The position numbers and the translations under genes are program-made. A stretch of DNA of 63,307 nt, counting the filler, from Olpidium bornovanus S191 (taxonomy: Eukaryota; Fungi; Olpidiomycota), in NCBI GenBank assembly GCA_017911155.1. It is 28 parts of 28 records of this genome, joined end to end, with 100 filler letters (N's around TTAATTAATTAA, not from the genome) between each part and the next. Parts side by side here need not be neighbours in the genome. Positions count along the whole stretch, not along the records: positions 32,350 to 33,620 come from JAEFCI010002654.1; 27 more parts are not named here. One strand, given 5' to 3'. Below, piece after piece: positions 1-63,307 of this stretch. Under the pieces are notes generated by a model. That model had not been told where the DNA came from. It saw only the letters and a program-made list of their open reading frames with translations, and ran no database searches. Positions within the stretch are counted from its first letter, which is position 1, and each line of letters opens with the position of its first letter.

Positions 1-1408
1 AGGGGTGGCTCTATCGTGAACCGCACTGGCAGTGATGTACGCTATGCCAGAAGTTACATTATACTAACTATTATTATAGTCAGTGGTTTGTAGATTGTGG
101 TGCGATGTACGTCTGCATGTACTAATAAGCAGCAATTTAATGCATAATGCATTTTACACATATAATTATTTTATATATGTAAGCATTAAGCATGAACCAT
201 GATTTCCCCGCTGCAGTTGCCGTCAATTTTTCTTTTTTTTTTTTCTACCGGAAAGGCGGGCGACGAGCGTTCCAAGAGCCGAGATTCTACGTTGTCGCCA
301 ACTTCGAAGTTCCCCGGGCCAAACGTCCACGACATCTTTGACATCCCCAATGGCCGCGCACTTCCTGCATGAACTCTACGGGACGGTGCCGCTTCGTGGT
401 GGACCGTAACAGCACTCCGTGGGGTTTTCCCCATACACACACACACTACCGGCATCCCACCAGTGGGTTTGCCCCCTTCCCGCCCCGCTGACATCGATGA
501 GTGGTGCCCGGACAACGCCATTACACGTAGAGGTGATGTACGGTTAGACGGCGGCATGCTTGTGTCGAACACCGCGCGGTGTTCCTGAAAGTTTGCATGC
601 GCGTTGCGTGCGAGCAGAGCGGGAAGCAGAAGCGCGCGTTTCGAATTTGCGAAGCGCATGAGACTCCTCGCAGACTACTTCGCAACATGAAATCAGCCAC
701 GCCCCATCACATCCCCCGCGGGCCCTAACCAATCGCCGTTCTCGACGGATAAGGCAAAAGGGGGGGGGGAGGGGAGGAGCGGGGAAGTCAATCGGACACG
801 TGGCCAACGCGCCGTTGTTCAAACTCGACAATGGCAAGGGGGGAACACGCATGCACAGAAGTCTGCGGCGCGGGCGGGGCACAGCGGCGACCCCTGGGGA
901 ACGGGACGAGCCGAGTTTCCGTGGAACGCCGTTTGCTTTCCGCTGCCGCGTGAGGGCCGAGTGGGAAGGTGGGGGGGGGAACCGGCAATTTTCCGAGTCG
1001 GAGAGGCACGCGGGGGGGGGGGTAAAAAACAGCCGTCGGCGCGTGGCCCAAAAAAGAAAAAATGAAAAAAAAAAATTCCGAGCGCCAGCCGCGCGAGTCG
1101 GCCGGTTTCACCCCGAACGCCCCAGCAACGGCGAGCGCGAGCTGATTAACGGAAAATCTCCGGTCGCACGCGGCGACGGCCGCCGTATGGGGGCCCGCGG
1201 ACCACAAGATTAACGGAAGCGTTTGCCACCGACCTTCCAAATGCTCTCCGCACCGGAACGCCCTCTCGGCTGATTAAAAAGGGCGGCCGTCGGCCCTCAC
1301 CCCGCCCACTTTCACCCCCTGTCTATGATAAGGCGTAACGTCATTTTTTGAAGCCTGGTTGCTTTTCATCCATCATACGCGTCAATTAGCACTTTTGAGC
1401 ATCAAAAA

Positions 1409-1508
1409 NNNNNNNNNNNNNNNNNNNNNNNNNNNNNNNNNNNNNNNNNNNNTTAATTAATTAANNNNNNNNNNNNNNNNNNNNNNNNNNNNNNNNNNNN
1501 NNNNNNNN
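1409..1508. other. Artificial contig-joining linker (44 N + TTAATTAATTAA + 44 N), first of 27
   Basis: Identical 100-nt block starts at 1409, 3968, 7327, 8901, 12561, 15551, 17239, 21639, 22922, 24508, 26897, 28053, 30810, 32250, 33621, 35894, 42414, 44521, 46806, 48435, 49753, 51117, 52735, 54580, 57170, 58310, 61699. The core gives stops in all six frames. Confidence 0.99.
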
Positions 1509-1511
1509 GAT

Positions 1512-1677
1512 TGTTACAGTATACATATGAGTTTAAATCTCATTATTATTCAGCTATCCACTGTGGTGGTATTGGAATACACGATTACTTTAGATCCTGA
1601 TCTCAAACTAGCTAGATATTACACATGTCACCCGATAATTCCATCCTTCCAACAGATGCGCAACAGGTTATGAGCCC
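1512..1677 (+). mobile_element. Short LTR (TGTT...AACA, 1512-1665) plus half-tRNAiMet primer-binding site GGTTATGAGCCC (1666-1677)
   Basis: TG..CA inverted termini. The PBS is the reverse complement of the tRNAiMet anticodon-arm sequence GGGCTCATAACC, the copia/Ty5-type PBS. Confidence 0.75.
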
Positions 1678-1812
1678 AATTGTGACTTTCTCCCTCCATC
1701 TGTGGTTGCGCGGGTGGCCGAGGCCCGTTGACAGCAGTGCCTGAGGTGCCTGGCTCGAGGGGGGCGGGGTGTTAAAATGGCTTCGCAAAGCGAGCCAGAC
1801 ACCTGGTGAATA

Positions 1813-1886
1813 GGGCACATAGCTCAGTTGGTTAGTGCCTCCGTCTGGAAAAGGGAAGGTCCTAATATCGGCCCTCGGTCGGCCCA
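1813..1886 (+). pseudogene. Degenerate tRNA-like sequence (74 nt, loop CTGGAAA) followed by TTTT
   Basis: A-box TAGCTCAGTTGG, canonical arm spacing, AGGTC variable loop, partial acceptor GGGC/GCCC+A. T-arm is degenerate. Confidence 0.55.
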
Positions 1887-2397
1887 CTTTTGATGCGCAA
1901 CACGCTGAACACAGAGCACTCGTCGCGCGCCCACAGCTCGGCGCCCTTTGGGCAGCGAGATACAGTAGCAACTGGGTCCCAGGGGTTGTTGGAACGGTGG
2001 GCCGCAAGTCCGACCCCCGACGGCCTCCTTCCAACGCGAGGCGTCAGGCCTGGCCAGAGCTTCTTCGACGGCCTGAGGATCGTTGCGAGTTGTGCGGTTT
2101 TGGGTGTTTTGTTTCTGACCGAAGTGGGCACTGGGAAATATTTAATATGCTTGCTTGACGCAGCCCTGCAAGAAAACCCTCGACGGTCGAGGAACCCGTA
2201 CCAACCGAACGTGCTGTTCAACACGGTGGATCAGACTTGGTCAAATCCCAGCATCTGGTGCGGCGTGCCAGCTGGTTACATACTTGAGGGCACCTGAGAA
2301 CTGTTTGTAGGATCAAACATGCTAAGCTTTTACACGGGGGTCAGGGAAGCGAGTTGCGTGCGTTCTGAAGCGTCGAACGTAGAGCTGTCCGCCCTAC

Positions 2398-3838
2398 ATG
2401 GAACAACCGGAGGGCTTCAAAGCAGGAGACGGAGTCTGCAAGCTTACCCGAAGCCCTTTACGGATTAAAGCAGAGTGGGAAGGTGTGGAACCATCGTCTC
2501 CATCAAGAATTACATCCATCTCGGCCTGGGGGCATTACCGGCCGAGCCGTGCGTCTACATACTCAAGGGAAAAAAAAAACACGAGATTCAGGTCATCGTC
2601 GCCGTCTACGTTGACGATCTGCTGCTGACAGGACCAGATGACGACGAGATCATAAAGATCTTCGAGCGCAATTTAGAAGAAAAAATTAAGACGACGGATG
2701 GAGGGGATCTATCCTTTATCATTGGGATCCGAGTGCGGAGAAAGGAAGGACTGCTTACGCTTGATCGAAAGCATTATGCGGAGCAAGTCCTGACGAAGTT
2801 CGGAATGACGGGAGCGAACCCGGTAAGCACCCGCGTCGAATCCGGGTCATCGGGGACGCTTGTGTGCGATGCCCCGCAGGAAGACGACCTGCCGAGACCG
2901 CTACGCAGAGAGCCGCTCGGATCCATAATGTGGTTGGCAAACCATGAACGCGCGCGGCGGATCTCGCGTTTGCGGCGGGATTCCTTTGCCCGATTCACCG
3001 CCGCACCGTCAAGCCAACTCTGGGGAGCCGTGAAACGAGTGTTGAGACACATTCGGGGGAACCGTGGGACAATGGACTCCAATTCGCAACGCAAGGGGAC
3101 GATGACCCTCAGAGGCTTTTTGCGACGCAGGATTGGGCCGGATGTCACCAGACGCGAGCGTCGACGCCAGGGGCAGTCATCCTGTACAACGGGTTCGCCC
3201 ATATCTTGGTGCTGAACGCGGCAAAAGTGCGTGGCAACCTCGTCTTGTGACGCGGAATTTGTCTCTGGGTCGGCGGCGGGCGCAGGAAATTCTGTGGATT
3301 TTGCTCCACCCTGCAGCAAATCGACGAAACCGCAGTCCATCGAGGCGACAAAACTGCATATATAGACAACAACGGGGCGATGGAGCTGGGAAAAAAAGAC
3401 GCCCAAGACGTCAAAAAGATCCAAACATATCGACATACGGGTATCACCACCTGCGCCAATGCGTCCAGGACGGATCCGTCATCGCTGATGAGGACCGCGT
3501 CCGCGGAAAACCCGGCGGACACTTTCACAGAATTGCTGGATCGAATCCAAGTTCGTCAAATTCCGCGAAACGCTCGGAATTCGCGATACTACCTGAAGCC
3601 CGCGCTACACGAAAAACCGCCCGGGGTAAGAAACCGCAAAGGAAACGAAGGAAAATTGGAGTGACCATGGAATAGACATTGTGCACGGTGAGGTGGGGTG
3701 TCGGCCCACAAGGGGCGAAACGTAGTCTGAAACAAAGGGGGTTTCAGGGCACCGCGCCCACTAGAAATTTACCCCTGAATTGGGTAAAACGCCTGAATGG
3801 AACAGCTCCCCGCGAGCTTCTTCTGGCCATACCCGACA
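2398..3838 (+). mobile_element. Degenerate Ty1/copia RT-RNase H, PPT (3690-3698) and 3' LTR (3699-3838, TGTCGG...CCGACA)
   Basis: MEQPEGF..VCKL..YGLKQSGKVWN, VYVDD, AVKRVLRH, SSCDAEF, IDNNGA, ENPAD motifs split across frameshifts. Confidence 0.93.
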
Positions 3839-4874
3839 GTGGGAGGCATGGGATGCCCCGCGAGCAATACCGGAAACGGCCAAGCCCCCGGCGGTTCGGG
3901 AATATGCGCGGCTCCGTTGCGAGACTCCGCGCGGCATCCTCGACCCCCAGGGGATTTGCCTGTGAGCNNNNNNNNNNNNNNNNNNNNNNNNNNNNNNNNN
4001 NNNNNNNNNNNTTAATTAATTAANNNNNNNNNNNNNNNNNNNNNNNNNNNNNNNNNNNNNNNNNNNNCATGCAAAAGCGACCTCCGACATATACCTTCCT
4101 GCAATGACGACCTCACTAAATGATTTCAGTTAACCGTCGTTAATCATCAGATCATTTCTGCCGTGGCAAGTCCTTCTCAGCTCAGGTCTTGCACGACGAG
4201 AACTTGGTTTTGTGTGGCATTGAGGATGCTTTCAGGATGCGGCGAGCTCATCTGGCTGGCCGACCGAGAGCGGCGGGGGTTGTCCTCTCCCTCTCGCTTT
4301 CTTCACTTTGACTCGCGACGGCGCGCCGGCGGCTAATTCCCCGAGGGCGCGGGCGTTTTTCTTCTGGAAATTCCTTCCCGCGCCGGGAAGAACAAAAAAA
4401 AAAAAAAAAAAAGCCAACACTCAAACGAAAAACTCCCGACGCCTTGCCTCTCCCTCCGCTCCGGCCCGCAACGGGCGCCCGGGCCGTTTGGCGTGTCGCG
4501 AGCCCGGGGACGCTGGCGAGGATCCGGCGGCCTTCGCCGGGAGACTACCGCCGCCCGCCCGCACGGAAGGCTGTTGCCCGGTGGAGAGTGTGGACATCGC
4601 CGGTGCGCGTCCCGTCTCCGGGCTGTCCGTTCCTGAGCTCGCTGGGGATGCCCCTCGGGGGCTCTCCCCTCCTGCACGCCCGGCCAGGGGTGCGGTCGAC
4701 CGCCTTGTGCAGCGCCTGTCGGCTTTTTGCCTGTCGGCGCTTCGCCTGTCACTGGCCAAGTCCGTTGATCCAGGGTGGTTTCTCTCGAGCCACCGCGCCG
4801 GCACCGCGACGGGGCTCGACCTTCCGCTCTCGGCGCAGGAGGGAGCCGCCGCTACTGGAGGAGTCCCGCTCTCT

Positions 4875-7179
4875 ATGTCGACTTCATCCGAGTCGGCGAG
4901 TCCCTCGACGGGACAAGTTTCCTTGTTGTGGATAGCCAACGTGAGTCGCGTGGGGCGGGGGTTCAGAGCGCATCGCATGCGCGCAGCGACTGTGGTGCCG
5001 ACAGCACACCAAATCACTGCCTCTCTTTTCTGTGACCCGTTCAGAGCTTCCAGAACCAAAAGGATTTGGCCAAGTACACGCCGCTGCACCGCATTCCGCA
5101 ACCGGTCATGAACTTGACGTCGGCATACTTTGGCGGCGGCAAATCGTTTTCCACGGCGCTGATCAAGAACGTTACCAGTGTTCTAAAGGCGGGTTGGAGG
5201 AGGCTTTCGGTGAACCTGTATTATGAGCAAGCGCTGCCGGCGTGGCAGCTGTGTCCCGTCCGCCTTACGCTTCCTGCATCGTCGTCCGCGGCCACCACAA
5301 CGACGACGACTTCAGGCTCGGCCTCGGCGCCGACTGATCCGCCTGCCCAAGACCGACAGATCGGAGACGTCTTGTGCTCGACTTCGTCGGACCAGCTCCA
5401 GCTCTTCCTCGGCGCGCTCAACTCCTGGGTCGCCGCGAATTTGAAAGAGAAACGAGATCGAGACGTCGTTGTGCTCGTGTTGAATCTACTTGATCTCGGG
5501 CCCCCTGCCGGTAACGCAACATTCTTTGGTCCGTCGCCGAACACGAACGCGACGCTCGCGGCCCGCAACCCCGGCCTCAGCATCGGCCGCCTGCTCTCTT
5601 CCACGTTCGGGAACGCGCTTTACACAAACTTGAACTTGCAGCAGGACCGGTCGTCACGCGGTGTCATCGCACAACAGTACAACGGTGTGGGGTCCGAGTG
5701 GCCTACGCCTGCAGCTCTGCTGGATCAGAGCTCCACCCCGCGGATGGTCCTCGCGGGCTTTGGCTATGTCAAACTCCAAACACCTCCTGCTGATCCTGCC
5801 GCCGCGACTACACTCTCCACTCCCTCCTTGATGTACACCGGGTACAACGTCAGCGCGGATACTGAATCTGTGGTTCACCCGCCTGGGAGCCTCGGCATTC
5901 CTGGCCCACTGCAGAACGTGACCGGCGACGATGGAAACCCGACGCTTTCCGACACGTCTGCCTCAGGTTGGCCGAATTGCAGTATGCCCCTCGGGGACCT
6001 CGTGCTACTCCCCTCAGGGTCCGAAAGTGCCTTTGGCGTTATTGGGCGCGGAAACTGGTGGGGTTCTTCGCGTCCTCCTGCTGCGTCAACGGTTTTTAGG
6101 TTAGCCAGCTGGGCGTGGGCGGCAGTTGATGAAAGCCCAACAAACAGATGGAGTCTGGAGACCGTTTACCAGGCGGTACGTCGAAATTGCCCTTGCTCGT
6201 GACTTCGCTGCAACGGTTTTCCGCGGTTTGGGCTAAATGACCATATCCGCGTTGTTACACGGTCAACTTGCGGGACTACAAGGCGAGATGCGGCTACTCA
6301 CCGAACTTCATATTCGCGAGCGTAGGCCTTCCGAATGTGCTGTCTGGCGGCATCTGGTCTTGGGATGTTGGCCACGGCCATAACAAGAGCACTGATTTAC
6401 CCAGATGCTCTGCCATGGACATCGCAACCGGTCGGTGGCGGGTGGTCGACTGCGATGCGCCACTAAGGGCTGCCTGTCAGAACAATGCGGACCCTAACAT
6501 GGTATGCGCCGCCGGGTTTTCCGTCTCACTTGCATGTCGCCGGAACTGACCCTCGGCATGTTCCAGTGGACGCTAAGCGAAACCCAGGTCGGGTACTCGG
6601 ACAGCGGCTCGTCCTGTCCCACCGAGTACCGGTTTGCCGTCCCGCGGACCGGGCAGCAAAATGCCCACCTCCGGCGCTCTGCGCTCCTTACGTTCTTTCC
6701 GGATCTGTCCGCGATCGGAGACGTCACCGTCAATGTCGCGAAGGACCGCCTCGGCGCCGCTGCGGGCACTGACGCCGCCAGCGCCGTCGTCAGGCTAGAC
6801 TACAATTGCCAGATGACGGCGGGTTGTTGGGTCGTCGGGCAAAATAATCCATGTCCGTACGAGAAAATGGTCGGTCGACGTGCTTTGCGGGGATGGGGCG
6901 TGGGGGGGGGGCGGGGGGGGAAGGGTTTAGGTTTCGCAACGGCGTGCAATTGTTTGTGATTTTCCTCCCAGTGTTGACTACTTTTGCGATCTGCCACAGG
7001 ACGAAGACGTGCAGACGGGGCTGATCAACTTTTCGGCCGCGGCTGGAGTCATCATCCTCAGCGTGGTCGCTCTCTCGCTGTACTTCAAATGCCGCCGGAT
7101 GTTCCGCGTGCGCAAGGCCAGCAGGCGAAAACAGGAGGTCAAACTAAAGATGAGAGCCACAGAATATATTACCGTCCCG
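4875..7179 (+). CDS. MTC6: Maintenance of telomere capping protein 6 (Mtc6) family type-I membrane protein, multi-exon; start uncertain
   Basis: Exons ..4940, 5045-6175, 6283-6501, 6567-6869, 7000-7179 with GT-AG. Motifs QKDLA, WRRLSVNLYY..WQLCPV, CGYSP, GRWRVVDC..AAC, CP..YRFAVPRT..N, CWV..CPY, then a TM helix ending LYFKC. Confidence 0.8.
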
Positions 7180-7860
7180 GTAGGTCCTCCGCTTTTTTGG
7201 AAATCTCTTACCCGCGCGCTGGATGGAACGGGTCGCGTCAAAATCCGCTTCCCGCAGACGGCCTATTTTCTGACGCCCGAAAACGCGCGACTGCCCCGAT
7301 CAACCCTCCCCCCCCCCCCCCCCCCCNNNNNNNNNNNNNNNNNNNNNNNNNNNNNNNNNNNNNNNNNNNNTTAATTAATTAANNNNNNNNNNNNNNNNNN
7401 NNNNNNNNNNNNNNNNNNNNNNNNNNACTCCTCGGTGAAAATTCAGAATGATAATGGAAGAAATAAAATGAGGAGTTTTTAGCGCAGATTAACGGGATAA
7501 ATGATTCAAAAAAAAGTGGGAGTGGGTGTAAGACCGAATGAAGTAACGCACTCGGTAAAACGAGGTTTCGATAAGCCTTTCGTAAAAATTTAGTGAAATG
7601 CATATGATTCATGTTGTAGCAACGAATCCCATGCTATAGGCAATAGCTACTTTGCGCCGTAGGCGTGCGGAGTGGAGCTCTGCCTCGCAACAAACCGTAA
7701 ACTCAATGGGGAAAACCTCTATCAAAGGGAAAAAGAGTACAGAGCAGGTGGTCCGACGTGACATAATCGACTTGTCGAAACCTACTTGCGCTCCTCCTGA
7801 AGGTAACGTACAAGCTCCTGAAGGTAAACGTGCTCCGCCTCAAAGTAAGGCCCACACGCT

Positions 7861-8213
7861 TTGTTATCTCATAAGGTAGAAAATTTGACGTTAGAATTCG
7901 CTGCTCAGCGCGGACTAATTGCTGCTTCCGACGTCGCCGATTACACCAAGGAAATTTCAGATCTTGCTCGCCAGCAAATCACTCGTGTGCAGGCGAAACA
8001 AGCAAAGTACTATAATCGTAACCGCCGGATAGTTCTCGTTTAAAGAAGGTGATCTTGCGCTCGTAAATCGTGAAGGTCTCACAGTTGCCGACGATTATAC
8101 TCTGCCGTTCATCGGCCCCTTTCGTGTTGTTTCTGTCAAGAACAACGATAATTACCGTCTAGAATTACCTCGGACGTATCGAGTTCATCCCGTGTTTCAC
8201 ATTAGCAAGTTAC
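7861..8213 (+). mobile_element. Ty3/gypsy integrase C-terminal remnant
   Basis: QAKQAKYYNRNRR, KEGDLALV, GPFRVV, NYRLELP..RVHPVFHISKL with a frameshift near 8040. Confidence 0.85.
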
Positions 8214-8730
8214 TGTTATAGTAGACGCATAATGTGATCACGTGACCTCCCTCCGTACATAACCACACAGCGGTTCCGCTCTCCCCCTTCCTCCCCCCCG
8301 CCGTCTCCGTAAACAAATAAAACACGAACCGCCCGTCATCCGCCCGTCGTTAGATGGTAGCAACGCCCGTCTCTATCTAGGGCAACCTACCGTCCGCCAT
8401 CCGCCGTCTGCCGTCCCCGCCCGCCGTCTGCCGTCCCCGCCCACCCCCGCCGCCGCCCGCCGCCGAGGCCGCCCGCCGCCCGCCGCCGCCGCCCGCCGCC
8501 CGCCGCCGCCGCTCGCCGCCCGCCGCCGCCGCCGCCCGCCGCCGCCGCCATCCGCCGTCTGCCGTCCCCGCCCGCCACCGCCGCTGCCATCGCCGCCGCT
8601 GCACTCCGCAACCGCCGCGTTTGCCGCCGCTTTTCGCCGTGTCCCTTAGCTCACCACGGTCACTCCATGGAGCAACCCTGTGCCCTGTCGGCTGACGAGG
8701 CCGCCGTCCTTTTCGCCGAACTGCAACAGC
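8214..8730 (+). mobile_element. Probable nested LTR (about 8214-8354) with PBS TGGTAGCAACGCCC (8355-8368), GC-rich leader and gag-like start
   Basis: TG start truncates the integrase at SKL. AATAAA lies inside, the PBS begins TGG, and a CGCC-repeat tract (8390-8640) precedes MEQPCALSADEAAVLFAELQQLR. The LTR end reads AGA, not CA. Confidence 0.45.
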
Positions 8731-9137
8731 TCCGCACCCGTTGTTGTACCAGTTTTGTACTTTAATCAGAGGGCGGAGTCAGCCGTTAAGCCCCAGGGCT
8801 TCTCCGAGGCGGAAGACAGACGACACGATGGGGACAAACGCGATTCCAATCCTCTTTTTTTCTCGTTCTCTTCCTCTCTCTCTCTCTCTCTGCTCTCTCT
8901 NNNNNNNNNNNNNNNNNNNNNNNNNNNNNNNNNNNNNNNNNNNNTTAATTAATTAANNNNNNNNNNNNNNNNNNNNNNNNNNNNNNNNNNNNNNNNNNNN
9001 CCCCCCCCCCCCACCCCTGCACACACACGCAGCGCGCGCCAACACGCAAAGCACGTCGTGCTTGCGGGGCGGGCGGGGATCAGGGAGCGAAAACGAAACG
9101 AAGAACGAAAGAAAAGAAACAAACAAATTTTTTTCAC

Positions 9138-9310
9138 CTGTCGAGGTAATACGCGTTCTCCCTGGCCAGCGTCCGGCACGACGCCAGGACCTCGCTGCGT
9201 TTCCCGGCGCCGAGGCCCCCGCACTTCAGCGATACCGGGGCGAAGACGTCGTGGTTCGTCGTTGGTCTCGGCACGCCGAAGTCGGTTCGGAAGACCGACT
9301 TGTTGTCGTT
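9138..9310 (-). CDS. Isolated internal coding exon of an unidentified protein
   Basis: CAG acceptor and GTG donor flank NDNKSVFRTDFGVPRP...SCRTLARENAYYLD; globular-like composition. Confidence 0.4.
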
Positions 9311-10531
9311 CTGTTTTTAATAAATGAAAAGAAAAAAAGGAAGAAATTCGTAACGTGGGTGCGGGAAAGAGGGGAAAGTGAAGCGATTTTCGAATTAGAG
9401 GCGCTGGAAAAATGGAAAGGGCCCTTTCCCCGATGACGCTCGCTGGACTCTTCTCTTTCTTTCTTTCCCCACTTCTCTCTCTATTTCCCTTTCGGGAGAA
9501 GGGGCGCCGGATGGGAGGCGCGGACCCTTCTTTTTTTTCTTTTTTTTTGGGGGGGGGGGGGGGGGGGACGCGGGGTCCCCTTCTGCCTCGGTCTCACCTT
9601 GAACCTAAGCCAAGGCACGCAGTTCCGAAACGGCAGCTCGGTTAATCTCCCCTCTTCCACCCCACGCCCGTAAAAACGTCCCTTCTTCGCCGCGCGCCCG
9701 GTCGGACACCCGCCCTCCGCTCGCCTCGAGAAAACCCCGGTCTTCCCCCCCCCCCCCCCCCCCTCCCGCACGCCGCCGCCGCCGCCCCTTTTTTTCTCCA
9801 ATTCAAACACGGAAAGTTTTTTTTTTTTTTTTCATGCGCGGGATTTTGGCCTAAACCGAGGAACCAACCCGTAGTCGAAAAGGGCATGTTCCTCCCCCCT
9901 CGGCGGCCGGACCGCCATCGCGCGCGCGTTGACGGAAAACGGAAAGGGGGAGGCGGGGAAGCCGAGGGAGAAGAGGCCGATCCCGCCGTTACAGGAACCT
10001 TGACGGGCGAGGCTGCTGCGTTTGGCCTCGCGAGTTTGCGCTTTTCCCCTGAATGTCGTTGCGGGCCGAGAGGAGGATAATTGCGAACGCGAACCGGGGC
10101 GTCCCCCGTCCTTGCTTCTCGCCCGCCCACCCCTTCCCCCCCCGGCCCTTCCACCTTCCCGGTTGCGATTCGTTGGTAGCCAAGGAAACGGCGCTGTGGG
10201 CGTGTGGGGCGAGCGCGGGGGGGTGTGCAAAACCCCGCCCTGGCAAGTCACGTGATGCAAAATGGCGCGCGTCCCTCCGCTGTTAAGCAGCCACAGCGTG
10301 ATGTTTTGAGGTTGCCGCCGTCGTGATGATGACGACGATGATGATGCGCGCCCCGGCGGGAGGGGGGGGGCCGGGTTGGGAGGAGTGGGGGAGGGCGAAA
10401 CAGCGGCCTTTCGCGCGCGGCGCACGGCCGACCTTTCGGACCTTGACGGCGTCAGCTGCCGGCGCTGACCTAACCACCGTTACGCGGCAGTGCCGTACGA
10501 AGGAGGGCTGCAGGCCAAACCGAAAAGAAAA

Positions 10532-10562
<31 letters not shown>

Positions 10563-11011
10563 AAACAACGCGAATTCTGCCGCAGATTTTACGCCTCGGG
10601 AAAGTTCGAACTCTCTCAGAGACCGGCGCCAGTCTTTTTCCCTAGGTTTTTGCTCCAATGACGCCACGCCACCGGGCCAAACCGCGCGTAAGCACGTTAG
10701 GTGTTTTCCCGACAGCGGGGAAAAGAAAGAAGTTATGCCGGCGGCCGGAAAAAAAATATGTCTACATTGAAAAAAAAAAATGAAAAACATAATATAAAAA
10801 AAGGAAAGAAAAGGAGGGTATGCCAGAGGCCGCCCGAGGGTGAACCCTGGCAAGCCCAAAGAGTTTGCAAACGAATGGGCGCCAAGGAGCGCTGCGCCGA
10901 CTGGCGTGCACGCCGCTAGAGATAAAGAAAACCCTCCCCGTCGTCTGTCTTATTTTTGTCCTTTCTGCTCTGTCTTTCTTCTGCCCTCTGGCGCCGGGGC
11001 GTCAGCCCCCT

Positions 11012-23601: not shown

Positions 23602-24468
23602 AACGGGGACCTTGGTTTAACACTTTCGGTTAGGCGCCAAGAAATGGAGGAAGGTGGCCGAGGCGTTTTTTTTTTGGGAAAACAGGCGAGGTCCGTCAAA
23701 AGGAAGTTAGACCAAGATTCCGCGGCGAGTAACGAATGCAACAGGAAGGGTTTTGCATAAAGGGTAGAATACGGCCGCCGCACGGGCATGAAAAGGGGGC
23801 CGCTTCAGGTGAGACTGACGTTTCGTAGCTTGTTATATTCGGCACGTATCAGCCGGTGTGCCCGCGAAGTCCTTCCCAGTGAAACCTCGCTTTCCGCACA
23901 CTAGACGCGGGTGCTACGTTTACCGAAAACGACGCGGAGCGGCGGCAGCCCGCAAACCCAGGCTCCAGCGGTTCTCGCACGGCAGCAACAGAGAAAGCGA
24001 GCAAGGCCGGTGCTTGAGGGGGTGAACGAGCCACGAACAGGGAATAGAATCAGACAACTTGGGAGTTTGGCATACGCAGTAGTACCCCGCGTGGTGCAAG
24101 TTCAAAAACTTCTCGTGGCTGCAGGCAGGAGCCATCTGCACGAACTCCGGACATTCCAGGCAGCGTCGCAGGCGCGCGTTCCGCACTGCCCAACACGCGC
24201 ACCCCCAGCGGCGACCAACGTGGGGGGGGGGGCGCACACCGCGTACCCGAGATACCGCTTCGACAGCTGCTTCTCCTCCAGACCCTTATCAGCTTCCCAC
24301 TCCGCGGCCGTGTTGAGGACGGGGACCGCGGGTTTCTTTTCTGTGGCCGCGCGGGGTGTGTGTGTGTGTGTGTGTGGGGCGGGCGGGGTGCATTGCCGAG
24401 GGCCCGAGGTGCGTGCGCCGGTGGGGGGGGGGGAAGGAGAGGGGGGGAGAACGACGGCAGAGCTTTTT

Positions 24469-24499
<31 letters not shown>

Positions 24500-24607
24500 C
24501 GGGGGGGNNNNNNNNNNNNNNNNNNNNNNNNNNNNNNNNNNNNNNNNNNNNTTAATTAATTAANNNNNNNNNNNNNNNNNNNNNNNNNNNNNNNNNNNNN
24601 NNNNNNN

Positions 24608-25535
24608 CCAACCACCTCGTACCGCCCGGCCAGTCTCCAGATGTACGCCTCCTGGCCAATTCATATCACATTGTTTGCCTTCCCGCGTTGGATCTGCAGG
24701 CCAACCAGCGAGCTCGGTTCCCCCATGTCGGTGATGTCGAACTCGTTCTTTAGTTGGGCAACAGTCGCTCGTACCTCGGTGGTCGTGCGTGCGAAGACTA
24801 GTATATCGTCGACCCAGGTCAGTATCCATGCCATGTTATCCCCATTGCTGCGCACATACGTTCTGTGGTCACCGTCAGTGTGCTTGTATCCCAGCTTCTC
24901 CAGCACATCACGTAGCCGGGCTGCCCACGCTCGGCTCGCTTGCTTGAAGCCATAGATGGGCTTACGTAGGCATAGTGCATGGTTGGGCGGCGCCTTGATG
25001 TCACTCCCGGGTGGGATCTCGAGGCATAATTCTTCCTCCAGAACGCCATTGAGGTACGCGGTCTTGACGTCGACGGCTCCCATTTCCAGCCTGTTTTGGG
25101 CTGTCAGTGCAAGACAGATTCAAAGTGTAGTCATTCTCATCACAGGGGCGAACGTCTCACGAAAGTCCACGCCTGGAACTTGCATGAATCCGCGTGCGAC
25201 AAGTCGTGCCTTATGTTTCTTCAGGCTTCCGTCCGCGTTGCGTTGATTCTTGAAAATCCATTTAGTCAAAATGGCTTTTCGTCCAGCCGGTAGTGGGACG
25301 GGATCCGCATCCCACGTGCCGTGCCCGTGGTGGGCGTCCAGTTACGCCTTGATGGCAGCTCTCCAAACTTGTTTTTCGTTGGCATTGACATACGTAGTTG
25401 GGTCTGCGTCCGCATGCAGCTCCGCATCCCAGGTCAAAAGACAATGTTCTGCCGCTTTTTACAGCACGGCAAGAAAACGCAACTGCGGTTTGCGGGTGCC
25501 TCCTCCCCCGCCCATCCGCCGCGTCTCCTGCAAAA
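24608..25535 (-). mobile_element. Degenerate Ty1/copia reverse transcriptase
   Basis: DPTTY, KWIFK..KARLVARGF.QVPGVDF.ETFAPV, DVKTAYLNG, YGFKQASRAW, WVDD, with in-frame stops. Confidence 0.95.
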
Positions 25536-25946
25536 CATGCCGGCCGACCTTCGCGTCAGTTTCCTGCAACAGATAAAGGGCATTGCAGAGAAAGCTGTTC
25601 ACAGCTTTGTGTGTTCCCAAGCCATTCCGAATAATCGTATTGCAGCTTTTCTGGAAGTTGAGCGCACCTGCGGCCAGGCACGTACAGCCATGGTGACTTT
25701 TGCCGATTGGGATTTCAGACTGTATCTGAAATTCCTTCTCCAAGTCATGCCGACACTCTGCATCAAGACTGAGAGCTTGTTTTCCGAAAACAAACAGGCT
25801 GCGCCAGCTGAGGTTACAAAGGCTGTGAAGGTGATGGCTGACAGCTGGCTGGGCCACGAAGGAGTCCACGGAACATTCGACAATGGGCCCCTCCTAGTCC
25901 TATGGAGCGCGTTCGCCAACCTCGTGGAGCTAGTTGGTATGCGTCA
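25536..25946 (+). CDS. Unidentified coding fragment between a copia remnant and an LTR
   Basis: Stop-free frame MPADLRVSFLQQ..DWDFRLYLKFLLQVMP..GPLLVLWSAF with protein-like composition; family not recognised. Confidence 0.35.
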
Positions 25947-26896
25947 TGTTTTAGGCGAAAGTCGGGCAAAAGCTAAACTTTTGCCACTAACACCCGTTGC
26001 CAATGACAGCGGGTTGTTGAAATTTCACCCTTCCCCTTCGTTTCGCGGGTCCTCAGAACCCCTGAATGTTTGTCTACTCTACATAACACGTAAAAATTCC
26101 CTGAATAATAATTTCCTTAGTTCCTCGGCGGAACGTAAAAACCAACAGGTTATGAGCCCAAAGGGACTCTGACGGCCCCGAGCCCGCTTCGCCGTCGCCT
26201 CTGCCTTCGGCCCCGAGCTCGCGTCGCTCGTCGCCTCCGCCTTCGGCCCGAGCTTGCACCGCCGCCGCTGCCGCCGCGCGTTAGCCGCCTTTTTCCGGCC
26301 GCCGCCGCTGTTTTCCGGCAGCGGCCGCCCCTTTCGCCGCAGCTCCGCCGCCGCAGCCCGCCCCGCCGAAGCCGTTCCAAATAAGACTGGCATTTACCGA
26401 TCGTGACACAGGCACCAAGTCCGACAAGGTGCATAGAGCAATATTCTCCCAAAGGACACGCCTAAGAGAAGCTCTAGAGGATGCATTTCTGCAAACCCCG
26501 ACCCAGCCGATTACTCCACGCCTCAATGAGATTGAGGAGTCCCGTGCTGCGTTGCATAAAGCACAACCGCAGTTGAAACGTCAAGAACGGCACAGGACCC
26601 AGAGCGGACAGAACCAGCGCCAAGAGCAAACCCCGGTTATGAGCACCGATTCGTTAAAGCTTGTCTTTGCAGAAATAACAAAGTTTAACGGGCAAGGGAC
26701 AGCCTCAGCGGCTGCAGCAGATCTGAATTTATTCATTATACGGATTGAGCGTTTCTTTAAATTAAGCGACACTCACAAGGATTCGCAAACAAATCTCGCT
26801 GCTACAAAGCTGGATGGCATGGTCAGATGGTCCTTTACCTGGATGGTCTAAACCATAACGTCCGGACTGCCATCGCCGCCATTCCAGGAAACATTA
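25947..26896 (+). mobile_element. LTR (TGTT...AACA, about 25947-26147), PBS GGTTATGAGCCC (26148-26159), GC-rich leader and gag-like ORF (26429-26851)
   Basis: Termini and PBS read directly. The gag-like segment ITKFNG..LNLFIIRIERFF..AATKLDG..W resembles Ty3/gypsy capsid. Confidence 0.7.
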
Positions 26897-27077
26897 NNNN
26901 NNNNNNNNNNNNNNNNNNNNNNNNNNNNNNNNNNNNNNNNTTAATTAATTAANNNNNNNNNNNNNNNNNNNNNNNNNNNNNNNNNNNNNNNNNNNNTGGT
27001 ACGCGAGGGTTCCGCAGCGGTGACAAGCGTCCGTGCCGTCGACGCGAACTGGATTACAGGGTTGGCGGCGGGGTTGA

Positions 27078-27395
27078 TTACACGCGAGACAGCACCGATT
27101 CGTAGGTTGGGACCATGTACTGCGGCCGGAATTCCCCCGGCCCCCCGCCCCCCACCCCAGAGCGAAAGCTGGTTACCGGAAACGGTCTCGAACGGGTACG
27201 AACCGGTACGCAAAAGAAAGCACTCTGCTCCACAACTCACCTTGATGCTGAACGCGGCCGACAGCACCACGCGCGGCGGGTGTGTGTGTGTGCGCGCGGA
27301 AACCAAAAAAAAACGTTCAGAGCGCGCAGAAACTGTCAAAAATCTCCCGCGGACGATCCCGGACCGCGCGTGATCGGGATGGAGGAGAAAAAGAA

Positions 27396-27431
<36 letters not shown>

Positions 27432-27959
27432 GACTCGGGGGCCAAAATCGAAAAAAAAAAAAAAAAAAAAAAGGAACGCACTTTATGAACGCGTCGGGTC
27501 CGCCGGTCAGCTCGAACTTCTCCAGGGTTTCCTGGATAAGATCGCCGATGTTTTCGCGCTTCTGCTGCGAATAGTATATTCCGTCCCCCAAGTTCACTGC
27601 GCAGAATTCGCCTCGGGGTGGTGAGCGCCGGGCGTGCGCATCCCTGACGGGCCCGCGTGGTGACCGGGGGAAGCGGGGGGACAAGGGAGGCGGAGGGTGG
27701 GTGGGGGCAGGGCCGGGGGAGGAGGTCGCGAGAGGGGGAGAGGGGGGGGGGAACGAAATGACATGCCCAGATCGGTTTCTTGGGGAAGCGACGGACGCCA
27801 AGAACTCACCGTTCCAGTTCTTAAAGAGGTTAAATATCGGCAAGATCTGCCGGTAATACGGTACGAGCGCCTCGCCCACCATTTCGGCCGACTCCACGAG
27901 GTGCTGCAGAACCTTGAGCGTCGTGGTGATGACATGCACGTTTCGGGTGTTGAGCGCCT
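27078..27959 (-). CDS. PACRG: Parkin co-regulated axonemal protein, 3' part
   Basis: Exons 27810-27959, 27482-27596, 27241-27247, 27078-27119 give [69 protein letters not shown]. Confidence 0.97.
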
Positions 27960-28152
27960 CTGTGTTTCGGGGGGAAAGTGGGGGAGAGGGAGAGGGGAGG
28001 AAGCCGTCAGGCCGCGAAAACGAGCGCACTTCGCCAGCGCAGGTTTTGAAAANNNNNNNNNNNNNNNNNNNNNNNNNNNNNNNNNNNNNNNNNNNNTTAA
28101 TTAATTAANNNNNNNNNNNNNNNNNNNNNNNNNNNNNNNNNNNNNNNNNNNN

Positions 28153-30809
28153 AGAGACGTGGGACACGCAACGCCGTCGCTAACGAGAGTGGTGTCAGGC
28201 TTCTCGGTCGCCGCTGCCGCTGCAGCGCGTCGCTCCGCGTCCAGCTCGGCCTTCAACTTAACGACCTCCATGCGCAATCTGATCCCCACCTCCTCCAGGG
28301 CCATCTTCGCCTCCTCCGACTTCAACAGCTCCTCTCTAGCTGCCCTGGTCCTGGCTCTCTCCTTCTCCAGATCCGCCTCAAGGTCCTTCCGGGCGGCGCT
28401 CACGGCGTCCTCGACCTCCTGCGCCCTCAGCTTCTGGGCGCTCTCGATTTCGGCAGTGGCGCGCGCGAGCTCGGCTGTGAGCCGCACGTTCGCCTCCAGG
28501 GCCATTGCGTTTGCTTGCCTAGTCGACCCCGCGCGCAGCTCATCAACCTGCGACTGCAGGGCGGCGACCTCGCGCATGGCCGCCTGGACCTGGAGCGACG
28601 CCGCCCGCTCCGCCTCGCCGGCCTGGTCCTTGGCGGCACGGGCCCAAATGGTGAGGCGCTCGTTCTCGGTTTGGTAGCCGCGGATGAGGGCCTCCTGCTC
28701 TTCGATCTCGCGGCGCAGCTGGGCCGTCTCCAAATCCGGGAGCCGCTGCTGCTTGGCGCCTCCGTCGGCACTGGCGCGAAGGAACTTCTCCCGCAGCGTC
28801 CCGTATCCCGCCTTCTCCTGCTGAGGGCGCACGCGCTCCAGGTCGGCGCGCAGCGCGCCGATCTCCTGGTCGCGCACGACGAGGTCCCGGCGGCACCTGT
28901 CGAGCGCCGCCCGCATCTCCTCATTCTCTCGGGAACGCGGCCGCGCCGTCATCTCAAATCCCCGCTCCAGCTCCTGACGTAGCTCCCGGATTTCCTCGTC
29001 GCGTAGCCGCAAATCGTCGAGAAGCTTCGCGTTTGCGCGCTCCAGAATTTCCGGACCGCTTTTCAAAGTGCTTTCGGCCCACGCCGCCGCCTTGGCTCTA
29101 CCTCCCCCGGCGCCCGCAACAACGTCGTCCTCGGCCGGGGAGGGTTTGACGGGCTGGCTCGGATGCGCAGAACTTGCCCCCGCCGCTTCGGCTCTCTGAC
29201 GCTCCATTTCTCTGAGAAACACAGGCTCACGTGACACGGGCGGCGGGTTGTCCCGATAGGGTACCGGATCGGTTTCGAGGTGTAGCGAACGTTCCGGCGT
29301 AATACTGCCCGACGCGCTTAAGCTTGTCGCGGAGAGAGTCCGGAGCCGCTGATTGAATTTCCTGAGCACGGACTCTTTCGTCGGCGTACCCGGCGGACTG
29401 CCGGCTCGGCCTGTGGTCGCGCGGGTGGCGGCGACCCGGCCCGTCGCGGAAGTGCTGCCCATCTTCCTGTCGGTGGCGGACGCCCGCTTGGACTTGGACG
29501 ACGCGGCAGCGGTCTTTGCCATTCGGGATGCCGCGCCGGGACCGGCGGATGCCGCATGCTGAGCCGCCCTCTCAAATGCCGACTGCTTCTTCAGGCCTTT
29601 CCTTCCGGGAACTCGGCGGGCCGCCGTCCCTGCGGTCGCCGCTTTACTTCCGCCCGCGGAGGCGACGGCGTGAGCAGCAGAAGTCCGGCCATGCTTCTTG
29701 GGTGACGGCGAACGCGACGGGGGACGCTTTTTCCGGAACCTCTCCGTCGCCGGGTGACGGCTGCCCAGCTCCGCCTCAATTAGCGGCACATCCCGGCGGT
29801 AGGGCACGCGGATAGCCACTTCGGGGATGTCGCCCTCGCCCAGCTCCGTGCGGCATCCAGCGACCACCGCGACACTGGAGGTGTTTACAGACTTTTCGCT
29901 CGCGCTGGATGCCAGTTGGACATCCTCTTCGTCCTCCTTATGGACAACTGCGTCCACACCCTCATCACTCTGGACACCTCCGGCCACCTCATCTTTCTCC
30001 TGTGCACCTTTGTTCACCTCCTGTTCACTCTGGATAATCTTGCTGGCAGTAAACTCTTGATGAGCGCCTTTGGCAGCTGTCAGTCGGAGGGTCACCTTTT
30101 GAAGCAGAGTGTCAAAAACGGAAGGCGGCCCCGGCGGCTGAATCGGTTTTGGAGGCTGGTGTTGTGCGGCGCTCGATATGACCAAGACAGCTTCTTCACA
30201 CGCTTTATGATGTCTATGTGGTTCTGCCGGGACTACGTTGGGCACAGTTTCGATGGCTGATCGCGCCTGCCCCTCGGGATATTCGGTTCCATCCATCTTC
30301 TCTTTTCGTAGGTACAGTTCCTCGTCTTTGAGCTCAGCCCGGATGGCAGGTTTCACATCCCCATCGGCGCTCAGAGATCCCGGCGGTGCGTCGGATGAAT
30401 GCGCCCTCGCCGTTGACGTCGGCTCTTCCCCGCCGACATCGCCTCTATCCGCACGTTTTCGTCCAATGTCGCTGGCAGCGTCCGCTGCACTCTTAACAAC
30501 TCCTTCAAGAAGAGCACGAATGGTAGCCCGCCGCGGAGGCGGCACCCTCGACGTTTCACCCATGCCGCTGATGTCCTCAAGCTGCGATAGTGCAGAGTCC
30601 ACCTCATCTAGCGAGTCGGTAAGCTCATCGTCGTTCTCGGCGTAGACGAGGCGCCTTCGGAGCCCGGTTGCTTCGTCCCGCGATTGCAGCGGCTGAGACT
30701 CCGGTTGGCCGGAAGTCTGCTTCTCTTCCGGCTGGAGGCGGTCGTCCGTTTCGCGGGACGCGTCCGGCGCCCCGCTTTTCAAACTCTGATCCGCCGTAGC
30801 AGTCGCATG
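28153..30809 (-). CDS. Large coiled-coil protein, CEP162-like; truncated at both ends
   Basis: Single stop-free frame across the whole contig. EQEALIRGYQTENERL resembles the conserved CEP162 motif; a long acidic/disordered region precedes the coiled coils. Confidence 0.6.
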
Positions 30810-31000
30810 NNNNNNNNNNNNNNNNNNNNNNNNNNNNNNNNNNNNNNNNNNNNTTAATTAATTAANNNNNNNNNNNNNNNNNNNNNNNNNNNNNNNNNNN
30901 NNNNNNNNNCGGCACCCCGGGCCGCGGTGGCTTTTCTCGCCACCTGGGAAAATTCGTGACGTCACGCGACAACGTTCGAGAGAAGTCACAAACAAACAAA

Positions 31001-31038
<38 letters not shown>

Positions 31039-31165
31039 GAAATTACAAACCCCTGAAAAAAGGGGGTTCGGGCCCAGGGCCCCGGACGAGGAACCCCCCC
31101 CCGGGGGGGGGGGGGGGGGGGGGGGGGGGGAGGGGACCCCCCCGGGCTTTCCCGGGGGGGGTTTG

Positions 31166-31196
<31 letters not shown>

Positions 31197-31230
31197 GTTG
31201 TTGTTTTGCCGGCCGTGATTTTTGTTGAAT

Positions 31231-32249
31231 TTAAATCAGCGTCCCCGCCGCGAGCGCAAACGGAAGCAGGGCGGCCAATGGCGCGAGCACCGCGGCGGCG
31301 GCCGCGGGGCTGGCGGAGCCGAGCGCGGGGCTGGCGAAGCCGGGCGCGGGGCGGCCGCCGTCGCCCGGCGACGGAACCGCGCCGGTCGTGCCGTTCCGGG
31401 CGTCCGCCGGCGGCCCGGCGGCGGAAGCCGGTGCGGGCGTCGGAGCGGGCGTCCCGGCGGCGGAAGCCGGTGCGGGCGTCGGAGCGGGCGTCGGGGCGGG
31501 GGACGGGGAGGGGGCCGGGGAGGGAGTGGACGAGCCGGCCGCGGGCTCGGCGCCCTCCGCCTCTTCCTCGCCTGGCGCGGCCGCCAGCGCCGGGTCCGCT
31601 TCTCCGCCGCCGTTCTCGCCGTCAAGGTTCCCGCCGAAGACGCCGTCTACGTTCTCGCCGTCAAGGCTCGGGATCGTCACGCCTAACATCACCTGGCGTT
31701 CGCGGACCTGCTGGAGCTCTTCGCAGGGCCGAAGTTCGCTGAATTTGATGCTGAAGCAAGATAAAAAAAAAAAAAAAAAAAAAAAGGGCGGAGTTTGGGA
31801 GGGAGGGGTGGGAGGGGGCAGAGATGGAAGAAAAACGGGAGTTCATTTTCCGTTACGGTTTCCATTTACCCCTCACCCTCCTCTCGCTTGGGGGGGCGGT
31901 CCTCATCGAGAAAAAAAAAAGACAAAACGAAAAACCAAAAAAACGAAAAAAGTAAAACTCACTCCGTGATGCCCTCGTCCACGTCCGCGATCAAGCGGAA
32001 AGCGTCCTTTGACAGGTCCATCTCTTTGCAGGCCGATCCGACGCACTTGTCGACGAATCTCGCGACCACCGACCCCTTGCGGCCGGTCACCACCGAGCAC
32101 ATGCCGCACTTGGATGCGGATTGGGCGAACAGCCGGGCGTCCAGCGCGAAGACTTTGGTCGTTTCGAAGGACCCCGGGCACGCAACATCTTCGCCGAAGA
32201 CGTGCCACGTCGCCTGCCCGTCCTCGGCGCGCGCGACGACGGCGGCGAA
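31231..32249 (-). CDS. GPI-anchored RlpA-like double-psi beta-barrel (expansin/loosenin-like) protein; 5'-truncated
   Basis: ALDARLF..KCGMCSVVTGRKGSVVARFVDKC..C..MDLSKDAF..IAD..GI; intron 31751-31962; Pro/Ala/Thr linker; hydrophobic tail AAAVLAPLAALLPFALAAGTLI. Confidence 0.85.
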
Positions 32250-32549
32250 NNNNNNNNNNNNNNNNNNNNNNNNNNNNNNNNNNNNNNNNNNNNTTAATTA
32301 ATTAANNNNNNNNNNNNNNNNNNNNNNNNNNNNNNNNNNNNNNNNNNNNGCCACCGCTTTCTCCTCAGCACCGACCGACCGCACGCACGCGCCGATCAAC
32401 CGACCAGTCGACCGCTCCCCGGGTGCAGGAAAGGTGGGAACGGGACGGCTCCAAATACAGATTATTCATGTTTGCGCTGATCTGCTTCTGCCACCAGCTG
32501 ACGCGTTCAAAATTTTCCTCGGACCTTTTTTCAAAAACCAGTAACAACT

Positions 32550-32759
32550 ATGACGAAGGTTTCTCTCGGTTCGCCCCTCGCCTTCCTGCTCGCCACCCTC
32601 CTCACCCTCCTGGTGGTCGCCTTGGCTCCGCAGGCGCAGGCCACGCAGTACTGGCCGGGCCGTTACTACCCGCGCCCCCCCTATTACCCTTGGGGCCGTC
32701 CCCCCTACTACCCCTGGGGCCGTCCTCCCTACTGGCGGCCTTATTACAGGCACATGTGA
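32550..32759 (+). CDS. Small secreted Pro/Tyr/Arg/Trp-rich repeat peptide (69 aa)
   Basis: A-rich context before the ATG, 31-aa signal peptide ending AQA, mature part with PPYYPWGR repeats whose codons differ synonymously. Confidence 0.8.
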   Translation: MTKVSLGSPLAFLLATLLTLLVVALAPQAQATQYWPGRYYPRPPYYPWGRPPYYPWGRPPYWRPYYRHM

Positions 32760-33720
32760 AAGGAGAGGCGAAGGGCGGAAGCTTGAGCGGTGGAGACGAC
32801 CGGGAGGAAATACGTCGGGAGGGAAATGCGTCCATAACGCGGGTGTGGTTTTAGTACAAATAACCCTGGCGTCTGATTTTTTGCAAAGATAAGGGACACT
32901 TGCGCAACGAAGTCTGCCGGTGCGGATGGGCTTGTGAAATGAAATGGAGAGACGGGGCGAAGCCTTTTGGCTGGGATTTGCCGCTTGAAGCTGTCGGAGA
33001 TTTCGCGGGGGTTTTGTCAAGTCGACGGGGGGCTGAAGGGACGGGGGAAGGGGGAGGGGGAAGGACGGGAGGAGAGAAAAAGGGGACGAACGGGACGGAG
33101 AGAAGAACAGTGGGGGTTACACAACATAGCGTCCGCCCACCACCACCACCTGTTGCTTTTCCCTCCCCGGCCTTCCCACGGACGAAAAGGGCCGTGGATC
33201 CGGACCTCCGCCGGAATGCCAGATTAACCGGCCAAAAGCCCGGCTAGTGTCCGCCGGACCGCACCCATCCACCCTCGCCTACTTTCATCGCCGAATCTCT
33301 CATACTCTCTCCCTCGTTTGGATGCTCGGTAGAAGCATTCCCCTGATGGGTGGGGGCAAAAATCGCGGCGCTGTGGAGCTCTGACTGTCGTGCCAGCAGT
33401 TGAAGAACCGTGGCCATGCGTGTTTGGGAAGACGGCGACGCGGCCTTTATATGCGACATACGGCATAATGCGCGACATGACGGAGGATTGTAATAGGACC
33501 CATGACATAACACGCGGCCTGTAAACAGTGTGGTACAAACCAGCGACGTAATAAGCCTCAACATCTACACCCGAGTTACGTTTCTGTCCGCGGAGCTCGG
33601 CAACGTGCAAATGGTGTGCCNNNNNNNNNNNNNNNNNNNNNNNNNNNNNNNNNNNNNNNNNNNNTTAATTAATTAANNNNNNNNNNNNNNNNNNNNNNNN
33701 NNNNNNNNNNNNNNNNNNNN

Positions 33721-34250
33721 ACAGTATGATGGGCTATACTTGGGCCAGGAACACTACGTGGAGCAAGTCTTCAACCGTTTCGGACATCCCAGTTGTCACT
33801 CCACCTCTACACCTCTCGATCCTTCGGCAATTGGCTGCATGTGTGTCCGCACTATTGGAGCTTTGACGGCCAATTGGGTGATCTGCAATGAGTGTCTCAG
33901 ATCTCTGTTTATCTGAGCTTTCGCACGCGCTTGCATATCACGGTAACTGTCAATTTGGCCATTTCACGTTGGGATTCCGAGTGTCAGACATTGGGCCGGG
34001 CTAAAACGTACTTCACGCTTTCCACCGGCACCACCTGTCACGCACTGTTCTATCCCCGGAACACCAATTCGCCCGGAGTTGTCGCACTTATCGCGCACAT
34101 CGACGGTGCCTCGGCTTGCGCCGTTGACGACCGCCAGCATTACCGGATGAATCATCCTTCCGGGCACGGCTGCCGTTGCATGGCGAAGCGGCAGGCAGAC
34201 GACCATCGCACATAATAGCACGGAAGAGGATATTACGGCACACCTGAAAA
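33721..34250 (+). mobile_element. Highly degenerate Ty1/copia RT-end/RNase H remnant
   Basis: LGQEHYVEQVFNRFG..STPLD, YLSFRTR..VNL, AVAWRSGRQTTIA..STE. Confidence 0.85.
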
Positions 34251-34583
34251 GGTGGAGGGGAGAACAGCGTGGCGCGGAGGCGGTGGACTGCTTTCAGAAA
34301 CACCCCAGGGTCCGATGCAGAGGGCCTTTTCCTCCACGCGCTTCTTGGAGCTGGCGCGCTTTTCGGCAAGAGTGGGCACCGGCACCTCGGGAAGGAGCAG
34401 GCTCCGTCGTCCGCAGTGTCGGCGGGCTGCCGCTCCTTTGGCACCGTTGAAGCCGCCGCGGAGGCGGCGGACCGTTTTCGGACACACGCCCGGCCTGCTG
34501 CAGAGGACTTCTCCACCACGCTATTCTTGAAGCTGGCGTGCTTTTCGGCAGCACCGGGCACAAGTACCTCGGGCAGAAGGCGT

Positions 34584-34763
34584 CCTCTCCGGCGTCCGCA
34601 GTGTCGACGAACTGTTACCGGGGTTTCCGCTCGCCGCTGTCGGGCAGCTCGTTCCGGGACTTCCGTTCTGCCCCCTCTCCGGCGTCCGCAGTGTCGACGA
34701 ACTGTTACCGGGGTTTCCGCTCGCCGCTGTCGGCCAGCTCGTTCCGGGACTTCCGCTCTCTTA
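34584..34763. repeat. Near-perfect 90-nt tandem duplication within a larger diverged repeat (about 34300-34770)
   Basis: CCTCTCCGGCGTCCGCAGTGTCGACG starts at 34584 and again at 34674. Confidence 0.9.
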
Positions 34764-36126
34764 GAGCAGTGTCAGCCGGCTCTTTCCGGGGCTTTCGCTC
34801 GGCTCAGCAAGCCGGCTTGTTCAGTGCGTTCGGCTGCGCATCTCCGCCGCGCTCCCACCATTTTTTCCGCGGTGCTGCGGCGCGAGCCTTTCTTGGGCGG
34901 TGTCCGGGGCATTCCGCAGAAGCCGCAGAAGGTTGTGCTGTTTTCGGGGAGGGAAAGGGGCGAAGGCGGCGGCTCCAGGGCAGCAAACCCAGCCCGCCGC
35001 GCGACCGGGACGTAATCTGCAGAAAATTTGCCGCTTTTACTTCCCTCCGCACCCACGCACGCTTCGCACACAGAGTGAGCGACGTGGGTCTGGTCGCCCG
35101 CGGTGCGGAAGCACTGCCAACCGCAAACGCGCAGTCAGCTCATCATCCGTAAGCTTAGCGGTCCAGAAGAAACGATCGGGGCCAAGTTGGGAAACCATCA
35201 GGCGTTGCTCGTGCACGGCATTCAACCAAGCACGGGATTCGCGGCATCATTTTTCGCCGGCAAACGCCAAATGCTCTTGCGATCTGCAAGGGTGGCCAGC
35301 GTGCCTGGCACCGCGGCCGCCGCTTCCCGAAGGCTTGATCAGCCGACGGCACTCAACCGCCGCTTTGCAAACCGCGGCGGCCGACGGTAGATAGCGCACG
35401 GGGTGTGCACATGTAAGCCTCCGATCGCGGCGGTTCAGCTTGCCGCACACGGGTTGCACCTGTAAGCTCCCTGCAAACTCCTGATCCGCTGCCCGCACGC
35501 GCTGCCGCACTGGGGCAAGCCGCGGCAGGCGGGGATCGGCGCAGCGCACTCTCTTCCTTCACCCGTACGCGCATTGCGCTCCCCGGCCCGCCATTTCCGC
35601 CTTTCGTCCTCCCCCTCTTCGCCCCCGCACACACCGCCCGCGGAGTCTCGGGTTTGAAACGCCGACCACGTGACCGCGAAATTTCCGATTGAAATTAAAA
35701 TTCCAGGGGAATTGGGCGAAACGGCCATGCGCCGGGTTTTAATTGCGAAGCCCCCGCCAGCGGCGCTCGACGCCATGGAGGACGGAGAGAGGAGGCGGGG
35801 AAAGAGTTCAAAAGCCGTCTCCCCGTGGCCCCGGATTTTTGCCCCTCTGCAACTTTCGACTTCCCGATCATCTCGTAACCGCAATCCTCAATCNNNNNNN
35901 NNNNNNNNNNNNNNNNNNNNNNNNNNNNNNNNNNNNNTTAATTAATTAANNNNNNNNNNNNNNNNNNNNNNNNNNNNNNNNNNNNNNNNNNNNGGGGGGG
36001 GGGGGGGGGGGGGGGCGGCGCCCCTTCCTTTCCATCCCCCCAGAACACCCCCCACCACACACCCCACACACCCCGCGCCCACCGCCCTCTCCCCCCTTCC
36101 CGCCTCTTCCGGCTGCGACATAGGTG

Positions 36127-36163
<37 letters not shown>

Positions 36164-36176
36164 ACCAAGGCCGGCG

Positions 36177-37896
36177 ATGTACGTGCCGGCACCCGGGCGC
36201 ACCGCCGGCGCACGGGCGCCCGCGGCTGCTCCGATGCTGGCGCTCATCGCCGCGCTGTCGGGATCCGGCGCCTGGGCGCAGACCGCCCCCCCCGCCGGAG
36301 GATCGCCGGTGTTCCCGATCGTCCGGCAGTCGGACTGCGCGCCGCAGTTCTCGGTCGGCGGCATCGTCGTGAGCGGGTGCACAACCTTGGAGTCGCCGGC
36401 TGGTGAGGGAGAAAAAGAAAAAAAGAATTTCAAGATCTTCCCCCCTTCCTCCCCCGCGCACACCGACGCACGTCGCCTGTCGTTGTTTCGCGCTCGTCCG
36501 TCGACGCGCGATCTGTCCAAGAGTTTTTCTGATGTTTCTCTCGCCCCTCCCCCCCCCGCGCACACCGACGCACGTCGCCTGTCCTTGTTTCGCGCTCGTC
36601 CGTCGACGCGCGATCTGGCCGAGACTTTTTCTGATGCTTCTCTCGCTCCTCCCCCCATCTTCCTCGACTTTTATTTTGTTTTTCTATTTCGTTTTCTCTC
36701 TCTTTGTGTGCACGTGCAGGCAACCAACCCTACTGCCTTCTCGCCGCTCCCCGGAACGGAGCGAAGCTCGGCCTGTGCAGTTTGGACTCGGTCCGGCCGC
36801 GCTTCGGGAAGGCCCAAGACGGGACGGCCCAGCCGTGCGACGCTTCGACGCCGGTGCCGGACCGCGGCGGCGCCGTTTTCGGCTGCTTCGCCGCCAACGC
36901 GGCCGGCAACCAGCTGTTGTGCAACAGCGGCGCGCGCGGCCTGCTGCCCTGCTTTGTGGCGGACGCGCCGCCCCCGACGCGCGACGAGGACGGTCCGCCG
37001 GCGACAGGCGCGCCGCCGCTCGCGCCGCCGCTCGCGCCGCCGCCCGCGGCGCCCCCGGAGGCGGCGCCGAGGCCGCGCGGCGGGCTTTCCACGGCGGGCG
37101 TGGCGCTCGTCGTCGCGGCCGGCACCCTGGTGTCGCTCGCGGCGTTGGCCGCCGTCGTCTACCGCCGGAAGCGGCGGCGTCAGTTCGCCGCCGCGCGGGA
37201 GGGCTTCGCCCCCGAGAAGCGCTTCGAAGCGGCGGCCTCTTCCGCGAAAAAGTCCGAGCCGCGGTTCGAAGCCGAGGTCGTCGCCGCAGCCCCCGCCGAC
37301 GACGCCCCCGCCGACGACGCCCCCGCCGACGACGCCCCCGCCGGAGGCGCCGGGCCCGCCAAGGCGTACCGGACGTCGTCCCAGTTCGGCTACCAGAGCT
37401 CCGCCCCAGTTCCCGACGGCAAGTCCGCGGCGTCGACGCCTGCGCCAGCGGCGGCAGCGGGTTCGCCGGCGGCTCGGGCCCCGCGGTCGCTCGGCAAGTT
37501 CGTCATCGCGTCCACGTACACGCCGACGCTCAACGACGAGATAACGATCCAGCCGGGCGACATAGTAGAGGTGTACCAAGAGTGAGTGGTTTTTTTTTCG
37601 TTTTTTTTTTTTTTTTTTTTTTTTTTTTTCCTGTGCCCCGGGACGGAATTTTCGCGTTTCGTTTTTTCGCGGCCGCTCTTTCCCGCCGTCACCCCACCAC
37701 CGCCGCCACCTCCGACTGACGCCCTTCTTTCCGTCTCTTCCGCCCTTCCCGCTCGACCTGTTTCGGAAAAAAAAAAAAAAAATAAAAAAGGTTTGACGAC
37801 GGGGGGTGCTCGGCCATCAACCTCACCAGAGATCGGGCCCGCGGCGTCTTCCCGATGCACTGCATCGACAAGGACATGGGCCGGCTGGACGACTGA
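36177..37896 (+). CDS. Type-I membrane protein: signal peptide, Cys-rich (FN2-like) ectodomain, TM, cytosolic SH3
   Basis: Exons 36177-36402, 36720-37581, 37791-37896. TM GVALVVAAGTLVSLAALAAVVY followed by RRKRRR; SH3 YTPTLNDEITIQPGDIVEVYQEFDDG..INL..RGVFP. Confidence 0.82.
36451..36655. repeat. 102-nt intronic tandem duplication
   Basis: CCCCCGCGCACACCGACGCACGTCGCC at 36451 and 36553. Confidence 0.9.
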
Positions 37897-38427
37897 GGGG
37901 ACGGCGCCCGCCCCCGTGTGCGCCGTGTAAATAACGTAGTTTATTTTTTTGCTGCATAAAGTGCATCGGCTCCCCTCTTTCCCTTCATAATCGACCAATC
38001 TGTTTTGTCGTTCCGCGTCCGTTTGCCCACCTCTTCCCCATCTTTTTCCTTTCTCTCCCCGTTCTCCCCCCGGCCCCCTCCCAACCACCACCACCACCGC
38101 AACCCACTTCTTTTTCTGGCATATTATCGGACGCCTGGCAAAATTTCAATCATCTTCCACTCCTTATTTCACCACCCCCCCCCTCCCCTTCCCCTCCTTC
38201 CTCCACCGTCCCTTTTGCTCTTCCCCCACCCCCCGCCATCCGGGCCTTTTCGGGCTCCCTTGATTTTTTTCATTTTTCTTTTCTGCGTTCCCTCGTCCCG
38301 AAATCGAGGCGTATTTAGCGTCCCTGGCCGCGCTCCCATCACACCCACGGTTTAACTGATTTTTAACCCCTTCCCCCCCCCGCCCCGTCCCCACTCCACC
38401 ACACACACACAAACACTCACGCCCACA

Positions 38428-38465
<38 letters not shown>

Positions 38466-38835
38466 CCGGGTGGGGGCGGGGCAGACTCAGGCAAAAAGAA
38501 GGGGCGGGGGGGGGGGGGGGGGGTTTTCCTCTGTCCAGCGGTTTTTTTTTTCGTTTTTTTTTTCCTGCTGTTTGTCGTCTTCGGTTCCTCTCTATGATCC
38601 TGATCGACCCGCGCTCGCGATTTGCAAAAGATGACCGGCGCGAAGAAGCGACGCGCGCTCCGCCGCTTTTCGAAGCGAAAAAGAAAACTTAAAGGGCCCG
38701 AGAGAGAGCGCCGGCAGGGGGGGGGGCGCGAGTCGGGCCGGCAAACCACACGGGGTTATTTATTTATTTATTTTTTTTTTTTGTTTTTAGCTTGCCGTCC
38801 AGTTCCGGGAGGAAGGTGGTGGTGGGGGGGGGGGT

Positions 38836-38866
<31 letters not shown>

Positions 38867-39972
38867 GTCCGCGCGCCAAAATCGGCACGTCGGGGGCGCT
38901 ATGGTGCCCTCGCTCTAGACTCAAACATTTTTTTTTGACCCGTGCGCCAACCGCTACTCCTCTTCAGAAAGACAAGACATCTGGAATTTGTTTTTTATAT
39001 ACGGTTTAAAGAGCTGGACTTCCTCTACAGATCGTATAAAACGGATTTGAAATTGACAATATTTTTGGAAAAGAAGAAGAAGATTGAGATTCAGGACCGT
39101 CAACACAATTTTGTATGGCGCCAAAACCGGATTTGATACGTCAAATTAACCCGCGAACACAACACAACAGTTTTTATTTTTATTCAGACAATATCAGGGA
39201 AGCTACCCTGATCATCCTTTGCGGATGCGGGCGACAGGGTTTAAACTTTTTTTTTTTTTTTTTTTTTTTCAGCGGCTTCTGTTTTCGTGCGCACCCCAAG
39301 ACCGTTTGCATATGCCTCGATGTGCCAGCAAAAGCCCTTTCGGGCAAAGGCGTCTGATTTGGTCGAGAGGGATGTTGTCGAGAATTGTTGGGAACTTGAT
39401 CACAAAGCGCTTTGTGCGAGTAGTCAGCGTTGGTGACGAGCAAGTCGTTTTGGCAGCACCCCTCAGAACCTGGCAAATCAACAGCATTAGATCACGATAT
39501 TGTCAAGTTCAGAACAGGATAACCTGATGTGCCTTTCAATGAAATTGCATTTGCAAATGGTATTTGAGATACAGCATGACCACGTGGCTCTGCTCCTCAA
39601 CAGCCATCGCGATATGATTCTGTCATCGCGATATGATTCTGTCATATGAGATGTACCTGGATTTTTTTTAAAAAAAATGGGAATTATCATATATTAGAGA
39701 ATATTTTTGCAGAATGGAGAATAACAGGATACTCTGAAATGTTCGGTTATGTCGTGTTTATTTTTGGTTGTGTTTGTTGGAGTAAAGAGTTGGAGGTGGG
39801 AATTATGTCTATACGAAGCGACGAATCTCAACACCCCACCTCGATGAGTATGGACGTAGAAAAAGGTGGTGAAGGCAATGATGAGTAAGAAGGGAATTTG
39901 AGTACGTTGCATGCAGAACTGGAGGGTAAACCAATCAAGTCCCTCGAGGCAACCACACGGGGCCGCGGGTGC

Positions 39973-41385
39973 ACCCTTCTTTCGCACTCGATCAGGCGCA
40001 ACCCCGTATAGCGCGAACGTCTCCGTCTAATTTACTGGTTAACTACGCCCACACCGATCATTGCGCGGAAGCGCTGGAACTTGCTCCTGTCCAACGGCTT
40101 GGTGAACATGTCTGCGGGGTTGTCCGCGGTGTCCACGCGCTCGACGACGATGATCCCGTCAGTGATGGTGTGTCGCATGTGGTGGTGTCGTATGTCGAGG
40201 TGTTTACTGCGGCGCGAGGTTCTGTTCTCGTTGGCGAGGGCGATGGCGGCGTTGTTGTCGATAAAGAACCGGGTCGGTCCGCGCACGACGTCAGGATCGA
40301 TGAACTTGGTGACGACACGGAGCCAGGTGATGTCTTGTGTGGTGGCGGAGCCGGCGATGGTCTCAGATTCGGTTGAACTCAGTGCGACGCACAGTTGGCG
40401 GTTGCTGCGGTGGGCGACGGGTCCGTCGGCGTGCATGATGATGTATCCGAAGGTACTGGCCCTCGTTTCTTTGCATCCATCCCAGTCGGCATCCGTGAAT
40501 GCCATTAGTATGGACGTATTGGCGGGGGTGCCTTGGTCATTGGTGGCAGACGCAAATGGACTGAGGTTGTTGGAGGTAGACCCAGGCGGCTCCAAGTAGA
40601 ACCTGATCCCGTAGTCCGCTGTGCCTCAAAGGTAGCGGAGGACTCTCTTGGCGCCGCCGTGTACCTGGCAAGGAAAGAGACTGCGAAGGCAATATCCGGG
40701 CGAGTCATAGACGCAAGCCAAAGCAAGCAACCTATAGCTTCTGCGTACCGATGAGATTCAGCGTCGTCCGCCGGATCTTGATCACGGGGTTCGGAGAGCT
40801 GATTAACGGCATTGGACTCTAGCGGTGTCGCAACCACACGTGAGTCGTGCATGTTAAATTTTTCAAGGACTTGGAGGATGGTGCGTTGCAGATCCATCGT
40901 ACGGCCAGACTCGGTCGCCGTGATCCTGATCCCGAGGATGAAGGTGAGGGCGGTGCTGTCGGTCATTTTGAACTTCTTCCCAAGCTTGACTTCCATGGTC
41001 TCGAGGATGATTGCATTTGGGTCTGTGAGCATGATGTCGTCGACGTAGACGGCCAGTACCATGGCGACATTGGCGTTCTCGAGGTCAGTGACATTTTCCG
41101 GTCGGCGATTCGTTTGCGGCAATGCTCTGCCTTGTCGGGCAGGGAGGACGTAGATGCATGGTTTGTTGGGTAATTGGAAAAAACCAAGAGTGACTAGTTT
41201 TTCATGTAGCGCATGATTCCATACGCGGCCACTCTGTTTCAAACCGTAGAGCGCACGGAGCAGCAGGCAGACCTGATCGTAGCTGCCGACGGCGAATCCC
41301 TCCGGTTGCTCCAGGTAGATCTTGACGTCGCGGAGGTGTCTGTTGAGGTACGCCAGGACCACATCGCGTTGGCGGAACTTCCAGC
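39973..41385 (-). mobile_element. Ty1/copia RT (partial)-RNase H with PPT (39974-39983)
   Basis: DVVLAYLN, YLEQPEGF, LYGLKQSGRVWN, VYVDD, TRPDIAFAV, FTDADW, IDNNAAI, SKHLDIRHH, NPADMFTKPL. Confidence 0.96.
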
Positions 41386-42413
41386 AGGATGCAACCGCAC
41401 TCCTGTCGGCAGGTCCAACCGATAGTTGTCGTTCGCCAGTACCTCCTCGACCCATTAAGGGCCGAGGTAGCGGGCCCGGTACTTGGCGGCCAGTGTCATA
41501 TTCCGGAGATCGATCCCGCTGCGGTCGATCATCACAGAGTCCCGGCGTCGAAAAGCCTGCTCTCGACGCGGTCGGTTGTATTGCTTGGCCTGGGCGTCCT
41601 GCGCGGCCAAGATGTTGTTACGTGCCTGGGCGACGAGTGTCTTCATTCGGTCGGTCAGCTCATCTGCTGCAGGCACGGCGGTCGGGTTCGAAGCTCCGGA
41701 GTCTTGGAGCCCGGGGAGGGAGACCTGTTGCCCAAAGGTGAGCTTGAACGGCGTAAACCCCGTGGTGGTGTGCGGGGTGGCATTTTACGCGAGCTCGATG
41801 AGGGGCAGCTGGCCTACCCAATCCGTTGACCGGGTTCCGAGGGTCGTCCGGAGGGCCGTCTTCACGATGTTGACGCCGCTCTCCGCCAGGCCGTTGGTCT
41901 GTTGATGCCTGGCGGTGGCGACGTTCATTTTGATTCCAAGACAGGAGGCCAACGCCGTCCAGAATTTGCTCGTCCAACGCGAGTCCTGGTCGACGACGAT
42001 GCTACGAGGCATCCCCTGATGTCGGGGCACGTGCTCCACAAAGCGTTGCGCGGTTTGCGCTGCGGTGTCTGTCGTGGAGCACGGGATCAGGGTCAGGTAT
42101 TTCCTCAATCGATCAACGACGAGGAACACTGAGTCGAAGCCATGGCGCTTCGAAGGGGGCGCGAAGAAGTCCATGGCGAGGTCGGTAAAGCGCTGCTCGG
42201 GAACGGGGAGCGGCCGCAGGAAGCCGGTCGGGCGGTTCTTGGGTTTGTGCCTTTGGCAGGCGTCACAGGTGGCGATCCACTCGGCGACGCCATTTCGAGA
42301 GCCCGGCCAATCGTATTGGCGTCGAAGGGCCTCGAAGGTACGGGTCACGCCGGCGTGGATCGGGTCGTGTACCGTCTGGATCACTTCGAAACAAAGCAGC
42401 CCGTCATTCGGTA
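41386..42413 (-). mobile_element. Ty3/gypsy integrase (HHCC, core, C-terminal), degenerate
   Basis: H..HAG..WP..CDACQ, MDF, VVDRL, DQDSRWTSKFW, HQQTNGLAE, AQAKQYN, YLGP, NYRLDLP..RLHP. Confidence 0.96.
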
Positions 42414-43543
42414 NNNNNNNNNNNNNNNNNNNNNNNNNNNNNNNNNNNNNNNNNNNNTTAATTAATTAANNNNNNNNNNNNNNNNNNNNNNNNNNNNNNN
42501 NNNNNNNNNNNNNACAGCGGCCGACATTTTTGGAGCAGACTGGAAACAACCGCGGCTGCTATTTTCGAAACAAACGGGCAGTCGAAGGAGACGGAGGGCG
42601 AAAGTGAGTGTAGAGTTCCTGGAGGGCTGGCATGCCGTCGTTGCGAAATACGCTGCGCCCTCTCTTTGCTGTTTGCATCAAAGAGCTGCGTTGCATACAA
42701 GACCCCTTCCCTGCCCTGCCTTTTGATTTTTATATTTTTAGCCGACGTCCTGAAGCGGCGGCGGGCTTCCTTGCCCCCTCGCCGCTTACTTCAACAAACC
42801 TATCCTTGTGCGTTGTGCTCCTTGTTTTGTCCGCATGCGTCTGCCCTGTGTGCTGCGCGTCTCGGTTGTCGGGCCTGCCTGAGCCCCGTTCGCAGCTGCC
42901 TCGCGGCCTCACTCGTCTTTTCCTTTCTGGAACGCCACGCTGCCGGTCCGACTTTGGTTTGCTCACCGTTACTCTGCCGGTCTTCACTCGCTTTCGTTTG
43001 CTCGCCCCTTTAGTTCTCCCCGTTCGAGCCGGAGTCGGGGCCCAGAGCCGCCGTTGCGATCCGCCGGGAAAGGCGAAAGCTGCCGAAGAGAGCCGGCGGC
43101 GGACTCCGGAGGGCACGAGGCGGCGTTCCACACAAACGCAGACGGGGCCCGAGCTGTCCGTGAGCGATCGTGACAGGCGTCTGATCGCGGTTTGTTTCTT
43201 TATTTTTTTTTGTTTTTTGCGGTCGCCGGTGTACTTTTTTTTTAATATGGAGAGAGGCGGGGAAGGGGGGGGGGAAAGCGCCGGGGCATTTTTTTTTTGT
43301 GAGCGGTGGGGGGGAAGCCACCGGCGTACCTCAAATCTTTTTCTTTTCTTTTTTTGTTTGTGGTGGCCGCCGGCTCACATTTTCTTTTTTTTTATTAAAA
43401 TAAAAAGTACGCCAGCCGCCGGTGTTACGATTCGCTCTGCTCTTTTTTCCGTCTTTCCTTCTTCTCTCTTTTCCTGTGTTTGCGTTTGAAGGGGAGAGGA
43501 GAAGCTCGGAGAGCTCCCATCCCGGTCGTTGGCATCTTTAATG

Positions 43544-43553
43544 GTCACGTGAC
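43544..43553. promoter_or_regulatory. Palindromic extended E-box GTCACGTGAC (Cbf1/USF-type); variants at 8237, 10247, 14899, 35666, 50758
   Basis: Motifs read directly; function inferred from the bHLH consensus only. Confidence 0.4.
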
Positions 43554-43933
43554 CCTTCGACTATTTGTTCCAAGGACACAATCGAAAAAGAGCAGAACGT
43601 GCAAATATTGCGGGCGTGCGCGCGTGGATAATCTAAATACAACGTATTTTTCCTAGGTTTTGTCCTGTTTATACAGGCGGAGAATGAAATTTAGACCGCC
43701 GGAGTTGCGGAGAATATAAGGGCGTTGAAGCCGATAAGGCAGAGTAGGTCTGCGCACCGCGAAACTGCGGTCTGTAAACGTGATGCGGATATGAAAAAGT
43801 TAACAGTGCGGCGCCTCTAGCAGGGCTCGGCGGGATTACCCGACGTGAGGAATAAAACATTAGCGGCCGAAGAATTCGGCGGTAGACGGAGGATCCAGCG
43901 CCCTGCCGCCTTTTTCGTGCTCGTTCAAATCCC

Positions 43934-44520
43934 TTATCTGCCCGCACGGTAAACCGCCCACATGTTGCCCATGCGGTCGACCTGGCCTTGCGTGAAATGC
44001 GTCATGCAGATGTCGTCCCTGGATACGTGTGACGCGCGAATTTGACGATTGGGGAATCAAACGCGTCAGTCGGCGGGGCTGTGGCAGCACCGCGATGCGG
44101 GTCAGGCCGCGCAAAAGTTGGGCGACGGGGGAAAAAGGAGGAGAAGGCGTGGTACGCGCCAGAGAAGCGGTATGCGTGCCCCCGCGAAAAGAGCGGGAAA
44201 CGCGCGCGACCCGTGCGGCAAGTCCCCCAGCGAAAGGCTGACGGAAACTTACGAATAGTCCATAAAGTTTGTCACGTCGTCGGCGCCGTCGAACCCGGGC
44301 CCGGTGCAGCTGTCCTGGCCGATCGGGCACCCCGTACTTGCAAACTGCTGCGCGGGCGTGTCTGCCACGCCGTCGTTTTCCGCGGAGCAGCCGCCTTCGA
44401 ACTAGGACGGGAAATTTCGTTTGTTTTACATTTCAATCGTCAACTTCTGCGGATGCTCCCGCGCGACATAATCGGCAAACCCACCGTGTGGTACAGTCCC
44501 AGGAAATGTCCGACCTCATG
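43934..44520 (-). CDS. M43 (pappalysin/MEP1-like) zinc metalloprotease, 3' part
   Basis: Exons 44485-44520 (HEVGHFLGLYHT), 44253-44401 (FEGGC..DGVADTP..GCP..DSC..NFMDYS), 43934-44018 (DDICMTHFTQGQVDRM..W..YR). Confidence 0.96.
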
Positions 44521-44620
44521 NNNNNNNNNNNNNNNNNNNNNNNNNNNNNNNNNNNNNNNNNNNNTTAATTAATTAANNNNNNNNNNNNNNNNNNNNNNNN
44601 NNNNNNNNNNNNNNNNNNNN

Positions 44621-44990
44621 ACCTTCCGTTCATCGTGGGGACGCCCGGCCAACCGGTCAGATCGAGGAGAATTTCTCAGATATTATGCCGCAGAGCTGTG
44701 TCAACGCGGAATCCGATGCGAAACGACCGTCAAGCATGCCCCCCAACAGAACGGGGTGGCAGAGAGCATGAGCCGGATGATAGAGGATCGCGCTCGAGCC
44801 ATAGTGATTACGTCGCGCCCTTCATCCAAACTATGGGACGAGGTCTGGAGGACTACCGTACGCCTCTACAACCGATCGCCGCACCTATACCTAGACGGAG
44901 GTCTGCCGCATCTCGCGTTCTTCAAGCGTGGGGTCATCACCCTTGACTATCTCCACGTCATCGGGAGCATCGCCTACGCAGGGTTGCGGC
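44621..44990 (+). mobile_element. Ty1/copia integrase core remnant
   Basis: RGIRCETT..APQQNGVAE..RARA..LWDEV..YNRSP..LHVIGSIAYA. Confidence 0.9.
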
Positions 44991-45559
44991 CCGGGTTCCA
45001 AACGCTCGTCGGGGACCGCGGACACAAGAACCCGCCGGGCTTCCCGTCCCGCGGACGGACGGAGTTTCGTTCCCGCGGAACACCGGACCTGGCCTTGCTT
45101 TCTGTCCTTCCCAAACCCCGAAACACGAAATTAACGAAAATACGGCCCGGACGAGTTTTATTTCCAGTCGTCGGTCACGCATGGGAGCTGCGACAGCTCA
45201 TAGTCAGCAACGGCTTGCACGTACGGCAGTTCGGTTAGGATGCGCGTTCTTGAATGCGGACATGCCTTTCACAGAATGACCGCCGTCTTCGGTCACTGAC
45301 GTACTTCGTGTAATATCTCCATCCGCGGACACATCAAATTGGAAATTCACAAAGCTGTTTGCGAAACGGCACCTCCTCGTCAAGAAAGCTTTAGTTCACT
45401 CCCTGAAACGGCGGCGCACGATTCCATGTCAAATGGCATTCACCACCTTGGCCATGGGAAAACAACGATGGCATATGTGTGACCTGACGTGGCCACCGCT
45501 CTGGACCTCCCGATTGGAACAGGGGCTGACAAACCCCAGTAACCGCCTCCCGTCAACCT

Positions 45560-46805
45560 TTTGTCTCCCTGTGTGGCGCATCCATTTTGTCAATTTTAGC
45601 CTTCTGTGAGTTCCAAATGGCTTCCTGGATCCCTGCATTCACCAGCTCGTACGTCTGGGACGGGGTTCCGGTGGCCGGGATAGTCTTGCAGTGGTCCACG
45701 TGCAACAATTTGCGGCCGCGTTGAACGGTGCGTCATTGGTCTACGACGACACAGGATCTGCGAGCTTTCGCGCAGCGTCCACGCAACTCGGGACTTACCA
45801 CCAGATTCTGGAAGCGGCTGTACCAATCCGTAATCGGGCCGATGAGGTCCTCGAAGGCGGCCAGTTGAAACTGTAACTGCGTGTCTTTATTGCCGTCATC
45901 GTCTGGCGGCACCAAGCGCCCGTGGACACCCTGACCGCACACGCCGTTAATGTAACGCCGGGCTTTTCAGGCGGAGGCGCTTTCGCGGGCAGTTGTTTCG
46001 CAGCACCTCGCAGCACCGCGGCTCTCACCGGCACGTCGCGCGGCGGCGGACGTAGATCCAAGTGATACGTGTTTCCTGTGAGCGGATCAACTCTCCGCCC
46101 CGCAGCTCGTCGAAAGGCGGTCTCGTTATCAATATCCAGATATATCAACTTGTCTATCCCGCTCGTCGGCGGCGCGGCGTTGGCCTCATCAGGGTCGTAT
46201 CGGGTGGGGGCAATCATCGACTTCTTCTTGACTGGTGTCGAAGGCTTCTCCTTGCCTGCGGTTCCTTGCCGCTTGAGGTTTCCGGGTTTGACAGGCTTTG
46301 GGTCCTCGTATCTGAAACGCAAACGCTTGTAAACCCAGCGAGAGGCGTAATCCCCAGCTAAATGACGCCAATGCTTCCGTCGACTCGGATGCCTAAGCAC
46401 TGCGCGCGTAGCCTACCCTGTTAGCTCCTTCTCAAGAAGCTGTGCTTGGGCTTTGGTTTTGGGAACGCCAACCAGCACCCAGCCGCTTTTATTCTGGCTC
46501 ACTGCTTCTTTGATATTCTCTGCCACGAGTCCAATGAGAAGAGTATCATCGGGGCTGCCGCTGTCCATCATGGCCAATTGAATCTTGCCCCCAAGCACAG
46601 CGCGTTGAGTTCCGCCAGCTTTCTCCGGCGGAGTCCCCTTCTTTCCGCCGGGCGTGGAAGGAGCTGGAGGCTGCGCAGCGGGCCCATGAGCCGGAGTTTG
46701 TTGGCCGTTGATCAGATTGGCGGACTTTCGGCTCGCTGGAGTCTTCGGGGAATCTCCTTCTGTAGCCACGTCCGACTGCGCGGCGTCCTGCGTGCCAGCC
46801 GATGC
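45560..46805 (-). CDS. SPEF2/CPC1-like central-pair protein, adenylate-kinase-like segment; internal fragment
   Basis: DDTLLIGLV..GWVLVGVPKTKAQAQLLEKELTG, LIYLDID..RRAAGRRVDPLTGNTYHL..PPP, QLQFQLAAF..WY across GT-AG introns. Confidence 0.65.
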
Positions 46806-46905
46806 NNNNNNNNNNNNNNNNNNNNNNNNNNNNNNNNNNNNNNNNNNNNTTAATTAATTAANNNNNNNNNNNNNNNNNNNNNNNNNNNNNNNNNNNNNNN
46901 NNNNN

Positions 46906-48174
46906 CATGGATGCAGAGGAAAGGACAGGAGGGAAGGGGGGAGGGGGAAGAAACAACGCACTTGGTGAACTCTGCCCGCGATGCTTGCGAAATCTCGCGC
47001 TTGCCAAGCTCCGCAATGGCGTTAGAGATTAGGGCTATTTGGCTACCTGCCTCCCGACTTGTGGTCTCGCGCAGTTGGAGGATCGCGCGTTTGTCGCGCT
47101 CTAACAATGCCTGTATCGATTGGATTTGCTGACGACCAAACAACCCTGCATGAGGAAAACGGAATCGAGCAAATCGTGGTGCGACGTAGCAATCTTTGCG
47201 GACTACTTCACGTTTGAGACCTGTCGGGAAACCACGACTTACAACGGCCAGCCGCTGGGTGTCCTCCTTCACAGCCATCGCGATTTCTCCGACGGGGCTA
47301 GGGTCAAGCTGCTGGCACAAGCGCTTCTGCTCTTGAACTACATCGCTGATCGATAAGTTCCAGCTGTTAACGCCAGACCAGGAAAGCCCCTCCCAGAGTG
47401 CACGCACGTGTCATCTTAACCGCTCGCTTACGCACCATATTGAATTCAACACGCGCTGCCAATTCGCGTCAAGGTCAGCATACTTCGTCGAAAAATCCGG
47501 TTGACCAGCCCTGGGGATTTACCGAAAGGCAAACGAAGCGTAAAGGCAGTGAGCAAGTTTCCGCGAGACCAGAGACGGCCACCGACAGGCGTTTGGCACG
47601 AAAATATAATGCGGAGTCCGTGAATTGGACCGGGGAGATTCGGGAAGTCCCGGCCGCTTGTAGGCGTACCGTACCCCCGGACGAAACGAAGAACCTACTG
47701 GAGCTGCTGTTGCTGCTGCGTCTGTGATGGAGTGAAGGTAGCGGCGGCTGCGGGAGCTCCGAACATCGAAAGACCCGTTCCAGGCGCGGCCGGCGACGTG
47801 CCGAACAGGGATGTGCCGGCCGTGGAAGGAGCGAACAACGAGCTCTGCTGAGAGGGTTTAGCGCCGAAGTAGGAGGGAGCGCCCTGGGCCGTGTTCGCGG
47901 CAGGAGCGCCGAAGAGCGAAGGCGCGGCAGTGCCCGCGGCGGGGGTGCTGAAGAGCGAGGGCGCGGCGGAAGTGCTCGCGGCCTGCACGCCGAAGAGAGG
48001 GGGAGCGGCGGGAGCGCCGCTCGTGGCAGTCGTGCCGAAGAGCAAGGGAGCGGCGGCAGGCGCGGCGGCCGGCGTGCCGAAGAGGGAGGGGGCGGCGGCG
48101 GGCGCGGCGGCGGGCGTGCCGAAAAGGCTCGGTGCCGCCGGGGTTTGCGCCGAGGACGTCGGGGGAGCGAACAT
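46906..48174 (-). CDS. FG-repeat nucleoporin, Nup49/NUP58-like; 3'-truncated
   Basis: Multiple SLFG/LFG repeats in an Ala/Pro-rich N-terminus, then coiled-coil exons (VQEQKRLC..VKEDTQRL; LQLRETTSRE). Confidence 0.7.
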
Positions 48175-48400
48175 GGCGAACGGTCGGCTGGGAAGCGCTC
48201 GTACCTCGCCCCGCGCCTTGCCGTAGAGCCGCGAGGTCCTCAAAACGACCGGGAAAGGCGCGCGGACGCGACGAGAATAGGGCCAGCAGCGACGCCTCCC
48301 GCGTCCTGCCTGGTCTGCGGTTGCGTTGTCCGCGGGCGCCGCAGGCGAGTTGGCGACGGCGGGCGATGGGCGGCGGATTTTCTTCCCCCCGCAAGAAAAC

Positions 48401-48434
<34 letters not shown>

Positions 48435-48788
48435 NNNNNNNNNNNNNNNNNNNNNNNNNNNNNNNNNNNNNNNNNNNNTTAATTAATTAANNNNNNNNNN
48501 NNNNNNNNNNNNNNNNNNNNNNNNNNNNNNNNNNCATGGCGACCTTTCCAGGAAATTCCCGACATCCTGCAACGGGCACTTTGGCAGGCCAGAAACTTAC
48601 CGCAACTGTTTTGAATTGCTTTCCTTCCGCCCATCCCCTGTCCGCCCATCTCGCGCCTCACCCATTTATTTGGGAACGCTACCCTCCCGCGGGAAACGCA
48701 CGCTATTATTTTTTTCTTTTTTTTCCCCCAGCCGGTCGACCGCACAAGCATTTTCCTTTTTCTCCCGCAAAATCCCGTTTGCCCCGCT

Positions 48789-49752
48789 GTGCGTTTCGCC
48801 GCTTTTCCCGACACCTTTCGAATGAATCTTCCTTCCGCCGTGGCCGGAGGTCCCGGTCCCACCATCACCGCGAATTCCCGACAGTTCGCCACCTTGTACG
48901 GCACCGGGCAGGGATCATCCCAATATGGCCCGTATGCCTCAACTGGCGGCGGCGGCGGCGGCGCGGCCGGACCCCATGGAGCGGGGCCACCGTTTTTCGA
49001 CGTCTCGCCAGTTCCGCGCCTGGCCACAATGACGGCTCCGGTGGAGCATCGGGAGTATGTTCCGGCGTACGGCGGCGGCGGCGGCAGAGCGGCTGCGGCA
49101 GCAGATCGTTACCACCGTCCGGCGAACCAACTCGTGGTTATTCAGCGCTTGGGTGATCCGGACTACTCGTCGCTGTCGGGCGGCGTCGACGATGCGCGGC
49201 CCTGGAACTCAAACAGGCCCGTCTACACTTGGAGCTTGCCCACCCAGGACGATCTCCACGTACTTACCGACGTCGTCCCGACCGTCGACGGCTACGTCCA
49301 CCGAGAAGTCATCCCGGTCGACGCCGAATCGATGACCACCTCTCGGGTAACGAACTTCCGCGGGAAGATGGTGCGGTTGGCCATGCACTGGAGGCATATT
49401 AGGTGCGTAATCTCTAGCCCTCTTGGAAATGACGCAAATCTGCCGGTTTTTGGAGGAAGCCAAGGCTTGCTGTGCTCTCCGTGCTGATTCACCATCGTCG
49501 CCTGGCCTACGCAGCGAAGTTCCGGCTGACGAGATCTTGGACGGCCTGCCAGGTTTGCGAACATGGAGCGGAGATCACTGGGACCCAGGCAACGTCGCGC
49601 AGATCGGGATCATTTCAGCCGTCATGTCGAACATGGGATTGACGGACCTAGACGATAACCTCCTGCAGCTGAAGCTAATCTCCTGGCTTGATATCACCCA
49701 CAACTGTACGGTCGACGCGGCATCGTGCTTATCACAACCGTGTCGAGAAAAC
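48789..49752 (+). CDS. Unidentified protein with a globular segment and an LRR-like exon
   Basis: Long ORF to FRGKMVRLAMHWRHI; downstream exon MGLTDLDDNLLQLKLISWLDITHN fits an LxxLxLxxN pattern. Confidence 0.45.
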
Positions 49753-49869
49753 NNNNNNNNNNNNNNNNNNNNNNNNNNNNNNNNNNNNNNNNNNNNTTAA
49801 TTAATTAANNNNNNNNNNNNNNNNNNNNNNNNNNNNNNNNNNNNNNNNNNNNAAAAAAAAGGGGGGGGG

Positions 49870-50160
49870 GGGGGGGGGGGTGCCGCTGCAGCGATCGGCG
49901 ACGGCGACACGGTGGCGGTCGGTGCAGCGACGGCGGCGGTGGGCCGGAGCGCCAGAGCGGGCCGGCGGTGCTGGAGGCGAAGCGAAGCGTCGACGGCGCG
50001 TCGACGGGGCCGGGACGAAGCGTCGATGGTGCCGAAGGCGAAGCGTCGATGGTGCCAATGGCGAAGCGTCGGCGGCGCCGCGGGAAGCCGGCGCTGGCGG
50101 AACTGCGGGCGACGCTGGGACGGGGGCGGCGTCAGGCCCGAGTTGGCCTCATAACCTGTT
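49870..50160 (-). mobile_element. LTR 3' end (AACA), PBS variant GGTTATGAGGCC (50145-50156) and GC-rich leader
   Basis: Reverse complement reads AACA-GGTTATGAGGCC, followed by CGACGCTTCG repeats, as at 26148. Confidence 0.65.
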
Positions 50161-50831
50161 GAGTTTTGTGTATTTTTTGCGTCTTGTGAGAACAGCGGTT
50201 CTATATTTACGAGTATAATGGAAAGGAAGAAAACGAGAGGAGAAGCAAAACAAGAGGAAAAAATCTACACGAATGAGTGCCGCAGAATGAAGAACGTGGA
50301 TCTCAACTTCCTGCTGGATCAGGTCTTCTTTTCTGACATCCTCGAAACGATCGTCCGGTATGACATGCTCACAGAGTATGTCAGGTCAATGCCCGGGCAA
50401 ACGCAGAAATCTTTAGACGTCTTATAGCTGAATTCCAAGGTGTTGTCCATCCGACGCGTCTTGATCAGTTGGTCTGGGTTATGCGCGCAAAAGCGGATCA
50501 GCTAAGCTAACATGCGCGAAAAGGCCGCGCACAAGCGGCGCAGCGGCGGTCAGCAAGCGCAGCAAGGCGGGGTAGGAGGGCGGCGGAAGGCGGAGCAGTG
50601 CTGGCAAAACGTCTTTGAAAGGGAGCTCAGCGGAGGAGCTGCCGGAAGGAAAGAGGAGACGGTTCCTTTTGCTTTGCTTTTTGCGCGCCGTGCCGTGGTA
50701 GGGCGGAGCCGGACTGCGCCGGCTCATTCCCCCCCCCCATAGGGACGCACTTTGGCGATCACGTGACCCTTACAGGAAATCTTACGGTTCACAACATTCA
50801 AATTAAATAAAGAAAAAAAAAATAGAAAAAT

Positions 50832-50897
50832 CCGCGACAGTAGGGTTCGAGAACCAACGCTCCTCGAGTTTGGCATATTTCCAGCCGGGTTGGCCCG
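50832..50897 (-). pseudogene. Degenerate tRNA-Ser-derived copy downstream of the intact tRNA
   Basis: GGAGCGTTGGTTCTCGAACCCTACTGTCG closely matches the 3' half of the neighbouring tRNA; loop CTGGAAA; T-run follows. Confidence 0.6.
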
Positions 50898-50927
50898 TTT
50901 GAAGGCGGAAAATAGATCACAAAAAAA

Positions 50928-51010
50928 CGACGACAGTAGGATTTGAACCTACGCTCCCAAAGGGAAGCAGATTTCTAGTCTGCCGCCTTAACCAACTCGG
51001 CCATATCGTC
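50928..51010 (-). tRNA. tRNA-Ser(AGA), 83 nt
   Basis: Full cloverleaf: GACGATA/TGTCGTC, GCAGA-CTAGAAA-TCTGC, long variable arm, GTAGG-TTCAAAT-CCTAC, then a T7 terminator. Confidence 0.97.
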
Positions 51011-51270
51011 TGCAACTGCTGGCGACGAGCTTTGTCGACTTTAACATCATATTTAGTGCGGCATAAGCCATTATTTACACCCTTATGAGCGGTTTAAAAG
51101 GATTCCGCGGTAACGTNNNNNNNNNNNNNNNNNNNNNNNNNNNNNNNNNNNNNNNNNNNNTTAATTAATTAANNNNNNNNNNNNNNNNNNNNNNNNNNNN
51201 NNNNNNNNNNNNNNNNGCCTGTTTGTATGAGTGGATGATTGAAAGGTTGGGGCCTGTGAGTATAATGTTG

Positions 51271-52082
51271 TCAACATAAACAGCAAGAATGAGAGCAATT
51301 TCGAAGGTCATTGGTTACCTCTCTTAACAATTCATCCACCAACAACGCTTTCTCCCTCCGAAAGCTCCAATTCATCTTTGACTTGCAATTCGCTTGGACT
51401 AACGAATAGGGTTGCCCGGTTGCCCTGACACTGATGGTTTGGAGAAAGGTCCGCATCTCTTCTGTGAAATCCTCGTGATAGACAACAACGTACTGTCTTC
51501 CCCTTGAGTCCATTGGAAGTGTCGTATTGTGAATGCGTTCGGTAGTTTTGTAGTTGAACTTGCTAATGTTTGTCCATTCGTCCGGCGTGTAAAGTTGTGG
51601 GAGAGGTATATCGAGGAGTGGCGTGCCTTTTCTAACCACGCTCTGGAAGCCGTCGGGTTCCAGAACAGTGTGTGTATTGGGATTGGTGTTGTAGTGCCAG
51701 TCTTCGACCTCCATGCCATTTTCGCCCTCAAAACGTCGCCGATGGTGGGGGCTTGGCGATGTGCCCAATCGAATGCATAGAAGTTGGCAAGTCTTTGGGC
51801 AAGGGCGTCGAGGTACTTGCGACACGAGGCTCCGACAGACATCCTCTTGTACCGCTGCTGGCGAAACGCTTTCAGGTTCGGACCGGACGCCTTGCTCATT
51901 TCTGCTTGCCAGTGCCGTGAAAGTGCGAGTAGGCGGTCGTAGCGGTCAAGCTCAGCCTTCTCGCGACGGGTGAGCTCCTTCTCATCCTTGTCAAGCAGCT
52001 CGAAGTTTCTAGCCGTGAGCTTCTGGATGTCTGCTTCGACGGCTTCGAGCTTCTGGAGGGCTACCTCAGCAGTGAGTGCCAT
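51271..52082 (-). CDS. Uncharacterised protein (N-terminal coiled coil plus globular domain) split by one frameshift near 51730
   Basis: ORF 51399-52082 up to PTIGDV continues in ORF 51271-51825 as GENGMEVEDW..PLPQLYTPDEW..RIH..LP..YVVVYHEDFT. Confidence 0.6.
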
Positions 52083-53442
52083 CCCTGCACACGAGCAGGA
52101 CGCCGGTTACGTGGCAGTAAGGCAGCAGACGAAAGCGTCAGCCAGAACAAGACGTACCTCGCTCGCTGAAGAGCTGGCAAACAGGGTGAAAAGGATGCGG
52201 CAATAACTTTGAAGGAGCGAGGAAAGCAAAGAATGTACGGTGAAGGGCCAACTGAGGCAGACGGGAAACGTGACCGCGTCGCTCCAGAAAAGGCCTTGTT
52301 CAAGAAAGCAGCAGTTTAGCTGAAGGTGTGGAGCCGGCGAGAGCTGGGAGACAAGACAAAGCAGGAGCAAGCGTGAAGCTACTCACCAGGCCGCGGTAAC
52401 GGAGGCGCTATCGGTGCGGGGAGCGCTCCACGGGGGACGGCCGCGATGAGCGCGGCGCGGCGGTGACGAAGCGAGGAGCGGCGACGAGAAAAACCGCGGT
52501 GACGGAGGCGCTCTCGATGACGGTGAAGCACGCCGCGGTGACGACGGCGCTCTCGGTGACGCGCGACGGCGGCGACGCGGCACCGGCGATGAACGGTGGC
52601 GCTCTCCGATGGACGGCGAGCGGAAACGGCGTGCGGCGGCGGGACGATGAACGGGTGACGGCAGCGCTCGCGGAGCGGGGGCGACGAGCCGCGGTGACGG
52701 CGGCGCTCCGCTCCTGTGACGGAGCCGCTCTCGANNNNNNNNNNNNNNNNNNNNNNNNNNNNNNNNNNNNNNNNNNNNTTAATTAATTAANNNNNNNNNN
52801 NNNNNNNNNNNNNNNNNNNNNNNNNNNNNNNNNNCCCCCCCCCCCCCCCCCGCACCCGCCCCCCCCCCGCCGCCGCCAACACCCGCCGCCGCGGCCGCCG
52901 CGAGCCCCCCACCGCCAAAGGGAGAAGACGCCTGGTTCCGGACGAGCAGCGACGGACCCCAAACACAACCCGAAACACCAAACAACGGGCGGCCCGACGT
53001 CCCGCCGTTCCTTGCTTCCCAGAACCACACCCCGCACCCCCCCCCTCCTTTTTCTTAACAGCAAAACTCCGACGCGGGTTCCCCCTCCCTCCCCGCCCCA
53101 CCACCCGACTCCCGCTTGCGACGCATGAGATGAGGCGCCTTCACAGCGCGAAGCATTCCTTTGCGCTCCCTCCTCCTTCCGGACGGGGGTCGGGGACGGC
53201 GCCGGTTTGAGGGGGGGGGGGTGGGGTTAAGTGGGGGGGTTTTAATGAAGGGGGGAAAAGGGGCCGGGGCCGGGGGCCCGCTCACAGAAGCATTGGCCGC
53301 GGGGCCCCCCAAAAAAACTCAGCTCCTCGGGCCCCTCGGACGTCGGCAGCCTTTTTCTTTTTCTTTTTTTTTTTTTTTTTTTTTGCTTGCGAGATTTTGA
53401 AAATCCGGCGATTTTCGCGACACCGTCACTTCGCTTGATAGT

Positions 53443-54180
53443 AAAGGGGGTGAACAAAAAAAAAAAGTTGGTGCGCACACACCGTGCGCAAAATAACTAT
53501 TTTACGCACCCCATACAATCACAGCCAAATAATAAAAGCTGCCTTTTAACAACTTTCACAACTATACCCAACGCACTCAACGCGGTCTGTTCTATGAATT
53601 TCAAGACAAGGGTTAGGGCTAGGGTTGACTTCCAACGTTGAAAAGGAAACTGGGTATTTCTGGTACTCGTACGAGGGCCGCGCGGTGCTTCAGGCAAAGC
53701 AGCAGTGGGGGTGGTTGTGGGGTCTTCATGGGGTTTGCTTTCGGCTTTCTGCATCTCTCTTTCTATCTGCGGTTGTGGTTGTGGGATCTTCATGGTGTTT
53801 GCGTTTGGCTATCTGCTTCTCTCTTTCTATCTGCGGTTGACTTGCCCTGTTTGTCTTCTTTGTCGTAGCGTATATTTGAGAACAAAGTGGTTTGGCTTTT
53901 GCGCATTGGTGCGGCATGGCCTCTCCGTTACAGCAGGCGTCTAGCAATTTTGGGTGTGGTTTGCTGCAGACCGACGCTTACACCGCAGTCTGTACGTCAC
54001 AAAAGGCAAAGCTGCGGCTAGAGCTTTGCAATGTTGGTGCGGCATGGCCGCGCTGTTTCGGTCGTCTAGCAATTGGGGTGTGGTGGTTTCTGCGGCGTAG
54101 CCGCAGGGTGCGTAAATTAATACGTTGCGCACGGGTGCGCAACGTATCAAAACTCACAAAAAAAGGGGGTGAACAAAAAA
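53443..54180. mobile_element. Putative non-autonomous DNA element with hairpin-containing inverted repeats and internal tandem repeats
   Basis: IRs at 53471-53511 and 54106-54142; flanking direct repeat AAAGGGGGTGAACAAAAAA; internal 64-nt and roughly 120-nt duplications. Confidence 0.5.
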
Positions 54181-54546
54181 AAAAAAAAAAAAAAAAACCC
54201 CGGGGGGTTTGCCCAATCGTCACAGTTCGTATCTCATTTGCGATAATATCGCACCCGGGCGTGCGTGCGTGCGTGTTTTTTTTGTTTTTTTTTTTTTTTT
54301 TTTTTTTTTACCTTCCCCCGTGGGAAAATATCCTTGATACGCGAGCTTTTTTTTTTTTTTTTTTTTTTCTTTTTCTCTTCGGACCTTTTTGAAAAGATCA
54401 TTTTTCCGGGAAGAGGAGAGGGAGCGGAAGGGGAATGTGGAAATGAAAAGCCCCGTATTTTGCGACGGCGGGTTTCCAACGCCGGTAAAAAAATTTCAGC
54501 GCGGCGGGCGTGATTGGCTCGCGACCATAAACGGAGGGCCTGTTGT

Positions 54547-54579
<33 letters not shown>

Positions 54580-54781
54580 NNNNNNNNNNNNNNNNNNNNN
54601 NNNNNNNNNNNNNNNNNNNNNNNTTAATTAATTAANNNNNNNNNNNNNNNNNNNNNNNNNNNNNNNNNNNNNNNNNNNNAGACTAATGTGCTCGCGGGGG
54701 GAAAAAAAAAAAAAAAACCTTGCCGGGTTAAAAGGGCGTTAAGACGGGGGGGGGGTACCGGACGGCAATTTTTTTTTTTTT

Positions 54782-54839
<58 letters not shown>

Positions 54840-55007
54840 CCAGCCGGGCCACACCCCGGAAGCAGGGAAAAGAAAAGAAGAGGAAAAAAAAAAAAACCCC
54901 TCCCTTCCCCGCGCCCACCCCTCCAACCACCTCCGCATAATCTTCCACCTCTTCTCCTTCTCTTGCCGACTGCCCCGGCGACTGGGAGAGACAGAGAGGC
55001 GCAGCGA

Positions 55008-57169
55008 ATGCACGTCTTCGACGCGGCGGCAGCTGCTGCAGCCGCTGCAGACCCCGCCGCCGACCCCGCCGCCGCACCACCGCTGCCCGCCGGCCCGCCC
55101 ACCCCCGGGTCGCCGTCGCCCCCCGCCGCCGCAGCCGCCGCAGCCGCCGCCGCCGCAGCCGAGCCGCCCGCCGCCGCCGCCGCCGCCGAGCCGCCCGCCG
55201 CAGCACCGGGCAAGTCGTTGGCTACGCCGGGCGCGCCCGCCACGAAGGCGGCCGCTCCCCTTCCACCAGCACGTGCGGAAAGCGGGCTCGCCGGCCTCCG
55301 CCGCCTGCCGTCGTCCGGCGTCCGGCTTTCTCCGGCGTCCGCTCACAACCCGACGTCGGGCACTTCGTCCCCGCTCCTCCCCGCCGGACACCCGCCCTCC
55401 CCTTCCCCCTCCGTCCCGCGCGCAACGTGCGTCAACGAGCACTTTGGCGCCCAGGGGACTGCGCACCAAAGCCCGGCGCCCGCAGCAGCTGCTGCTGCCC
55501 GGACGCAGCCCGGCCAGCCCGGGTTGCCGCCGTCGTCTTCGCCGCTGCTGGTATCACGCTTGGCTGCGGTGCGTTCTCCTGGCGAGCAGAGCGACCTGGG
55601 GATGAGTACGTCGGTGGAGGGCGCAGCGCGCCGGCGTGACACCGGTCCTCCTCTCGCGAAAGTGGTCGGCGGCGAGAAGGCCTCGTTCTCGGACGTCGTC
55701 GTCAAAATCTTCATACGCACCCCCCAGTGGGAATCGGAGGACTTCTGCGCTCTCGTCGTTGCCCGCACGTCGACCGTTTTGGAGCTCAAGACTCACCTAA
55801 GTCTCGAGCACCCGCTTAGGCCCAACGTAAGCGACCAGCGGCTTATATTTGCCGGGAGGCTCTTGGACAATAGCGAGTGCGTGCAGGACATAATCAAAAG
55901 GGTGCGTTTCCTTACGTCGCCCGGTCTTGCCTCAAGTTTTTGCACCGGTTTTACAAGGCTCGTTAAGGTTTGATTTTTTTTTCTGCCGTGCGGATCGCGC
56001 CGCCGGTGCTGACGCCTCTCGACCTGCCTTCTGTATTGAAAAACCTCTTCGGCTCCGCCCAATTTCTTTTCTTGCTTCCTTTGGACACTGGACTCACCCA
56101 ACAAATGGTCTGGCTCAGCGTGATGCGATGCACCACCAGACTTTCCATCTTGTTATTCGGCAAAGACCCGTGGACGCCGGCACGAGCGCTGCCGTGCCGT
56201 CGGCGACGTCGAACGCATCAGCGCAGCCGACAAACACAGGTGATTTCTTGGAACGCCGAGCACAGAATGCCGTTCCGGCCGACCGACCGCCGCCGTATCC
56301 TGCAGCCCAGCAACAGCGACAACCCCTGCAGCAGCAATCGTCACAGCGACAGCAACCGCCACACCCACAACAGGAGCAGCGAGCTCCTGTGGGCGCGGGC
56401 GGGACCGGAGCTGCGGATGAGCGGGGCTCTGTTCAGCGGGTCGCGCAAATAGTAATTTTAAACGGGATGCCATACCAAGCGATCCACATCAAGTAAGTGG
56501 TCGACCACGGTGACTCTGGTTCCGATGTCGCCTATGACAAGTCTAGATTGCTTACGTTCCGATGCAGCGGCTTGCCGTTCCTAATATCGCTGCCGTGGCC
56601 GCAAACCGACGCTCATGCGGCATATTACCGTGTCGGCGAGCACGTGCGCCACGTGTATGGGAACCATCCTCAGTTGGACGAAGAAGAAGCGGCCAGAATC
56701 CTGAACGCTCGCCGGCAGCGGCAACAGGAGCAGGATCGACAACAGCGGCAGAATCAACAAAACAACGTCTCGGCGGTACAACTGGCGCTGAAGATCGCGT
56801 TTTTCTTGCTTTTATTCTGCCGCAACGCGAGCATTGAGCGGATCATACTTATGCACCTTGCGGGGGTGGTGATCTTCCTGTAAGTTTTGTTTAAGACGCC
56901 GTGGAGGGGAGCGGTAATGTCATTTTTTTTTCGTGTTGGTCACGGCGAATGCCTAACGCGGCCGTGCTGATCTAATAATTCACAGCCACCAGACGGGTGT
57001 CCTCCGAATCATCCGCGGACACGTCCAGCCAAACGGCGAGATCGTTGTTGAACGAGAACAGCGGCGGCAACCGGGAGCCGGCGCCGAGGGCCCCGCTGGA
57101 AACGGGGTCGCGCCGGTGGGTGCCCTGGGGGCCGCCGCTCGCACGGCCTGGGCGTTCCTGGCGAGCATG
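55008..57169 (+). CDS. HERP-like ER membrane protein with a ubiquitin-like domain; 3'-truncated
   Basis: TVLELKTHLSLEHPLRPNVSDQRLIFAGRLL, HQTFHLVIR, QLALKIAFFLLLFCRNASIERIILMHLAGVVIFL, QTGVLR across introns. Confidence 0.8.
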
Positions 57170-57761
57170 NNNNNNNNNNNNNNNNNNNNNNNNNNNNNNN
57201 NNNNNNNNNNNNNTTAATTAATTAANNNNNNNNNNNNNNNNNNNNNNNNNNNNNNNNNNNNNNNNNNNNCGCTGTGCCGAAGGCAACAACCCCTGCACTC
57301 TGTATCTGGTAAACCTGAATTCTGTCCTGGCGACCCAAGCCCGAAACCGCCGTCAACATTGCCCGCAACGGCGTCGAAGTCCCTATCATGCTTGCTGCCT
57401 CATAGATTTGTCCCACTGCTGATTCCTCAGGCCCCCGAATGTCAGACATTTCCGTGTCGTGTGGGATTAAGGGTCCTGGCTGGGAGCGCCATTTAAAATG
57501 AAATAAATTGGCAGGGCAGTTCTCCCGACGGCCACCCAGCTCCTGGTTTTAATGACCGATACTACGGTTGTCTCAATCATTTTTTCAACTTCTTTCCCGT
57601 TCTTCGACGTTTGTTTTTCTTCCTTGCTTACTCGCCAAGAGGAAGGAGGGTAGACGGGGGGGGGGGGGTTGGGGTAGGGCGCGCGCGGTATGTTTGTGCC
57701 TCTCTAACCTTCCCGATGCGCCGACTGGGCCGCGCATCTGCCTACGCGCCAGCCCGGCAAC

Positions 57762-58309
57762 AGAGTCCACCCCCACCACTCCTAACGCCCGACACCACTT
57801 GTGCTTAATCTCGCTGACGCCTTTGATGACCACATCGGCAACCATCTCGAATGACGCCACCGCGATCGCAGATAGCTCACCCGCGGCGACACGCTTTCTA
57901 AAAAGCGTTCAAGCCACACGCCTTCTTTTGTGGGCAAGGGCGACATACTCTTCAATGCTGGACGTGGCGACGATCGGTTGGCGACGACTACACCAGGCGA
58001 CGGCTGCCCCTCCCATCAAGAACACGCAGCCTCTAGTCGACCGTCGTGTTTCCGGTGCACTCGGCGTGGTCGGCGTCGCTGTAAGCTTCGATGTCGGCAG
58101 TGCACCCATTGTAGGTGAGCTTCGAGTGTGTCTTTCTGCGCAGTTGGCGCAACACACGTTTCACTCCTGCCCAGCCCTGCCCCTTTGGGATTCTTGATGG
58201 CGGGCGAGCCGGCCGGCTGCGAAGGTGACGTCCGGCCTGGTCACCTGCGCGATGTACAACAATGCACCCACAAGCTCCCGATACGTTTCCTTGCTGCGTT
58301 CTTTCATGC
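57762..58309 (-). mobile_element. Degenerate, internally deleted Ty1/copia RT-end/RNase H
   Basis: [61 protein letters not shown]. Confidence 0.9.
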
Positions 58310-58409
58310 NNNNNNNNNNNNNNNNNNNNNNNNNNNNNNNNNNNNNNNNNNNNTTAATTAATTAANNNNNNNNNNNNNNNNNNNNNNNNNNNNNNNNNNN
58401 NNNNNNNNN

Positions 58410-59911
58410 CATGGCTACCGAAGGTTCGGTCGGTAATCAGGTGAGTGTACAACAGGTCCCGAACTAATTTTTACATAAGTTCGCACTGCTGACGTTTTAC
58501 ACGATCCGCCTTCGACGCGTCAATTATTTCTGAACTCCAACCAGCAATACCTGGGATGTGACGTTTTGTGACCCACTTCTCTCGCTGTTGGAAGCTTGGC
58601 AACCTCCAGTTCTTCCGGTGTTCATTTACGAAAACGTCTTGGATCAACTCGTTGTACCCAAGCTACAACGGTTGGTCGACCAGTGGGATCCGCGGCGGGA
58701 TAAGGAAAAGAAGAGCTTGATGCCTCCCCTTTGGCTGCACCCGTGGCTACCGATGCTCGGTGACCGTATGACGCATCTCTTTTCATCCGTACGGCACAAG
58801 TTCGCTGTTGTCTTGCGAAATTCGAATCTTATCGAAGGGGAAGGACTGGCTCTGTTGCTGCCTTGGCGGAAGGTGCTTACGCATTTACGTTATGATCTGT
58901 GACAGAACGGCGATCGGACACAAAATTTGATCCGAACGTTTCCTTTCTTCCCATGGCGAGAACAGGTATTCCGTACAAAAGCGATGAACAGTCTTGTCGA
59001 CAAGACTGTCGTGCCGAACTTAAAAGAGCTCATGCGCCGGCAATTCCAAGTGAATCCGCGGAACCAGTCACTAGGCGAGCATAGCAAAAGACCTTGACGA
59101 AACCGCTTGCATTTGTACAGATGTACTAATTCTTTTCCCGTCTTTTTCGACTACGGTGGACCACAGTTGCGTTCAACGCTGTTCTGCCTTGGCACCAACT
59201 TTCTTCCAGCGCGTCCTTCTCAGACCTTCTCGTGACTGAGTTCTTTCCGAAATGGCTCCGGGCGCTCCATGCTTGGCTGATCGCGAAGCCCAACTACGAG
59301 GAGATCACGGAGTGGTACGGCGCTTGGAAGTCCCTATTTCCGCCCGAGCTGTTGGAAGCGCCCGCCGTGAAGGGCGGCTTCAAGCGCGCCTTGGACATGT
59401 GCAACCAGAGTCGGGAGCTGGGTGCAGAGTACGTTCCGTATTGGACATGTGTCCGGGTTGGGCTTCTTCGCGCTTTCCGCGGGCGTCACTTGATGGCTAA
59501 TATGTGCCGAATTTGTTGTCTTCGGTTACTTCTTCCAGTCTTCCGCATCCAGATGCTGCAATGGGAACCGCGGCGACGGGTGTTCCGCTGGCACCTTCGC
59601 GCTCGTCTGTTGCAGCCGCCCGGGTGACGTTTCGGGACATCGTGGAGGAGTTCGCGCAGGAGAATTCGCAGCTCTTCCTGCCGACGACCAGGGTCCACCC
59701 GACCTCGGGCAAGCCGCTTTTTCGTTTTGGAGGGCGGCCGCCCGCGGGCGCCGGCGGGCTCTGGGTGTATCTCGACGACGACGTGGCGTTCGCCCTCGTT
59801 GACTGCGGTGACCCCGACGAGGACGCTGTCAAGGCGAAATGGGAACCCGTTGGACTCGAAGAGCTGTTGGAATTGGCGGAGGAGAAGGCAGCAACGGCCG
59901 GCCGTCGGTAG
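58410..59911 (+). CDS. TFIP11: Tuftelin-interacting protein 11 / Ntr1 spliceosome disassembly factor, 3' part
   Basis: VLDQLVVPKL..WDP..WLHPWLP, VVPNLK..FQVNPRNQ, EFFPKWL..WL..PNYEEITEWYGAWKSLFP, TFRDIVEEFAQEN..FLP. Confidence 0.93.
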
Positions 59912-61287
59912 ATTTTTTTTGTTTTTTTTTTTGTCCCCGCGGTCCGTTGGCGTCGTCCACGAGCGCGCCCCACTTGTGCCGAGCTCTCGTGCGTGGTGCG
60001 CAAATTCCGCTCATCCACCTTCCGACCTCGGTAGCCGCACACTTTCCAAAGCCACATGTCACGCGCTTCCAACGTAGAATCTAGGCCCTCGGTATCTCGG
60101 GTCGGCCCACCCCGTCCGATCTCCGCTGTTGCCTGTGCTGACCTGCTGCGCACCCAGAGGTCGAGACCCAGGTGCATGAGCCGCTTGGGACGGTGCGGTG
60201 TACCTCCCGCCCGTCTACGGTCACTTTGCCACGCTATTGTAATCGCTTGGACGAGCGGCGGGGCCGTGAAACAGAAAATGATCGCAACCCGGTTCGCACT
60301 ACCCCCTCCCCCTCAAAGGCGCTACGAAGGAGTAGCATCCCTCCTGGAACGTCGCGGCTCCAGACGTACTTTCTTACCTCCTCCCAGATCAGCCCCCGCC
60401 CCCTTCCCCCTTTTTCGCGTCTCCCGTTCGTACGGCCGTCCCCGGTTCGCGAGGGCGAAACGCCAAAAAGTGCGACCGCCTTTTCTCGTTCGGTGCGGCG
60501 GCCGGCGGCAGTTTCGGATCGTCGACGCGCAGACCGCGTGTTTCGTCTTCGACATCGCGGCGGCGAGCGGCCTTTCGTCAGCGCGCGGGCTGCGTTCACG
60601 CGGGTTGGGTGGGGGGAGGGGGGGCAAAAAGGGGGGAGGTCTCCCGCCTCGGTCCAAAACGCGGGCCTCGGGAGGTCGCTTTTATCAGAGTCGGGCTCAA
60701 CAAAACCGGAAGAACGTGCCGCCCCTTCTAAAAAAAATGTTTACATGCCGGCAACATTTCCACCCGGTATGCCGAGATTTTGGCGCGGCTCCCGGCGAGC
60801 CCTTGCCCTTCCCCCCCTCCTCCCTCGTCTGAAGAAGTGGGACATTAATTGGTTTTTTTTTTCCAACTGGCCGTTTCCGACGGAGACGAAGGAGCACCGC
60901 CTTTTTTTCCATCCAGCACACGGGGGGCATCGGAGTCGGGGGATTCCGCCAAGACCGTCCTCGCAGTTCTGGGCCGTTTTGGACCGAGATTCCAACGAAC
61001 GGCGCCCCTTTGCCGTCCTCGCCGCACCCGCCGACGCGGGCCAAATATCGCGTCAAACGTGCGACAGCGCATGATCCGGACCGCGACGGGCGGCCGGGGC
61101 ATTTGGAATACCGTTTTATGCCCGTCTTCCTGCTTTGGGCAACCCCGACGGCCGCGCGATTCACTTTTCCACTTCCCGAGGCCGACCCGGATAAAAGATG
61201 ATAATAATCGCCCTTCCTCATTTTCCGAAAAGCCGACCGTAGTTCCCCGGGGGAGACCCGGGAAACGGAAAACAGACGCGCGGATTT

Positions 61288-61334
<47 letters not shown>

Positions 61335-61642
61335 GTTTTGCTTAAGCGGGCGTGGGCCGCACGCCCGCGCCGGCATCCCGTCCGTTCTCCACCCCTCCTT
61401 AACCACCCCCCCCCACACACATACACACATCCCGCCCACCTTTATCGTTTCCACCTCCGCGCGGTTGATCTTGTGGTTCGACGATATCGACTATGCGCGG
61501 GGATTTTGTGAAATTTTGGAGTCAAATAAGCCAAAAAAAAAAAAAAAAATAAGGACCGCCGAAAAAAAAAAGAAATAAAATAGAGCTCGCTCCCTCCCCA
61601 TCCCGCCCCCCAAAACGAAACGATCGGCGGTTCGGACGCGGG

Positions 61643-61679
<37 letters not shown>

Positions 61680-61991
61680 TTTTTGGGGGGGGGGGGGGNN
61701 NNNNNNNNNNNNNNNNNNNNNNNNNNNNNNNNNNNNNNNNNNTTAATTAATTAANNNNNNNNNNNNNNNNNNNNNNNNNNNNNNNNNNNNNNNNNNNNCA
61801 TGGCGTCCACCGCCAGAATTTGTCGCGATTTTCGACTCGGTTCCTGCAGACGCCACGGCAACGAGGTCCCACGAAAACTCATCCGCGTGATCCGCGGGCC
61901 CATTTACCCGCGAGCCGGGAACATCCCCACGGCCAAAATTCTTCAAAAACCCGGATGACCGTGATCCGAGTTCTCGCAAACACATTTCTCA

Positions 61992-62036
<45 letters not shown>

Positions 62037-63243
62037 TCACACACCCCTTTTTTTCACTGCTATTAAACACGCATCCGGCAAGTTTTGGATGAATCCGCAA
62101 TCCCTCCTACCCTCACCCACCCCTTTTTTCATCCTAAACGGCAAACATAAGGCCGCACGTGTTTGTGGTGGGGAAGGTGGTGGCTAATGTGGGTTGACAG
62201 GGTTTGATGTGTGAAAACGCGAATTATCCCCTCTGAAAACCCGCCTGCGCGCGAAGAGGCCCACCCCCCCCCCCCCCCCCCCGTTCGTGGAGTGCATGAT
62301 GTGCGCTGGTGAACTCTCGCGCGGCCGATGGTGGACCGTGACACGGCACGGCCGAGATTCGAATGCGAACGCAAAATCACGCTAGGAAACACACCACCCA
62401 ACGGGGCCCCCGTGGACCCGCACCCGGACCCCTTCAACCCTCAGGACCCTCAGATCCTCCACCTCGCAGTAGGGAGTGCGTGAAGAGGTACCCCGAGTGG
62501 GGGAAGTGTCGTTTTGTTCCGCCGTCAGGTCAATTGGGTCAGGTACCCTCCTCGTTGCGAGGTTTGTCACAAGTCCGCGAGGTAGAAGGGGGGGGGGGAG
62601 AGGGGAGGGACCAAGGCGAACCGACTCGCCCCAAGTCCAACTGCACATAAAACGGTCCACGACGCGTAGGAAAACGACCGACCGCGCCTGCAAGGCGCGA
62701 CACAGCCGACCTTGTTTGTGCACAATGGACCTGTCGCAGTTCGCCAGCTCCTTTTCATCGTCGGGAGCGGTGTTTGCCCCCCCCCCCCCTGGTCCTACAA
62801 CCCTCTCTCCTGCCCCCGCGCATACAGAACGTAAATCCTTTTGCAAAAAAAAAAAATTAAAATTTTATATTTATGTACATACGAAACCTAATTATATTAG
62901 TTATTTATATATAATTATTATATATTGTTGAATTAGAATTATTATTTATATTGTATTATTTATATTATTAACAATATTTAAATCTAACCTGGGCGTTCGA
63001 GTGGCGTGGTGGCGTTGGCCGTGGTGGCGTTGGCCGTGGTGACGACGGCGAGAGAGGTCTCGCCGCCGCAGAAGGTCTTCGGTTTGGCAACGAAGGTGCG
63101 AGGCGGGACCTGGCGGCGGCGAAAAAGCCGCGCATATGTTCTCGGACGTGGGCGATCGGCCGCCGGCACCCGTCCCGTTTCGACAAGGCCGCAGCGGCCG
63201 ATGGCGAGCGCTTGAGTTATCGAGCGAGCCCCGAACCGCGCAG

Positions 63244-63284
<41 letters not shown>

Positions 63285-63307
63285 ACCCGGGGGGGGGGGG
63301 GGGGGGG

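Follow-up and report, generated by a model that had tools for sequence, protein, structure and literature searches.

A spliced plus-strand transcript that very probably comes from a real coding gene, one for the 69-residue precursor of a small, predicted secreted peptide, was identified in the analyzed window, a stretch of 63,307 nucleotides of DNA from Olpidium bornovanus S191 in which 28 parts are joined end to end. The open reading frame (ORF) runs from ATG to TGA at positions 32550 to 32759 of the plus strand and lies within a part of 1.27 kb (the piece; positions 32350 to 33620). The best explanation of these data includes a genuine, lineage-restricted protein-coding gene of a eukaryotic microbe, whose peptide is probably secreted; the cleavage site, the secretion and the activity are the parts of this explanation that we infer. 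The first-pass annotation of this DNA had proposed a novel-looking secreted cationic Pro/Tyr/Trp repeat peptide that is selected as a peptide. This core reading is strengthened by the splicing and by the coding signature seen in organism B, and both the ORF and the 69-residue translation quoted at that time match the sequence exactly upon retranslation. The features of the locus are collected in Table 1.

Table 1 Features of the spliced locus, in positions of the window
Feature	Position	Strand	Support
Exon 1, 5' UTR (shortest extent; transcription may begin upstream of 32384 or outside the piece)	32384..32433	+	Organism B contigs; leader of X1 contig
5' UTR intron, 108 nt, GT..AG	32434..32541	+	X1 contig junction; 108-nt skip in X10
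End of 5' UTR in exon 2, last 8 nt (A at -3 relative to ATG)	32542..32549	+	X1 contig; sequence
Coding sequence, 69 codons plus TGA	32550..32759	+	ORF call; frame-keeping indels and mostly synonymous changes in organism B
Predicted signal peptide, 31 aa	32550..32642	+	Hydropathy; crude signal-peptide test; AlphaFold2 helix; 9-nt deletion in organism B
Predicted mature peptide, 38 aa, 5.07 kDa	32643..32756	+	Translation; no regular secondary structure, pLDDT 53 to 60
Tandem repeat, 24 nt (8 codons), 2.4 copies	32676..32733	+	Tandem Repeats Finder; organism B variant lacking one unit
3' UTR, to end of assembled contig	32760..32895	+	End of X1 contig

Transcript structure and expression

A word search restricted to positions 32520 to 32800 revealed that four small runs of organism A labeled "RNA?" contain 71 to 83% of the sampled 31-mers from this interval, and that two runs of organism B contain 33%. 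The run label is an automatic guess, and the argument for RNA comes from the spliced contigs. The contig assembled from run X1 of organism A, 369 nt in length with an assembler word depth of 118, covers positions 32540 to 32895 with two mismatches, while its first 13 letters, CCGGGTGCAGGAA, are not contiguous with the adjacent genome and equal positions 32419 to 32431 of the window. The junction in this contig reads ...GGAA/AGTAACAACTATG and is ambiguous over three positions, an AG dinucleotide being common to both sides; GT..AG borders are obtained only when 32433 is joined to 32542. A pyrimidine tract precedes the AG of the intron so defined. Contigs of organism B start at 32384 or 32386 and join to 32543, with the 108-nt skip given as 32434 to 32543 and located at the same place in run X10, and we infer that this skip is the same intron, accompanied by a substitution at the first base of exon 2.

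The spliced contigs place the transcript on the plus strand. They derive from RNA, a processed copy being much less likely. Lack of transcription had been named in the first-pass annotation as a result that would speak against its proposal, and the spliced contig of organism A, together with the contigs of organism B, now documents transcription. In raw reads of two further, deep RNA runs of organism A (X24 and X18), 0 reads were found among the ~6% of each run that was read, the presence of the organism in these two runs being unproven. In addition, three runs labeled "DNA?" (X2, X3, and X6) contain about the same share of words as the RNA-type runs, and they may also be transcript data.

No ATG occurs in the visible part of exon 1 (32350 to 32433), which makes the one at 32550 the earliest in the mRNA after splicing. 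The intron itself carries an ATG at 32468. In a transcript that kept the intron, this would be the first AUG, and a 128-aa ORF in another frame (32468 to 32854, plus strand) would start there and extend over the whole coding sequence. Splicing is thus a precondition for the 69-aa product, and no retained-intron form was seen among the contigs. At the other end of the transcript, an AAATAA lies at 32858, ~37 nt before the end of the contig at 32895, which suggests that the contig end is the 3' end of the transcript, a contig end in itself being no proof of a poly(A) site. The 3' UTR also contains a 16-nt tandem repeat at 32801 to 32832 (CGGGAGGGAAATACGT, 2.1 copies with 88% matches in Tandem Repeats Finder).

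Several longer but meaningless ORFs are present in the piece, including antisense and other-frame ones over the same GC-rich repeat. For instance, an antisense 184-aa ORF and plus-strand ORFs of 143 aa and 128 aa overlap the coding sequence; they were rejected because the splice fixes the transcript on the plus strand and because no ATG is left in these frames once the intron is removed. No other supported gene was found within the 1.27-kb piece, which also yielded no tRNA. As for Rfam RNA genes, only two miRNA models and rli32 came up, with E values of 0.16 to 0.96 that are far under the gathering scores. Sub-threshold matches to mir-671 and mir-483 (E values of 0.16 to 0.54), most likely due to chance, fall at positions 33025 to 33151, a strongly purine-rich G/A tract with a GC skew of up to +0.55 that is followed by a CCACCACCACCACC run. 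This region includes short repeats of the GGGAAGG type at 33038 to 33064 and is covered by no transcript contig.

Coding signature, composition and predicted secretion

The length of the ORF alone is no evidence for coding: among Markov-1 random sequences matched to the piece in size and composition, 90% contain an ORF that starts with ATG and reaches ≥69 aa. The 24-nt unit of the repeat was located by Tandem Repeats Finder with 91% matches, and a second repeat search returned the same pair. The two full units (32676 to 32699 and 32700 to 32723) both encode PPYYPWGR and differ at two third codon positions (TAT/TAC and CCT/CCC); the third unit is degenerate and encodes PPYWRPYY, so the exact units number only two. 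Synonymous differences between units had earlier been taken to imply selection on the peptide. The differences themselves are confirmed, but as the sole argument they are weak, as such a pattern would arise by chance at a probability of ~0.06, given that ~24% of the single-base changes in the repeat unit are synonymous.

A stronger signature was obtained by comparison with organism B, whose contigs, aligned to positions 32384 to 32778, are 90 to 99% alike and appear as two variants. In one variant, 9 nt are missing at 32594 to 32611, which takes three residues out of the signal-peptide core, and 3 nt are also missing from the c-region, so that PQAQA becomes PQAA. A single complete 24-nt repeat unit is absent from one variant, and this shorter variant ends in ...AGGCGCCGCATGTGA (RRRM and stop), compared with AGGCACATGTGA (RHM and stop) in the window, a difference of 3 nt. 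All four length differences within the ORF (9, 3, 24, and 3 nt) are multiples of 3, while the long variant carries two insertions that are not, one of 1 nt in an A-run at the stop or beyond it and one of 2 nt five bases downstream of the first. Both variants retain the stop codon. Five substitutions were listed in organism B, one of which (32598, L17I) falls in the signal peptide and the other four in the mature region. Three of these four (32720, 32726, and 32729) are synonymous third-position changes and one (32737) leads to R63P, numbers that are small and are to be read against the ~22% of possible single-base changes in the mature region that are synonymous. Judged from this comparison, the indel pattern and the substitutions argue strongly for a frame that is translated and constrained.

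With regard to the two forms in organism B, the repeat array is complete in the long one, whereas the short one is missing a 24-nt unit and has RRRM in place of RHM. The long-form contigs are not joined across positions 32635 to 32640, and either signal-peptide form, the full one or the one that is shorter by 9 nt and 3 nt, may belong to the long form; the short-form contig is ~13 nt shorter across the signal region. Both forms occur at similar depth (5 to 9) and appear to be alleles or recent paralogues.

The predicted signal peptide is composed of an n-region (MTK), an h-region from about L10 to A26, and a c-region (PQAQA), with Ala at positions -3 and -1 and Thr at +1. Kyte-Doolittle means over nine residues reach up to 3.2 in the hydrophobic core. 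Moreover, the 69-aa ORF passes a crude signal-peptide test that asks for a basic n-region, an uncharged hydrophobic core of 12 residues, and a small-x-small site without Pro following; by this test, the basic n-region, the h-region, the small residues at -3 and -1, and the absence of Pro at +1 that mark a cleavable signal peptide were all found, with A-Q-A followed by T at the site. Among random ORFs of at least 60 aa, only 10 of 8184 (0.12%) pass, and none of the other ATG ORFs of at least 40 aa wholly within the piece does. A single-sequence AlphaFold2 model has a helix at residues 9 to 24 and no regular structure in the remainder (pLDDT of 53 to 60), the picture to be expected if a signal peptide leads into an extended chain rich in Pro. 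A perfect in-frame 9-nt duplication (two copies of CACCCTCCT) occupies positions 32594 to 32611 inside the signal-peptide core, and it is exactly here that 9 nt are missing from one organism B variant, a loss that a signal peptide can bear, so that the length of the h-region varies among relatives.

The predicted mature peptide contains 11 Pro (28.9%), 10 Tyr (26%), 6 Arg (16%), 4 Trp (11%), and 3 Gly, with one residue each of Thr, Gln, His, and Met and none of Asp, Glu, Cys, or Lys; Leu, Ile, Phe, Ser, and Val are absent as well. The composition given in the first-pass annotation (11 Pro, 10 Tyr, 6 Arg, 4 Trp, no acidic residue, and no Cys) agrees with this recount. The 14 aromatic residues (37%) and the 6 Arg are spread over 38 positions, with six aromatic doublets in the order YW, YY, YY, YY, YW, and YY and Pro/Gly/Arg spacers between them. 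For the unmodified 38-mer, a mass of 5068.7 Da, a pI of ~10, and a net charge of +6 (plus His) were calculated. The mature region contains no KR, no RR, and no Lys, and the earlier statements that KR sites are missing and that the peptide is unlike KEX2-processed repeat precursors were both correct, the latter as judged by the dibasic motif.

Homologues and comparison with known peptides

Apart from the orthologue or orthologues in organism B and possibly organism C, which contains 5% of the words of the piece, no relative was seen. Searching Pfam-A with hmmscan gave no family even at E values up to 10, and the only match among PDB sequences was a nanobody at an E value of 0.15, which is noise. 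A word-index search of 5.8 billion clusters produced no candidate, and an exhaustive phmmer (HMMER) search of 1.84 billion representatives gave 0 matches at E values of ≤1e-3; distant relatives may escape a query this short and of such low complexity, as its statistical power is small. The exact product is absent from ~15 billion proteins and from 153 billion called genes, and the gene appears to be unannotated in those collections. Scans with back-translated patterns of JGI metagenomes and 185,579 prokaryote genomes revealed no relative, nor did a search of metagenomes with a degenerate DNA pattern encoding YYPWGRPPYY, and the peptide motif strings were not found printed in the literature searched. 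Look-alikes from the ESM Atlas were bacterial exported hypothetical proteins with scores of 0.67 to 0.82, a range that shuffled sequences also reach, and are compositional analogues at most; Pfam profiles of DUF2502, PXPV, and BA14K, which are represented among the look-alike clusters, gave no match. Clear membership in a characterized family had been named as a finding that would overturn the proposed novelty, and the Pfam, PDB, word-index, and phmmer searches all came back empty.

An antimicrobial or polyanion-binding role is our tentative choice of function. Removal of the 5' UTR intron makes 32550 the first AUG, and according to the proposed mechanism, translation would give a 69-aa pre-peptide whose 31-aa signal peptide would direct co-translational entry into the ER and be cut after AQA (A31). 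A 38-aa, 5-kDa, strongly cationic peptide with an intrinsically extended (polyproline-II-like) conformation would be released. Outside the cell, Arg charge and Tyr/Trp stacking would allow binding of polyanionic or carbohydrate surfaces, and cation-pi contacts may lead to self-association. Both behaviors, i.e., binding of polyanions and carbohydrate faces and self-association through cation-pi contacts, are expected from general physical chemistry for aromatic residues and Arg on a Pro scaffold. Within this tentative choice, the peptide would most likely be an antimicrobial of the proline-rich or Trp-Arg-rich kind directed against competing microbes.

Peptides of the indolicidin/tritrpticin type are rich in Trp, Pro, and Arg, and those of the NLP-29/31 type are nematode antifungal peptides with Gly/Tyr/Trp/Arg repeats. 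They share with the 38-mer a small size, positive charge, dominance of aromatic residues and Arg, and secretion, which is predicted here, and the nematode peptides also have short tandem repeats. However, indolicidin is derived from a cathelin pro-protein, and in the nematode peptides the spacers are Gly instead of Pro and processing occurs at basic sites, none of which applies here; homology to either type is absent.

[quoted passage not shown] The predicted 38-mer falls within these sequence limits, with 11 Pro in 38 residues, 6 Arg, no Asp or Glu, and 1 His, and it has one PRP motif at residues 41 to 43 of the precursor (YYPRPPYY). With abaecin, oncocin/pyrrhocoricin, Bac5/Bac7, and Tur1A/Tur1B, it shares a length within 18 to 60 aa, a Pro content of at least 25%, an Arg-based positive charge, the absence of Cys, PRP or P-aromatic motifs, an extended nonhelical conformation, and synthesis with a signal peptide, which is predicted here; WPG and PW motifs are further shared with Tur1B (table in PMC7736402). 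Nevertheless, the 38-mer has no homology to the known PrAMPs, its Tyr (26%) and Trp (11%) contents are far above those tabulated in PMC7736402, it carries only a single PRP, and its precursor has no pro-domain. PrAMPs are known from animals, with one claimed from a plant, and not from a eukaryotic microbe. The class also requires antimicrobial activity and an intracellular target, DnaK and/or the 70S ribosome (PMC7736402), and because both of these essential criteria need assays, the peptide, which may act in the manner of PrAMPs, is not filed here as a member. A composition of this kind is not specific to the antimicrobial class; a Tyr content as high as 26% and a sequence free of Lys, Leu, Ile, and Phe are not typical of the known PrAMPs and would suit cross-linkable wall proteins equally well. 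A precedent from a eukaryotic microbe is given by secreted, cationic, disordered proteins of the oomycete Albugo candida, which are antibacterial with an activity tied to disorder and net charge (10.1101/2022.05.16.492175). These protist-secreted proteins are larger and were found by apoplast proteomics, and sequence similarity to them is not expected; they do indicate that the proposed mechanism exists in eukaryotic microbes.

Competing functions and meaning of the peptide

The candidate functions of the first-pass annotation (adhesive or cyst coat, antimicrobial, wall-protein mimic, and RiPP) are weighed here on sequence evidence. Unlikely by itself, but only slightly less probable than the antimicrobial reading, is that the product serves as a structural or adhesive peptide outside the cell. 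It would be deposited in the wall of the producer, in its cyst or spore coat, or in an adhesive pad, and there be cross-linked through Tyr or bind glucan. Its Tyr (and Trp) residues could be joined by oxidative, dityrosine-type bonds, perhaps once Pro has been hydroxylated, or could stack on chains of beta-glucan or cellulose, and self-association could be driven by Arg-aromatic cation-pi contacts. The abundance of Tyr and of aromatic residues, arranged as doublets in a Pro-rich extended chain, is in line with such a role, as are the high word depth of the contig and the variation in repeat number between the organism B variants, which is common in wall and adhesion proteins. Plant extensins, plant proline-rich wall proteins, and mussel foot proteins likewise combine Pro, Tyr, and basic residues in short tandem repeats of an extended secreted chain with cation-pi and Tyr chemistry. 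However, the 38-mer has no Ser-Pro(3-5), YxY, VYK, or PPVYK motif, has only 2.4 repeats within 38 aa, and lacks Lys, unlike mussel-type adhesives; membership among the extensins or plant proline-rich wall proteins was rejected on these motifs and on the absence of Ser, Val, and Lys. Tyr-rich secreted wall components occur in Phytophthora oospores (the M96 family), for which mating-induced prolyl hydroxylases are also reported (PMC5999078), and, as cross-linked proteins, in the oocyst and sporocyst walls of Eimeria (PMC2726925, PMC4776368). M96, GAM56/GAM82, and the sporocyst wall protein have a signal peptide followed by low-complexity Tyr-rich sequence, as is predicted for the precursor here, and a function in the hardened walls of spores or cysts has been proposed or shown for them (PMC5999078, PMC2726925, PMC4776368). 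In contrast to the 38-mer, with its Pro, Trp, and Arg, they are rich in His, Ser, and Gly and much larger (the median mature length of M96 is 271 aa), the 38 residues being far below the length of known structural wall proteins. Neither the word-index search nor phmmer detected homology to M96, GAM56/82, or any other family.

A host-directed effector or signaling peptide, for example one that binds host wall pectin or proteins or acts as a ligand, is improbable. The gene product is small, predicted to be secreted, lineage restricted, repeat containing, and variable between relatives, all of which are typical of the effectors of filamentous pathogens. Motifs of known plant peptide hormones are absent: no acidic residue stands beside Tyr to permit sulfation (PSY/RGF type), the mature region contains no Cys (RALF type), and its C terminus does not resemble CLE, CEP, or IDA; a mimic of such hormones was rejected on these motifs. 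No host-translocation motif follows the signal peptide. Parts of the piece also occur in soil metagenome runs, which counts neither for nor against this reading.

More improbable still is a reading without any secreted peptide, in which either the transcript is noncoding and its ORF fortuitous, or the hydrophobic N terminus stays uncleaved and anchors a membrane micro-protein. In favor of this reading, chance alone would give an ORF this long in DNA of such composition, none of the protein collections contains the product, and the hydrophobic core is long for a signal peptide (~17 residues, or 23 when counted from V4). Against this stand the indels, which preserve the frame inside the ORF and are non-triplet at or after the stop, the use of the first ATG of the spliced mRNA, and the rarity of a signal-like N terminus in random ORFs. 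Moreover, an h-region of ~14 residues in one organism B variant is too short to span a membrane, and this favors a cleavable signal peptide over a membrane anchor as far as can be predicted from sequence. Finally, a RiPP-like precursor with Tyr/Trp cores modified by neighboring enzymes, an idea that the first-pass annotation had raised and that finds no support here, is very improbable: its repeated aromatic-rich units after a signal peptide superficially resemble fungal dikaritin precursors, but only two units are exact, no Lys and no KR or RR lies between them, which led us to reject a Kex2-processed or dikaritin-type precursor, and no neighboring gene for a modifying enzyme, such as a DUF3328/UstYa-type oxidase, is visible in the 1.27-kb piece.

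Small, secreted, cationic, Pro-rich repeat peptides are a known kind. For the composition of the 38-mer (aromatic doublets with no Lys, Cys, or acidic residues) and for its occurrence in a eukaryotic microbe, we could find no described counterpart. Genomes of this kind commonly encode orphan proteins that are small and secreted. As a speculative extension that we regard as doubtful, the peptide may be the founding member of an unrecognized secreted "aromatic-doublet/proline" class, with YY/YW stickers, polyproline-II spacers, and Arg, that has gone unannotated because of its size and would be either the first protist- or fungus-like proline-rich antimicrobial targeting ribosomes or envelopes or a minimal, cross-linkable, glucan-stacking wall cement. 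Gene callers systematically overlook peptides that are small and secreted. The 69-aa product described here is absent from a collection of 15 billion proteins, yet its gene is transcribed and spliced, and a sister species has conserved it. If the peptide is antimicrobial, proline-rich peptides of the host-defense type would extend from animals to a soil-dwelling eukaryotic microbe, and a new, Cys-free, easily synthesized scaffold would become available; if it serves in a wall or as an adhesive, it would provide a minimal model of Tyr/Trp-Arg cation-pi and dityrosine chemistry in spore and cyst coats. The 38-mer can be synthesized and is therefore a cheap test target under either reading. With respect to habitat, several soil metagenome runs contain 5 to 11% of the sampled words of positions 32350 to 33620, which hints that the organism or its close relatives are soil-borne.
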